DNA of 64,000 nucleotides from an uncultured Candidatus Binatia bacterium. Lineage in GTDB: Bacteria > Desulfobacterota > Binatia > Bin18. Made by a program: the position numbers and the translations under genes. The DNA lies in NCBI GenBank assembly GCA_965214605.1, contig OZ243961.1, positions 320,001 to 384,000 of the forward strand, written 5' to 3'. Positions 1 to 64,000 of the stretch are shown here, one piece after another (the stretch's first letter is position 1; each line of letters begins with the position of its first letter). Under the pieces are notes generated by a model. That model was not told the origin of the DNA. It did not search any database and worked only from the letters and a program-made list of their open reading frames with translations.

Positions 1-1
1 C

Positions 2-571
2 CGAGAGGCCCTGGTGCTTTGGCGCGGTGGGATTGGTCCGTACCAGGAGCAGACACCAGTCCGCATAATTGGCTAAACTCGTCCACACTTTTTGCCCGTT
101 GACAATAAAAGTGTCCCCCTCTTCCTTGGCCTGGGTTTGCAGAGAGCCCAGATCCGATCCTGAGTTGGGCTCCGAGTACCCTTGGCTCCAGACCTCTTCT
201 CCGCTGAGAATTTTTGACAGATATCTTCTCTTTTGGTCTTCCGTGCCGTGTGTAATGATCGTTGGTCCAACGATCTCCAGTCCCAACACATTCATCAAGG
301 CCGGCGCTTGATGCGCCGCCATCTCTTCATCAAAGATCATCCGTTCAACCAGCGAGGCCCCTCTGCCGCCGTACTCCTTGGGCCACGAGAGGCCCGCCCA
401 GCCGCCTTCGTAGACCGTTTTTTGCCAGTCTTTCAGGAACGTGAGATCGGCCGACGACGCTTGGGGATGCAGGTGGCGCAGCTGGCCGCTGTTGGGCGGG
501 ACATGGGTCGAGAGCCAGGACCGGAGTTCACGTCGGAAGGTTTCCTGTTGGGGGGTAAAGGTGAAATCCAT
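2..571 (-). CDS. Acyl-CoA dehydrogenase (5' part; runs off window start)
   Basis: Manual translation from ATG at 571 (GGAG RBS upstream): MDFTFTPQQETFRRELRSWL...WPKEYGGRG...WSQGYSEPNSGSDL...NGQKVWTS, typical ACAD motifs. Not in the ORF track because it is truncated. Confidence 0.9.
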   Translation of the reverse strand, partial: MDFTFTPQQETFRRELRSWLSTHVPPNSGQLRHLHPQASSADLTFLKDWQKTVYEGGWAGLSWPKEYGGRGASLVERMIFDEEMAAHQAPALMNVLGLEIVGPTIITHGTEDQKRRYLSKILSGEEVWSQGYSEPNSGSDLGSLQTQAKEEGDTFIVNGQKVWTSLANYADWCLLLVRTNPTAPKHQGLS

Positions 572-588
572 GGCGGTACTCCTTTGAG

Positions 589-2034
589 CTATGCTGAGAG
601 TTTTGTCTTCAACAATTGGTTGACGAGTTGCGGATTCGCTCTCCCCTGGGTCGCCCTCATGATCTGGCCAACAAAGAAGCCGAGCAGTTTTTTCTTCCCA
701 CCCCGGTAGGCGGCAACCTGATCTGCATTGGCGGCCATGACCTGATCAATCTGGGCTTCGAGTGTGGCGGTATCGCTGACCTGAAGCAGCCCTTGAGCGT
801 GAATGATTGCGTCCGGGGGCTGGCCGCTGCTGCGCATTTGGTCAAAGACGGTTTTTGCAATTTTGCCGCTGATTTGGCCGTCGTGGATCAGGCTGACGAG
901 CTGTGCGAGGTGCGCAGGCGGACACGGCCAGCGGGAAATATGCAGCCGATTGTCGAGTGTCTCGTCTTTGAGCACGCGCAGCACGCTGTCCATCACCCAG
1001 TTGCTCAGCGATTTTGGATCGACCGCCTGAGCGTGCACCGCCTCTTCATAATAGTCGGCAACGTCCTTATGGGCGGTTAAGACCGCAGCGTTGTAGGCCG
1101 GAAGGCCGTATGCCTCGATAAAGCGCCTTTGTCGGTCGGTCGGGAGCTCCGGCAAGCTGGTTTTGAGGGCTGCCACCCAGGTGTCGTCAACGACAAGGGG
1201 GAGTAAATCTGGGTCGGGAAAGTAGCGATAATCGTGGGCAAACTCTTTGGTGCGCATTGAGCGGGTGACTTCCCGCTCAGCATCCCACAGCCGGGTTTCC
1301 TGTACAATCCTTTCGCCCGATTCGGTGGCCCGTATCTGACGGGTCCTCTCGTACGCAATCGCCTTTTCGACCGCTCTGAACGAATTGACATTTTTAATTT
1401 CGGTGCGGGTCCCCAACTCGGCACTGCCGCGCGGTCGAATTGACACATTGGCATCGCAGCGCAGGCTGCCCTCTTCCATATTGCCGTCACACACTTCGAG
1501 ATACCGCAGCAGGGTGCGCAAGGTGCGCATATACGCCCCGGCCTCTTCAGGGCTGCGTATATCCGGCTCACTGACAATTTCCAAGAGCGGCACCCCGGTG
1601 CGGTTCAGATCCACCAAACTCGCCTCCCCCTCGGCGTCGTGAATATTCTTGCCGGCGTCCTCTTCCATATGAATCCGGGTCAGGCGCACCCGTGTGGTCC
1701 GATCCTGAAGCGGCACGTCAAGATAGCCGTGCTCGGCAATGGGGAGCTCATACATGCTGATCTGATAGCCCTTGGGCAGATCTGGGTAAAAATAATTCTT
1801 GCGTGCCCAGCGACTGTGGGCTGCAATCCGGCAGTGGGTGGCCAGGGCAGTCTTGAGGGCATAATCGACCACCCGTTTGTTGAGGACCGGCAACACCCCG
1901 GGGAGTCCCATACACACCGGGCAGGTGTTATGGTTGGGCGCGGCGCCGAACTGGGTCGAGCACCCGCAAAAAATCTTTGACTCGGTCAACAGTTGGGCGT
2001 GGACTTCAAGGCCGATAACGGATTCGTATTCCAT
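589..2034 (-). CDS. gatB: Asp/Glu-tRNA amidotransferase subunit B
   Basis: [24 protein letters not shown] and YRYFPDPDL motifs; gatCAB order. Confidence 0.98.
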
Positions 2035-2107
2035 AGCTCAATTTTTTGCTGCAGCCAGACAGAGAGAACGATGACGGCCGCCCCGGTAAGAGCATTGTGT
2101 CGGGTGC

Positions 2108-3568
2108 TCAAATGGAGGGTTTTCTCGTCTGCCACTCAGTGGCCTGCTCATAGGCATAGCCGGCCTGCAGCAGCGTCTCCTCACCAAACGGTGCTCCAAT
2201 CAGTTGGAGGCTGATCGGCAGCCCCTGGGTGTCAAATCCACACGGGACCGACAGCCCCGGCAGCCCGGCGAGGTTGACGGCAATCGTAAAAATGTCTGAC
2301 AAATACATGGTCAGGGGATCGGTGACTTTCTCTCCGATCTGAAATGCTGTTGTTGGCGCGGTCGGTGTGGCAATCATATCGCAGTGCTCAAAGGCGGCCA
2401 GAAAATCCCGCCGAATTAAGTGGCGCACCTTTTGGGCCTTCAAATAGTACGCCTCGTAATAGCCGGCCGACAAGGCGTAGGTGCCGAGCAGAATGCGCCG
2501 TTTGACCTCCGGGCCGAACCCCTGGGCTCTGGTCTGGCGGTACATCTCGGTCAAGCCCGTCGCGTGCTCCGTCCGATAGCCGTACTTCACTCCGTCGTAG
2601 CGGGCAAGGTTTGAGCTCGCCTCGGCCGTGGCAACGATGTAATAGGCGGCGACAGCATAGTCGGTATGCGGCAGGGAGATCGAAACCGGCGCAGCGCCGA
2701 GCGCCTCCAACTCCTCAATCGCGCGGCGGACCGCGCGGGCGACCTCCGGCTGCACGCCCGGCACAAAATACTCTTTGGGAATCCCGACTCTGAGTCCCCG
2801 GACGCCACGCTTGAGCGCCGCCTGATAGTCCGGCACCGGCAGGTCGACCGAGGTCGACTCTCGGGGGTCATGGCCGGCAATGACCTGAAGCAGTGTGGCA
2901 CAGTCGCGCACATCCTTTGTCAGCGGTCCCACCTGATCGAGGGAGGAGGCATAGGCGACGACCCCAAAGCGACTCACCCGCCCATAGGTCGGCTTTAGCC
3001 CGACCACGCCGCAAAATGAGGCTGGCAAACGGATTGAGCCGCCGGTGTCTGTCCCCAGCGCCGCCAAGGCTTGGTCGGCCGCAACGCAGGCTGCCGAACC
3101 GCCCGAAGAACCACCGGGGACTCTCGAAATATCCCACGGGTTTCGGGTTGGGCCGTAGGCCGAGTTCTCGTTCGACGACCCCATGCCGAATTCATCGCAG
3201 TTCACCTTCCCCACAATGACCGCACCGGCGCCTTTGAGGTGATGGGTCACGCTGGCATCGTAGGGCGGTATGAAGTGCTCGAGGATTTTCGAGCCGGCCG
3301 TCGACCGCAGGCCTTTGGTCAGAATAAGATCTTTGATCGCAATCGGAATGCCGCACAGTGGGGGAGGGGACTGCGGGCTGGCTAGGCGGCGGTCTGCCGC
3401 CTCAGCCTGGGCGAGGGCCTGTTTTTCGTCGACCGTGACATAGGAGTGGAGCGTCCCGTCAGTCGCCTGAATTCGTGCAAGAACGGCTCGGGTGAGTTCT
3501 TGTGCGCTGAGTTCACGCGACTGCAACAACGCGCGGGCGTGATGGATGGTGAGGCGGGAGGGGTCCAT
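2108..3568 (-). CDS. gatA: Asp/Glu-tRNA amidotransferase subunit A
   Basis: Amidase signature GGSSGGSAA...GTDTGGSIR; SSNLARYDG; [11 protein letters not shown]. Confidence 0.98.
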
Positions 3569-3573
3569 GGTCG

Positions 3574-3861
3574 TTAGTCGATGATCTTGGGCACTTTCAA
3601 AAAATCGGCTTGTCGTTGTGGCGCGTTTTGGAGCAGCGCGTCCGCGTCGGCCTCGGTCGTGACCCGATCCTCGCGCAGGCGGCCTGCCATATCAACCGCC
3701 TGGGCCAAGGGCTCAACCCCGTCTGTCTCAAGCTCATTGAGTTTGTCCATGTAGGTCAAGACCTTATCGAAATGGGCCACGAGCTCATCCGTCTCCACGT
3801 CGCTGAGTTGTAGACGGGCCAAAACCGCCACCCGCTGGACTTCTTGTCGCTTCACTCGCAT
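3574..3861 (-). CDS. gatC: Asp/Glu-tRNA amidotransferase subunit C
   Basis: 95 aa, VAVLARL...LREDRV...NAP...KVPKII; directly upstream of gatA. Confidence 0.95.
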
Positions 3862-4279
3862 AGTGCTGGATATCCTAAAAGAAAGGGCTTGATCCGGCTA
3901 GGGGCTCTCGGCTACTCTCTTGAGCAGGGTGGGGGTGAGCGAGGGCGCTGCGGGGCGCTTTTGTCCGGGACGGCGGAGCGATTTCTGTGGGAGCGGCGCT
4001 GTCATTAGGTGGCCAAAAGATCTGCTGTGGCTGGAGGAGACTGATTGCGGGGCCCGTGTCCGGCGGTTCTTGCTTGAGGGCCGCCGCCTCAGCCGGGCCC
4101 TGAGTGCGGTGACCCGGCGGCACCGGCGGCGCTGTCTCACCCCTCATCTCAGCACCGCCGGTGACCCGCCCCCCGGCTGTGACGTCAAGTGAGAGGCTCC
4201 CTGTGACCGAGCGGGCGGGGCTCGGCGGCCACCGCCAGACTGAGGCGTTTGAGCTCTTCTCCGCTCTCTAGAGGTTTTC

Positions 4280-5560
4280 GTGCTGGATATAAAAATTGTC
4301 CGTGAGCATCCTGAGTTTGTCAAACGTGAGCTCCGCAAGGTTGATTTCCCGGCCGCGGATATTGATGCCTTGCTGGACTGTGACCGCCGGCGGCGTGCGG
4401 CCATCCAAGAAACCGAGGCGCTGCGCGCCTACCGCACCGCCCGCTCAAAAGAGATCCGCCGCATAACCGACCCCGAAGCGCGTCAACAGGCTATTGACGA
4501 AATGCGGGCGGTTGGCGGGCGAGTCCGTCGGCACGAAAAAGAGGTGGCCGCCTGTGAGGAGGAGTTTCAGCGGCGTTTGCTGCTGCTGCCGAACCTCCCG
4601 CATCCGGATGTTCCGGTTGGCAGAGACGAGCACGACAACCGCGTGACGCGACGCGTTGGCGACCGCCGTGCGTTTGCTTTTCCCCCCAAGCCGCACTGGG
4701 AGTTGGCCGAGCAGCTGGGGATTATTGATTTTGCGCGCGGCGTCAAGATTTCCGGGACCCGTTTCTACGTCCTCAAAGGGCTCGGCGCCCGTCTCCAACG
4801 CGCCCTGATCAGTTGGATGCTGGATCTGCATATCACACAGCACGGCTATACCGAGGTCTATCCGCCGGTCATGGTCAAAGAGCAGTGTCTGGTCGGGACC
4901 GGCAACCTGCCTAAATTTGGCGAGAACCTGTACCGGGACAGTGACGAAGACTTTTGGTTTATCCCCACGGCCGAGGTGCCGGTGACCAATCTGTACCGGG
5001 ACGAGCTGCTTGAGGCCGATGCCCTGCCGATTTACCATGTGGCCTACACGCCCTGTTTTCGGCGGGAAAAAATGTCGGCTGGCCGTGATGTGCGCGGCAT
5101 CAAGCGGGGGCATCAGTTTGATAAGGTCGAAATGGTCAAGTTTGTCCGGCCCGAAACCTCAGACGCCGAACTCACCACTCTGGTTGAGAATGCCGAGGAT
5201 GTGTGCCGCGGGCTCGGCCTCTCCCACCGGGTGGTCGAGATGTGTACTGGGGACCTGAGCTTTGTGGCCGCCATGAAGTACGACGTAGAAATATGGGCCC
5301 CGGGCTGCCAAGAGTGGTTAGAAGTCAGCTCGTGCTCGAACTTCCGGGATTTTCAGGCCCGCCGAGCCAAGATTCGCTATCGCCCAGAGCGTGGGGCCAA
5401 ACCGGAATTTGTGCATACCTTAAACGGTTCCGGCCTGGCCCTCCCCCGTGTGTTGATCGCCGTGTTGGAGAATTATCAGCAGGCGGATGGGAGTGTCGAG
5501 ATTCCGGCCGTCGTCCGTCCCTATATGGCTGGCATAGAGCGGATTGGCCCGGCGGTCTGA
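4280..5560 (+). CDS. serS: Serine--tRNA ligase
   Basis: MLDIK start, N-terminal coiled coil, PTAEVP, HQFDKVE, EVSSCSN, HTLNGSGLA. Confidence 0.98.
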   Translation: MLDIKIVREHPEFVKRELRKVDFPAADIDALLDCDRRRRAAIQETEALRAYRTARSKEIRRITDPEARQQAIDEMRAVGGRVRRHEKEVAACEEEFQRRLLLLPNLPHPDVPVGRDEHDNRVTRRVGDRRAFAFPPKPHWELAEQLGIIDFARGVKISGTRFYVLKGLGARLQRALISWMLDLHITQHGYTEVYPPVMVKEQCLVGTGNLPKFGENLYRDSDEDFWFIPTAEVPVTNLYRDELLEADALPIYHVAYTPCFRREKMSAGRDVRGIKRGHQFDKVEMVKFVRPETSDAELTTLVENAEDVCRGLGLSHRVVEMCTGDLSFVAAMKYDVEIWAPGCQEWLEVSSCSNFRDFQARRAKIRYRPERGAKPEFVHTLNGSGLALPRVLIAVLENYQQADGSVEIPAVVRPYMAGIERIGPAV

Positions 5561-5694
5561 AGTCGGTGTCGGCACCGTGTCCGGCAGGAGGATGAGCTGG
5601 AGACCCTTGTCGCATACAGCCGTTTGTCCGCTGGCTCAGGGGGCTTGACGGGATGGGAAGGGGCAGATACTTATCGGCCGGACATAGCGGAGTT

Positions 5695-6060
5695 GTGGCA
5701 CCCGAATCGGAAAAAAAAGAGTCCGGTCAGGAGCGTGAAGACAAGATTGAGCGCCTGACCAAAGAACTCTCCGGTCTCATCAACGAAGCCGGAACCCAGG
5801 GGCGTGAAGAACTGCGGGATTACGCCGTGAGCCTGATTCAGGCAGAGACCGAGACGACGTTAGTTGAAGAGGCGGCCGAACAACCCCAAGGAGGGAGGCA
5901 GACAGGAGGAATGGGGCTTCTCGCCCTCAGTATTCCGCTCTTCCTGATCGGCATCTTTTTGCTCCTTCTCTTTCCTCCAGTTGGCATGGTCATGCTCTTG
6001 TTTGCGGGTGTCATGGTCGTTGGCGGAGGGCTCTATACGCTGCTGTTTCATCGCAAATAG
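5695..6060 (+). CDS. Hypothetical membrane protein, first gene of Rieske/cytochrome b operon (start uncertain: 5653 or 5695)
   Basis: Charged helical N-terminus plus two C-terminal hydrophobic helices; ends 27 bp upstream of the Rieske gene. Confidence 0.65.
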   Translation: MAPESEKKESGQEREDKIERLTKELSGLINEAGTQGREELRDYAVSLIQAETETTLVEEAAEQPQGGRQTGGMGLLALSIPLFLIGIFLLLLFPPVGMVMLLFAGVMVVGGGLYTLLFHRK

Positions 6061-6087
6061 ACCTCACGGCAGGAGGAAACGCGCGAT

Positions 6088-6690
6088 ATGGCCAGAAAAC
6101 CCATCTCAGAAGAAGAACAACGAGAAATCGAAGCGCGGCGCCGTATCGAACAGATTGCCGAACGCAAGAAGCGGGTCTCCGAGCGGGCTGAGCGGAGTGG
6201 TTTGTGGTCTCGGCGCGACTTTTTTGGTCGGCTCAGCTGGGGCGGCTTCGGCCTCGTGTCGCTGATAGGCCTGCTGGCCTTTGTCCGGTCGGCTTTTCCC
6301 CGCGTGCTCTTTTTGCCCCCCTCGAAATTCAAAGCCGGTTTTCCGGGCGATTACCCGGTCGGTGAGGTGAGCGAAAAATACACCCAGGAATTTCGCGTCT
6401 GGATCGTCCGTGAACCCATCGGGCTCTACGCGATCTTTGCCAAATGTACCCACCTCGGCTGCACCCCGCGCTGGTCGGGCTCCGAGAATAAATACAAGTG
6501 CCCCTGCCACGGGAGCGGCTATGACAAGGCCGGCTACAATTTTGAAGGGCCTGCGCCCCGCCCGATGGACCGCTTTGAGCTCTCGCTTGATGAGGAAGGG
6601 CAACTCGAGGTGGATATGAGCAAGATTTTTACCATGCAGCCCGGGGGAGACCCCAACAAGCAACATCCGGACAGTATTCTCAGGATCTAA
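6088..6690 (+). CDS. petC: Rieske 2Fe-2S subunit of a Rieske/cytochrome b complex
   Basis: Tat-like SRRDFF plus TM helix; CTHLGC and CPCHGSGY boxes; GPAPRP. Confidence 0.93.
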   Translation: MARKPISEEEQREIEARRRIEQIAERKKRVSERAERSGLWSRRDFFGRLSWGGFGLVSLIGLLAFVRSAFPRVLFLPPSKFKAGFPGDYPVGEVSEKYTQEFRVWIVREPIGLYAIFAKCTHLGCTPRWSGSENKYKCPCHGSGYDKAGYNFEGPAPRPMDRFELSLDEEGQLEVDMSKIFTMQPGGDPNKQHPDSILRI

Positions 6691-6706
6691 CCAAGGAAGA
6701 CACGCT

Positions 6707-7477
6707 ATGAGCCAGTGGGACGAACTCAAACGCCAGGTGATGGAATCGCAGGCGTGGCAGTCCATCTTTCGCCACGGCTACGAGGACACGCCGCGGAACC
6801 GGATTCTGATGGTGTCGGGCAATGTGTGGCTCCATCTCCATCCGTCTAAAGTCCGCAAGCATTCAACCCGCCTGCGCTTCACCTGGTGCATGGGCGGGAT
6901 TACCTTCCTCATGTTTTTGGTCACGACCATAACCGGGGTGTATCTCATGTTCTACTACCGGCCGGTCGCCGAATACGCCTACGCGGATATCAAATATCTT
7001 GAATTTGATATGCCGTTTGGCATGTTGATGCGCAATATGCACCGCTGGGCGGCGCACGGCATGGTCATTGCCGTCTGGCTCCACATGTTTCGCGTCTTTA
7101 TGACCGGCTCCTATAAGCCGCCGCGCGAATTTAATTGGGTCGTGGGGGTTATTCTGCTGGTGCTCACCCTGTTGCTGTCCTTTACCGGCTACTTATTGCC
7201 CTGGGATCAGCTGTCAATTTGGGCGGTCTCCGTCGGATCGAACATGGGTCGGGCCACACCGCTGTTGGGGCACGAAGGTCCGGGCCGCGAGCTGCTGGGG
7301 GTCAACGCGGTCTATGACGCGCGGGCCTTTCTGTTTGGCGGCGGAGAAATTGGGGCGCATACCCTGCTGCGCTTCTACATTTTGCACTGTATTTTTATCC
7401 CGTTGGTGACCAGTCTGTTCCTGGCGGTCCACTTTTGGCGGATTCGGCGGGACGGATTCTCCGGTCCTCCACTGTAG
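6707..7477 (+). CDS. petB: Cytochrome b6-like subunit (split cytochrome b, N-terminal half)
   Basis: WCMGGITF, MHRWAAH, HMFRVFMTGSYKPPREFNW, GYLLPWDQ, RFYILH. Confidence 0.95.
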   Translation: MSQWDELKRQVMESQAWQSIFRHGYEDTPRNRILMVSGNVWLHLHPSKVRKHSTRLRFTWCMGGITFLMFLVTTITGVYLMFYYRPVAEYAYADIKYLEFDMPFGMLMRNMHRWAAHGMVIAVWLHMFRVFMTGSYKPPREFNWVVGVILLVLTLLLSFTGYLLPWDQLSIWAVSVGSNMGRATPLLGHEGPGRELLGVNAVYDARAFLFGGGEIGAHTLLRFYILHCIFIPLVTSLFLAVHFWRIRRDGFSGPPL

Positions 7478-7492
7478 GGGAGGGGAAGAGTC

Positions 7493-7582
7493 ATGCATGT
7501 GCTCGTTGTGCCCATCCTCATGGTCCTGGTGTTATGGGGGCTGTACGTGATTGCCAAGCCCCGCGTCCACAAGGATTCCTAA
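7493..7582 (+). CDS. 29-aa single-TM microprotein inside the operon
   Basis: MHVLVVPILMVLVLWGLYVIAKPRVHKDS*; purine-rich RBS GGGAGGGGAAGAG; fills the petB-petD gap. Confidence 0.6.
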   Translation: MHVLVVPILMVLVLWGLYVIAKPRVHKDS

Positions 7583-7600
7583 GCTCTTGCGGAGAGACGT

Positions 7601-8398
7601 ATGGCTGAAGTGACCGCTCCAACGCCACGGGTTGAGGCCTCGCTGAAAAAAGCGGGCAAGCCTGGGGACGACAAAGTCCACACCTGGCCCTTTCTGGTGC
7701 GCAGCGAGTTTCTGTGCACCATCCTCGTCCTGGTCTTTCTGCTCTTCTGGTCGTTGTTGGTCGACGCCCCCCTTGAAGAGCCCGCCAATCCGGGGCGGAC
7801 GCCCAACCCCTCAAAAGCTCCCTGGTATTTCCTGGGGTTACAGGAAATCCTGGTATTTTTTGATCCCTGGCATGCGGGCGTGGTTGCTCCGACCTTTATC
7901 ATTATCGGCCTGATGGTCATTCCCTATATTGACATTAATACCAAAGGGAACGGCTACTATACCTTTCAAGAGCGGAAGTATGAGATTTTGACCTTCCTGT
8001 TTGGCTTTCAGGTCCTGTGGGTGTCCACCGTTATCATTGGGACCTTTCTGCGCGGTCCTGGCTGGAACTGGTTCTGGCCCTGGGAGCCGTGGGACTCCCA
8101 TAAGGTTGAAGCGATGACGAACCAGGATCTGCCCTATTTGGTCGGGCTGCGCGACTACTGGACTTCGGCCGCCTTTGGAGGGGGGTTGGTTGTTCTGTAC
8201 TTTATTGTGGGGACTGTCCTGATGTATTGGTGGGTGGTGTGGCTCAAAGGCCGGGAGTTCATGCACCGCTGGGGAATGGCGCGTTTTGGGCTCACCGCGT
8301 TTCTGTTTCTGAATATGCTCGCCATTGTGGTCAAGATGGTGATGCGCAGTGCTTTCAACATCAAGTACATTATGGTGACACCGTGGCTGAATATATGA
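7601..8398 (+). CDS. petD: Cytochrome b6 subunit IV-like protein with extra C-terminal TM helices
   Basis: PLEEPANPGRTPNPSKAPWYFLG (PEWY-equivalent); PYID; multiple TM helices. Confidence 0.88.
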   Translation: MAEVTAPTPRVEASLKKAGKPGDDKVHTWPFLVRSEFLCTILVLVFLLFWSLLVDAPLEEPANPGRTPNPSKAPWYFLGLQEILVFFDPWHAGVVAPTFIIIGLMVIPYIDINTKGNGYYTFQERKYEILTFLFGFQVLWVSTVIIGTFLRGPGWNWFWPWEPWDSHKVEAMTNQDLPYLVGLRDYWTSAAFGGGLVVLYFIVGTVLMYWWVVWLKGREFMHRWGMARFGLTAFLFLNMLAIVVKMVMRSAFNIKYIMVTPWLNI

Positions 8399-8405
8399 GG
8401 CGCGG

Positions 8406-8579
8406 GTGGTGCTGGGGGTTGCAAAATTTTTACAGGCCTTCGCCTTGGCCGTTGTGGGCTATGCGCTGATGGTCGGCCTGACCGAAGCCAACAGCATGGG
8501 CAAGGAGTTATACCTCCTTGGGGCCGGCGTTGTAGTGTTTTACCTTGGCCGCCTGCTTGAACAGCGGGTGCGGGTCTAA
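8406..8579 (+). CDS. ~57-aa two-TM small membrane protein inside the operon
   Basis: GTG start after GAGG; VLGVAKFLQAFALAVVGYALMVGLTEANSMGKELYLLGAGVVVFYLGRLLEQRVRV*; fills the gap before the cytochrome c gene. Confidence 0.65.
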   Translation: MVLGVAKFLQAFALAVVGYALMVGLTEANSMGKELYLLGAGVVVFYLGRLLEQRVRV

Positions 8580-8589
8580 GTTGGGACGT

Positions 8590-11334
8590 ATGGCACGCAG
8601 AGAGTTTGACGACGATAAAAAATCCTATAGCGGACTCTTCCTCTTCTCTGTTGGTCTCTTACTGATGGGGACGGTCTGGTCGGTCTGGGACGACGCGGTG
8701 TCGCGTCGTCCGTGGAAAAAATACCAGGCTGAGTTCGCCCGTATGTCCTATCAGAAGCTGACCGCAGACCTCGAGCAGGAGGAGGGACGGCTGGCCAATG
8801 ATCCGGCCTACCAGGAGGCGGTGACAGCACTGGCCACAGCCCAAGCGCAGGTCAACAGCGAGGAGGGGGCTCAGCGTCAGGCCGAGCTGCAGGCCGAGCT
8901 GGCGGTTGCCGAAGTGGCGGCCGGCGATGCCGAAAACGCCCTCCGGCTGGTGCGCAGCGAGATTGAGGTGGCCTGGTACGAGTATGACCACGCCATTATA
9001 ACGAACCAGTCGACCCACGCCCCCAAGGAACATCTTGATGAGCTGCTGGCCGAGGCCGAGGTTTTGGATGCGGCCTTCAAAGCCAGCACTGCCCACCGGG
9101 ACCAGATCCAGAACGAAATTGATGAAATCACCCTCAGCGTCCGAGAGTGGAGCGATACCCTGCGGCAGCTGACCGCTGACCGCGAGCGCTTAAAACAGCG
9201 GCGGGATGATACCGTGTTGTTTGCCTCCGAGAGTGTCCTCATTCCCTACTTCCCGTCTATTGAGCAGGTGGTCTTGTCGGAGTTTGATCGGAGTAATTTT
9301 GATACCCCGCTGCAGCGTGTCGACCGCTGTATCTCGTGTCACGTGGGGATTGATCGCGGGGGCTTTGAGGACCAGCCCCATCCGTACAAAACCCACCCCC
9401 ATCGGCGGCTGTTGCTGAGCACGCATGTCGGGTGCACGCCGTGCCATGAGGGACAGGGGGTGGCCACGAATAGCATTGCCCAGGCGCACGGCAACGTGCA
9501 GTTCTGGGAACACCCGCTGCTCGAAGGGGAGAAGGTTGAGGCCAACTGCATTAAGTGTCACGCCGACGTGCAGAATGTCGAATTTGCCGAGAATATCGCC
9601 CGAGGCGAGAAGCTGTTCATGCAGGTGGGGTGCGCGGGCTGTCACCTCGTTGAGGGCTATGGCGAGGTCCGCAAGATTGGGCCTCATCTGAGACGAGTGG
9701 CGGCAAAAGCCGATCCGTCCTGGTTGGTGGAGTGGGTGACCAACCCGCACCAATTCCGCCCCCAAACCCGCATGCCGCAGTTCTTTTTTACCCAGGCCGA
9801 GGGGGAAGCCATTGCCGCCTATCTCCTCGACGCGAGTCAAGAAGCGGGCCAGGCCTGGCTGGACACGAGGCCGGCGCCACAGGGCATTGATCCGACCGAC
9901 GCCGCGCTGGTCGAACGAGGCAGAGCCCTGGCTGCTTCGGTCGGCTGCCGGGGCTGTCATATGCTTGAGGAGGGGCAAACGGCGACCCTCGTCGGCTCGA
10001 CCAAGACGTATGCGCCGCTGCTGGCCCGGATTGCGGAAAAGACCAGCCCGCGTTGGCTCTACTACTGGATCAAGAATCCCCGCGACTACTCGCCGCATAC
10101 GGCCATGCCAAGTCTGCGTCTGACCGATGAGGAGGCCACAGCCATCGTCTCCTACCTGATGACCCTGGGAGAAGAACCGGCCGCCTTTGCCGCGCGGCCC
10201 GACCTCGAAGATCCCGAGCTGATCGATCACGGCCAGGGGCTCATCCGCCAGTACGGCTGTCACGGTTGTCATGAGATTCCGGGCATGGAGAGAGAGGGGC
10301 GGATTGGGGTGGAGCTGTCCGCCTTTGGCTCCAAGACGCTCGAAGAGCTCTATTTTGGGAACCGGACCGACATTCCCCATACCTGGGATGGCTGGACGTA
10401 CTATAAGATCAAGGAACCGCGCGGCTATGCAACCGAGCGCATTGCGCAACTGATGCCGTGGTTTAATTTACCGGATGAGGATATCCGCCTGATTCGGGTC
10501 TTTCTGGCCAGTCGGACCGAAGGCGAGTTTGCCGAAGCCTACCATGCCCACAGCAAATGGACCGCGGCCTTGGTTGCGGGTGAGCGCTTAGTCCAATACT
10601 ACAACTGTACCGGCTGCCACATGATAGAGGACAAGGGGGGAGACATTCGGGCGTTGTACCACGAGAGTCCAACCCTTGCCCCGCCCATCCTCAAGGGGCA
10701 GGGCGAGAAGGTCCAACCCGAGTGGCTGTACGAATTTCTCAAAGGGCCGACCCCCATCCGTCCCTGGCTTGAGGTTCGTATGCCTACCTTCCATTTGACG
10801 GATACCGATGCCCGGACCGCGGTCGACTACTTTATCGCCCAGGCCAAGCTCGACAATCCCTACACCTTCGTCAATCCCGCCGACCTCTCGCCCCATATGG
10901 TGCAGGCGGGCAATAGGCTGATGTCCGATGACTACTTCGCCTGTTTCTCGTGTCACCAGCAGGGCGACAAAAAACCCGAGGGCCCTCCCGAGGGCTGGGC
11001 GCCTGATTTAGAGCTGGCCAAAGAGCGTCTGAATCCAGACTGGGTGGTCAGATGGATTGAAGATCCCCAAAGCCTGATGCCGGGAACGCGTATGCCGAGT
11101 TTTTATCCGGGCGGACCGGATGATATTTTAGCGGCCGATGAACCCAAACAGATGGAAGCCATGCGGGACTATATCTGGACCCTGGGCGTTTCGCAGCGGG
11201 CCGCAGAGCCCGCCTCTGCGGCGCCGGATCCGGCGGCTGGTGGGGGGGAGCGCGTGCACTCTGCTCCCGAGACCGCGCCGGGGCCCGCGTTGTCCGGGGA
11301 ATCGGTCGCGTCCTCCGCGGCGTCCTCCGGGTAG
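8590..11334 (+). CDS. Membrane-anchored octaheme cytochrome c with coiled-coil stalk
   Basis: N-terminal TM, ~150-aa coiled coil, 8 CxxCH motifs (CISCH, CTPCH, CIKCH, CAGCH, CRGCH, CHGCH, CTGCH, CFSCH); likely ATG at 8590. Confidence 0.92.
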   Translation: MARREFDDDKKSYSGLFLFSVGLLLMGTVWSVWDDAVSRRPWKKYQAEFARMSYQKLTADLEQEEGRLANDPAYQEAVTALATAQAQVNSEEGAQRQAELQAELAVAEVAAGDAENALRLVRSEIEVAWYEYDHAIITNQSTHAPKEHLDELLAEAEVLDAAFKASTAHRDQIQNEIDEITLSVREWSDTLRQLTADRERLKQRRDDTVLFASESVLIPYFPSIEQVVLSEFDRSNFDTPLQRVDRCISCHVGIDRGGFEDQPHPYKTHPHRRLLLSTHVGCTPCHEGQGVATNSIAQAHGNVQFWEHPLLEGEKVEANCIKCHADVQNVEFAENIARGEKLFMQVGCAGCHLVEGYGEVRKIGPHLRRVAAKADPSWLVEWVTNPHQFRPQTRMPQFFFTQAEGEAIAAYLLDASQEAGQAWLDTRPAPQGIDPTDAALVERGRALAASVGCRGCHMLEEGQTATLVGSTKTYAPLLARIAEKTSPRWLYYWIKNPRDYSPHTAMPSLRLTDEEATAIVSYLMTLGEEPAAFAARPDLEDPELIDHGQGLIRQYGCHGCHEIPGMEREGRIGVELSAFGSKTLEELYFGNRTDIPHTWDGWTYYKIKEPRGYATERIAQLMPWFNLPDEDIRLIRVFLASRTEGEFAEAYHAHSKWTAALVAGERLVQYYNCTGCHMIEDKGGDIRALYHESPTLAPPILKGQGEKVQPEWLYEFLKGPTPIRPWLEVRMPTFHLTDTDARTAVDYFIAQAKLDNPYTFVNPADLSPHMVQAGNRLMSDDYFACFSCHQQGDKKPEGPPEGWAPDLELAKERLNPDWVVRWIEDPQSLMPGTRMPSFYPGGPDDILAADEPKQMEAMRDYIWTLGVSQRAAEPASAAPDPAAGGGERVHSAPETAPGPALSGESVASSAASSG

Positions 11335-11383
11335 GAGGCGCGTCGGGGGAGAAGAACCCTATCCAAGTGAAGGAGGAGGAGAT

Positions 11384-12106
11384 ATGTACAGTGGTAAACA
11401 TCTAGTCGCCCTAGCTGTCCTGAGTATGCCTGTTGTTGGCCTCTCACACGCGTGGGGCTATGAGGGCGGGGCGGTGAGCAACGGAGGAACGATTCGTGGA
11501 ACGGTGAAGTTTGTGGGTGAGGCCCCGGCCATGGCCCGGATTGAAGCGACGAAAGACGTGGAGGTGTGCGGCAAAACAGAAAAGTTTGATGAGGCGCTTG
11601 TGGTTGGCGAGGGGAACGGGCTCAAGAACGTGGTGGTGTCCATTACCAATATTGAGAAGGGCAAGGCGCAGAGTGCTGAAGGCGGGACCCTGGACCAGAA
11701 AGAGTGTGTCTACCGTCCCCGCGTTGTTCTTTCCCCGGCCGGTTCTGATCTGAATATTTTGAACAACGACGGGATTCTGCACAATATTCACACCTACAGC
11801 GAGGCCAACCCTCCGATCAATAAGGCCCAGCCGAAGTTTCGGAAGAAGATGGCGCAGAAATTCGAGCAGCCCGAAACGGTGCGGGTTGAGTGCGATGCTC
11901 ATGGCTGGATGAAAGGCTGGCTCGTGGTGACCGACCATCCCTACTACGCGGTGACCGATGCCAGCGGGGCGTTTGAATTGACAGCGGTTCCTGCCGGTTC
12001 CTATAGCCTGAAATTTTGGCATGAAACGCTCGGTGAGCTGAGTCAGGAGGTCATGGTTGAGGCGGCTGGCGCGGCCTCGGTGACGGTTGAGATGGCTCAG
12101 CAATAA
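11384..12106 (+). CDS. Secreted cupredoxin-domain / carboxypeptidase-regulatory-like domain protein
   Basis: Strong RBS AGGAGGAGG; signal peptide; HNIH and CDAHGWM type-1 copper-like ligands; YAVTDASGAFEL..VPAGSY. Confidence 0.85.
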   Translation: MYSGKHLVALAVLSMPVVGLSHAWGYEGGAVSNGGTIRGTVKFVGEAPAMARIEATKDVEVCGKTEKFDEALVVGEGNGLKNVVVSITNIEKGKAQSAEGGTLDQKECVYRPRVVLSPAGSDLNILNNDGILHNIHTYSEANPPINKAQPKFRKKMAQKFEQPETVRVECDAHGWMKGWLVVTDHPYYAVTDASGAFELTAVPAGSYSLKFWHETLGELSQEVMVEAAGAASVTVEMAQQ

Positions 12107-12116
12107 TCGGGGAGAG

Positions 12117-12148
12117 AGAAGAGACCGCTGGTCGGCCTCTTCTTTTTT
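12117..12148 (+). terminator. Probable rho-independent terminator of the Rieske/b operon
   Basis: Hairpin AGAAGAGACCG-CTGGT-CGGCCTCTTCT (one mismatch) followed by a T run. Confidence 0.6.
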
Positions 12149-12161
12149 CAAAAAGCTTTCA

Positions 12162-12190
12162 TTGACTATAGTCAAAAACTTTTATTCCAA
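12162..12190. repeat. TGACTATAGTCA palindrome family, copy 1
   Basis: TTGACTATAGTCAAAAACTTTTATTCCAA, between convergent genes. Confidence 0.85.
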
Positions 12191-12213
12191 AAACGCTGAC
12201 TTGGTACTCCCCA

Positions 12214-13026
12214 CTAGGGGTTCACCACCTGTTCTCCCCTTTGCCAGCGTTGGGCTCCATCGGACTGCTCTAGCGTTTGGGCCAGAGCCTGGCAGAGTTC
12301 ATAATGGCTCCCATCAAGGCCGGCTTTGGTCAGACTGTCAATGAAACCGTTGAGCACGGCATTGCCCATGACAAACGCATGGGCATCAATGGGCACCTGC
12401 TGCGCAGACGGGCTGTGTCCATAGGCGTGTTCACATGCCGTCAGGCGCAGCGAGTTCCAGGCGCGGCATTTGAGGGGCCGGGCTTCGTAGGCCATGCAGC
12501 GGTTCTGATCTAAGAGGGGGCAGGCACGGGGCGGCTGTGGGCGGGGGGAACGAGGAGCCTGCTGGTGGTGGAGGCGGGTGGCGAGGCGGTGGCGCAGGGC
12601 GTCGAGTTCGGCGTCCGTGCAATGGCGCCGAAGCCAGGCGGCGAGGGAGAGTGCTTCGGCCGCGGTGACGAGCACAACGGGCACATAGCAGCACCAGGCA
12701 CAGCCCGCGTGGCAGGCGCGCCGGCCCTTTTGGGGGGACTGGTCAATGATCGTGTCGGCCCAGCTCTGGGCATTGGCGACGAGGCGGTCGAGCAGAGCGG
12801 TGGTGTCCGGTCCGTGGTGGATGATATCGGTGGCATCATGAAACTCGGCCGCATAGACCTGGAGTTCATGCCTGGCCGCTGGTGGTAAGCCGGGGAGGGT
12901 GTCGAGATACTGCTGGATCTGTGTCGGTGAGGGCAGCTGCTGGAGGGCGGCTTTGATCGCGGCGACCGTGGGTGGTCGGGGGGCGGGGCGTTTTTTTTGT
13001 TGCCGGCGTCGTCGTGCTCGGTTCAT
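12214..13026 (-). CDS. YkgJ-like / Fe-S cluster (CxxxCxxCC) protein
   Basis: CHAGCAWCC...CPLLDQNRCMAYEARPLKCR. Confidence 0.8.
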   Translation of the reverse strand: MNRARRRRQQKKRPAPRPPTVAAIKAALQQLPSPTQIQQYLDTLPGLPPAARHELQVYAAEFHDATDIIHHGPDTTALLDRLVANAQSWADTIIDQSPQKGRRACHAGCAWCCYVPVVLVTAAEALSLAAWLRRHCTDAELDALRHRLATRLHHQQAPRSPRPQPPRACPLLDQNRCMAYEARPLKCRAWNSLRLTACEHAYGHSPSAQQVPIDAHAFVMGNAVLNGFIDSLTKAGLDGSHYELCQALAQTLEQSDGAQRWQRGEQVVNP

Positions 13027-13159
13027 GGCGCGTTTTCTCCTGCCTCCTTCTTTTAAGCCCCTGGCGGCGGGTGTGTCAAGCGACAGGGGGGGACGGCAGC
13101 AGGCTTGCGTTCTGGGCCAGTCGGCATAAGATAGGGGGGACTCAGAAGGGAGGCACGAT

Positions 13160-13597
13160 ATGGCGACAGTCCATCAGGTATTCGACCCACTCGACGCGGC
13201 CCTAGTCCGGACCGATGAAGAGGAATGGATTCAGAGTGGAGAAGGCAACCAGTTTAAAGTGTTGCGGATCAGTAAAGAGACCGGAGCCTGGAGCGCGCTC
13301 ATCAAGGCGAAAAAAGGGCAGGTCAATCCGCCGCATACGCACCTTGGGGCGGCCGACTTTTATGTCATCTCGGGAGGCTTTGACTATCGGGGCGGTTCTG
13401 CACGGGCAGGCGACTGGGTCTATGAGCCGGCCGGAGCAGTGCACGAAGCCACCTCACATCCCGTTGATACGATTTACCTCGCGAATGTCTACGGCCCGGT
13501 CGGCTTTCACGATGCGGAGGGCAATATTGCCCAGGTCCTGGACTGGCGGACCATTCAGCTCATGGTTGATGAGGCTAAGCAAAAGGCTGACGGCTAG
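13160..13597 (+). CDS. Cupin protein (ChrR-like / 2,4'-dihydroxyacetophenone dioxygenase-like)
   Basis: PHTH..., GDWVYEPAGAVH cupin motifs; RBS GGAGG. Confidence 0.85.
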   Translation: MATVHQVFDPLDAALVRTDEEEWIQSGEGNQFKVLRISKETGAWSALIKAKKGQVNPPHTHLGAADFYVISGGFDYRGGSARAGDWVYEPAGAVHEATSHPVDTIYLANVYGPVGFHDAEGNIAQVLDWRTIQLMVDEAKQKADG

Positions 13598-13636
13598 CAG
13601 CCTTTTGAGGGAGAAGGTTTTTCCCCTCTTTACACC

Positions 13637-13660
13637 ACACTCTGACTATAGTCAGAGTGT
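13637..13660. repeat. Perfect 24-bp palindrome, TGACTATAGTCA family copy 2
   Basis: ACACTCTGACTATAGTCAGAGTGT equals its reverse complement. Confidence 0.9.
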
Positions 13661-13758
13661 AAAATTCCAGCCCCTACCAAACACCCCCTCATATCAAAAC
13701 CCCTATTAACTCTTTTGTTTTTGGGATGTAGATGTAAATTGGGGAGGAGGGTCAGAGG

Positions 13759-13786
13759 TTGGAATAGATATTTTTGACTATAGTCA
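13759..13786. repeat. TGACTATAGTCA family copy 3 (inverted relative to copy 1)
   Basis: TTGGAATAGATATTTTTGACTATAGTCA; its reverse complement matches 12163-12190 except in a short central patch. Confidence 0.85.
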
Positions 13787-13886
13787 GATTATTCTTGAGG
13801 GTGTCCACAGTTAACATGTTGAGCCCCGACCGGCCGGCATCTGCATCCCCCAGACGACGAGCCTCCCTCCTGCATCCCGACTTCTC

Positions 13887-13940
13887 ATCGTCAGGGGACA
13901 TGGTTTCAAGAATCTCGGCCCACTTGTCCCGCGCCACATT
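13887..13940 (-). repeat. 54-bp direct copy of the 3' region of the DUF151 gene (15196-15249)
   Basis: ATCGTCAGGGGACATG(G/T)TTTCAAGAATCTCGGCCCACTTGTCCCGCGCCACATT, 1 mismatch. Confidence 0.92.
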
Positions 13941-14470
13941 CCACCCCCCCAGCGTCGTCATGCTCCGAGGCGCTGACTCCACGCGCAGCGCAATCTGGGG
14001 CCTGGGGCGGCGGCCGATTCGAGCAGTGGTATGGGCGGTGATCAGCCGTAAACGCCGAAGTTTCAGCGTCTTCGCCTCAAGATGTTGCATCCGGTCACGA
14101 CGGTCTGGAAGACGGGGAAGAGGTTGAGAGGTTGATCTGAACGCCGTGGTCGCCGCACCACGGTCGCCCACGGCCGAGGGCACGCGCCCTCGCCAAAGCT
14201 GTACCTGGCCAGACAACAGGTCAAACGCTCTGAGCGCCTCAGCCGCGGCCGAGTTGCCCCATACCTTGGGGACGGGTTCAGCGGCGTAAACCGCGGGGGA
14301 TTGCCGTGATCTTGGTCATCGTGTCCGTCGCCGCGAAGAGTGAGGCGACTCGGTTGAGGTCTACCCGGTCAATCGGGACTCGCTGAGCGCCGAGGTAAAG
14401 GGCCGCATGGGGGGAGACGTCAATACGACGTCTTTGCCAGAAGTCATCAGACTTCTTATATATCCACAAA

Positions 14471-14498
14471 AGTTAACATAATATATCTTATCAGACAT
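14471..14498 (-). other. dif: dif-like XerC/XerD recombination site
   Basis: Minus strand ATGTCTGATAA-GATATA-TTATGTTAACT: 11-6-11 layout; XerD arm differs by 1 base from E. coli TTATGTTAAAT; AT-rich and intergenic. Confidence 0.75.
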
Positions 14499-14524
14499 AA
14501 AAGGCGCCCCGCAACCCCCCGCCC

Positions 14525-15172
14525 TTACTCGACGAGCTTATACTCCACGAGCGCTTTTAAGGACGGGCTGGGGCTGACTTCGAGAAAGCGCCGATAGTAC
14601 AGGCGGGCCTGTTCGGGATCGTGGGTGTTCTCACAGAGCCGGGCCGCGGCCCACAAGGCCGGGGCCTGCGCCGGTCCCGGGCTGTCGGCCGCCCGGCTAT
14701 AGTGGCGGCGCGCGCGCGCGAGATCGCCCGCCTGCTCGGCGGCGTCGCCGAGCTTGAGCCAGGCAAACGGGACGAGGTAGTGGGCGGCGGCCGGCGGTGG
14801 GGCGGCGGCGACCATGGCGCGGTAGGCCTGGAGCGCTCTCTCGGGGTCGTGCGGCTCAGCCGCCCGGCCCAGGTACCAGAGCGCCAACTGGCGCGGCCGC
14901 CCGGCCAAGTGCGCCGCCGCGGCTTCAAAATGCCCGACCGCCCCGGCCGCGTGCGCCGCCATCCCCACCCGCAGGGCCTCCAGGCCGTGCGCGGTCTGGG
15001 CCGACCAGACCAGGCGGCCCCCGACCCAGGCACCGCCGATGAGGACTCCCAGGCTGGCCAGGCTCAGACACAGGCGCCGCCGGTGCCGACTCCACCGCGC
15101 CACCGGTCCGGCCCACCGCGCCAGCCGCTCAAGCGGCTGACGACGGAGGGTCGCTTTTCGTGCGGGTCGCAT
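14525..15172 (-). CDS. Membrane-anchored TPR protein
   Basis: One TM helix followed by TPR-like helices (AWLKLGDAAEQAGDLARARRHY; ARLYYRRFLE). Confidence 0.7.
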   Translation of the reverse strand: MRPARKATLRRQPLERLARWAGPVARWSRHRRRLCLSLASLGVLIGGAWVGGRLVWSAQTAHGLEALRVGMAAHAAGAVGHFEAAAAHLAGRPRQLALWYLGRAAEPHDPERALQAYRAMVAAAPPPAAAHYLVPFAWLKLGDAAEQAGDLARARRHYSRAADSPGPAQAPALWAAARLCENTHDPEQARLYYRRFLEVSPSPSLKALVEYKLVE

Positions 15173-15177
15173 GCCGG

Positions 15178-15693
15178 CTACATCTTGTATTTGAAATCGT
15201 CAGGGGACATGTTTTCAAGAATCTCGGCCCACTTGTCCCGCGCCACATTGGAGAGGTCGGTGTCGTCCTTTTGCCCCTCCTGGTGCACCACGCTGGAGGC
15301 CTCAAGGACCTGTTTGGCCACGAAGATCGGGCTTTTGGTGCGCAGGGCTAAGGAAATCGCATCGCTCGGGCGGGCATCAATGGTCAGCGTGGCGTCCCCC
15401 GCCTGCAGACGAATGGACGCGTAGTAGGTGTTGTCCTTGAGCGCGGTGACCTCAATCGATTCGACCCGGCCGCCGAGCTCGGCAATCAGCGTGTGGAGCA
15501 AATCGTGGGTCATCGGGCGCGCCATCTGAATGCCCTCAAGCTCGGTGGCCATGGCCGTGGCTTCCATGAGCCCAATCCAAATCGGCAGGTTGAGCTTATT
15601 GTCGACATCCTTGAGCAGAACGATGGGCGTTTTGGTCATGGGGTCGAGGGTTAATCCCCCGACACGCATCTCAATAAAATTCTCTCGGGCCAT
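15178..15693 (-). CDS. Bifunctional nuclease family protein (DUF151)
   Basis: LPIWIG, RPMTHDL, IDARPSDAISLA motifs. Confidence 0.92.
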   Translation of the reverse strand: MARENFIEMRVGGLTLDPMTKTPIVLLKDVDNKLNLPIWIGLMEATAMATELEGIQMARPMTHDLLHTLIAELGGRVESIEVTALKDNTYYASIRLQAGDATLTIDARPSDAISLALRTKSPIFVAKQVLEASSVVHQEGQKDDTDLSNVARDKWAEILENMSPDDFKYKM

Positions 15694-15781
15694 AAATTCC
15701 CCCTTGCTCCGCCCTCACGGGTCTCCCCGCCCCACTCTGCCGTGCCCCGCCCCACAGCAGGAGACCCTCGCCAGGGCCCCG

Positions 15782-17194
15782 CTAGGCCGTGACCAACTGA
15801 TCGATCACCCGGTAGAGTTGGTTGAGGTTGCGGCACTCTTCGACCATCGTGCAGTAGGGCGCGTAGCGATCCATCTCGCTATCCCCAAATCCCCAGGTGA
15901 GCTTACTCTCCGGGTTGAGCCAGATCACCTGCTTGGCGTGCTGCTGGAGCTCTCTGAGCACCCACTCGTGGGGCAGATTGTAGTTATTGCGCGCGTCTCC
16001 CAAGATAATCACCGTGGTGCGCTTGGTGATCGTCGCAAAATGGTCGCGATGAAAGGTCCGAAACGCCCGGCCGAAGTCCGAATGGGCGTAGAGGTTGATC
16101 AGATTGCCCCGCAGCGATAAGTCGATGGCCGCGTGAATATCGTTGTCTTCGAACAGCCGGGTGACCTCGCCGAGGTCGGCGACAAAAATATAGCTGCGCA
16201 CCCGCGCGTAGAGATCCTGGATCGAGTACACAAACTGGAGCATGAAGCGCGAGACGTTGCGGACCGAGTCCGAGACGTCGCACAGGATGACCACCTGGGG
16301 CTTTTCTTTTTTCTTTTTGTCGAGCACGATCTTAAACGGCACGCCTCCGTACTGGAGGTTTTTGCGCAGGGTTTGCTGCAGATCAAACCGCCCCTTTTTG
16401 GCGTGTTTGCGCCGGATGGCAATCACCTGCTTGAGGCGCTGGGCGAGCCGGGCGACCGCCTCTTTCATTTTCCGAATCTCGTCTTCGGTCAGATAATAGA
16501 AGCTTTTATCGGCCAGGCTGCGCATCTTGTGCTGGTCGCGGACCTGGGCGTCCTGCTTCTCTAACTCGGCCCGCACATAGCTGCGAATCATGTGGGCCAA
16601 GTCCTGCAGGCGTCGGTCGAGATAGCCCATCATCTGCTCGATCTGTTCGGGCGACAGGCCCGCCTGCTGCAGGGCGTCTTTGAGCGTGGCCAGTTCCTGG
16701 GTCAGCTGACCGAAGCCGAGCTGCTGGGCGACCGCATTGGCAAACTGTCCCTCTTGAAACGCGCGCTGAATATCCTGCAGGTTGGCCTGCTCGGCCGCTT
16801 CGCGCAACAGGCGCTCCAACTGCCCGGTGTTGTTCTCCAGGAGGGCCCGGGCCAACTCGGACAGCTCAGCGCCCATGTGGGCAAGCGCGTCTTTGAGCTG
16901 CTCGAGAAACTGCGCGAACTCCTCTTCGGACAGCTCCATGGCCTGCCTTGTCTCGGCCCCGGCCTCTTTGATGATGTCCCCGAGGCCGGTGAAAAACATG
17001 TCGAACAGTTCGTCATAGACCGGGATGTCGACCACGCGCTTGACCAGGGTTGAGCGCAGCGTGTCCTTGACCACGGCGCGCTCGCCAAGGCCGAGCAGCC
17101 CGAGGGCGGCAAAGGTGTCCATATTCTCGGCGGCCGACACCTTGAGGCCGTTCTGCCGCAGGAGATTGCCAAATTCGATAATCTTATCGTCCAT
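15782..17194 (-). CDS. VWA domain protein (CoxE-like)
   Basis: CDVSDSV MIDAS-like motif, ILGDARNN, WLNPE, ECRNLNQL. Confidence 0.9.
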   Translation of the reverse strand: MDDKIIEFGNLLRQNGLKVSAAENMDTFAALGLLGLGERAVVKDTLRSTLVKRVVDIPVYDELFDMFFTGLGDIIKEAGAETRQAMELSEEEFAQFLEQLKDALAHMGAELSELARALLENNTGQLERLLREAAEQANLQDIQRAFQEGQFANAVAQQLGFGQLTQELATLKDALQQAGLSPEQIEQMMGYLDRRLQDLAHMIRSYVRAELEKQDAQVRDQHKMRSLADKSFYYLTEDEIRKMKEAVARLAQRLKQVIAIRRKHAKKGRFDLQQTLRKNLQYGGVPFKIVLDKKKKEKPQVVILCDVSDSVRNVSRFMLQFVYSIQDLYARVRSYIFVADLGEVTRLFEDNDIHAAIDLSLRGNLINLYAHSDFGRAFRTFHRDHFATITKRTTVIILGDARNNYNLPHEWVLRELQQHAKQVIWLNPESKLTWGFGDSEMDRYAPYCTMVEECRNLNQLYRVIDQLVTA

Positions 17195-17260
17195 ACCCTA
17201 CCCTCTACAGAGAGGGGTGGCCTGAGCCCTCGGGGGAGCCCCCGCCGCCGCCCCTCAGCC

Positions 17261-18223
17261 TTAATGCAGGAGGTCTTTGTCCTCGTGCTCGTCCTGGCCG
17301 ACCGTCTGGACTTTCTTCTTTTGCAGGTAATCCTTTAACTCCGCCTCGGCTTTGCGCACATCTCCCTCATACTTCAGAATCGTGTTCAAGGTCTCATGGA
17401 CCACCCCGTCCTCAAGCTTGTGGACATTGAGCAGGGTCAGGGCCTTGGCCCAGTCGAGGGTCTCGCTGATGCTCGGGACCTTTTTGAGGTCGAGCTTGCG
17501 AATGTTGTGGATGATCTCCACCACCTCTTCCGCCAACTGCTCAGAGACCCCCGGGACCTTGAGCTTGACAATGGCGAGTTCCTGTTGGTGATCCGGAAAA
17601 TCAATGTAGAGATGCAGACAGCGCCGCTTGAGCGCGTCGGACATCTCCCGCGCGTTATTGCTCGTGAGCACGACGAGCGGAATCTGCTTGGCCTGGAGCG
17701 TGCCGAGCTCCGGCACACTGACCTGAAAGTCGCTCAACACCTCAAGGAGGAAGGCTTCGAACTCACTGTCGGATTTGTCGATCTCGTCAATCAGCAAGAC
17801 CAACTGCTCGGTGGCCGAGATGGCTTGCAAGAGCGGCCGCGGCAGAATGAATCGGTCGGAGAAAAAGACGGTGTCCTGGTCGGCAATCCGCTCAACCGCG
17901 TCTTTGAGGGTCAGCGTCCCCTGGAGGGTTTCACTGATCTTGTCCTTCAGAATCTGCGTATAGAGCAACTGCTTGGCGTACTCCCACTCGTAGAGCGCCT
18001 TGGCCTCATCGAGCCCTTCGTAGCACTGCAGACGGATCAACTGGCAGCGCAGGGATGACGCCACCACCTTGGCCAACTCGGTCTTGCCAACGCCAGCCGG
18101 CCCTTCGACCAGAATCGGTTTGCGCAAATGACTCGCTAAATAGACGATCGTGGCAATACGGCGATCACAGATATACTGCTCATCAGCAAATTTCCTGATT
18201 ACATCTTCAATAGATTCGAACAT
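17261..18223 (-). CDS. MoxR/CoxD-like AAA+ ATPase
   Basis: Walker A GPAGVGKT, LQCYEGLD, LIDEIDK, DALKRRC; likely ATG at 18223. Confidence 0.92.
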   Translation of the reverse strand: MFESIEDVIRKFADEQYICDRRIATIVYLASHLRKPILVEGPAGVGKTELAKVVASSLRCQLIRLQCYEGLDEAKALYEWEYAKQLLYTQILKDKISETLQGTLTLKDAVERIADQDTVFFSDRFILPRPLLQAISATEQLVLLIDEIDKSDSEFEAFLLEVLSDFQVSVPELGTLQAKQIPLVVLTSNNAREMSDALKRRCLHLYIDFPDHQQELAIVKLKVPGVSEQLAEEVVEIIHNIRKLDLKKVPSISETLDWAKALTLLNVHKLEDGVVHETLNTILKYEGDVRKAEAELKDYLQKKKVQTVGQDEHEDKDLLH

Positions 18224-18345
18224 CCTTCCTCCCAGGCGAGCAATTTGCGCTACCCTAGCATAGGGGTAGGCGAAAGACAACGCACGCGCCCTCCCGGTGG
18301 CGCGCTTGCGCGCGCCACGCGCCGTCTCTATAATCCGCCCCCACC

Positions 18346-19149
18346 ATGTGTACCCTCGCCCTGTATTTTCGCGTCTTTCCCGACTATCCGATTGTGGCGG
18401 CGGCCAACCGGGATGAATTGCTCACCCGCCCCTCAGATCCCCCGCTGCAGCTGGCGCTCACCCCCTGGGTCTGGGGCGGGCGCGATCGGGTCGCCGGCGG
18501 CACCTGGCTCGGGGTCAATGCCGCTGGCGTCATGGCCGGCATTCTCAACCGCCAGTCCCCCCTCCCCCCAGACCCGCGTCGCCGCTCACGCGGCCAACTC
18601 TGCCTCGACGCCCTCCGCTACCCATCGGCCGCCCAGGCCGCCCAGCACCTCGTGCGCTCCTCAGCGCAGGCCTATAATGCCTTTACCCTGGTGATCGCCG
18701 ATCCGCAGCAGGCCTATGTCCTCCACACCACGCCCACCACCCTCGCCCTGCATGCGCTCAAGCCGGGTCTCTCCCTGGTGACCAACCGCGAGGTGAACGA
18801 CCCCAGCTGTCCCCGCATCGCGCGTCTGCTCCCCGCCTTCCACCAGCTCAGCCGGCCTCCCGCCCCGCCTCCCTTGGCCACGCTGACTGCTCAACTGCGC
18901 CGTCTTATGGCCGACCACGGCGCCCGTCCTCCCGCACGAGCGGGCGCGCCCGACGAGCCCGACACCCGCAACAGCCTGTGTCTCCACCTCGACGGCTATG
19001 GCACGTGTTCGTCCACCCTCCTCGCCTATGAGACCGCCCTCCACTCCTACCACTATCTCTTTGCCCCGGGAGCTCCGTGCCAGCACCCTTACGAGCGGGT
19101 GTCTCTGCCATCCGGCCCACAGGCCAACCAGCCCCCGTCAAGCACATAG
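18346..19149 (+). CDS. NRDE (TANGO2) family protein
   Basis: MCTL start, ANRDE, GGTWLG, SRGQL. Confidence 0.9.
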   Translation: MCTLALYFRVFPDYPIVAAANRDELLTRPSDPPLQLALTPWVWGGRDRVAGGTWLGVNAAGVMAGILNRQSPLPPDPRRRSRGQLCLDALRYPSAAQAAQHLVRSSAQAYNAFTLVIADPQQAYVLHTTPTTLALHALKPGLSLVTNREVNDPSCPRIARLLPAFHQLSRPPAPPPLATLTAQLRRLMADHGARPPARAGAPDEPDTRNSLCLHLDGYGTCSSTLLAYETALHSYHYLFAPGAPCQHPYERVSLPSGPQANQPPSST

Positions 19150-19844
19150 GTCGCGCCCGAGATAAAATCCCCCCGCTCAATCAGAAAGCGCACCGTACGG
19201 GCCACATCGTGTGGGCTGCCCAGCCGCCCCAGCGGCGTGTTCCGGCGGAGGCGCGCGAGGTCGGCCCCCGTATACGTGGCGGGCGGTAAGACCGGGCCGG
19301 GCGCAATCGTATTGACCTGGACCTCGGGCGCTAAGGCTTTGGCTAAGGCCACACTCAGGGCGTGGAGGCCGCCCTTGGAGACACAGTAGGCCAAATAGCC
19401 CGGCGACGGCCGCAGCCCGCTCCAGTCGCCGAGCTGGAGGATTTTTCCCGCCCCCTGACGGCGCATGGCCCGGCCGAGCTTGAGGCCTAAAGAGAAGGCC
19501 GCGGTCAGATTTGTGTGCACAAAGGCCTGCCAATCCGCGGTGCTGAGCCGTGCCAGCGGAGTCGGGTAAAAAAGAGCGGCGTTATTCACCAGCACATCGA
19601 TCCGGCCGGCGAATGCCAGGGCCTGCTCGCCCAAGCGCTGGACGTCCGCCACCCGGCGCAAGTCGGCCTTGAGGATGCGCGTCCGGCGGTTATGCCGCCG
19701 GATGGCGGCCGCGAGTTCGTGTGCGGACGAGGTATGGACGTGTACGATGACGTCCGCCCCCCCCTCGGCCAGCGTCAAGGCAATAGTCCGGCCCACCCGT
19801 CGGCCGGCCCCCGTCACCAACGCAATACGTCCCTCAAGTTCCAT
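19089..19844 (-). CDS. SDR oxidoreductase, pteridine reductase/FolM-like
   Basis: TGAGRRVG (RR variant), LVNNAALF, YCVSK, LAPEVQVNTIAPG. Confidence 0.8.
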   Translation of the reverse strand: MELEGRIALVTGAGRRVGRTIALTLAEGGADVIVHVHTSSAHELAAAIRRHNRRTRILKADLRRVADVQRLGEQALAFAGRIDVLVNNAALFYPTPLARLSTADWQAFVHTNLTAAFSLGLKLGRAMRRQGAGKILQLGDWSGLRPSPGYLAYCVSKGGLHALSVALAKALAPEVQVNTIAPGPVLPPATYTGADLARLRRNTPLGRLGSPHDVARTVRFLIERGDFISGATYVLDGGWLACGPDGRDTRS

Positions 19845-19846
19845 CC

Positions 19847-21385
19847 CTAGTCCTGCCCCTCACTCTGGTCTGGGATCTCAATCACAAAGACCGCCCCCCC
19901 CCCGGCAGCGTTGTCGGCGCGCAGCGTGCCCTGGTGCAGTTCGATAATCTTTTGAGCAAAGGACAGGCCCAACCCAAACCCGCTCTCTTTCGTTGAAAAA
20001 AAAGGGGAGAAGAGGTGTTCTCGGTCGGCCTCGGCAATCCCCTCTCCCTGGTCACGGACAGCAACCTGGACCCGATCCTCGCGGTGGCGTAAGCTCACCG
20101 CCACCCGCCCGCCGGCCGGCGAGGCGTCGATCGCGTTGGTGAGGAGGTTCATGAGCGCTTGTTTGAATTTAATGCGGTCCACCGAAACCCGGACATGCTG
20201 CTCCTCACCGGTGTACACGAGCGCGACCTCCCGGACGGTCGCCACCGACCGCAGCTCGTGTATCACTTCACGCAGCAGGTCGGCAAGGCGATGGGGCTCC
20301 CGGTGAACGGCCACGTCGCGCGAAAAAATCAGCAGGTCGGACAGGGTGGTATTCAGATCGCGGATAGCCTCGTCGAGTTGCTTGGCCTGCTCGTCGCCCT
20401 CCTCGAGCCGTTCTGGGGGGGGCAGGCTGTGATCGTGCAGACAGTCTTGGAGCAGGTCACACTGCAGCCCAAGTAAGCCCACTTTTTGGAGGAGTTGGTG
20501 CGACAGCGTTGAAGAAATCTGGCCAATTGCCACCATCCGCTCATTGCGTAAGCGCTCCCGAGTCATCTCCTGGAGTTGGAGATTTTGCCGCGCGATCTCG
20601 GTCCGGCGGAGGGTCACGGTACGCATGAAGATATGGGCGGCCCCAACCGGCAGACAGGCCAGGTACAGGCCGGGGATCCCAGCCGTATTCAAGCCCAGGG
20701 TCATGATGGCCACATAAGGGGAGATGAGAAACACGCCGGTTGCCAACAGCGAGGACAGACTTGAGGCAAAATCCAGCTCCGGAGTGTACCGCACGCCGTA
20801 GCGCAAACGGTGCTGCCAGCCGTACCCCAGCGCAAACACCATCCACCCGCTCAGCTCACTGAAGACAAAGAGCACCAGGGGACCAAATTCGCCGATCTGG
20901 AGCGGAATGCGTCCCCCCCCGGAACGGTACACCGTGTAGCGGGCAAACACCGCGATCAGCACCAACGAGACGAACTCAAGCGTACGCCAGCCCGGGTGGG
21001 GATCGGTGCGGATCGCAATCGGCACCGTGTTCGCGCCTCGCCCTTGCAGCACGAGGCTCAGCGGCACGATCCCCCCGACACTCACGACAATGACCGGCAG
21101 GGCGAACAGACCCACACTATAGACCAGGGTTGCGGCCGAGGCCAGCAACAGCAGCGACAGAAAAAAATCTTCACCAATCTCAATGCATAAGACCGCGCCC
21201 AGACCTAGGAGGGGCAGAAAGGCCCCGTACAGACCGATGTAGCCCAGATTGAACGCGCACACGCCGACCACGGCAAGGAGACCGCCCACCCCGCCTGCCA
21301 GGCGCGTCCGCAGGACAAACCGACCAGTCTGCTCAGACCGGGCGACCGTCCCTAATCCCTGCCGGTCAGAAACCAATCGAGCCAT
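19847..21385 (-). CDS. Membrane sensor histidine kinase
   Basis: Multi-TM N-terminus; H-box LSHQL; NLLTNAIDA, DQGEG, FSPFFSTK, GFGLG. Confidence 0.9.
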   Translation of the reverse strand: MARLVSDRQGLGTVARSEQTGRFVLRTRLAGGVGGLLAVVGVCAFNLGYIGLYGAFLPLLGLGAVLCIEIGEDFFLSLLLLASAATLVYSVGLFALPVIVVSVGGIVPLSLVLQGRGANTVPIAIRTDPHPGWRTLEFVSLVLIAVFARYTVYRSGGGRIPLQIGEFGPLVLFVFSELSGWMVFALGYGWQHRLRYGVRYTPELDFASSLSSLLATGVFLISPYVAIMTLGLNTAGIPGLYLACLPVGAAHIFMRTVTLRRTEIARQNLQLQEMTRERLRNERMVAIGQISSTLSHQLLQKVGLLGLQCDLLQDCLHDHSLPPPERLEEGDEQAKQLDEAIRDLNTTLSDLLIFSRDVAVHREPHRLADLLREVIHELRSVATVREVALVYTGEEQHVRVSVDRIKFKQALMNLLTNAIDASPAGGRVAVSLRHREDRVQVAVRDQGEGIAEADREHLFSPFFSTKESGFGLGLSFAQKIIELHQGTLRADNAAGGGAVFVIEIPDQSEGQD

Positions 21386-22812
21386 GGAACACGCTCAAAG
21401 AGCAAAAAGTCATAGTGTGGATTTGTTGGCTGGAAATCGACATCGCTGAGGGAAACGTTGAGACGCAGCTGACGAAAGGCATGCCCCTCGGCCAGACGAT
21501 CGTTCCAGTCAAACAGCTCAAGCTTGATCGGCAGGCGACGCGCAATATCCCAATACATGACCACGCGGTAATGGGGATAGAGTCGCCACTGACTGTTGGG
21601 AAAGACAAACTCAAACACATAGCACAGCCGTTCGTCATCAGACATGACGCCTAAGAAGCGCTCCTCCAACTCGCCCTGCAGCCAGCCGTTCAACAGCTGC
21701 TGCTGAGTCCGTTCGACGAGCTGGTTGAGACCGAAGCTGGTAATGGGATACGGATGGCCGCGCTGGGCGAGGTAGCCCTCAGGGTCGATATCGCCAATAA
21801 CCGGCAGGCCGGCAAGCGTCGTCCGCACCCGCACCCGCCCGGCATTCCAGCCGCGGCGGTAGAGGGCGGCGGTCGTGCTGTTGACCTGCAGATACACCTC
21901 GAACGGGCGACGAAACTTAAAGGGCAGGTGGCCCAGGACGATGAGCGTCCCGAGCTCGTCCCGCGTCATGGTCCACACCCCGGTGTAGTCCCTGATTTCG
22001 GCATAGCGCTGGCTCCAGTGCTGCATGAAGCCGCGTATATCAATCGTGGTTTTGGCCTGGGGGAGAGAGGCCGCCTCGTCCATCGCCTGCTGGCGGCTCC
22101 GAGCAAACGCGTCCACGGTGAGGCCACTATTGACCTCCAAGGCAGTATAGACCAAGCGCTGACGGATTTCACCGTGCGGATCGCGCAGTGTGAGACCCAG
22201 CGGTATGCCCGTCCCGCGTTCGATAATGAATTCATAGACCGCAACCGTATTATCCCGGAAAGGAATCAAGAAGGCCGGGACGGCCAGGAGCACCTGCCCG
22301 TCTGCCAGCTGAGGAGCATTGGCCCGGACCTCAACCAACTGAAGACTCCGGTCCGAGGCCGACCGGCGCGATAAGGCGAGCAGTGCGCTGAGCCATTCAT
22401 GGACGTCCTTGAGGCTCGAGACAAAGGGGTCGCTCATCTCAATAAGGGGGGCACTGACTTTGACATAGTTGAACCACTGGCCCAATGTCAGCAGAAAATT
22501 TCCGTTATTCCAGCCTGGCCGGGCTTGCAGTGTCGTGCCGGCATACAGCCCGGTCCGCCAGCGCAGCATGAGAAAGCCGGGTTTGCGGAAAAGGACCCCG
22601 ATCTCTTGTTGGCGTGGCTCCTGTCCGGGCGTCCAGATTTCGTGCCGCAGCGTGCCACGATAATCGGTCATCCGGAAATAGGCGGCCCGACACTCGCTCA
22701 GGATGTCTTGGACCTGAGAGGGCACAGGGGCGGCAAACACCGCAGACTGGCCCTCTCCGGCACACAGCCAACACACCACCACAAAGAACAGGCACTTACT
22801 CCACCACTTCAT
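21352..22812 (-). CDS. Secreted protein with two DUF1571/LolA-like domains
   Basis: Signal peptide; internal repeat (DYRG..FRKP..GWNNG..VNSGL / DYTG..FRRP..GWNAG..LNVSLSDVDF). Confidence 0.7.
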   Translation of the reverse strand: MKWWSKCLFFVVVCWLCAGEGQSAVFAAPVPSQVQDILSECRAAYFRMTDYRGTLRHEIWTPGQEPRQQEIGVLFRKPGFLMLRWRTGLYAGTTLQARPGWNNGNFLLTLGQWFNYVKVSAPLIEMSDPFVSSLKDVHEWLSALLALSRRSASDRSLQLVEVRANAPQLADGQVLLAVPAFLIPFRDNTVAVYEFIIERGTGIPLGLTLRDPHGEIRQRLVYTALEVNSGLTVDAFARSRQQAMDEAASLPQAKTTIDIRGFMQHWSQRYAEIRDYTGVWTMTRDELGTLIVLGHLPFKFRRPFEVYLQVNSTTAALYRRGWNAGRVRVRTTLAGLPVIGDIDPEGYLAQRGHPYPITSFGLNQLVERTQQQLLNGWLQGELEERFLGVMSDDERLCYVFEFVFPNSQWRLYPHYRVVMYWDIARRLPIKLELFDWNDRLAEGHAFRQLRLNVSLSDVDFQPTNPHYDFLLFERVPWLDWFLTGRD

Positions 22813-23462
22813 AGCTCTCCTAATCCGGCCTTGAGGGCCACGATCGCGGCTTTTGTGCGGTCATTGACCTGGAGTTTACGGAAAATACGGGCGAGGTGCA
22901 TCTTGACGGTCAGTTCGCTGATGAAAAGCCGGCCGCTTATCTCACGGTTATTCGCTCCGGTAGCGACTAGGCGCAGGACTTCGTCTTCGCGCGGGGTGAG
23001 TGTCCGGACGAGCCGGCGCACTTCTTCAGCCTCCTGGTCACGGTGGAATTCACGCAGGAATTTCGCGGCCAGATCCGGCTTGAGCACGACCTCCCCGGCC
23101 GCCACCCGGCGTAAGGTGTCGCGAATTTCTTTGGCCCGGGTATTTTTGAGCAAATAGCCCACGGCACCGATTTTGAGCGCCCGGAAAATGAGGTCTGGAT
23201 TGTCGTAACCGGTCAGAATCACGACCTTCGTATCGGGAGCCCGGCGACGGACTAGAGCCGTTGCGTCGAGGCCGTTCATCTCCGGCATTTCAATATCCAT
23301 GAGCACAATGCTTGGCTGATACTGTGTGAGCAGAGCGCTCAGCTGGGCAGCATTTTCAGCCGTCCCGACCACTTCAAAATCGGGCTGCTTTTTAAAGATT
23401 TGCCGCACCCCTGACAAAAACAATGGATGGTCATCGACAATGGCAACCGTGATTTTTTCCAT
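22809..23462 (-). CDS. NarL/LuxR-family response regulator
   Basis: VDDH, MDIEMP, GYLLK; LTPREDEVL...GANNREI...TVKMH. Confidence 0.95.
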   Translation of the reverse strand: MEKITVAIVDDHPLFLSGVRQIFKKQPDFEVVGTAENAAQLSALLTQYQPSIVLMDIEMPEMNGLDATALVRRRAPDTKVVILTGYDNPDLIFRALKIGAVGYLLKNTRAKEIRDTLRRVAAGEVVLKPDLAAKFLREFHRDQEAEEVRRLVRTLTPREDEVLRLVATGANNREISGRLFISELTVKMHLARIFRKLQVNDRTKAAIVALKAGLGEL

Positions 23463-23524
23463 AGCTCTGCCTCTTCAAAGAGTCTAAGGGCTTGCCAAAA
23501 AGGGGTCAAGAAGAAGAGGAATCC

Positions 23525-23860
23525 CCTGAATTACTTCTTTCAAGCTTGAGGAATAATCTCCCCGCTGATCGCCAAATACATACTGTGAAGAAATAATTAC
23601 AGTAATTGTATCCTTAGTAAATAAAAAGAAGGAATTATTTTAATAATAAGTATTAAATTACTGATTACTTTATTACTTATTAGAAAGTAATTATAAGAAA
23701 ATAGTAATTAAACAAAAAATAAAAGTAAAATTTTTATCAATAATTTTAATATCTTAAGTTTGAAGTAAATTTATATGGTATATAAAGATACTATAGAGTA
23801 ATAACAGCTTGATTTTTAGAGATGAAGTAATAAATAATGGCCTTTTCCACAACAAGATAG
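23525..23860. promoter_or_regulatory. Extremely AT-rich divergent promoter region with repeated AGTAA/TTACT motifs
   Basis: Sharp GC drop; about 12 AGTAA(T/A) or TTACT copies between divergent genes. Confidence 0.55.
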
Positions 23861-23869
23861 GAAACAAGT

Positions 23870-24625
23870 ATGGAAATACCCCCCGTCGCACGACGGCAAG
23901 GAGTCCGTCAAAAAAGCCCGAACGCTCCGGCTTACAGCATCCAGGAATGCTTGGAGGATGTCCGCAAGATCTTTCGAGCAGAACATCAAGTCCCTATTAG
24001 CCGAGAGTCCATAGCCGAACACCTGAGTCTGGCGGCACAATCGGGACCTTTTAACCGGAAATTGAGCAGCTTGCGCCAATTTGGCTTGCTTGAGTCAATC
24101 GGCAAGGATCTACGGGTGAGCGATCTGTTTTTGCACATTGAGCATGCCGCAGATGAAAACGATCGCCATCAAGCTCTTCGAGAAGCCATCGGCAGACCGA
24201 CCATTTTCCAGGGCTTGCTCGGCCAATACGAAAACAGCGGCATGCCTTCGGATATTAACCTCACGAATCAACTCATCATCAAATACCGTTTCACCAAAAA
24301 AAACGCCGAAACCGTCTCCAAAGCGTTTTTAGAATCCTATCGGTTTGCGGGCCTCGGACCACAAACGCGTCTGCTGTCTTCCCCCCCCCTGCCCTTCCCC
24401 CCCCCTCCAGCACGACCGCCACGACACGAGCCGCCCCCCGCATCAGTTCAGCCCGTCTCCCCTATCGAAGCCCCTATTCCGAATGAGCCACGGCGCCTGT
24501 CTCAGTGCCGCCAAGAAATCCCGCTTGGCACAGCCCGACGCGCCGTGCTTGAGCTGCCCGACGACGTAACGCCGGAGGAAATCGCCAAAGTCATACGCGT
24601 GCTCAAAGCTCTGGCCGATCCCTGA
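23870..24625 (+). CDS. Hypothetical protein, probable winged-helix DNA-binding (DUF5343-like)
   Basis: SPNAPAYSIQECL...LSSLRQFGLLE pattern, Pro-rich linker, small C-terminal domain. Confidence 0.65.
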   Translation: MEIPPVARRQGVRQKSPNAPAYSIQECLEDVRKIFRAEHQVPISRESIAEHLSLAAQSGPFNRKLSSLRQFGLLESIGKDLRVSDLFLHIEHAADENDRHQALREAIGRPTIFQGLLGQYENSGMPSDINLTNQLIIKYRFTKKNAETVSKAFLESYRFAGLGPQTRLLSSPPLPFPPPPARPPRHEPPPASVQPVSPIEAPIPNEPRRLSQCRQEIPLGTARRAVLELPDDVTPEEIAKVIRVLKALADP

Positions 24626-25204
24626 GCACGCCTCATGAGGCGTGCGGCTGTGTGGGCGGACATGGGCGTGGAGCACAAGTAAGGGGGAGGTTTTCCGTTG
24701 GCTCAGTCCGCCCATACTCAAGTCAGCAGGACGAACGCCTGCTGAGTGACCGGGCCCTACTCGATTCTGATCAGGCCCTAATCCTCAACGATTTTCCGCT
24801 GTTGGCCACACGGTGACCCGTTCGCAATATCCGGCTGGCAGGGACGGTTCAACTGAGCCCGCTTTATGACCAACCTTGAGAGGCGTATCCGTAATTGAGG
24901 GTGGGGTCGTTGGGCGCCAGCCTATCCGCTTCTTTACCCTGCGAAAATCGCTCTGAGTGCCTGCGAATCATCCCCCCCTCACCCCAGCGCGCCGTACATC
25001 GTTAGATGACAAGGATGATGAGCGATGCTCGCCAATAAAAATATCACGAAGATCTGTATTCAGCAATCATTCGTCCGCTCCGCAAAATTATGTCAAGTTT
25101 GAGCTCTTCCGTCTCTTTTACTACAGACCAAACTGGCGGCCTATTGACCGCTCATCTGGATTTCTGCATTGTGAGGCCAGCTCGGATTCACGACTGAGGG
25201 ACAT

Positions 25205-26047
25205 ATGCACTATTTAACCCGCCTGGTCGCATTTGAAGCATCGCACCGGTACTGGAATCCGGAATTGACACCGGAGCAGAACTCCCAGACCTTTGGGAAA
25301 TGTGTCAGCCCTCATGGGCACGGCCACAACTATATCCTGAGCGTCACCCTCGCCGGTCAGGTGGCCGCCCACACCGGTCTCGTCATCAATATTACTGAGC
25401 TCGACCGCATTCTGAAACAGGTCAGCGCCGAGTTCGATCACCAATTCATCAATCTTGACCACCCGGCCTTCTACGACCGTATCCCAACGACCGAAAATCT
25501 CGCGTCGTATATGCGCGACCGTATTGAAGATACGCTGCGTACCCAACACAATGCAGATTATCGCCTCGCCCTAGTCCGGCTGTATGAAGAACCGAGTCTG
25601 TGGGCTGATGTGACGGGTGGAGAGGGAAAACATATGGCCTCCTTAACTAAAACCTTTGGCTTTAGTGCAGCGCACCGCTTACACAGCAGCGCGCTCTCCG
25701 AGGAAGAGAACCGGGCCGTTTTTGGCAAATGCAATAATCCGCACGGGCACGGGCACAACTACGAGCTCGAAGTGACGGTCAGCGGCCCTATCGCCCTTCA
25801 AACCGGCATGATCATAGATCTGGAAGAGCTGATGCAAATTGTCCAAGAAGAAGTGCTCGACCGCTTTGACCATAAACATCTGAATAAGGATACCCTGGAA
25901 TTTCAGACCCTCAATCCAACCGGGGAAAACATTATCCGGGTGATCTGGGACCTCCTCAAACCACGGCTTGGCGAGCGGCTCACCAAAGTCGGGGTGTGGG
26001 AAACCCCCAAAAACTTTTTTGAGTACCACGGCGAAGAAGATCGTTAG
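25205..26047 (+). CDS. Tandem two-domain 6-pyruvoyl/6-carboxytetrahydropterin synthase (QueD/PTPS family)
   Basis: Two copies of H..FGKCxxPHGHGHNY...DH...PTxEN. Confidence 0.92.
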   Translation: MHYLTRLVAFEASHRYWNPELTPEQNSQTFGKCVSPHGHGHNYILSVTLAGQVAAHTGLVINITELDRILKQVSAEFDHQFINLDHPAFYDRIPTTENLASYMRDRIEDTLRTQHNADYRLALVRLYEEPSLWADVTGGEGKHMASLTKTFGFSAAHRLHSSALSEEENRAVFGKCNNPHGHGHNYELEVTVSGPIALQTGMIIDLEELMQIVQEEVLDRFDHKHLNKDTLEFQTLNPTGENIIRVIWDLLKPRLGERLTKVGVWETPKNFFEYHGEEDR

Positions 26048-26089
26048 GGCCTCTGTCTTCCTGACCAGTTCTCTTCGGTGGAGAAGCGT

Positions 26090-26815
26090 ATGGCCAAACA
26101 AAATCTGAACGGTCGGGTTGCTATTGTCACCGGCGCGGGATCGGGCCTTGGTCAAGCCATCGCCGTGGCCCTCGGCATGGCGGGCGTCCGGGTCGCCTTA
26201 GCGGCGCGTACCAAGCCGGCGCTCAACGCCGTGGCCAACGATATTCGCGCAGCCGGCGGCACGGCCCTTGTCATTCCTACTGATGTCGGCGATGAAGCCC
26301 AAATTCAACACCTCACCAGCCACACCCATCAGGAGTGGGGGCGTATAGATATTCTTGTCACCAGTGCCGGTGGAGCCAGTTTTGGGCCGCTCGTCGAATC
26401 CAGTACCGAAGACTGGGACAGCATGATGCATATTAACCTGCGGGCGACCTATCTCTGTGCCAAGCATACGCTGAAGGTCATGCTAGCCCAGCAGAGCGGT
26501 CACATTTTGAATATCTTGTCCTTAGCCAGCCAGACCGCCCTTCCCGGTTCAGCAGCCTATACCGCCTCCAAGTTTGGTGCGTTAGGGCTGACCAAAGTCA
26601 TGGCGGCCGAGGTGCGGAGTCAGGGTATCAAAGTCACCGCCGTCATCCCCGGTGCGGTCAATACGCCCTTGTGGGATAAGAGCGGGGCTGACTTAGACCG
26701 TACCAAAATGCTCACTCCGAGCGACGTTGCCGACGCCGTGCTCGACGTGATTGCCCAGCCCCCAGGCCTCTATACCGATGAAATTTCTCTGATGCCCCCT
26801 TTAGGCATCTTGTGA
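26090..26815 (+). CDS. SDR oxidoreductase (possible sepiapterin reductase-like)
   Basis: TGAGSGLG, YTASK, PGAVNTPLWD; downstream of PTPS. The specific function is inferred from context. Confidence 0.85.
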   Translation: MAKQNLNGRVAIVTGAGSGLGQAIAVALGMAGVRVALAARTKPALNAVANDIRAAGGTALVIPTDVGDEAQIQHLTSHTHQEWGRIDILVTSAGGASFGPLVESSTEDWDSMMHINLRATYLCAKHTLKVMLAQQSGHILNILSLASQTALPGSAAYTASKFGALGLTKVMAAEVRSQGIKVTAVIPGAVNTPLWDKSGADLDRTKMLTPSDVADAVLDVIAQPPGLYTDEISLMPPLGIL

Positions 26816-26818
26816 GGA

Positions 26819-26907
26819 CGGAGGGAGTGGGATTTGAACCCACGAGAGCCTGTTAAGGCTCTGCCGGTTTTCAAGACCGGTGCATTCAACCGCTCTGCCA
26901 TCCCTCC
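26819..26907 (-). tRNA. tRNA-Ser (anticodon TGA)
   Basis: GGAGGGATGGCAGAGCGGTTGAATGCACCGGTCTTGAAAACCGG...long variable arm...GGGTTCAAATCCCACTCCCTCCG; no encoded CCA. Confidence 0.95.
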
Positions 26908-26982
26908 CATACTGCGACGGCATTAACACGCTCTAGTGCCGTCGTCTAGAGCTCTCGTACTCAGCTCTGTTGACTAAAACCG

Positions 26983-27026
26983 GTTCCTAGAGGCTCCGGC
27001 CGGTACCGGCCGGAGCCTCTAGGAAC
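26983..27026. repeat. Perfect loopless 44-bp palindrome
   Basis: GTTCCTAGAGGCTCCGGCCGGT|ACCGGCCGGAGCCTCTAGGAAC. Confidence 0.92.
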
Positions 27027-27030
27027 TCAT

Positions 27031-27057
27031 GGAATATAAGATTTTGACTATAGTCAA
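27031..27057. repeat. TGACTATAGTCA family copy 4
   Basis: GGAATATAAGATTTTGACTATAGTCAA. Confidence 0.85.
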
Positions 27058-27099
27058 TTAGGGCATGAGGGGATCTTTCTCAAGCACTGCAAAAGTTCT

Positions 27100-27918
27100 A
27101 TGCTGCGGAATACCCCACCTATGAGAAATGCCCTCGCCCTTGGCGGTGTATCTTTTCTGATCTGCAAACTCAGCTTTGCTGTCCTCAGTTGGTTTGTGGA
27201 TGAAAAAAAGACCGCTTTCGACTGGCAACAGCCTGAGCTCTCGCATTTCCTGCATCATTGTGTCCAACGCCTGAGAGAGAGCTTCTTCTCCCGGCCGTTT
27301 GGCCTTTCTATGTTGCTTGGCGGCAGTCTCATCTACCACCTCCTGTGCTTTTTGCCGGGTCTTGAGCTTCTTGCCCTGTTGGAGTCAGTCGTGTTCGAGA
27401 TTCCATATCGTGCCGGAGATGGGCTGTGGCAGTTCTTGTATCTTGATCCCCACAGTCGTCTGTGGCCGTGGAGTGTGTACGCCGGTATTGCTCTTGGTGG
27501 AGTTGGCTATGATATTGTATCTGGATTCGTCAGCTGGACGCTGCTCAAGGCGGCCGATCGGGCGAGATCAGGCCTCCTCGGCTTTCTCATTCTCAACGGC
27601 CTGTTCTTCGTGGTAGTAGGCGGCGGGTATGGCTATGGGGTGTTGACCGTCGTGTCGATCTCTTTGCCTAGAGCGCTCGACTACCGGGATATCGTGTTAG
27701 TCACCCCTCAAGTCATCAGCGTCAGTATCCCGATTCTTGCCTCTGGTGGGATTGGTTTTGCTCTCCTGGCCATACGTTGGCTGCCACTAGGGGTGCGTGC
27801 CTGGCTCTTTTCCCGGCCTAGCTCTCGTCGCAACGAGCCTCGTCTCCCTCTCCTTGGAACCGGGCTTGGCACAATCGTTGCCCTGCTCGTCGGCATCGTC
27901 ACCCTTATGATGGCATAG
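27100..27918 (+). CDS. Hypothetical polytopic membrane protein
   Basis: 272-aa ORF with about 6 hydrophobic segments; no recognised motif. Confidence 0.55.
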   Translation: MLRNTPPMRNALALGGVSFLICKLSFAVLSWFVDEKKTAFDWQQPELSHFLHHCVQRLRESFFSRPFGLSMLLGGSLIYHLLCFLPGLELLALLESVVFEIPYRAGDGLWQFLYLDPHSRLWPWSVYAGIALGGVGYDIVSGFVSWTLLKAADRARSGLLGFLILNGLFFVVVGGGYGYGVLTVVSISLPRALDYRDIVLVTPQVISVSIPILASGGIGFALLAIRWLPLGVRAWLFSRPSSRRNEPRLPLLGTGLGTIVALLVGIVTLMMA

Positions 27919-27932
27919 AAAAGGAGCCTCTT

Positions 27933-28400
27933 ATGAAACGTCGGATTGTGGGCTTTCATCGCGACCAAGAGAAGGAGTGGGTGGCCGAATTAGACTGCGG
28001 CCACGGTCAACATGTCCGTCACCGTCCTCCGTTTGAAAATCGTCCCTGGACAACGACCGAGGCGGGGCGGCGTTCAAAGCTGGGCTTCGAACTCATCTGT
28101 CCAAACTGCGCTCGTTTTGAGTTACCGAGCGGATTCCAGGCGTATAAACGGACGCCGGAATTTGAGGCGTCTTCTATACCAGACGGTCTGCGCAAAGCGC
28201 ACTCCACCAAACGCGGGGTATGGGCAAAAGTGAATGTTCTAGAAGGACAATTACGATATGCTACGCACGCCCCCCTCGCCCGGGAGTTCATCCTTGAGCC
28301 GGAGCGCCCGGGAATTATTGTCCCGGAGGTTCTTCATCATATTGCTCCGCTCGGCCCGGTCCGATTTTATGTCGAGTTTTATACACAGACCATCCCCTAG
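27933..28400 (+). CDS. DUF3565-DUF1971 (TehB N-terminal-like cupin) fusion
   Basis: WVAELDCGHGQHVRHRPP then HSTKRGVWAK...FYVEFY; RBS AAGGAG. Confidence 0.85.
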   Translation: MKRRIVGFHRDQEKEWVAELDCGHGQHVRHRPPFENRPWTTTEAGRRSKLGFELICPNCARFELPSGFQAYKRTPEFEASSIPDGLRKAHSTKRGVWAKVNVLEGQLRYATHAPLAREFILEPERPGIIVPEVLHHIAPLGPVRFYVEFYTQTIP

Positions 28401-28576
28401 GCTCTCTCTCCCTCGTCCCCGAAGAGGGGCGCCGATCAAATTTGGGAGCAGCCTTGGGGAGGGTCTGAGGGATGGTTTGTCCGGGGGTTTTTCTCGGAAG
28501 AAGAAATACGCTAAGGAGCACACGAATAGCGTCTCTTGTCTCGGCGCATGAAATTTTCACGACAGAGGAGACACGT

Positions 28577-29149
28577 ATGGTCAGAAAACCCCACCTCTAC
28601 CTAGCCGGTCCCGAAGTGTTCTTGCCCGATGCGGTGGAACACGCCCACAGACAGCGCCGCTTGTGCGAGCGCTACGGCTTTGTCGGTCTGCACCCGATGG
28701 ACAACAATGTTGAGCATCAAGAGGACTCCCTGCAAACAGCCGTGCGGATTTATCGCGGGGATATTGCCCAAATCCGAGCCTGTGACATTGTCGTTGCCAA
28801 CTGCAACGCTTTCCGCGGAGTGCTGATGGATGACGGGACGGCGTATGAAATCGGCTTTGGCAATGCCCTCGGAAAACCGGCCTACGGTTATATGAAAGCG
28901 CTCAATCCGGTCTCCGAGCGCACCCGCTCTCAGTATCCGTGTCGCCACTTAGCCGACGGAAAGACCATTGATCAGGAAGGCTACCTGGTCACCGACGATT
29001 TTGGCACCTCAATCAATCTGATGATGGAGTGTGGCATGCTTGATACCGGCGGACGTTTAGTTGAAGGCGATTTTGAAATCTGCTTACAAGCGATCCGTGA
29101 GGATATGGATCGCGGCAGGCTCCGCCTCCTTCTTCCGACGACCAGTTAA
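28577..29149 (+). CDS. Nucleoside 2-deoxyribosyltransferase family protein
   Basis: YLAGPEVF, DDGTAYEIG, NLMME; RBS GAGGAG. Confidence 0.88.
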   Translation: MVRKPHLYLAGPEVFLPDAVEHAHRQRRLCERYGFVGLHPMDNNVEHQEDSLQTAVRIYRGDIAQIRACDIVVANCNAFRGVLMDDGTAYEIGFGNALGKPAYGYMKALNPVSERTRSQYPCRHLADGKTIDQEGYLVTDDFGTSINLMMECGMLDTGGRLVEGDFEICLQAIREDMDRGRLRLLLPTTS

Positions 29150-29271
29150 AACCTCGGGGGGAGTCTCCGTATGGACGGGTCGCCCGGAGAAGATTCCTCT
29201 GCCCATCGGTCTCGTTCCCATTCAAGGATCCCTGCGGAGTTGGCCCTGGCTCTCACACGCGTCTTCCTAAG

Positions 29272-30405
29272 TCAGCAACACGCGGCAAAGCGCTCGAGGT
29301 GGTGTTCGGCATCGCCAAACGTCTGACTGATCGTGGTCAGGCGCCGAAAGGTATGGCTGACCTTAAATTCCTCGGTCATCCCCATGCCCCCGTGCAGCTG
29401 CACTGACTCCTGGCTGATATGCCGGCAGGCATCGGAGATCTTGATCTTGGCCGCGGCAATTACCCGTTTACGCTCGGCCGCATCGGCGCTATCCACCTTG
29501 ACGCAAGCCAAGCAGGCCATGGACTTGACCTGTTCGTAGGTAATCATCATATCGACCATCCGGTGCTGCAAGGCCTGAAATGAACCGATCGGCACGCCAA
29601 ACTGCTTGCGGGTTTTCAGATATTCCAGCGTAGCGTCGTTGGCAAACTTCACCGCTCCAACCGCTTCGGCACATACCAAGGCAATCGCATAATCCGTCAC
29701 TTCCTCAATGAGCGCGAAAGCCTGCCCCTCGGTGCCGATCAACGCGCTGGCAGGCACGGCTGTGGCCGAGAACCGGATGTCCGCCGCTCGAAGATTATCA
29801 ATCGTCCTATACGAGTTGAGGCTGATCCCGGGCGCATTGCGGTCCACCACAAAAAGACTGATGCCGTTAGGGTCCGTCTCCTCTCCCGCGGTCCGTGCCG
29901 AAACAATGAGCTGGTCTGCACACGGGCCGTGCAGGACCACACACTTCTCGCCGTCAATGATATAGCCGTTGTGAGCATTGGTTGCGCGACAGCCGACATG
30001 GGCCAGATCATAACGCGCCCCACGCTCCGTTTGGGCAAAGGCCAGCTTACACTTCCCCGCAATCAGGGCGGGCAGGATCGCCTGTTGCTGGGCTTGGCTA
30101 CCGCCCCGGGCAATGAACTGTCCGCCTAGGCCAACTGTGGCAAGATACGGCTCAACGAGCAGCCCCTCTCCAATCCCAGCCATAATCGGCATCAGGTCAA
30201 CGGCACGACCACCAAAGCCTCCCACCTGACTGGAAAACGGCAGGCCCAAGAGACCCAGAGCGGCGAGGCGAGACCACACCTGTTCACTATAGCCGGACTC
30301 GGACTCAATGATCGCGTGGCGGGCTTCAAACGTATACTCCCGGGCGAGAAACTGCTGGATGCTGTTGGCCAGCAGCTGCTGTTCTTCCGTGTAGTCAAAA
30401 TTCAC
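29272..30405 (-). CDS. Acyl-CoA dehydrogenase, PimD-like small subunit
   Basis: RKQFGVPIGSFQALQHR, QLHGGMG, FGDAEHHL. Confidence 0.9.
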   Translation of the reverse strand: MNFDYTEEQQLLANSIQQFLAREYTFEARHAIIESESGYSEQVWSRLAALGLLGLPFSSQVGGFGGRAVDLMPIMAGIGEGLLVEPYLATVGLGGQFIARGGSQAQQQAILPALIAGKCKLAFAQTERGARYDLAHVGCRATNAHNGYIIDGEKCVVLHGPCADQLIVSARTAGEETDPNGISLFVVDRNAPGISLNSYRTIDNLRAADIRFSATAVPASALIGTEGQAFALIEEVTDYAIALVCAEAVGAVKFANDATLEYLKTRKQFGVPIGSFQALQHRMVDMMITYEQVKSMACLACVKVDSADAAERKRVIAAAKIKISDACRHISQESVQLHGGMGMTEEFKVSHTFRRLTTISQTFGDAEHHLERFAACC

Positions 30406-30429
30406 GATGTTCTCTCCTGAGAGCCGTCT

Positions 30430-31608
30430 CTAGAGCCCGAGGGACCTTTTGGCAATGATATTCCGCTGTATCTCGTTTGAACCGGCATAGATGCTCGTCT
30501 TGCGATAGTTGCAGTAGCGAGGAGCAATCCGGGCGATGTCGGCGTCGAAGTTTGTCGCCTCACGTGGCTGAAAAGCTTGGGCAAATGGTCCGACTGCATC
30601 CATCATCAATTCGGTCAGGGCTTGCTGAATCTCGGTGCCGCGAATCTTGAGCAAAGACACCTCGGCTCCGGGATCACGCCCGCCACGCATCTGGTCGAGA
30701 AAGCGCAGGTTGGTGATCTCAAGTGCCATCAGCTCAACCTCGACCCGAGCCAGACGGTCAGCAAAACGGGAGTCTTCACGCAGCGGGCGGCCGTGTTTGG
30801 TCTGGCGTGCGGCCAGCTCCTTGAGACGGGTCAGTTCCCGTTTAGAGGTGCCGATACTCCCCGTGTTGAGACGTTCATGACCGAGCAGATATTTGGCCAC
30901 AGTCCAGCCGTCACCCTCCTTGTGGACCAGGTTTTCGGCCGGAACCCGCACGTTATCAAAAAAGACCTCGTTGACTTCATGGCCGCCATCCATAAGGAGC
31001 AAGGGCCGGACCGTAATACCCGGAGTGTTCATGTCGATCAGCACAAAGGAAATGCCGTCTTGTTTCTTCTGGGTCTGAAAATCGGTTCGCACCAGACAGA
31101 AGATCCAGTCAGCAAACTGAGCCAGGGTCGTCCAGATCTTCTGACCGTTGACTCTGTACTCATCGCCCTGGCGGACCGCACTCGTTTTGAGCGAGGCCAG
31201 GTCTGAGCCGGACTCAGGTTCGGAGTAGCCCTGACACCAAAAGTCGTCCCCATTATAAATGCGCGGCAGATATCGTGTCTTCTGTGCCTCTGTCCCAAAC
31301 CGAAACAGCACCGGCGCACACATCGACAGCCCAAACGGCATACGGCCCGGACAGCCAGCCGCCCCCATCTCTTCCTCAAAGATATAGCGCTCGACGATCG
31401 TCCAGTCTGTTCCACCCCACTCTTGTGGCCACTCTGGGGCCACCCAGCCTTTGGCTGCCAAGATCTTATGCCAACGAATGTAATCGTCTTTGCTAAGCTC
31501 CTGATAGTTGATGACTTTCTCGCGGATATCGTCGGGCAGATTGGCCTTGATCCACGATCGGACGTCGTCGCGGAAAGCGCTCTCTTCAGCTGAATAGTTC
31601 AGATCCAT
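30430..31608 (-). CDS. Acyl-CoA dehydrogenase, PimC-like large subunit
   Basis: WCQGYSEPESGSDLASL, SIYAGSNEIQRNII; paired with the PimD-like gene. Confidence 0.92.
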   Translation of the reverse strand: MDLNYSAEESAFRDDVRSWIKANLPDDIREKVINYQELSKDDYIRWHKILAAKGWVAPEWPQEWGGTDWTIVERYIFEEEMGAAGCPGRMPFGLSMCAPVLFRFGTEAQKTRYLPRIYNGDDFWCQGYSEPESGSDLASLKTSAVRQGDEYRVNGQKIWTTLAQFADWIFCLVRTDFQTQKKQDGISFVLIDMNTPGITVRPLLLMDGGHEVNEVFFDNVRVPAENLVHKEGDGWTVAKYLLGHERLNTGSIGTSKRELTRLKELAARQTKHGRPLREDSRFADRLARVEVELMALEITNLRFLDQMRGGRDPGAEVSLLKIRGTEIQQALTELMMDAVGPFAQAFQPREATNFDADIARIAPRYCNYRKTSIYAGSNEIQRNIIAKRSLGL

Positions 31609-32096
31609 CTTTACCTCTCGCAATCGTATCAAGTGGCGCACACAAACTACTAGCGGCCGATATCAATGGCGACCGCCCCAAACGGCTTCGCACACGTGAC
31701 TGCCGCACCGAGCCCCCCTCGGTCTGCCCAGGTCGTGGAGAAGCGTTCTCGCCAGTCCGGGATTTGATGGGAGGAACCAGTCCCTGCATACGCCGCCAGC
31801 CCGCCCTCTCTGGGACGAGGTGCACTTGCGGCTCACAAAGAAACCGCCGACCGCCAAGACTGCCACGGGGACGCTCAAGAGGGCTGAGGGTCATGACTGA
31901 AGCTGCCCGGGTGTGGGGAAATGCCGACCTCGACCCGGGCGCTGACGTCCCGTCACGAATTTCGCCGATCGCTTGATCGGCGGTCTGAAGCAAGTCTTGA
32001 TGTCTGACACGGGACAGATCCATACGCGCAAGACTAGCACGGTCAGGCGCAGAGAAACAGCGGACGCCCTGACTGAGACGGCCCGCCCGTCCAGCA

Positions 32097-33002
32097 TTAG
32101 GCCGCGGCCCACTGCTGGCGTAAGAACTCGCCCACCCGCACAATCGCGTCCCGGCCCTCCGGCAGCATAGGGTGGAAAGCGTGCCAAACATGAATCATGT
32201 CTTCCCAGATCTCCAGGGTACTGTTCACACCGTCAGTTCTCGCCTTTTGGTCGAGTTTAATTGCGTCATCGAGTAAGACCTCATCGTGGCCCACGTGAAT
32301 CAACAGCGGGGGGAGTGAGCGGAGATCAGCAAAGTTCGGCGACGCGTAGGGATCTTTCGCGTTTTTATCCTGAAGATATAGCTCAACCATTTTCCCGATA
32401 TCCGCTCCAACCATGGGATCTTGCTCGGCTCGAGTCTGATAGGATTCATTGGAACACGTCAGGTCTGACCAAGGGCTGATGCATACGGCTGCCGCCGGCA
32501 GCGTTAAGGTGGTATCACGGGCCGCAACCAGGGTTGCCACAGTCAGCCCGCCGCCGGCAGAATCACCTGCGATGGCGAGATTTTGTGGTTTAAACCCGTG
32601 TTCCAGCAGCCATTGATAGGCGGCCACCCCATCCTCAACAGCGGCTGGGAACGGCTCTTCTGGACCGAGCCGATACGCAAGCATGAGTACTGCGGCCCCG
32701 GCCGTCCGCGACACCTCCCCACCGAGTGAGCGATGGGTGTTGAGCGACCCCATCACATAGCCACCGCCGTGGAAATACAGGATGGCCCGCTCGGCTTGGG
32801 CGTCCGGCGCACGCAGCCATTCGGCTGGACGGCCAGCCACGGTCACGGCTTCAACTCCAATATCATCGGCAACCCGAAAGGCCACTTTTTCCATGCCTGC
32901 CCGCCGCTGGGCTAAGCTGACAGGCCTGCCCGCCGCCGCCGCGTTTTTCTCGCGCAAAATACGTTTTAACTTAATAATCTCCGGTCCGGCCATGTCTCTC
33001 AT
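32097..33002 (-). CDS. HSL-family alpha/beta hydrolase (esterase/lactonase)
   Basis: HGGG, GDSAG, HVW. Confidence 0.92.
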   Translation of the reverse strand: MRDMAGPEIIKLKRILREKNAAAAGRPVSLAQRRAGMEKVAFRVADDIGVEAVTVAGRPAEWLRAPDAQAERAILYFHGGGYVMGSLNTHRSLGGEVSRTAGAAVLMLAYRLGPEEPFPAAVEDGVAAYQWLLEHGFKPQNLAIAGDSAGGGLTVATLVAARDTTLTLPAAAVCISPWSDLTCSNESYQTRAEQDPMVGADIGKMVELYLQDKNAKDPYASPNFADLRSLPPLLIHVGHDEVLLDDAIKLDQKARTDGVNSTLEIWEDMIHVWHAFHPMLPEGRDAIVRVGEFLRQQWAAA

Positions 33003-33094
33003 GCCCTCCTTTACAGGTGAATGCCGATAGCCACCTCATCAAAAAAGAGACTATCGTTGACCTGTGCCTCTACAAGACTCCTATTTTTCATACG

Positions 33095-33650
33095 CTATTC
33101 TGAACCGGAAGGAAAGCTGAGTCGCTCTGCCGCCCGAGAATCTCGCGGCGCCCCAGCCCAGTCTTTCCCAATCGTCGTTTCAACTTCAATTGGCGCACGG
33201 TCGCCAATACTCTCTTGCCTAGCGGCGGTCAGGTGGCGGGCCAGCCACTCCGCCCCCTGGCCCGCCTCGGTCAGCGGAGCTTCAGCCATAATTTCGTCGT
33301 GCACACAGGCCACTGGAAACGCTCCGGGCACCTCGGCGATGTTCAAACAGGCCACCTCGAGCGAGTTTCAACCCGTCCCCACCGGTGCCCTGAACCGGAA
33401 TATTGAGCAGGATATTGAAATGGCGAACACCCACAAACCGCCTGCCGCTCAGGGGGCGAGTCTCAAGCAGCGGAGGCGTCAAACAGGGAGACATGGTCAG
33501 GAGTGGCAATCTGGACGAGCTGCAAGGCGTCTCTTCACCGGTCCAGGCCCGTTGTTTCGGTGTCACAGGCAAGGACTGGTGCGGCGGGGAGTCGAGGGAA
33601 GAGCGGGGGGAGGTGGCTGAGGTGAGAGACGGAAGTGTACGCCGGAGTTG
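33095..33650 (-). pseudogene. Family A DNA polymerase remnant with large internal deletion and frameshifts
   Basis: Fragments in three frames: LACDTETTGLD (ExoI), TRPLSGRRF..LLNIPVQGTGGDGLKLA, CVHDEI..EAP...IEVETTIGKDWA. Confidence 0.85.
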
Positions 33651-33792
33651 GACTAAGGAGGGCGAGGACCTCTTGTTGATCGGCGGCCCTCCTCCTTGCC
33701 GGGGCGGGGCGCGCCAGCCGTGTCCTGTCCAGCCGGCTGACCACACGCTTCAGCAAACAGCACCCCCTGCCGGTCAAGCCCCCCGGTCGCCA

Positions 33793-34632
33793 TTACCCCG
33801 TCTGGACTTCTCCACGCAGACTATCTCGCTCTCCTCGCAGAAAAGCGGTCATACACGAATAGGCGTGAGGGTCTTGTAGAAAGAACACATGTCCGCCCTC
33901 AAACAGCTCCAGTTGAGCCGACGCAATCTGTCCCAGCATGGCACGCTGATTGCCGACCTGTGCAATCCCGTCGTAGCGACCGGCGGCGATAAACACCGGC
34001 ATAGTCAGATGCGGTAAACGGCCGTAGGTATCGTGATCCTTGCGGGCCTCAATCTGGCGGCGGGCCCCTATGGCGTGACCTGGCTCGTCGACTCCAAGAC
34101 GCTGACCGGTCAGCGTCTCATCGATAAGAGCCTGAAATTCGTCCGGATTAGCCGCCTGCCAGTCCGCATCGCGACGGACGTCCCCTAGCTCCACCACCCG
34201 CCGTGCCCAGTCTTCGCGCTTGAGTCCGACAAGTTCATGTAGGGGATAGGAAGCGCCCCCCTGTCCCCCACTGCTGGTACAGCTCAGCAGCAAACGCTCG
34301 ACCCGGTGCCCATAGCGGATCGCAAACTCTTGGGCAACCATACCACCAAAGGAGACGCCCATCACCATGCACCGTTCCCAGCCCAGCGCGTCGAGCAAGG
34401 CATTGGCATCAGCGGCATAGTCCGCCATGGTATACGGGACGTCAGGTTTATCGGTGCGGCCGAGGCCGCGTTGGTCATAGGCCAGCACCTCGGAATGCTG
34501 GCTGAATGGAGTGTCAAAGGCATTTGGTGACCGGCGCAGATCTGCGCCGGTACCACTGATAAAGAGCACGCGCGGTCCGCTACCACGGGTTTCATAGTAC
34601 ATCTGCAGATCACGAACAGCAATGAATGGCAT
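33793..34632 (-). CDS. Alpha/beta hydrolase (enol-lactonase-like)
   Basis: YDQRGLG, GVSFGG, GRYDG, GGH. Confidence 0.9.
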   Translation of the reverse strand: MPFIAVRDLQMYYETRGSGPRVLFISGTGADLRRSPNAFDTPFSQHSEVLAYDQRGLGRTDKPDVPYTMADYAADANALLDALGWERCMVMGVSFGGMVAQEFAIRYGHRVERLLLSCTSSGGQGGASYPLHELVGLKREDWARRVVELGDVRRDADWQAANPDEFQALIDETLTGQRLGVDEPGHAIGARRQIEARKDHDTYGRLPHLTMPVFIAAGRYDGIAQVGNQRAMLGQIASAQLELFEGGHVFFLQDPHAYSCMTAFLRGERDSLRGEVQTG

Positions 34633-35609
34633 GACCGTCCTCCTCACCGTTCAAAATGATGTGAACGAGAATCCCCCCTGAGGAGATCCTCTGCTTCCTT
34701 ATTGACTAGCATGCGGGTAGTCCTCAGCTCAAGCCGGTGGCAGTCTGGTAACCGAGAGCAATCACGATGGCCTGTTCAGCAACAAATATCCGTCGGACGC
34801 CTTGTAGGCCTTGAGTCCCAAAAGCGGCTATCCCATATCAGCCCCTCGCCGCCCCGCTAGGCGTAGTGCGACTGGTAACAGGAGGGCGTCCGGGACATGG
34901 ACAAGTGACCGAGGGGATCGCGGGCGCTTGCCGTCTGAGGGCGGCCCACGGTCTCTGGGGGGAGTTGAAATCAAGTGCTCACCTGCCGGTTTTGTCGGGC
35001 GTGTGGATCAGGAGAGGCACGACGGCCGCTAGGGGCATCGTTTCCTGCGCGGTGCGCTTCACGGCCTGGGCTAGGGCGCGCGAGGTTATCGCAGCCTGTC
35101 CCGTCCGCAGGACCTGCCTCTCCTTAGGGGGACGCTTTCATCCACAAACGGCAGATGGTGCAGCCGCGCGTCTCGCTCTGGTGTCGGGAATCTCGAGGAC
35201 CTGTGAGAGCGGGATTTACGAATCCCCTCTAGGCTACGTCCCGAAGCGCAGGCCCGCAGGCTTAGGCACGTTTAGACGTACGGTCAAAAGCCCCACCTCG
35301 GACCCGTTCATATACAGATGACAGAGAAGTTGGGGGGAGCTTGCCGCAAGAGCGCGCCAGCTGCACGAACACTGTGAACACCAGAGCCCGCGTTCGGAGG
35401 GACTCGCCGTGGTGGCGCAATAGCACCTAGCGGACTCGCGCCACTCGGCCAACGAGTCAGGTCCCAAGCCACCCCGTGTCACGTCACAGTCCAAAGCATT
35501 ACTCGACAGCGTCAGCTGTCCGCTTTTTCCCTGTCGTCCCCGACCCATGGCGGGTTCGCCCGTTTATGCCAAGTCACGCTTCGACAAAGCAAGCATACTG
35601 TTTCCCTCC

Positions 35610-36230
35610 CCCTCTCCTCAGAGGGGGAAGACCGACAAGAACCCGGCTGCAGAACTGCCCTGTTCCTATCGAGCGCCCCTTCACTGACGGAGAATACCAC
35701 CTGCCACAGCCGCCCGGGACCCGAAATAAATGGACCCGTCTTGATCCGGGTAATCGGGGACCGGGGCTTGGGTTATATACCGGCCCTCAAAGAAACCTCC
35801 CCGCCAGGCAAAAGAAAAGTCCTGGGCGACCAGGGCCAGCGGGCGACTGCCGAACAGCCGGGAGACGAACCACCCACAGCAGAGGCCGCCGGCCAGAAAG
35901 ACGAAGTGGGTCACCAAGTGCCGGAAGAGGGGTATGCTGCGGTCATCCCGTCAGCCCAAAGCCTGCTCAAGCAGCAGCGGCTGAAAGACACCCCCATAAA
36001 AGCGGTCATGGTTCTTGAGCAATGCGTCGGGGGTGCCCAGTAGAGAGGCGAGGTGGGCGGGGACGGCGGCACGCGGCGCAAAGGGGTCGCTTGCCACGCC
36101 GTCAGCGTCCAGCACGGCCGCACCGAGACCGGCGACGAGGAGGCACCCTACTCACGTCAGGGGGCGGAACGGGAGGCACCGCCGCCGTGTCAAGGCGCTC
36201 GCTCTGTCGGAAGTCGGAGAGGGCATCGGG
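35610..36230 (-). pseudogene. Internally deleted remnant of the GT-C/ArnT-like gene (paralog of 57342-59315)
   Basis: THFVFLAGGLCCGWFVSRLFGSRPLALVA matches the N-terminal part; 35670-35770 resembles the C-terminal end at 57360-57460. Confidence 0.75.
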
Positions 36231-36647
36231 GGGACACAACCTCTCCCTTACAGAGAGGGGGCCTTCGCCAGAGGCGCACGAGCTAGTCCGGACTGCCAGG
36301 GGCGGCGGGCAGTGGGACGAATGTCGGGCACCTCTCGTCGCAGGGCACGGGCTGTCATCACGAAAACGAGAGAGCAGGGAGGGAAAACGAGGCGAGGGAG
36401 GGCTCTAGGGCACCCGTTTTCCGCCTTCTCTTCAACAAGGAAGTGGCTTCAGCAATCCCGCCGCCGGGAATCGGTCACGGCACGCCAACGGGAGCCCCTA
36501 CCACGCGGGCCGCTCTTCGCTGAAGGGAACTCTCCCTTCTCCTGCCACAGACTCCAACCGGCACCACGCGGGATTTCTTCCCCGAGAGCTCTTTTGCTAT
36601 GCCCGCTAAGCTGCTAACAATGGGGGAAGGATGAAGGAGGGACAGTC

Positions 36648-38513
36648 ATGCAGCATCGAGGATTCCGCAGCAGCATTACCACCCAGGGCCGGCGCATGGC
36701 CGGCGCTCGGGCCTTGTGGCGGGCGACCGGCATGCAGACCGCAGATTTTCAGAAGCCGATTATTGCCATCGCCAATTCGTTTACCCAGTTTGTCCCTGGC
36801 CACGTCCATCTCCACCAAGTTGGGCAGATGGTCAAAGAAGTCATTGACCGCCAGGGCGGCTATGGGGTGGAGTTCAATACGATTGCGGTAGATGACGGGA
36901 TCGCGATGGGCCACGATGGGATGTTGTACTCCTTGCCCAGCCGCGAGCTGATTGCGGATAGTGTGGAATATATGGTCCAGGGCCACAAGGCCGACGCTCT
37001 GCTCTGTATATCCAACTGCGATAAAATTACCCCAGGGATGCTGCTGGCGACCATGCGCCTTAATATTCCGACCATTTTTGTGTCTGGTGGGCCGATGGAA
37101 GCCGGGAAAACCGAGCTCTCCTCCGGCCCGGCTAAACTTGATCTGGTCAACGCGATGGTCGGGGCCGGGGACGATACCCTGTCGGATGAAGAGGTGGCGA
37201 AGATGGAAGAGGCGGCCTGTCCGACCTGTGGCTCCTGTTCCGGGATGTTTACTGCCAACAGTATGAATTGCCTGAATGAGGCACTCGGTCTGGCCCTACC
37301 GGGCAACGGCACCATCCTGGCGACGCATGCCCTACGCTGGCAGTTGTTCGAGCGCGCGGCCAAACGTCTCGTTGAGATGGCCAAGGCTTATTATATCGAC
37401 GGCGACGAGTCGGTCCTACCGCGCCGCATCGCCACCTTTGAGGCATTTGAGAACGCCATGACATTGGACATCGCCATGGGGGGGTCAACGAACACCGTCC
37501 TGCATCTGTTGGCTACCGCTCAGGAGGCTGGAGTAAACTTCACCATGGCCGATATTGATCGGCTGTCGCGCCAGGTGCCGTGTATCTGTAAGCTGGCTCC
37601 GGCCTCTGCCAAATACCACATTGAGGACTGTGCCCATGCCGGCGGCATCCCGACCATTTTGGGGGAGTTGGAACGGCTGGGAAAGATTCACACCGCCGTG
37701 GGGACCGTCAGCGGTCAAACCATCGGCGAGATGCTTGCAAACAATGATATCCGCCGCTCCACTTCGGACGAATTTGCCCACCAACGTAGTATCGCCGCCC
37801 CAGGCAATGTCCGGACCAAGCAGGGGTTTTCCCAAGAGAAGTATTATGAACATGCTGACCTCGACGCCATCAACGGCTGCATTAGGGCGGGCGAGTTCGC
37901 CTACAGCCACGACGGGGGGCTGGCCGTCCTATTCGGCAACCTGGCCGAGAACGGTTGTATTGTGAAAACGGCCGGGGTGGACGAATCCATTTGGGTCATG
38001 GAAGGGCCGGCGCGTATCTTTGAGTCGCAGGACGAAGCCTGCGCCGGGATCCTTGACAATAAGCTCAAGCCCGGCGATGTGGTGATCATTCGCTACGAAG
38101 GCCCCAAGGGCGGGCCGGGGATGCAGGAAATGCTGTATCCCACCTCGTACATCAAATCCAAACAGCTGGGCACCACCTGTGCGCTGGTAACCGACGGGCG
38201 GTTTAGCGGCGGCACCAGCGGCCTGTCTATCGGCCATGTCTCGCCGGAGGCGGCGGAGGGCGGCGCTATTGCCCTGGTGGAGGATGGGGATATCATTCAG
38301 ATTGATATCCCCAAGCGCTCAATCAACGTCCTGGTGTCAGACGCCGAGCTGGCTGCCCGTCGCACCAAGATGGCAGCTCGTGGCAAGGAGGCGTATACGC
38401 CGGCCAAGCGCAAGCGCAAAGTGTCGGCTGCCCTGCAAGCCTACGCTGCGCTGACCACGAGTGCCGACCGTGGGGCAGTCCGCGATATTGAGCAGATTCA
38501 GGCCGGTAGGTAG
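36648..38513 (+). CDS. ilvD: Dihydroxy-acid dehydratase
   Basis: [47 protein letters not shown]. Confidence 0.98.
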
Positions 38514-38559
38514 CCAGAGCACCATGGCGAGAGGACTGTGCTGCTCCCTCATCCTGGCG

Positions 38560-39065
38560 CAAGGTAGCCGTGAGAAGTCCTGCTTCTCTCCTCTCTCTGG
38601 AGTCGGTCGTGTCTACGGGCCAGGCTGAGGGGAGGGCTCTTCTCACCATCGTGACGCCTGGCAAGGGAGAGGGGGCCCGCAGCCAAGCGGTCCTCGTGTT
38701 GCCGTGCCTGGTGCCGGCGACAGGCCTGAAGCCGCTTCCCTGTTGGAGAAAAGGCGGGAAGCGGGTGCCCTGCCCCGGTCGGTGCCCTGCCCGACTTCCT
38801 ACAGCACGAGCGCCTTGCCACGGTGGCGGCGCCTCCCGTTCTGCCCCCCGACGTGAGTAGGGTGCCTCCCGGTTGCCGGTCTCGGTGCGGCCGTGCTGGA
38901 CGCTCCCTTTGCGCAGCGTCCCACCGTCAGCGTAGGCCTGGCCAGCGTGGTGAGAGGCTCCACCCCCACCAACAGGTCTCTTTCAACCTGCTAGTCGACC
39001 CGGACCTCGCTGGGCAGGCTAGGCCAACAGTACACCATGGACTAGTGGCACGTCTCAGCACACGG
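38560..39065 (+). pseudogene. Second internally deleted remnant of the GT-C/ArnT-like gene, with its upstream region
   Basis: Reverse-complement similarity to ~59200-59530; downstream LHPHQQVSFNL...QYTMD* matches LHPHQQVYFNV...WYDMDYW. Confidence 0.75.
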
Positions 39066-39700
39066 TGGTAGATGGTGCATCCGGTCCACAGCGTTGTTTC
39101 TCAGGTGGAATTGCGGTGTATTGTCTGGGATGTTGAGCGTCGCAAGATGTCGGTTTCCGGTATCAGACCAGACAAAGCTGGTCCCGATCGATCTGCCGAC
39201 TCGACGCGCTTTTGGACCGGAGCGGAAACGGATGCACGAGGGGGGTCAAGGTAACAAAATCTGGTCGTCCCCCTCCCCGGCTTTTGAGGACACGATTCCA
39301 AAACAGTCACGACCAGCACTCAGACACCGAACGTACTGGAGTGTAAGAACTCCCTGCATAGAGCGCACTATGGATCCCATCTCTGGTAACGTGCCGGAGA
39401 TATCCTGAGAGTGGAAAGATTCTGACTCGCTAAATTTGGATAAGACGCGAAGAAAAAGTTGGCTGAACTCCATTCCAAGCCCCCTTTAGATGGAGCCTCA
39501 AATGCCGTACCGCATCGGTCAGGTCGGCCAGAATTCCAGCGACAGGTGCTGCCTCGTCTTTGCTCTGAATCCACCCTTCAGAAACGCTCTTCTCAATGGG
39601 TGACCACTTCTTTCGGGCTGATATTTACCGAGAGAGACATTCCTCGCTAGTCCAGATGGAATATCATGGACTGGCGGGCATTGCAGACTCTAGGAGCGCA

Positions 39701-41083
39701 TCACTTCAGCGTCACACTGGCCTGGACAAATTCTTCCGATTCGCCGAAGACGATCTGTCCGGCGGCGTTCTGAGCCCGAATGCGGGCTTCGAGCTCAGCC
39801 GGTAGCTGGAAGCTGCGCGCCTCGGGAAACTTCTTTTTGTACAGATAAGGGCGCAGAAAAAACTCTTTAGGCGAGCTGATCGCGGCCTGCGTTTTAAGCG
39901 GTTCGGGAAACCAGCCACGACGCATAAAGTCGGGACTGAAGAACACGTCGAGGTCTTTTTGAGACCAGGTTTTCACGCGCATCGCGTCATGCACACTGTA
40001 GCCGTAGAAATCCTGCCGGACATCCCACCACACTGCTATCAAATTATGATAGCCACGCTCGCCCAGATCTGGATTCATCAACGTGGCGATCCGCTCATCA
40101 ATAAAAAGCAGCTCGCCGTTAGGGCCGTGCACCTCCGTACGCAACGGATAAAACAGGTGCTGATCCAACCAGTAGATAATTTTGCCGGCATAATAGTCGG
40201 GCAGCCAATCGGCCTTAGGCCGGGCTTCGACCACATAGGTCGATACGCTCCCGTCGGGATTATAGTGTTCATAGTCATCACCCATAATTTTGAGATCTTT
40301 TGCCGCCACATCGCTAAACGAGCCGTCCGCGGAAGCCAGAGTGATAGTCTGGCGGGTGACCGGGAAGCGCACGGTTTCATACAGGACATCGGTGCCTAAC
40401 ACCCGCCACGTAAACTCCCAGGCATCGCGTCCCACCGAGTCATCATAGGTCAGTGGCCAGCCGATCATCTTGTCCTGACGCAGCGGTTGGGGAAAACGAC
40501 GGACGCGGCGCAGGGTCGGAGAATAACCAAACAGGTCGGCCTTTTTACGTTTCTCCTGATCGGTCCGATAGCTGAGAAACAGCATCTGGTTGCCATAATT
40601 TTCTGGCGGCATCAGATCTTGGGTGAGCCAACGGGAGAAGAGTTCGCCCGGTGGAGCGGTCAGATGCCCGACTAAGCCGGCTGGTTCACGATAATGGACC
40701 AACACGATGACTTTGAAGTTGGACAGATAACCGCTGGGGGTCAGTACCCCGCCGTCTTCAATCTGGACACAGTTCCAGCGCGGCATATGCGGAAATTCCA
40801 TCGCCCGAAAACCCATTTCTTCAGCCGTGTAGGGAGCTTCAAATGGATAGGCTTCGGCTGGCAAATACGGAATCGTTGCGTCCCGTGGGGTATCGGTTGA
40901 AAAATCAATAGGCACCAACTCCTCTGCAGACAGCTCTGAGAGAAGTTGCCAGGTTCTGGCCTGGCCGTTTTTTCCCTCCTCAGCGTATGTCCAGGAGGGG
41001 GAGGCACACAGACCAAAGGCGATGCAGATCATCAGGCTCCAACGGACAAGACAAGCGATACGGTGTAGACGGCTGGGGAACAT
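39701..41083 (-). CDS. DUF1329-like secreted protein
   Basis: Signal peptide; YSPTLRRVRR, TYDD..GR, VVEARP...Y motifs. Confidence 0.75.
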   Translation of the reverse strand: MFPSRLHRIACLVRWSLMICIAFGLCASPSWTYAEEGKNGQARTWQLLSELSAEELVPIDFSTDTPRDATIPYLPAEAYPFEAPYTAEEMGFRAMEFPHMPRWNCVQIEDGGVLTPSGYLSNFKVIVLVHYREPAGLVGHLTAPPGELFSRWLTQDLMPPENYGNQMLFLSYRTDQEKRKKADLFGYSPTLRRVRRFPQPLRQDKMIGWPLTYDDSVGRDAWEFTWRVLGTDVLYETVRFPVTRQTITLASADGSFSDVAAKDLKIMGDDYEHYNPDGSVSTYVVEARPKADWLPDYYAGKIIYWLDQHLFYPLRTEVHGPNGELLFIDERIATLMNPDLGERGYHNLIAVWWDVRQDFYGYSVHDAMRVKTWSQKDLDVFFSPDFMRRGWFPEPLKTQAAISSPKEFFLRPYLYKKKFPEARSFQLPAELEARIRAQNAAGQIVFGESEEFVQASVTLK

Positions 41084-41136
41084 TGTTGATCCTCTGAGTG
41101 CGACGATTCGGGCAGTCCGCTGTACAGCGCCGGAGC

Positions 41137-41631
41137 TCAGGGCGCAGCCTCACCACGCTCGATCGCCAGGTCTGGGACGATTACAGCTCCTAAACGAGAA
41201 AACACCGTCGGTCGGACCTTTATTTTGGTGTCCCGACCACCGCCGCCCAACACCACCCAGTCCAGCCGCATGACCCGTTCGTCGACGTATAACGGCCACT
41301 CAGCCGGCAGAGAAAACGGCGTTACCCCGCCGACCTGCATGCCGGTTGCGGCGTGCATTTCCTCGGCAGTTGCAAATGAAGCTTTTGATACCTCCATCAG
41401 CCTTCGTACCCGTTTGTTCACATCCAGCTGAGTATGAGCCAGTACCACGCAGACGGCAAACCGTTTAGGGCCCTTTTTGGAGGCAACAATAATGGTGTTG
41501 CCCGACTCTTGGAGCGCATAGCCATATTTCTCGCAGAAAGCGACCGTGTCAGCATCGGCCGGATTGATACGAATCAGCTCATAGGCCACGCCAAGCTGCT
41601 CCAGGGCACGGATAACGTCTTGATTTGGCAT
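41137..41631 (-). CDS. YbaK/prolyl-tRNA editing domain protein
   Basis: TGMQVGGVTPF, LGGGGR. Confidence 0.88.
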   Translation of the reverse strand: MPNQDVIRALEQLGVAYELIRINPADADTVAFCEKYGYALQESGNTIIVASKKGPKRFAVCVVLAHTQLDVNKRVRRLMEVSKASFATAEEMHAATGMQVGGVTPFSLPAEWPLYVDERVMRLDWVVLGGGGRDTKIKVRPTVFSRLGAVIVPDLAIERGEAAP

Positions 41632-41684
41632 AGGAGCCTTCCTTAATCAACGTCGGCGGACGGGCTCGGCCTACCCGCTGCTCG

Positions 41685-42631
41685 TCAGGCTCCCTGCTCG
41701 TCACTGCGCAGCATCTTGCCCGGCAAGGCCCCGGTGCCGGTTTGGCCCTCACACGTCACGCGGCCATTCACCAGGGTGTCATGGTAACCAGCCGCCTTCT
41801 GTACTCGGCGCCAGTCCTTATTAGGCAGGTCAGTGGCCGCTTCCATGGGGAGCACGGCGAGTTTGTCTAGATCGTCAACCACAATGTCAGCCGGCATGCC
41901 TTCCCGCAGCCAGCCTCGATCCCGGATACCGATCGCCCAGCCCAGCATGGTCGACAGCCGCCAGTGGGCCTCTTCTAGGGTCATCAGCCCCTTGTCACGC
42001 ACCCAGTAGGCCAGGAAGTGGGGCGGATAGCGGCCGGAGGTCAACAACTTGGTATGCGCTCCACCGTCTGAGGCACCACTTAGACAGAGGGGGTGCTTGA
42101 TAATCTGGCCGACAGCTTCATCGTTGTCGTTGAGCAGGCCGGGCATCAAGAACTCGGTCTTCAAATCTTCCTCAATGGCCGGATCAAGCATAGCATCAAC
42201 CGGGGACTTACCCTGCTCAGCAGCAATATCGGAGACGCTTCGCCCTTGTAGGGGCTTGTTCTTGTTCAGATGGACATCGTCAACAAAGGTCTGATCCCAC
42301 TGCAACATCGCTACCTGAGCGGCTTCGCCGTCGTCGCGGTCACGGCGGTGGGGCCGACCCATCACATCACCTTCCATGTCGTTCTTCAGGGCGGGACGCC
42401 GGGCCAAGTCTGATAATTTGGCCCGGCGCTCTTCAAGGTAGGGGGTGTGAATATCCATAAAACCGGGGGCAACAATTAAGCCGGTGGCGTCAATGACCCG
42501 GCTGGCATCACCCTGAACATTGCCCATGGCCGCAATCTTGCCCCCCGGATACCAATATCCCCACGGTAAGCTGGCGCGCGCAAACCATCGCCAACCGTGC
42601 CGTTGTTAATCACACTATCATACTCGGCCAT
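41685..42631 (-). pseudogene. N-acyl-D-amino-acid deacylase/amidohydrolase pseudogene
   Basis: MAEYDSVINNGTVGDG..DIGI in one frame, frameshift near 42545, then PGFMDIHT joined directly to the C-terminal half (SDGGAH). Confidence 0.85.
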
Positions 42632-43181
42632 AAGCGCCCTCCCCATTGTTTGTCTGGGCACCTCAGCGATGACCCCCGCGCGGTTCTGTGTCCATCCGGT
42701 TAGAGAGCAGAGTTCGACAGGCTCACCTCAGCCTAAGTATAGAGACAAATGGAAGGGTGAGTAAAGAGAACAGCCGATTTTTCGGCACCCTGAACAATTC
42801 TTAACTGTCGCCCGACCTGTTCAGGAGATGCGCCCCAGGTCACTGCTTCACCGGAGGCGAAGCGCAAGATTCCCACTTGGGAAGTCTAGTACGATCTCAT
42901 CAAGCATCGGGGCCGGCTTTTTCGTAAAGCTGGCGACAGGTCATTGCGAGCGGGAGGAGCGGGTGTATGGAAAATCTCACGACAGCCCGGTTTGATCCCC
43001 CAAGAGTGATTCATCGGTGGCGACTCATCGGTGACCTCTTCTTTTCTCAAATGCTCGCTCTCGCAAACGGTATCGAGAGCTTCTTGCCAGAGCTCAATCC
43101 ACCCCGCCCCATGTAGAGCACGATAGCCATGAGAGTATCCGGAGCGACGTCCAGTGTCGCGAAAGCGGGGGCTGTGTTCTC

Positions 43182-44327
43182 TTAGGCCAGTTCTTGACGC
43201 AATGCAGGTAAGACTTCTTTGCCCATCAGCTCAATGCTGCGCATGGTGAGATCGTGGGGCAGACCGCCATACTGCCCCTCAAAGAGCATATGGCCGATGC
43301 CCAAACGCTGAATGATCTCTTTGAGCCGTTGGGTCACCTGCTTGGGGGTGCCAACAACAAAACCGCCCGCCTCTTGGAGATCGTCAATCGTCATTTGAAA
43401 AACGGGTTTGTGTTTCTTTGCACCTACGCCCTCAGACAGAATCGAGGTGGTGCCGCGTGAAGTCATCCCGAGCGGCATATAGTAGTGCATCGGGCCTTTG
43501 AGCGAGGTTTGCGTCCGCCATAAGTAGTGTTCGTAGGAGGCCCGGGCATCTGCCTCGGTATCGGCCACAAACAAACCAGTCATATAGCCAAGGTTCTGAG
43601 GGGTGGCGGTATAGCCGCTCTGTTCGGCCGTTTCCCGGTACAGATCAAACCACTGCTCGGCCATGTCCAGGGGGGCAAGAAACGAGACATATGGATAGCC
43701 GTGCTGGGCGGCCCACTTAATCGACTCCTTGCTGCCGATACCAGGCACCCAAATCGGCGGATGCGGCTCTTGGAACGGAAAGCACCACGGATTCACGTAT
43801 CGAAACTGAAAGTGCTTGCCCTCCCAACGGAACGGGCCGGGCTGGGTCCAGGTTTTGAGAATCAAATCGTGTGACTCCTGATAACGTTCACGATTCAGCC
43901 CGGGGTCAATGTTCGTCGAAAACTGCTCAATGCCGATGCCCCGCACGAAACCCGATATCACCCGCCCACCGGACATCAGATCAAGCATGGAGATCTCTTC
44001 AGCTAAGCGGACCGGATTATCCCACAGGGCAATTACATTACCGAGTAACAGAATCTTACACGTCCTGGTACGCTGGATCAGCGCCGCGGCGCTGATGTTG
44101 GCCGCATAGTGCATACACGTCGGCGTGTTATGGTGCTCGTTGACCATCAGCCCGTCAAAACCGACGGTCTCGGCATACGCGTATTCGTCAAGATAGCGCT
44201 GGATCAGGGCTGAGCCCTTTCTGCGGTCGAAATATTTGTTGGGATAGGTTAGCCGAATAGACGGATATTGATCCAGCTCAGGCGTGTCTGGATACGGCAT
44301 TTCACTGAAGTAATAATAGTCAATCAC
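43182..44327 (-). CDS. LLM-class (luciferase-like) flavin-dependent oxidoreductase
   Basis: NEHH, PVRLAEE, GFVRG, PHPPIW. Confidence 0.9.
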   Translation of the reverse strand: MIDYYYFSEMPYPDTPELDQYPSIRLTYPNKYFDRRKGSALIQRYLDEYAYAETVGFDGLMVNEHHNTPTCMHYAANISAAALIQRTRTCKILLLGNVIALWDNPVRLAEEISMLDLMSGGRVISGFVRGIGIEQFSTNIDPGLNRERYQESHDLILKTWTQPGPFRWEGKHFQFRYVNPWCFPFQEPHPPIWVPGIGSKESIKWAAQHGYPYVSFLAPLDMAEQWFDLYRETAEQSGYTATPQNLGYMTGLFVADTEADARASYEHYLWRTQTSLKGPMHYYMPLGMTSRGTTSILSEGVGAKKHKPVFQMTIDDLQEAGGFVVGTPKQVTQRLKEIIQRLGIGHMLFEGQYGGLPHDLTMRSIELMGKEVLPALRQELA

Positions 44328-44341
44328 GACGTTCCTCTTCG

Positions 44342-45130
44342 TTACCCCCGGGCTAAAAACGCTTCGAGCACGGCCACAAATTCGGCCGGGCGCTCAAACT
44401 GCGGCGAGTGGCCGCAGCGATCGATCAGCGTCAGCTCCGAGCCTTGAATAGCCCGCTGATATGCCTCGCCGTGGGCGAGCGGGACGAGGCCGTCATGCGT
44501 GCCCCACACGATCAGGGTCGACGCTTTGATTCGGCGCAAACGGTAAACGAGCTTGGGATTGTGCAGATACGGCTTCCAGCCAACGAGCTGGGCCATCAGC
44601 TGGCTGTTGTCGCGCAGCACAATTTGTTCTGGACTCGGTTTGGGCGGAAAGAGCCGCTCCCGCTCGGCCACCTGTCCGAGATCATAAAAAGCCAGGTCGG
44701 CCAGCTCCTGAGGGGTCAGTAAGAAAATGTCCGCGATCTCGGCTCCCTCGACCTTGAGTCCCACCGCATTGACCAAAATCAGCCGCGACACTCGCTCAGG
44801 ACAGCTGGCGGCCAGCTCTGCGGCCAGCCAGCCGCCCATTGAGAAACCAACAACGGGCACCTGTTGCCAACCGTAATGATCGAGAAAATCGGCATAAAAA
44901 TCGACCAAATCGGGCATGGAGTCGAGCCACCGAGGACGGGTCGAGCAGCCAAAACCCGGATGGGTCGGCACATACAAATCATGGTGCTGAGCCAGCATGT
45001 CGTGGTATTGGAGCCAGCCGGGGTTGCCACCGGCACCGTGCAGCACGAGCAACGGTGTCCCCTCTCCACCCCGCAGAACCTGCACCTGGGCTCCGATCAG
45101 GTCAACAAATTCTTCACCATGTTCCGCCAT
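44342..45130 (-). CDS. Alpha/beta hydrolase
   Basis: HPGFG, GFSMGG, CGHSP. Confidence 0.9.
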
Positions 45131-45175
45131 TGCTGCTCCTTCGATAGTGTGGAACACTGCATCCGGCTCTGCTCG

Positions 45176-46090
45176 CTATAAATGCTGCGCATACCAGGCT
45201 TTGATATAGGGCAGACTTTGCTCCAGGCCCGCGCCGGTGAGGATGTCGCTGTGGCCGAGGCCGGGTAGGATAACGATTTTTTTAGGCTCGCCGGCTTTGG
45301 TATACATGGCCTGTGACTCTTCCATCGACACCCGTTCGTCAGCATCGCCATGTAGCCATAAAATCGCTCGGGGGGAAATGTTGGCCACCACCGACTCCGG
45401 TTTATAGGCAATCATCGGGAGGCCCGAGGACAGGCTAATGTGTCGGCTCCACTGTGGGTACTGATCCAGAATCTGCCCAAAGAGTGCGGTCGTGCTCTTC
45501 GGTTCGGGCACAATCTCATTGGCCTGCACGTATTCCAGCTCACCGCTGAGGACACGCCGAGCCTGGTCGGCCTTGAGACGCTGCAGCAACGCGCGCCACT
45601 CCCAGAAGTGGCACGCATCCCGAATCCAGCGTCCGCAGTCGCCAATACCGCACACACTGATGGTGGCTCTGACCCGGTCCTCAACACCGGCCGCATAGCT
45701 CACGTTAGCTCCGCCCAAGCTCACTCCAAACAAACCCAGCCGATCAGGATCGACCTCGGGCTGATTCTGGAGGAAGGTCACCGCATTGCGGATATCCTCT
45801 ATCTGACGCAGGGGAATGATCTGACGCCGGGGCTCGCCACCACTAGCACCCAGAAAGCGATAGTCAAAGGTCAAAACGACATAGCCAAGACCGGCTAAGC
45901 GCTGGGCAATCTCGGGGAGAATAACCTCTTTGACGGCGGTAAAGCCGTGACACATGACAATACCGGGCCGCCTCTCATTCGGGCCTCGGTCATTGGGGAC
46001 AAACAGGACACCGGCCATAGGGATGTTTTCACTGTAGAATTGTACAGGTTTTTGGGAATTCACGCCTTGTGGCGTCTGAGATGTTGTCAT
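45176..46090 (-). CDS. Alpha/beta hydrolase (CocE/X-Pro dipeptidase-like)
   Basis: HGFTAVKE, FDYRFLGASGG, GVSLGG, HGDAD. Confidence 0.88.
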   Translation of the reverse strand: MTTSQTPQGVNSQKPVQFYSENIPMAGVLFVPNDRGPNERRPGIVMCHGFTAVKEVILPEIAQRLAGLGYVVLTFDYRFLGASGGEPRRQIIPLRQIEDIRNAVTFLQNQPEVDPDRLGLFGVSLGGANVSYAAGVEDRVRATISVCGIGDCGRWIRDACHFWEWRALLQRLKADQARRVLSGELEYVQANEIVPEPKSTTALFGQILDQYPQWSRHISLSSGLPMIAYKPESVVANISPRAILWLHGDADERVSMEESQAMYTKAGEPKKIVILPGLGHSDILTGAGLEQSLPYIKAWYAQHL

Positions 46091-46174
46091 ATAGCTCTGC
46101 TTTCGCTGGAGAACTGTACGTCCTGCCCAACGCCTGCCGACTTCTGGTAGGGCTCACTGAGTGCCGGCGCTCTC

Positions 46175-46771
46175 CTACTCCGCCCCCTGCTCTTCTTCGG
46201 CCTGCGACACAGCATCGGTCGCCCCGCCCTGGCTCATTGCCTCGCTCAGACTCCACTCTTCGTCGTCATCGCGGATGCGGGTCGACGGCGGGGCGAATTG
46301 GTAGATCGCTTCGCTGAGGTTCATGATATGGCGCGTGTTGGTGCCCAAGTCTCCCTTCCCGACCCGAGACGAAGAGCGGATGTAGAGCGCACTGCCACTG
46401 GGCTGGGCCGCATAGGCGCGGATAAAGACCTCGTCCTGGAAGCGGAACATTTGAGTGGTGACGACCGCTCTGATCGTATGCACCTCAGGGTCGGTCTCCG
46501 CTACCTCCCAACCCAAGGCCTCGGCAGCCCGCCGGGCAATATCGATCAACAGGGCCGGAGGTGCCTGATAACGGTTCATCCGCAGCTCAGGAAACGCCGA
46601 GTCTTTTGTCGTTTGGGCAACGTTGGTGCTCAGATAGGTCACAACACGGCTCAGCAGGCCCGGCGGGTCGGTCATGGGCAGATCGTTGCTAATGATTGTC
46701 GCTGCGGCGAGTCCGGCCCCGACAAAGGCGACAAAAAAGAGGATTTGCAGCACGCCTTGTATGAATCCCAT
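46175..46771 (-). CDS. DUF1499 domain protein
   Basis: FRFQDEV...RSSSRVGKGDLGTN. Confidence 0.88.
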   Translation of the reverse strand: MGFIQGVLQILFFVAFVGAGLAAATIISNDLPMTDPPGLLSRVVTYLSTNVAQTTKDSAFPELRMNRYQAPPALLIDIARRAAEALGWEVAETDPEVHTIRAVVTTQMFRFQDEVFIRAYAAQPSGSALYIRSSSRVGKGDLGTNTRHIMNLSEAIYQFAPPSTRIRDDDEEWSLSEAMSQGGATDAVSQAEEEQGAE

Positions 46772-46812
46772 AGACTCTCTCCGTTGTGTCTGAGGTGCGG
46801 AGGTGAGTGGTC

Positions 46813-48927
46813 TCAGGCCAGCAGCACCTCTTTCAAAGCCCCCCAGTCTGTGACCGGCGGCGAACAGGTAAAATTGTGACAGACGTATACGGTCAGTTTG
46901 CCGTCAATTTGTACCTTGCCGTCCAGGGCCGAGGGTCCTTTTCCGTCGGCCAGCGTTTGCGGATCAAGACACAGAACAGTCTTATTGGGAAGATACAGCG
47001 TGTTGATCTGAGCCAAGATCTGGCGGGTCTCGGGCGCTTGACTCTCTCCGACTAGCACGATCTCTTTGGGGCGGTTGAGATAGAAGTCGAGCGCGCCGAG
47101 CATATGGCTAAAGCCAAACGGATGCTGTTCCATAGCATCGTAAAACAGGCGGAGGATCTGCTCGGCTCTCTCCAGATAGTCTTGTCGCTCAGTCAGAGAG
47201 AAGAGACGCAGCAGGACAAAGGTAGCCAATGAGTTGCCGGACGGGATTGAGCCGTCAAAGGCCGACTTAGAGCGGCTGATTAGGCGCTCATGGTCATCGC
47301 TGGTAAAGAAAAAGCCGCCCTGGTCGGTATCCCAGAAACGGTCGAGTAAAACCTGGCTCAAGGCTATGGCGTGGTCGAGATAGGCGTGCTCTGCGGTCGC
47401 CTCGTACAGGTCGAGCAGAGCGGTGGCAAAGGACGCGTAGTCGTCCAGATACGCGTTAAATTTGGCCTGTCCATCTTTGTAGCTGCGCAGGAGCCGTCCG
47501 TTGCAGGGGGACGCTGATCTCTTCCCCAGCAGCTCGTCATCACCGTGCGCCTTCCCACAGAGCTTGGTGAGCATAAACTCGGCATTACGCCGGGCAATAT
47601 CGAGGTAGTGGGGGTCGCCCAGCACCCGGTACGCCTCGGCAAACCCCGACAGCATGAGACCGTTCCAACAGGTCAGAATCTTCTCGTCCCGCCCGGGTTT
47701 GATCCGGTCCTCACGGGCGGCAAACAGACGCTGTTTGGCCGTTTGGAGCAGCCGGTCGATTTCGTCGCTCTCACGACCAAACAGCCGGGCTAGCTGGTCC
47801 GGTTCCAGACACGGATGGAGGATATTGTGTCCCTCAAAATTGCCTGCGTCGGTCACGTCATAGTACCGACACACAATCTCGCCGACGTCTTCACCGAGCA
47901 GGTCTATGATCTGCTCTTTATCCCAGACAAAAAATTTGCCCTCAACCCCCTCAGAGTCAGCGTCCTGAGTTGAATAGAATCCGCCCTCAGGGCTCAGCAT
48001 CTCGCGCTCGACATAGGCCAGAATCTCCTCGACAACACCGCGGAAAAATGGATCCTGAGTGGCCTGATAGGCCTCAAGGTAGAGTCGGGTGAGCAGAGCG
48101 TTATCGTAGAGCATCTTTTCAAAATGGGGCACCAGCCACCGCTCGTCTACTGAATAGCGGTGAAAGCCGCCGCCTAGATGATCGTACACTCCGCCCTTGG
48201 CCATCTTGCGTAGGGTGTGGCTCGTCAGCTGCAGATAAGTGTCGGCGTTTTGATTGCTATGCAGCTGGCGCAAAAAGAGGCTCAAGACTGACGTGTTGGG
48301 AAACTTTGGCGCCCGACCTAAGCCGCCGTGGGTGCGGTCAACGTGTTCGGCCAGATTAGCTGATGCGTTTTGGACAGTCTCAATCTGGAGCGGCCGACTC
48401 GTCGCCTGGCGTTGAGAGAGTTCATGGAGCTTGTCGAGAATCTGTCTGCTGGATTTGGCCACCTCCCCAGGCTTATCGTGATATGCCTGAGCGACTCCCT
48501 GCAACACGCGCGGAAAGGCCGGCAGCTTGTGCCGGTCAACGGGCGGAAAATACGTCCCGCCATAAAACGGCTCCCCATCTGGGGTCAGGAACATGGTCAT
48601 CGGCCACCCACCCCGTCCGGTCAGCATCTGGACGGCATTCATATAGATTTCGTCAACGTCCGGCCGCTCCTCTCGGTCGACTTTGATGTTCACGAACAAA
48701 TCGTTCATCAGCGCGGCAATGCGCTCGTCTTCAAACGACTCGTGCTCCATCACGTGACACCAGTGGCAGGCGGAGTAGCCAACGCTCAGCAAAATCGGCT
48801 TATTGTCGGCTCTCGCCTTGGCAAATGCCTCTTCACCCCACGGATACCAATCCACCGGATTATGGGCGTGTTGCAATAAATATGGACTCGTCTCCTGCGC
48901 CAAGCGATTGGTAAATTTATGCGCCAT
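46813..48927 (-). CDS. Thioredoxin-domain protein YyaL/DUF255
   Basis: [39 protein letters not shown]; ATG at 48927. Confidence 0.95.
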
Positions 48928-48937
48928 AGGTGACACC

Positions 48938-50248
48938 TTACACAAAATAAATCCGCCGCGCCTCTTTGAGAAGGTCCGATTTAAAGTCTGGGTGACAGAT
49001 CTCGACCAGAGCGGCCGCCCGCTGTTTGAGGGTTTTGCCGCGTAGTTCGGCAATGCCGTACTCGGTGACCACGTAATCCACAAAGGCGCGCTGGGCAGTG
49101 ACGACACTGCCCGGCTCCAGCATCGGCACGATACGCGAAATCCGACGGCCCTGAACGATGGAAGACGAGGGCGTCACAATCACCGACTTGCCGGGATTAC
49201 AGAATGCCGCGGTGATGGTGAACGTTGTCTGGCCGCCGGTCCCGGTATACATGAATGGCCCAAACGACTCGGAACAGGCCTGACCGCCTAGATCGACCGC
49301 CAGCGCATTGTTGACAGCGACATAATTCTGCTGGTTAACCAGCAGCCGCAGATCATCGGTATAGGTGAAATCGTAGAACTCAAAATTGGGGTTGCCGTCG
49401 ATTATTGCCAGCTCATCCGGAAACACGCCGATACCTGCACTGGCCACCACTTTTCCGGGATTGACGGTTTTATATTTCCCAGTCACGACCCCGTCTTTGA
49501 CCAGACGGGCGATCCCCCCAGGGATGACCTCGGTATGGATTCCCAGGTCGTTTTTGTCGCCCAGGTACAGGGCGAGCGGCGAAGACACACTGCCCAGACC
49601 AATTTGTAGAGTATCGCCGTCATGGACTAGGTTATTGGCGACCAGGGTACAAATCACCTCGGTTGCAGCGACTTCCTCTTCGTTGCGCGGGGTCGGCGGC
49701 AGTTGGGCCGACGGCTGGCTAGGCTCAACAACATAGTCAATCTCCGATACATGAATGTAGTTCTCACCACCGGTTCGGATGAGGTCCTCATGCATCTCGG
49801 CAACCACGGTCCGAGCGGCTTTGACCATGGTTTTAGACATGAATAAACCATGACCAAAACTGCAGTAGCCGTGCTTGTCGGGGGTGGATACCGGGGTCAT
49901 ATACACGTCGCACTTCAGGCCCGGCGGCAGTTCTCCACGTCGAAAGTACATCACCGGGATAAACTCCATCCGGCCATCCTTCATCAGCGGACGCGTACTC
50001 GTGCCCAGATAGGTGGCCTCAATGCTAAAGGCTTGCTCAACGCCGGGCTGGTCCCAGTTGAACAGCGGTCCAATCGTGCCAACTCTGACATGACGGAGGT
50101 CTTCTTTGCGGTCCAGCAGCGCTTGGCTAAGGGTCAGCGGCGTGGCGTGTAACCAGTTGAGCTGCACCACGTCGCCGTTGCGAACCGCCTCTTTGACGGC
50201 CTGTTGGGGGGAGACGAGTTTATCACCACAGTGTTCGTGCCAGTCCAT
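48938..50248 (-). CDS. Acetyl-CoA hydrolase/transferase (4-hydroxybutyrate CoA-transferase-like)
   Basis: [29 protein letters not shown]. Confidence 0.9.
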
Positions 50249-50427
50249 AGGACGTCTCCTTTCTGGTCGGAGCATAAACCACAGGGCAGCAGAAAGCAAA
50301 GCCGTTTTCGTTAAGATGAGGTGCTTGACCCTCACCACTTGATCAGGAAGATAAGGAGCAACCACCTTCTTTCAGAGCGTAGCGGGATGCTGGCGATGAC
50401 GTGCTTGACCAACTAAGGAGTAGGGAT

Positions 50428-50664
50428 ATGGACATTCGGATTGAATACTGTGCGGCTTGAGGCTATGAGGCTGAAGCCGTCAGTTTGACGGAACAACTGT
50501 TAAACGAGTATAAGCAGCGGATCAGCGGCCTCACCCTGCTCCCGTTTGGTGACGGACGCTTTGAGGTCATCGTTGACGACACCAAGATCTACTCGAAGTT
50601 AGAGACGCACCAGTTTCCGGCCTATGCCGAGGTAAAAGCCGCCCTAGAGAAGCGGACGGCCTGA
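50428..50664 (+). CDS. SelT/SelW/SelH (Rdx) family selenoprotein, UGA = Sec at codon 11
   Basis: RBS AAGGAG; MDIRIEYCAAU(TGA 50458-60)GYEAEAVSL...GDGRFEVIVD..IYSKLE..FP; CxxU motif. Confidence 0.88.
50477..50491 (+). promoter_or_regulatory. Putative bacterial SECIS hairpin
   Basis: CCGTCA-GTT-TGACGG stem-loop beginning 16 nt after the in-frame UGA, with G in the apical loop. Confidence 0.65.
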
Positions 50665-50704
50665 AAAAACGGCACAACACCCATACCATATGACGGGTGA
50701 GGTT

Positions 50705-51382
50705 TCATAACATCTCGGCGTGGCCCCACACAATGTTTAAACACGTCGCGCCGTTCTTCGTCGTGACAGTATGGGTGCATCCATTGGGCCGATAACTCAT
50801 GTTGCCGGTCGCCACTTCTCCGGCCTCATCCGCGTTCGCGCCCTCAATCACAAAAATCAGCTCATCGCCGATGTGACGGTGGAGCGGGAGCTTGGCCCCC
50901 GGTTCAAAGCGGGCCAAAACGGCGCGCCGTTCCGTGTCTTCATCCTGCCAGATGTTCTTTAGCCGAATACCGGGCCGCGCTTCGACCCACTCTAACTCGC
51001 TGAGTGTAAAGAGCTGAGACGGTGGGGCGTCACCGAGTGCGGTCGTCATTTCGATCCCGCCCGTAATAACGGCGAGAACGGTGGCCCCTTGTGGACTCGA
51101 CACCGTGTGCACGCAACCATTTGGCCGGTAGCCGAGGTTACCGGCGGTGACCGTACCAAATTCGTCGCCGAGCGCCCCTTCGAGGACAAAGATGAGTTCA
51201 TCGCCGTCATGACGGTGCATGGGCAGGGCGGTTCCGGGCTCAATCCGGGTCATGATCGCCCGACGCTTACTCCCCTCGTCACTCCACAGACTCTTGGCTC
51301 GAATCCCCGGCTGCCATTGCTGCCATGCTATATCGCCAATCTGAATCACGCGTGATAGTGGACTGTGCTGGGTACCTGCCAT
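50705..51382 (-). CDS. Double ChrR-like cupin protein
   Basis: Two repeats of LPxHRHxGDELIFVxEGA...YRPNGCxHTV. Confidence 0.9.
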   Translation of the reverse strand: MAGTQHSPLSRVIQIGDIAWQQWQPGIRAKSLWSDEGSKRRAIMTRIEPGTALPMHRHDGDELIFVLEGALGDEFGTVTAGNLGYRPNGCVHTVSSPQGATVLAVITGGIEMTTALGDAPPSQLFTLSELEWVEARPGIRLKNIWQDEDTERRAVLARFEPGAKLPLHRHIGDELIFVIEGANADEAGEVATGNMSYRPNGCTHTVTTKNGATCLNIVWGHAEML

Positions 51383-51624
51383 CGTGTCCTCCCTCCTGAA
51401 GATGGGTGATGATCTCTGCTGATTCAAGCGGCCCTCATCGACTCCCTTGTCTGATAGAGATCTCTCTCCTGAGCTTAAGCATAGGCCACCGCCGAAAGGC
51501 AAGAGGGCGCGGTCACCACGTAGGAGGTCTACGGCACCGGTCTTGCCTTCTTGGCCAGGCGTGTCCACAGTATGGCTGGCACGCCCACGTTTGCCGCTTT
51601 GCGCAGAGCCGGAGGTTTGGTGTT

Positions 51625-52041
51625 ATGAGCTCTCCCCTATTCTTTGTTGTCCTAGCCGGCTTGGGATTCCAGATAATCCCGGCTGACGTCCATGCCTTTC
51701 AGGTCACGCCCGGGAAATGGCAGTTTGAGTATGAGAGCCGGGCGTCATTTGAGCCCCAGCCACAGAAGCGCATGGATATCCAGTGTGTCAAGGACTCGAG
51801 CTGGGATCCAGCAGCCTCAATCGCGAAGAGCGGCCACTGTCAACTCCACAACGTCAGGCAAGACAGGACCTCGTTCAGCGCGACCGTGACCTGCGGTCGT
51901 GGCGCGGGAAACCCGCCGATGACTGGGAGTATGACCTATAGTTCGACCGGCACGACCATGACCAGCCGCACGGTCTTCAAAGGAGAGGGCTACGACATGG
52001 AAATGCAAACGCGCGGAAAATGGCTCGGCGCGTGTGACTAG
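51625..52041 (+). CDS. DUF3617-like secreted protein
   Basis: Signal peptide, PGKWQF, three internal Cys, C-terminal GKWLGACD. Confidence 0.8.
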   Translation: MSSPLFFVVLAGLGFQIIPADVHAFQVTPGKWQFEYESRASFEPQPQKRMDIQCVKDSSWDPAASIAKSGHCQLHNVRQDRTSFSATVTCGRGAGNPPMTGSMTYSSTGTTMTSRTVFKGEGYDMEMQTRGKWLGACD

Positions 52042-52136
52042 TGCGTGCCGGCCTCGTTCGGCGGACCTCCTCTTGACCACACTGAGCGCCGAGTGCTAGG
52101 GGAGCGAACGGGCTCACTCATGAGAGGGGAATAAGC

Positions 52137-53165
52137 ATGGATATCGGTCTGTACGCAACTACCCACGGCCTCGGCTATCGGGATGAGGTGAACTTTCTGG
52201 TCCGCTCCATCACAGCCGAACAGATGCAGCCGGTCCGGATTGCTCAGCTAGCCGAACGCCTGGGCTATCATTCGATGTGGTTTCCCGATCATGTGTGCAT
52301 GCCCATGGCCTCGACGAGCGCCCATGTGGCCAACGCCTCTGGTACACGCGCGTACGAGGCGCGGCATACCATGCTCGACGCCGCGGTCATTATGGGTGCG
52401 GTCGCCGTTAGTACGAGGCGCCTCAAGCTCGGCACCAGCGTGCTGATCGGGCCCTACCGCAACCCGCTGAGCGACGCGCGTCAATTGGCGACTATCGACC
52501 AGCTGTCAAACGGCCGGCTCTTATTTGGCGTTGGAGCCGGCTGGATGCAGGAGGAGTTTGAGGCACTCGGTCTCGACTATGCCAAGCGCGCCCCCCAGAC
52601 CGAGGAATGTATCGAGGTCTATAAACGTGCCTGGGTTGACGAGGCCGTCAGCTTCCAGGGCCGGTTTTACGATTTTAGCGCGGTGTCGCTGGACCCCAAA
52701 CCGGTCCAGCGGCCCTACCCACCGATCATTTATGGCGGGGTCACTACGGTCGGTGCCCGACGAGCGGCGCGGCTGTGTAACGGCTTCTATCCTATTTTTC
52801 TTGACTCGTACGCCGAGCCAAACCGCTATAGCAGCGCCCAGGACGTTATCCGCCGTGAACTTGAGCGCCAACACAAAGATCCGGCCGAGTTTGCCATGAT
52901 TGGTGTCAGTTCGGCCCGGCTGACCGCAGCCCATGACCCACACGCCCAGGCCACGCCCCGCCGTATTTGCACAGGCACGCCGGATCAGGTCGTCGCGGAT
53001 CTAGAGCGTTTTGCCCAGGCCGGATATTCATTAATCGTGTGTATTTTTGACTGCCCGTCGGGTCAGCGCCAAGAACTCGAAGAGCAGATGGAGCAGTTCA
53101 GCGAACAGGTCTTACCCCACACAGCCGCTCTCAACGCCCAGGGCGGGTGGAAAGCCCGTCTTTAG
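52137..53165 (+). CDS. LLM-class (possibly F420-dependent) oxidoreductase
   Basis: WFPDHV, KLGTSVL, GVGAGW, PKPVQRPYPPI. Confidence 0.9.
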   Translation: MDIGLYATTHGLGYRDEVNFLVRSITAEQMQPVRIAQLAERLGYHSMWFPDHVCMPMASTSAHVANASGTRAYEARHTMLDAAVIMGAVAVSTRRLKLGTSVLIGPYRNPLSDARQLATIDQLSNGRLLFGVGAGWMQEEFEALGLDYAKRAPQTEECIEVYKRAWVDEAVSFQGRFYDFSAVSLDPKPVQRPYPPIIYGGVTTVGARRAARLCNGFYPIFLDSYAEPNRYSSAQDVIRRELERQHKDPAEFAMIGVSSARLTAAHDPHAQATPRRICTGTPDQVVADLERFAQAGYSLIVCIFDCPSGQRQELEEQMEQFSEQVLPHTAALNAQGGWKARL

Positions 53166-53196
53166 CTCGTCCACGGCCAACCCAGAAGGAACACCC

Positions 53197-54225
53197 ATGC
53201 GTGAGATTGCTTTTGGTTTTTTTGACCATCTGGAGCGCAGACCGGAACCACTCGGTCAGTTTTATGCCGGCCGACTGGAACTGCTGAAAATGGCTGATGA
53301 AGCGGGACTCTACGCCTACCATCCGGCCGAGCACCACGCCACACCGCTCGGCATGGCCCCTTCGCCAAATGTGTTTCTGGCCGCCGCGGCCCAGTGCACG
53401 CAACGGATTCGCCTCGGGCCCCTGCTCTATCTGCTACCGCTGTACCATCCGCTCCGTCTCGTCGAAGAACTGTGCATGCTCGATCACCTGAGCAATGGGC
53501 GCCTTGAAATCGGTGTTGGACGGGGGGTCTCGCCGTACGAGTTAGCCTACTTTGAGGTGCCGTTTCTCCGGTCGCAAGCCATGTTCAAGGAAGCCCTTGA
53601 CGTGGTGGTAGCCGGTCTGCGGGGAGAACGCCTGTCGTACAGCGGCAAATACTACGACTGTCTCGACGTGCCCCTCGAACTCCACCCCCACCAGACCCCC
53701 AACCCGCCCTTCTGGCATGGGGTGACCAGCCTCCGGAGCCTCCAGTTTGCCGCCGAGCGTGGCATGCATATGGTTGGCGGTGGTCCGAATCCGGCTCTAA
53801 AAGAGACGATCGTCCAGTATCGGGAGCTGTGGAGTCAGCATCACCATGACCCAGACAATCTTAATCCCCATATCAAGACTCCCATCATTGGCGCGTTGCG
53901 CCACATCTATGTTGCCGACACTGATGAGGAGGCTGAGGCGGTCGCCCGCCCCGCCTATCAACAGTTCTACGACAACATCATGAAGCTATGGAAAGATTTT
54001 GGTACAGTCCACATCTTCTTTACCCCTGAGCTTTCAGTCGCCCGCAAACTCGATGTGGCGATTGTTGGCTCACCGCGCTCGGTGCAGGATCAGCTGGCGA
54101 AACTGTTCGAAGAGACGGGCTGTAATTATCCGACCTTGGCCTTTGCCTGGGGCAACCTGAGCCAGGGGCAGTCTCAGCGCTCACTAGAGCTGTTTGCCAC
54201 CAAGGTGATGCCAGCGTTTGAGTGA
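53197..54225 (+). CDS. LLM-class flavin-dependent oxidoreductase
   Basis: AEHHATPLGMAPSP, HPLRLVEE, GVGRG. Confidence 0.9.
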   Translation: MREIAFGFFDHLERRPEPLGQFYAGRLELLKMADEAGLYAYHPAEHHATPLGMAPSPNVFLAAAAQCTQRIRLGPLLYLLPLYHPLRLVEELCMLDHLSNGRLEIGVGRGVSPYELAYFEVPFLRSQAMFKEALDVVVAGLRGERLSYSGKYYDCLDVPLELHPHQTPNPPFWHGVTSLRSLQFAAERGMHMVGGGPNPALKETIVQYRELWSQHHHDPDNLNPHIKTPIIGALRHIYVADTDEEAEAVARPAYQQFYDNIMKLWKDFGTVHIFFTPELSVARKLDVAIVGSPRSVQDQLAKLFEETGCNYPTLAFAWGNLSQGQSQRSLELFATKVMPAFE

Positions 54226-54643
54226 CCTCTGCGTGAGGCCTCCTGCGCACTGTCTTCGGACCTTGTCCTGTCCGGCAGACGATCCGCTGCCAGAGCCACG
54301 GCTCCCAAATAGAACTACGGCCTCAGAGGAAAAGCCGTGTCCGTCTCAGCCGGCAGCTCTTCAGGAGCATCGAGGGGCGGGACCTAGGGGGGCGCTGGAC
54401 GGGGGCTGGGTTAATCACGGTTGTGCAGGCGAGCAGTCGGTGCCCGTGGACATCCTCTCGTCACATCCCAAGAGGTCTGATCAGAGGCACGTGGTCCACA
54501 GTGGCCGCCATATACGCTCGGCGGGCGATACGGGCCGGTCTTTGCCCGTCTCCCCCATTCATCGGCCTTTTCCGCTCTTCGGCTATACGCTTCTCTCCGC
54601 CTATGCTACAAGACAGGATGCTATCTTTAAGGAGGGGGATGCC

Positions 54644-55456
54644 ATGTTTGCTCGTCACGAGGGGATACGGGAAGAGATGCCCTATGTTCGTTTCTTAGCC
54701 ATCTGTATCAGTCTGGGTCTGCTGGTTCAGTTGAGCATTCGTTTATGGCAACAGGCCTGGTGGTTTCCGGTCGGGATGGATGCCACGACGCCCGAGTTTG
54801 CCACCTATTGGATGGGGTTGTTGTACACCGAAGCTGGTATTCTGGCCATGGTTGGATTTCTGGGCTGGATGGCCTACCGCAAGCCCTGCCGGGTGTGTGA
54901 AGCGCAGCGCCGTGAACACCGCCATATTCTGGCCCAGCACGAACTGAGTCATATCGGCAAGCTGTGGGCGACAGTTGCGGTGGCCGCCATGTTCGGCTTT
55001 GGAGTGAGCTATTTTGCCGAGCAGGACGCTTCGTGGCACCAGATTGTAGTCCGCGACACCGCTTTTACTCCGAGCCATATCCCACTGTTTTTCTTCACCT
55101 TTCCGATGCTCATTATCATGACCGGCCTAAGTTCGTGGTACGCCTATAAACGCCTGCACTACTTGTACGTGGGAGAGAATGGCAGAGGGATTCCCATCTC
55201 GTACCTGCTCTTCCCGGCTGGAGCCTGGCTGTTATTAGCCAATGTCAGCTTTAACGAACTCGGCCACTCTAGCTGGATCACCGAAGAGCTGTTTGTACAG
55301 CCCTACCACTTTCCGTTTGCCTGGGCGACATATTTCTTTTTTGCCGGATTTTCCCTGTTATTTGCGACCGTCCCGCATATCTTCAAGAACCTGAAAATCA
55401 TGGCCGAACAAGCGGTCGAAGAGACCGTCCCGCAAGAGACGTCCGCCCAGGCCTAG
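54644..55456 (+). CDS. xmoC: Copper membrane monooxygenase subunit C (PmoC/AmoC family)
   Basis: YFAEQDASWHQIVVRDTAFTPSHI and NELGH..W.TEELF..PYH, the PmoC metal-site motifs; RBS AAGGAGG. Confidence 0.93.
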   Translation: MFARHEGIREEMPYVRFLAICISLGLLVQLSIRLWQQAWWFPVGMDATTPEFATYWMGLLYTEAGILAMVGFLGWMAYRKPCRVCEAQRREHRHILAQHELSHIGKLWATVAVAAMFGFGVSYFAEQDASWHQIVVRDTAFTPSHIPLFFFTFPMLIIMTGLSSWYAYKRLHYLYVGENGRGIPISYLLFPAGAWLLLANVSFNELGHSSWITEELFVQPYHFPFAWATYFFFAGFSLLFATVPHIFKNLKIMAEQAVEETVPQETSAQA

Positions 55457-55475
55457 TCTGTCCCCGGTCACCGGT

Positions 55476-55604
55476 ATGAAAGCGCAGGAAATCGCCGCTC
55501 TGGGCCGGATGAAAGAGGCGAAAATTTTCGACCTGATGCTCATCCTCGCCCTGATCGGTTTCTTTACCGTTATCCCCCACGTCAGCCGCCAGAGCCGGAA
55601 TTAA
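55476..55604 (+). pseudogene. xmoA: 5' stub of CuMMO subunit A (PmoA-like), truncated by deletion
   Basis: MKAQEIAALGRMKEAKIFDLMLILALIGFFTVIPHV resembles the PmoA first TM helix (D...H); stop follows the junction; sits in the canonical A position. Confidence 0.6.
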
Positions 55605-56653
55605 GCTGGATCGGTATTCTCGTGCCGGGCCCCAAGCTGGCGACCAAAGAACGCTGGATTAACGGCCGCTTCATCCAGAATGCCTTCCATATAGAGATCG
55701 GCCGACTGTACGATTTTCGCCTCGTTCTTCAGGCTCGCCAGCCGGGGCGCTACCACGTGCACCCTATGATCAACCTGGCAGGAACAGGTGGCCTGGTCGG
55801 TCCGGCAAAGTGGATCGAGGTGGAGTCCGGCGACGGTCCACCAAGCTACGAAGTCCAGCTCTCAGCCACTGGCGAAACGATTGACCTGGAAAATTTCGGC
55901 TTTGGCCGGATTGTAGGCTGGCATGTCATCTTTGGTCTGCTGGGACTGGCCTGGCTGGTCTACTGGGCATCAAAACCGCTCTTGGTGCGGCATATGCTGC
56001 TGCTCGAAGGGGTGGATGAGGAGCAGTTTAGCCGGCGGGATCGAAGCGTCGCGGGGGTCTTCAGCGCAGTCCTGGCAGCCGTTCTAATCGGCGGCTTATG
56101 GATCACAAATGCCAACATGCCGCCGACCATTCCGCATCAGACCCCCAGAGAGTGGAACCTGCCAGACACCCAAATGCTGCCTAACGCCGTGCACACGACG
56201 ATCAGGGAAATACGATACCGCCCCACCACTCGGGCCCTGCGCGTACAGGTTGAGGCGACAAATCTGGCCGAGTCGCCCGTTCTGCTGCGGAAATTTACGA
56301 CGAGCTATCTGTCCTTCGTCAATCAAGACAGCCTTGGAGCGTATCCCGATCCCGAAGGCCGGACGCTCCTCATGGATGTACAGCCTAGCGGTCTTATCCA
56401 GCCAGGCGAGACAGCAGTTTTGGATTTGACCATGCAGGATAGTGTTTGGGATCGGGATCGGTTCATCGCTTTTGACCAGCCCCAGCTCAGCGCGGCCGGT
56501 ATGCTGGTGTTTGTCGAGCCACGGCCCGCGGCCGGTCAGGAGCTGCCTCTGATCATGCTGAGCAATGACCGGGAGGCGCCCGGCGTCCCATGGGAATTGG
56601 TCCGCAGCCTCAATGAGGTGTACGCCAATCTCCAGGTGGATTTTGGCCTGTGA
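55586..56653 (+). pseudogene. xmoB: CuMMO subunit B (PmoB-like) lacking its N-terminus
   Basis: In-frame PPEPELSWIGILVPGPK..ERWING, GRYHVHPMINL, TGETIDLENF, two TM helices, P.TIP.Q; no signal peptide or N-terminal His. Confidence 0.85.
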
Positions 56654-57341
56654 GTCCGCTCAGTCCCTCCCAAGAGTCGAAACCAGCTGATGCGCTAGAA
56701 AAACGATTCGCTGGATTGGGCAGCGTTGCAGAGTGCTCCCGTATACTGGGAAATACGGCGTTTTGGCCTTATTTCCACCCCCAGGTTTCTGGAACTTCAA
56801 TCCTGAACCTGCTTGAATATCCGCGTCTATTTCTCGTTGGCTTGGCGACTCCCTCATACCGATGGCGGCTTCCCCCCTTAGCGATGCCCATGACATGGCA
56901 GGAGACCTCGCCTCCGTCGTTGGCCACCGGCCGAATGTTGTAAACGTCGTGCCGGCTCTCCCTGTGCAAGCTCTTCAAGTTGCTCCGTCCCTTATTTCGA
57001 GCGACGGTCACCTTCTCTCCTTGTAGCCATCAGACGTTTTTCGGCGTCCAACCGCTCTTAAGTGACGGACCCTCTTCCGGCGTTTTAGCGGCAGGGTGGA
57101 GGACGTACCAGACTGGAATCGACCGTGCCTCCTGCTCTCTTTAGCTACCCATAGAAAAAATGGCTCGGAGCTGCATAAGGAACAGCATCATATGGACTAG
57201 TCATCACCACCGATCCTGAGAAATCCCTGAGGGACAGCCGCTCTGCCGAGCGACGGAGAACGTTTCCGATACAGGGCGTCTGTAACCCGGGTGGCAAAAG
57301 CAACCATTCTGTTGCCCTCTCCTCGGATGGGCAAGTGGCCG

Positions 57342-59315
57342 CTACGGCGCGGCTGACCCCTCACTGACAGAGAACACCTCTTTCCAGAGCGAGCCAGCCG
57401 CAGTGAACTGCCCCGTCTCGATCCGGGCAATCGAGTAGGACGGGAGGGGCACTTGGGCCAGGCACCGGCCGTCAACGCTCCTCCCCCACCAGGCAAAAAC
57501 GAAGTTCCGGGTGTCACACCCATACGGACGCCGGAACTGCGGCAGAGCGGCCTCGGCCACGGGCACCCAGGTGCAGAAAGAACCGGGCGGCGGTATCGGC
57601 CGGCTGGCACGCCTCTTTGCTGGAGGAGAGCGCCCCCTTATGGAGAGAGAGGGCAAACGGCACCCGGGCCACCGGGGGGCCGGCGGCCGGCACCCCCCAC
57701 CCGGTGAGGCGCCACAATGGTCAGCAGGGGACTGCCATAGGCCTGCAGGGAATAGAGGGCGGGAGCCGCGGGGATTCTCTCCTGAGAGGACAGCCCCCAG
57801 GGGGCGCCCTCGTAGAAGAAAAACTCGGCCCGCTCATCATCCGTCACCACAAGGTGCGCCCGGTCCGCCGCGGGCAGGATCGCCCGGTTTCGGACGACGC
57901 CCCGCGCCGGGCCGTCGTGCTGCACATACAACGTGGCGGCGGGGAAGCGGGCGCGCAGATATTCCAGGCCCTGCCGGTACGCCACCTGCCAATAGTCCAT
58001 ATCGTACCACTGCCCCGGCGGCGTGCGAGTCCCCAGGACGTTGAAATAGACCTGTTGGTGCGGGTGGAGCGAGACCATCGCCCCCACCACCGCGGCCAGG
58101 CCCAGCCCGACGCCGCCAGACACGGTCGCCCGGCGCCACCACGCCGGCCGGCCCCCGTGCGGGCCCATGAGCGCCTGCAGGCCCATCGCCGCCAGCACAC
58201 AGAACGGAGCCCACAGAAAGTACAGGTGGCGCCAGCCATTGTAGGTGTGGGCCTCCAAGACGAGCACCACCCCCACCGGCCCCACCAGACAGCCCAGTAG
58301 CAGCAGGCCGAAACGCCCCTCCCCATCACGCAGCAGCCGGCGGGGGTGGCGGAGGCCCTGCCAGCACAGCCGCCCGATCCCGATCCCCCCCAGGAGCAGG
58401 GTCAGCGGGGGGGTGGTGAGGCCAAACCAGGTCGGCAGGTACGCCCACGGCAGGGCATCCGACCGGATCAGCTGCCCCTGGAACAGCTCGGTGCGGACCG
58501 GGAGGTGAGCCAACGTCGTCACGGCGTCCAGCAGGCGGAGCGGATTGGCCCACAACACCGGTAACGTGGCGTACACGGTCACGCCCGCGGCGGCCACGAA
58601 GGCCACACTGGTCAGAAAGATGTGGCGGCGCTGCGGGGGGGGGGGGGGGGGGGGGGGGGGCGAGGAAGGCGTCCACGGCCCGCAGGGCAAGGACCGCCGG
58701 CACCAACATCCAGCCAAAGATCCGCAGGTTGATGGCCAGCCCCACACTCAGGCCACACAGGGCGAAAGCGCCCAGCGTGTCCTTCCGGCAGGCCCGGTGG
58801 GTGAGCGCCAACGCCACCATGACCAGCACCAGGAAGGGAATGTCCTTCGGGTTAAAGAAAGAATGGGCGTAGAGCCGGGGATGGAGGAGAAAAAGCAGCA
58901 GGGCGACCAGGGCCAGCAGGCGGCGGCCGTACAGCCGGAAGACGAGCCAGCCGCAACACACGCCGCCGGCCACAAAGACCAGGTGGGTCAGCAGATGGCG
59001 CAGGAGGAAGATGTGCCGGCTGTCGTCCAGGCCCAGCGCCTGCTCAAGCAGCAGCACCGGCAGTTGAAAGGCCATGCCGTAGAAGCGATCGTGGCGTTTG
59101 TGGGTGGCGATCTCGGGAGCCGTACCCAGGATATAGGCGAGGGTAGCGCGGGCCGTGCGGCGCTGGGCAAACTCATCCGCTCCGACGCCGTAGTCGTCCA
59201 ACACCACCACCCCGACGCCGGCGAACAGCAGGCCTCCCATCAGCGCCAGGGCCCAGAACGGGAGGCGCCGCCAGCGGGGCAAGGCGCTCGCTCTGGAGGC
59301 AGTGGATGCGGACAC
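57342..59315 (-). pseudogene. GT-C/ArnT-like membrane glycosyltransferase with several frameshifts
   Basis: DDYG..DE, HPRLYAHSFFNPKDIPF, YNGWRHLYF, YDMDYW; frameshift in the C26 tract; C-terminal domain split across ORFs 57514-57717 and 57342-57656. Confidence 0.85.
58635..58660. repeat. G26 homopolymer (C26 on the coding strand)
   Basis: Direct count of 26 G. Confidence 0.95.
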
Positions 59316-59781
59316 CGGGACAGGCTGCCCGCTGCCCGCCTTTTTGTCAACAGGGAAGCGGCTGCCGGCCCGGCACCAGGCCGGCCACGGCAGCCCGCAC
59401 GAGGGCCGCTTGGCTGCGGGACCCCTCTCTCTTGCCAGGCGTCAGATGGTGTGAAGGGCCCTCCCCTCAGCCTGGCCCATAGACACGACCGACTCCAGAG
59501 AGAGGAGAGAACCGGGACTTCTCGCGGCTACCCAGCGCCAGGCTGAGGGAGCAGCGGGGCAAGGGCGAGGCCCCCAGCGTCGCGGGGCATTCCAGCAGGC
59601 CGGGGACTAGCGTCAACCTGCCCTGGTCTCGGGGGCGGCACCTCCCATCAAGCTCGCAGATAAGCACGGCCATGGTGACGCCTCCTAACGGGCCTCTGGA
59701 GAAAAGTCCTCACTCGAGGCCTCTCCGAAGGGGAGAGGGAGAACGGGGCACCAAGCCTGCACTCTTCGCCAGGGGGCTCCA

Positions 59782-59906
59782 GCTACCTGCCGGCCTGAAC
59801 CTGATCAATATCGCGCCCTGCCCCACGGTCGGCACTCGTGGTCAGCGAGCGTAGGCTTGCAGGGCAGCCGATACTTTGCGCTTGGCCGGCGTATACGCCT
59901 CCTTGC
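59782..59906 (-). repeat. Inverted degenerate copy of the ilvD 3' end (38383-38515)
   Basis: Reverse complement matches GCAAGGAGGCGTATACGCCGGCCAAGCG...GGTAGC with small indels. Confidence 0.92.
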
Positions 59907-60863
59907 ATGGACACCTCAATACCGGCGTTCTCATTTGCTCCTTACTGCTTATAAACGGGATTGATTCGGCGTAATCCCAAACCGCATGCATATTGCACGG
60001 TCACTCTGATAGTGATCCGCTCGGTTTCGGGAGCGTTGGACATACCCCTATCCTCTTGCATGCTGTGCACGGATTCTTGGGAAACAGGCAGGATGTCCAC
60101 CACGCGTAGGACCCCTCGGGCAGCTTTTCCAACAGGCATTCTTCCTGCTCTATTGCAGCCAGCCGCTTCTTGAGTCGTCGAGATAGCTCGTTGCGTCTGC
60201 CCTCTTCCTTGGCTCCCAGTTGCCTCCTGATGTTCAACCGAAGGAGAATCGTTCTCATTCCGACTGAATTTTCCGAAGCTGCCGGTCGTACTGCCGCAAA
60301 GTTCTCGATCAACTCACCAATGCTGTCCGGGCGTGTCATCAATCAGACAACGAATGCGAGGCTGCGTCCATCTGCTGTGTGCGGCAGTGGATCGCCCTGT
60401 GACACAGAGACGGCCAAATGCGGATCATCCTGAAAGGCCGACCCTATGCAGTGGGCTTTGGCAGCGAGTCGGAAATGGGCAGAGTTGCCCTCGAGTACGG
60501 CAAGTTTTCCCACCGGCGTGACCTTGATCATGTCGTCAAATTCCCTGGGCTTGGGAAGTTTCGTCCATAGCTGCTTGGTATGGACGCTAACCGCTTGCCC
60601 ACTCGATCCGCTTGGCTCAACCTCCGGCAATCAAGACTTTGGCCGGCTCAGTCCAATGCGGATCTTCGAGAACCCTCTAATCTATCGAAGGAATTCGTAG
60701 ACAGGAGGGGACCGGGAATGACAATAGGAGCGTATTTAGAATGCTTTGAGAGGGTTCATCGTTGCCACTCCGCCAAACGGTGACTCCGGTACGCTCCCAT
60801 TCCTTTCCTCGGGTTGACTTCAGGGTTGACCATCCGGATAGACGCGTTACGATTGTGCCATGA

Positions 60864-61075
60864 AGCGGTGCGAAGTCCTGGTTCCATGCGCTGCGCAACG
60901 CGTTTATCACCGCGGCCGAGCGCGAGTTGATGCTGCCGCGCTCGCTGACCAAGCGGCTCGTCAACCATGCTCGGCCGCAGGATGTGACCGAGGGCTACGC
61001 CGCCGACTGGACAGTGCAGCCGATCGGCGATCCGGCTCAGCGCATCGCCGATCGGATTGATACGTTGATGGGTGC
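60864..61075 (+). pseudogene. Tyrosine recombinase/integrase C-terminal remnant
   Basis: WFHALRNAFITAAERELMLPRSLTKRLVNHARPQDVTEGY (HxLR, H, Y catalytic residues); in-frame stop upstream. Confidence 0.85.
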
Positions 61076-61263
61076 AACGGGAGGGCCGGAATCGATCATA
61101 CTTCAGTCGCGGTCGCACGGCGCGAGCGGTCGATTGTCAGCTGTCCGGCGGTGCGCTGCGGATTTCCGCGGGCAATCCAGCCCTGGAACAGGATTGAAGG
61201 GCCGTTGTCCGGCAAATGTCCTGGGGCGGACGGTGGAGCCACATTTGACGGGAAGGACGCTGT

Positions 61264-62867
61264 ATGGCGCGGGAAAGACCCAGAAAACGGCGAGGCAACA
61301 GCGAAACCGGACGGCGGCGAACGACCGGCCATGAGACCGAGTTGTGGGCGATGGCCGACGCCCTGCGCGGCTCGATGGACGCCGCCGAATACAAGCATGT
61401 CGTGCTCGGCCTCATCTTCCTGAAATACATCTCCGACGCCTTCGAGGAGCGTCACGCGGCGGTGCTCGCCGAATGGGGCGCGGAAGCCGCCGAGGACCGT
61501 GACGAGTATCTCGCGGAGAACATCTTCTGGGTCCCGCCGGAAGCCCACTGGGACCGTCTGAGGGCGCAGGCCCGGCAGCCGGCCATTGGCCAGGTCGTCG
61601 ATGACGCCATGGCGGCGATTGAGTACGACAACCCCGCTCTCGAAAGCGTGCTCCCGAAGGACTATGCACGTCCGGCGCTTGACAAGCAGCGGCTTGGACA
61701 GCTCATCGACATGATCGGCAATATCCGGGTGGGCGATGAAGAGGCTCGCTCGCGGGACGTGCTCGGCCGCGTTTACGAATACTTCCCTTCCTGTCGCAGT
61801 TCGCGAGCGCGGAGGGCAAGAAGGGCGGCGAGTTCTACACGCCGCGCTGCGTGGTCCGGCTGCTGGTCGAGATGCTGGAGCCCTATCGAGGCCGGGTCTA
61901 CGACCCGTGTTGCGGCTCGTCCGGGATGTTCGTGCAGTCGGTCGAGTTCATCCGGGCGCACGCGACCGGCAACGGCAACGGGGGCAAGGCGAAGGGCGAC
62001 ATCTCAATCTGGGGCCAGGAGTCCAACTACACGACGTGGAGGCTGGCGAAGATGAACCTCGCCAGCCGCGGCATAGAGGGCCGGATCGCCCATGGCGACA
62101 GCTTCCACAACGACCGCCATCCGGACCTTAAGGCCGACTTCATCCTTGCCAATCCGCCGTTCAACGTCTCGGACTGGGGCGGGGAGCGGCTCGCGGACGA
62201 CAAGCGCTGGAAGCATGGCGTTCCGCCGAAGGGCAATGCCAACTTCGCCTGGGTGCAGCACGTGGTTCACCATCTGGCACCGGGCGGCGCGGCCGGCTTC
62301 GTGCTCGCGAACGGCTCCATGTCGTCGGCCCAGTCGGGCGAAGGCGACATCAGGAAGAGCCTGATCGAGGCCGGGCTCGTGGACTGCATGGTGGCCCTGC
62401 CGGGCCAGCTCTTCTACTCGACCCAGATTCCGGCCTGCCTGTGGTTCCTGGCGCGGGACCGGGGCAACGACAGGTTCCGTGATCGGCGGGGCGAGATCCT
62501 CTTCATCGACGCCCGCACGCTCGGGCGCATGCTGGATCGCACCCATCGCGAACTGACCGACAACGATATTGCCCGCATCGCAGACACCTACCACTGTTGG
62601 CGCTTGAGCGGGGACGGGAGCGGCTATGCCGACGCTCCCGGCTTCTGCCGGAGCGCACCGCTGGAGGAAGTACGCAAGCAGGGACATGTGCTCACACCCG
62701 GCCGCTATGTCGGCGCGCCGCCGCGCGAGGACGACGGCGAGCCGTTCGAGGACAAGATGAAGCGCCTCGTCGCCAAGCTTCAGGAGCAGCAGGCCAAGGG
62801 CGCAAGGCTCGACTCTGTCATCGCCGACAACCTGAAAGCGCTGGGGTTCGGGGGCGGCAAGTCGTGA
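61264..62867 (+). pseudogene. hsdM: Type I restriction-modification methyltransferase, frameshifted
   Basis: [31 protein letters not shown]; 5-bp CTTCC tandem duplication at 61782-61791 shifts the frame. Confidence 0.92.
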
Positions 62868-63277
62868 GCAATTCCGATGAGGTTCGCTGGAGGCAGCGGC
62901 TGGAGAGTTTCGCCGCGGCCCTCGCACGATTAAATGAGGCCTGCGACCAGGAACGTTACAGCGATCTTGAACGTGCGGGGCTGATCAAGACCTTCGAGTT
63001 CTGTTTCGAACTGTCGTGGAAGGTGTTGAAAGATCTTTTGTTCTATGAAGGCTACGAGGAGAAGACGCTTCGCGCCGTCATCCGCAAGAGCTTCGAGGCT
63101 GAGTATATCGACGAGAGCGACTGCGAAACCATGCTCGAAGCCCTCGATAAGCGCAACGTGCTGAGCCATGCCTACCGGAAAGATGTTGCGCTTGAAGCGG
63201 AGGCCATGATCAAGGATCTCTACCACCCCGTTCTGACGCGGCTTCACGCGGTGTTGAGCGCGAGGGCGAACCGATGA
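62864..63277 (+). CDS. HEPN toxin (HI0074-like nucleotidyltransferase substrate-binding family)
   Basis: GTG overlaps the hsdM stop; [24 protein letters not shown] (RX4HXY). Confidence 0.88.
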
Positions 63278-63907
63278 TCGACGGTTTGAAGGACAAACAC
63301 CGCGACGCGATCATCGAGGTTCTTGCTTCCAATGACCGCGTGGAGCGGGTGGTTCTGTTCGGATCACGGGCGATGGAAACCTTCACCCCCAGTTCCGACG
63401 TGGATATCGCCCTGTTCGGTAAAGAGTTGACCCTGACGGACCAGGGCCGTCTGGCCGCGGCCCTGGAAGCTCTCACCATTCCCCAGCGGGTTGACCTGCT
63501 TCTCCATGCCCGGATCGACAACGACGCGCTGCGCGCGCAGATCCGACGGCACGGCATTGAGTGGTACAGGCGACCGAAGGGGACGCCTCCCGCTCGGCCC
63601 CCCCCTTCCCCCCAGCCATCTCGCGACGCTCGAATCCTTGCTGAAGAAATATCTGCCCGATGTCGAGGTCTGGGCTTCTGGCAGCCGCGTGAACGGGCGA
63701 AGCCATGCCGGTAGCGATCTCGACCTCGCACTGCGCGGGCCGGACTTGAAGACAATCCCGGCCGACCGCCTGGCGGCGTTCAAGGAGGCGCTGCGCGAAT
63801 CCAGCATCCCCTTCCTGGTCGAGGCCAGGGACTGGGCGGGCCTCCCGGCACGCTTCCACCGAGAGATTGAGCGGGAGTATGCGGTGTTGCACGCGCCGAG
63901 AACCTGA
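63274..63907 (+). CDS. Minimal nucleotidyltransferase (MNT) antitoxin(s): two domains in different frames
   Basis: GSRAMETFTPSSDVD (frame of 63274) and GSRVNGRSHAGSDLD (frame of 63491), both GSX10DXD; junction near C8-TT-C6 at 63598-63613. Confidence 0.8.
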
Positions 63908-63934
63908 TACAGCAGGCCGCTACAGCCCAACTCA

Positions 63935-64000
63935 CACACGACCAATGGGCCCGTTAAGACAACCGTGGGGAAATTTGCCCCGTTTTCTTATGGCAAGCGT
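63935..64000 (+). CDS. Possible beginning of type I R-M specificity subunit (truncated by window end)
   Basis: KTTVGKFAPFSYGK resembles the start of an HsdS target-recognition domain; position downstream of hsdM. Confidence 0.4.

Follow-up and report, generated by a model that had tools for sequence, protein, structure and literature searches.

The eight close-packed genes at positions 5695-12106 of the window (the whole 64,000-nucleotide stretch of DNA analysed here) specify the genome's only Rieske/cytochrome b complex, a b6f-type assembly of the APWY clade that we consider, with moderate confidence, to be a proton-motive quinol:periplasmic-acceptor oxidoreductase feeding an aa3-type oxidase. 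According to this model, the Rieske protein, cytochrome b6 and a five-helix subunit IV would together form the Qo site at which quinol is oxidised. Of the electrons released, one would run through hemes bL, bH and ci in a proton-translocating Q cycle, and the other would pass from the Rieske cluster to a membrane-anchored octaheme cytochrome standing in place of cytochrome c1/f. Five His/Met class I hemes would then conduct this second electron to a periplasmic acceptor, for which the co-encoded plastocyanin-like protein is the prime candidate, and the reduced carrier would deliver it to this oxidase at its CuA site.

All eight genes lie on the + strand, separated by gaps of 7-49 nt, with purine-rich, Shine-Dalgarno-like stretches ahead of most start codons. 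The first-pass annotation had described a packed eight-gene order ending in a terminator, and each reading frame is found at the coordinates given below, followed by a hairpin plus T-run on the + strand (12111-12149; fold -20 kcal/mol, z -2.76). This hairpin is likely the intrinsic terminator of the operon; it is absent from the list returned by a consensus terminator scan. Upstream of 5695 a consensus scan gave no convincing + strand promoter, and Rfam at the gathering threshold returned no match across positions 5000-16000. Pfam matches within the operon comprise Rieske, Cytochrome_B, Cytochrom_B_C and four Cytochrom_C stretches. The neighbouring ORFs have a housekeeping look, among them an upstream 426-aa ORF that, recognised by eye, we take to be seryl-tRNA synthetase-like.

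The 80 related loci kept from a genome-contig scan are almost all Binatia- or Deltaproteobacteria-type by title and drawn from one GTDB phylum; the relatives are labelled Candidatus Binatia/Binatota. Cytochrome b6 and subunit IV lie upstream of the octaheme gene in 65 of 65 loci, and cytochrome b6 identity is 80-100% across most orthologous Binatia loci, with 71% in locus L025. The cupredoxin gene follows the octaheme gene in 71/76 loci, the remaining 5/76 having no such gene downstream. The Rieske gene is linked in 48/65, and in all three of the genomes checked among those with an unlinked Rieske a 64-67% identical copy is encoded elsewhere. Because it is conserved across the class Binatia, the arrangement lies far beyond chance. 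The cupredoxin and both of the smallest ORFs had been counted as part of the gene set in the first-pass annotation, and a synteny check finds them conserved beside homologous operons. In a distant locus, L132, a porin-like monoheme protein was recognised by eye upstream.

The sequence motifs for the core cofactors are preserved. The Rieske [2Fe-2S] protein (6088-6690, + strand, 200 aa) has a twin-arginine-like RRDFF anchor and the cluster-binding boxes CTHLGC and CPCHGSGY, making it S-Y type; it matches PF00355 above the cut-off (E 5.6e-8, 33 bits), and the PetC and bc1 Rieske models partially, all below cut-off. Cytochrome b6 (6707-7477, + strand, 256 aa; PF00033, E 3e-42; 6rqf, E 1.4e-47) has four helices and retains all four heme-b histidines. 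Alignment to the solved cytochromes b6 6rqf and 1q90 shows the HRW, LH, LH and VH/MH positions to be retained and places Cys61, in the motif WCMGG, on their Cys35, which upholds the earlier assignment of this cysteine to the heme ci position. An invariant N-terminal extension of the same protein contains LHLHP (His43, His45). Subunit IV is encoded by a separate gene (7601-8398, + strand, 265 aa; PF00032, E 2.1e-6) and has five hydrophobic segments by hydropathy. Aligned to PetD of solved b6f complexes, its Qo motif reads APWY where PEWY is usual; APWY recurs in 86/101 scanned loci, with no other variant found. The Rieske signature across loci is S-F in 39, S-Y in 29 and T-F in one. Neither cytochrome f (PetA) nor PetG/L/M/N gave a Pfam or NCBIfam match among the eight proteins; their places are taken by the octaheme and unrelated small ORFs.

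The direction of electron flow through such a core deserves careful consideration. The APWY clade of cytochrome b was defined in 2014 by Kao and Hunte (PMC4122944), and their paper records no characterised member at that date and proposes reverse operation, linked to an APWY motif without an acidic residue and its pairing with an S-Y or S-F Rieske. It is conceivable therefore that the Binatia complex works mainly in reverse, or reversibly, with electrons passing from periplasmic dehydrogenases (methanol, methylamine, molybdoenzymes) through the cupredoxin and octaheme and being driven into the quinone pool by the proton-motive force. Binatota are predicted methylotrophs according to a genome survey (PMC8262859), which would agree with such a role. 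In other Binatia, moreover, a paralogous operon adjoins genes for a molybdopterin oxidoreductase, an FeS subunit and a NarJ-like chaperone, and includes a small 4Fe-4S protein that the window operon lacks. The ligand loop of the cupredoxin, C-x2-H-x2-M, has the spacing of amicyanin, and its only NCBIfam match is a weak one to amicyanin (E 0.0018; 18.6 bits, cut-off 110). We nonetheless find predominantly reverse operation rather unlikely. Organisms predicted to be heterotrophs and methylotrophs, and equipped with complex I and an aa3 oxidase, have no evident reason to drive electrons uphill. Furthermore, this is the sole cytochrome b complex of the genome, which contains a single PF00033 match, it occurs class-wide, including in lineages of varied metabolism, and the operon in the window has no dehydrogenase neighbour.

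The respiratory context of the genome bears on forward operation in several ways. Its aa3-type oxidase has a subunit II with a plain CuA site and no cytochrome c domain. The genome also encodes ACIII and a qNOR-like NorB; ACIII alone could serve the aa3 oxidase, which counts against the quinol-oxidising role that we favour. As for the quinone itself, MqnA/D (PF02621) gave no match in the genome, and the MenB and UbiG matches are below cut-off only; the Binatota survey, by contrast, reports menaquinone biosynthesis as present (PMC8262859). It also records ISP and cytB but not cyt1, and only a few c cytochromes of the soluble kind. The octaheme of the operon would explain the survey's missing cytochrome c1 by filling its place, and if the operon does account for this gap, the predicted respiratory chain of Binatota changes accordingly.

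The last gene (11384-12106, + strand; ORF open from 11138) encodes a secreted protein of 240 aa. In a structural model (pLDDT 91.9), residues ~99-183 form a plastocyanin-like cupredoxin domain, while the N-terminal strands and residues 184-240 make up a beta-sandwich resembling transthyretin and CarboxypepD_reg, with residues 183-237 matching PF13620. Cupredoxins head the Foldseek matches of the model (E 1.8e-5 and upward), and VIA-align superposes residues 99-183 on plastocyanins with Z 10.5-10.7 and rmsd 1.7-2.0 A over 84-85 residues; amicyanins are structurally similar as well. Putative type-1 copper ligands can be assigned from the sequence as H133 (or H136), C170, H173 and M176. The plastocyanin fold of the model and the invariant His/Cys/His/Met set thus bear out the cupredoxin named in the first-pass annotation.

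Whether this protein is the physiological electron acceptor is a separate matter. It might instead be an accessory factor, acting in copper handling or assembly, as a beta-sandwich docking module or in some other metal role, with the octaheme reducing soluble cytochromes or the oxidase directly. Pfam finds no Copper-bind or cupredoxin match in it, and its beta-sandwich resembles, at fold level only, 6hif_Y, a small chain that partners hydrazine dehydrogenase in the Kuenenia complex (Z 10.7). Two paralogues are present in the genome, both away from respiratory genes; ORFs resembling CoA-transferases, SDRs and luciferases were recognised by eye among their neighbours. The family as a whole has 3647 representatives at E <= 1e-30, a count that includes giant repeat proteins matching only the beta-sandwich part, and its members often stand alone. 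Given these paralogues in non-respiratory contexts and the size and frequently stand-alone nature of the family, the protein need not be dedicated to the complex. A purely accessory role nevertheless seems quite unlikely to us. The type-1 ligand set is complete, with H133, H136, C170, H173 and M176 invariant in 32 aligned sequences and CxxHxxM present in 70/70 scanned orthologues, and the domain can be laid over entire plastocyanins with an rmsd of ~1.9 A. In addition, the linkage recurs in another class, where a similar gene adjoins a distant version of the complex at a different operon position. We infer from gene linkage that the octaheme plays the c1/f role and passes electrons to the copper protein.

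The octaheme cytochrome c (8590-11334, + strand, 914 aa; ORF open from TTG 8545) carries eight CxxCH motifs, the number of hemes first proposed for it, and the same count is found in 66 of 67 full-length orthologues. An N-terminal membrane helix is followed by long helices over residues 40-206 (~165 residues). The first three CxxCH motifs are c7-like, with conserved distal histidines in the alignment, and from the sequence the three membrane-proximal hemes look to be bis-His ligated. Bis-His hemes are usually of low potential, so an electron leaving the S-Y Rieske, predicted to be of high potential, would face an uphill step; this counts against the forward reading. The C-terminal part is built from five cytochrome c domains of class I, and in every one of them a Met-Pro is invariant. 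Class I His/Met domains are typical of oxidase donors. The first-pass annotation had spoken of a stalked octaheme: a long helical segment is present in our model (helices 9-38, 40-69, 72-89, 91-137 and 143-206; mean pLDDT 65.3, below 50 in the triheme part), but a stalk is only one possible reading of its shape, as the comparable helices of the modelled anammox octaheme wrap around the complex (PMC12954380). Look-alikes of the protein occur in Planctomycetota and Nitrospinota in a protein atlas and are leads only. That the helices instead raise the heme domains across the periplasm for exchange with outer-membrane or extracellular partners is highly improbable, for all the length of the segment beyond the anchor, the porin-like protein at L132 and the best matches of cytochrome b6 and subunit IV to ExtP/ExtQ of Geobacter, whose ext cluster includes an outer-membrane conduit, as such a conduit gene is absent from both the window operon and its conserved neighbours, the anammox helices wrap rather than form a stalk and the five distal hemes are of the donor type.

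Three small membrane proteins complete the operon, probably acting as supernumerary subunits or in assembly. The first (5695-6060, + strand) is 121 aa long from its GTG start, or 135 aa if started at an in-frame ATG further upstream at 5653; its orthologues start at the equivalent of GTG 5695. Its N-terminal part is acidic and helical, and hydropathy shows ~46 hydrophobic residues at the C-terminal end, probably a two-helix hairpin; the gene lies upstream of the Rieske gene in 44/65 eligible loci. A 29-aa single-helix peptide (7493-7582, + strand; from the ORF list) separates cytochrome b6 from subunit IV. Small hydrophobic ORFs with a recurring RVLVxP...AKP occupy this position in 44/69 loci, 18/65 being found by tblastn alone. 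The third, a membrane peptide of 57 aa (8406-8579, + strand; likewise from the ORF list), probably has two helices and is conserved upstream of the octaheme gene in 61/65 loci. Neither it nor the 121-aa protein belongs to any family in Pfam or NCBIfam.

More speculatively, these features may define a distinct class of complex III that Binatia share with certain relatives from other classes. This would combine a heme-ci Q-cycle core, perhaps with an extra dimer-interface heme b on the LHLHP histidines, with eight c hemes and a dedicated, docked blue-copper subunit held by a beta-sandwich docking module, forming either a wire into the aa3 oxidase or a reversible entry point for electrons from periplasmic C1 dehydrogenases. 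We offer this as a tentative extension of the quinol-oxidising model, and would not expect it to hold in full. The implications of the operon reach beyond a single genome. Rieske/cytochrome b complexes of the APWY type that include multiheme cytochromes occur widely among environmental bacteria, and Binatota are a globally distributed, uncultured group for which, to our knowledge, the survey discussed above is the only one at genome level. Our analysis names a concrete, testable partner, a cupredoxin plus beta-sandwich from a very large unannotated family, and points to the three small membrane proteins, themselves conserved, as possible new subunits.

Finally, a comparison with known systems shows which parts of this design are familiar. 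Cyanobacterial and chloroplast b6f complexes share with it cytochrome b6, subunit IV, the heme ci cysteine, the CTHLGC/CPCHGS boxes and a candidate acceptor of plastocyanin fold. The window operon differs in lacking cytochrome f and any recognisable PetG/L/M/N, in its subunit IV of five helices rather than three with APWY in place of PEWY, in the N-terminal extension of its cytochrome b6 and in the fusion of its cupredoxin to a beta-sandwich domain. The best-scoring named models are those of Geobacter ExtP/ExtQ/ExtS (NCBIfam NF040969-71), which give 267.9 bits for cytochrome b6, 54.5 for subunit IV and 68 for part of the octaheme, all under their curated cut-offs (290, 150 and 100, respectively), with ExtS spanning only two class I domains. 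With the APWY clade the operon has in common the APWY Qo motif, a split cytochrome b and an S-Y/S-F Rieske (the Mid+/high-potential signature), membership being assigned by these motifs and the best NCBIfam match rather than by a tree. Binatota are not among the lineages of the clade named in the text of PMC4122944 available to us.

The closest parallels by gene order were noted in 2013, when a Rieske protein, split cytochrome b and octaheme were described together in Nitrospina gracilis, Kuenenia stuttgartiensis (Kustd1480-1485) and Methylomirabilis oxyfera (PMC3578206). Going by the description in that paper, these have their core genes in the order Rieske, b6, subunit IV, octaheme, and the octaheme as their only c-type subunit, as in the window. 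The anammox complexes, since modelled, also have a five-helix subunit IV, a heme ci/cN site, long octaheme alpha-helices and a histidine in the N-terminal extension of b6 (PMC12954380). In contrast to the window operon, the anammox versions include a cytoplasmic NAD(P) oxidoreductase/FeS subunit. The composition had been called at best poorly described in the first-pass annotation, which does not hold for the core, reported in 2013, assigned to a clade in 2014 and modelled in anammox bacteria, but does hold for its additions, of which our literature searches found no report. Thus the core design is known, while what the window operon has beyond the core of Nitrospina, Kuenenia and Methylomirabilis, namely the cupredoxin/beta-sandwich partner and three small membrane proteins (two mini-peptides and the 121-aa protein), appears to be new.

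The eight + strand ORFs at 5695-12106 probably encode a complete quinol oxidoreductase that occurs class-wide and operates in the forward direction, with the octaheme cytochrome c as its 'missing c1' and the copper protein a likely shuttle, or docked subunit, towards an aa3 oxidase. The ORFs lie 7-49 nt apart, purine-rich Shine-Dalgarno-like stretches precede most of them, and the eight-gene operon described in the first-pass annotation is correct and non-random. Among the products, searches of Pfam and NCBIfam recognise a Rieske protein, cytochrome b6, a protein resembling subunit IV, and a cytochrome c with several domains. The proteins of 121/135 aa (g1), 29 aa (g4) and 57 aa (g6) match no family. 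The operon is followed by a hairpin with a T-run (12111-12149; fold -20 kcal/mol, z -2.76), a site absent from the list produced by a consensus terminator scan. Just downstream, the palindrome TGACTATAGTCA has three intergenic copies (12163-12174, 13643-13654 and 13775-13786) and could serve as an operator or a promoter element. A 54-nt direct repeat lies at 13887-13940 and 15196-15249, its copies 98% identical and 1.3 kb apart; a translated stretch similar to it also occurs in a relative's locus (L016).

The core subunits are readily placed. In an alignment with solved b6 chains (E 1.4e-47), cytochrome b6 keeps all four heme-b histidines, and its Cys61 falls on Cys35, which ligates heme ci. 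Subunit IV can be aligned with PetD and carries five hydrophobic segments, against three in PetD, with APWY standing in the position of the PEWY motif. Scanning 101 loci gave APWY in 86 and an alternative motif in none. The Rieske boxes, CTHLGC and CPCHGSGY, give the 'S-Y' signature, which Kao and Hunte associate with a high-potential cluster (PMC4122944); signatures among the scanned loci were S-F (39), S-Y (29) and T-F (1). The same authors defined the APWY clade in 2014, when by their account no member had been characterised, and proposed that it operates in reverse (PMC4122944). Reverse or reversible operation seems to us unlikely for the window's complex, and we favour forward electron flow towards the oxidase. 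The window's own genome contains a single cytochrome b. It also encodes an aa3-type oxidase, with CuA but no cytochrome c domain in subunit II, as well as a qNOR-like NorB and an alternative complex III (ACIII) that looks complete. In the ACIII cluster (L123, G000:C1:3826000-3842000), ActC and ActD are fused in one 623-aa ORF, ActA is a pentaheme and ActE a monoheme protein. On the quinone side, MqnA and MqnD have no match in this genome (99.99% complete) and MenB and UbiG matches fall below curated cut-offs; menaquinone biosynthesis is stated to be present in a survey of Binatota (PMC8262859).

Assignment of the last gene, g8, as a cupredoxin was borne out by its fold and ligands, although curated sequence models do not recognise it. 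The structural model (pLDDT 91.9, pTM 0.85) retrieved purple cupredoxin, a NirK domain, amicyanins, plastocyanins and pseudoazurins in Foldseek, from E 1.8e-5, and VIA-align superposed residues 99-183 on whole plastocyanins (Z 10.5-10.7, rmsd 1.7-2.0 A over 84-85 residues). An alignment of 32 orthologues shows H133, H136, C170, H173 and M176 to be invariant, together with C62 and C108. CxxHxxM is present in all 70 extracted orthologues (73 loci with a match, minus two running off a contig end and one without a start). These residues would bind copper. A non-carrier role for g8 is rather improbable. CarboxypepD_reg is the sole domain that Pfam or NCBIfam assigns to it; in VIA-align, its N-terminal strands together with residues 184-240 resemble the sandwiches of transthyretin and carboxypeptidase-regulatory domains. 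Two further paralogues lie in unrelated contexts in the same genome. Automatic names for g8 relatives are 'plastocyanin' (JGI) and 'carboxypeptidase regulatory-like domain-containing protein' (NCBI). A profile search matched 3647 representatives at E <= 1e-30, among them giant repeat proteins that align over the beta-sandwich part only; among the top 150 matches, 113 of the 125 proteins of 190-360 aa carry CxxHxxM. g8 is thus a member of a large family that has essentially no annotation.

The 914-aa octaheme protein carries eight CxxCH motifs, as do 66 of 67 full-length octahemes. By alignment, motifs 1-3 are accompanied by conserved distal histidines and motifs 4-8 belong to class I domains that all have an invariant Met-Pro. 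Its AlphaFold model (mean pLDDT 65.3, poor across the triheme part) places a membrane helix at residues 9-38 and then long helices spanning residues 40-206; that these form a periplasm-spanning stalk is very improbable, comparable long helices of a modelled anammox octaheme being wrapped around its complex (PMC12954380).

The operon is conserved among relatives. An octaheme-alignment scan of species-representative genomes confirmed at least 567 loci, the best 80 of which mostly bear Candidatus Binatia, Binatota, Binatus or older 'Deltaproteobacteria' labels, with a few others; G002, from the window's own genus, is one of them. A set of 17 loci from 16 relatives has Rieske, b6, subunit IV and octaheme in all 17 and g8 in 12; of the five loci lacking g8, one stops where its contig does and two represent a paralogous operon. 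Within the best 80 of at least 567 loci, counting those with sufficient flank, b6 and subunit IV were each found in 65/65, g6 in 61/65, Rieske in 48/65, g1 in 44/65, g8 in 71/76 and, by tblastn, g4 in 18/65. Both sets consist of kin and overlap, and hence are not independent. An ORF scan of the b6-subunit IV gap recovered a hydrophobic mini-ORF, in which the pattern RVLVxP...AKP recurs, in 44/69 loci, and in many loci lacking it the gap is just 35-90 nt. Where the Rieske gene is unlinked (e.g. Candidatus Binatus soli), a copy 64-67% identical lies elsewhere in 3/3 genomes checked.

Beyond the class, a sample of 301 genomes from the GTDB phylum yielded 17 with an octaheme match at E <= 1e-50; nine belong to the window's class and eight to others. 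Of nine loci taken from the latter, six have b6 and subunit IV upstream of the octaheme. Two of the nine, from one family, place a g8-like gene (with C-x2-H-x2-M) ahead of the Rieske gene, next to a b6/subunit IV fusion that has APWF, so the cupredoxin linkage recurs in a different gene order. By eye, two proteins flank the g8-like gene in a distant relative's operon (L132:1790-3148 and 3852-4655), one a 452-aa porin-like protein that has a single CxxCH, the other CarboxypepD_reg-like at its C-terminus.

The earlier interpretation of a b6f-like complex with an octaheme and a cupredoxin was reasonable, but overstated the novelty of its core. Lucker et al. 2013 described in Nitrospina a Rieske and split cytochrome b operon with 'an atypical octaheme cytochrome c' as its sole c-type subunit, and reported that Kuenenia and Methylomirabilis share this structure (PMC3578206). 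What appears new is the pairing with a cupredoxin, the presence of three small membrane proteins and a corrected prediction of the Binatota respiratory chain, for which Murphy et al. 2021 listed ISP and cytB in Binatales and UBA1149 but not cyt1, noted few c cytochromes and took ACIII to be the complex at work (PMC8262859). In our literature searches, no paper described complexes of this kind alongside a cupredoxin/CarboxypepD_reg protein or the small ORFs.

Some other Binatia carry a second, paralogous Rieske/b6/subunit IV/octaheme operon (L026, G023:C2; L027, G030:C13) that adjoins a molybdopterin oxidoreductase, its 4Fe-4S subunit and a NarJ-like chaperone. It has a 121-135-aa 4Fe-4S protein between Rieske and b6, an octaheme of 731-734 aa without the long helices, and no cupredoxin, and resembles anammox-type complexes with cytoplasmic FeS modules. 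The 2025 model of Kustd1480-85 has a five-helix subunit IV, heme cN, and an extra heme b predicted to be held by a histidine of the b6 N-terminal extension (PMC12954380). Residues 1-48 of the window's b6 (6707-6850) form an extension with the invariant pattern RH.Y.DT.RNR...N..LHLHP, kept even in the paralogous complexes, and by analogy its LHLHP histidines would offer a candidate site for that heme, an equivalence that we regard as a lead.
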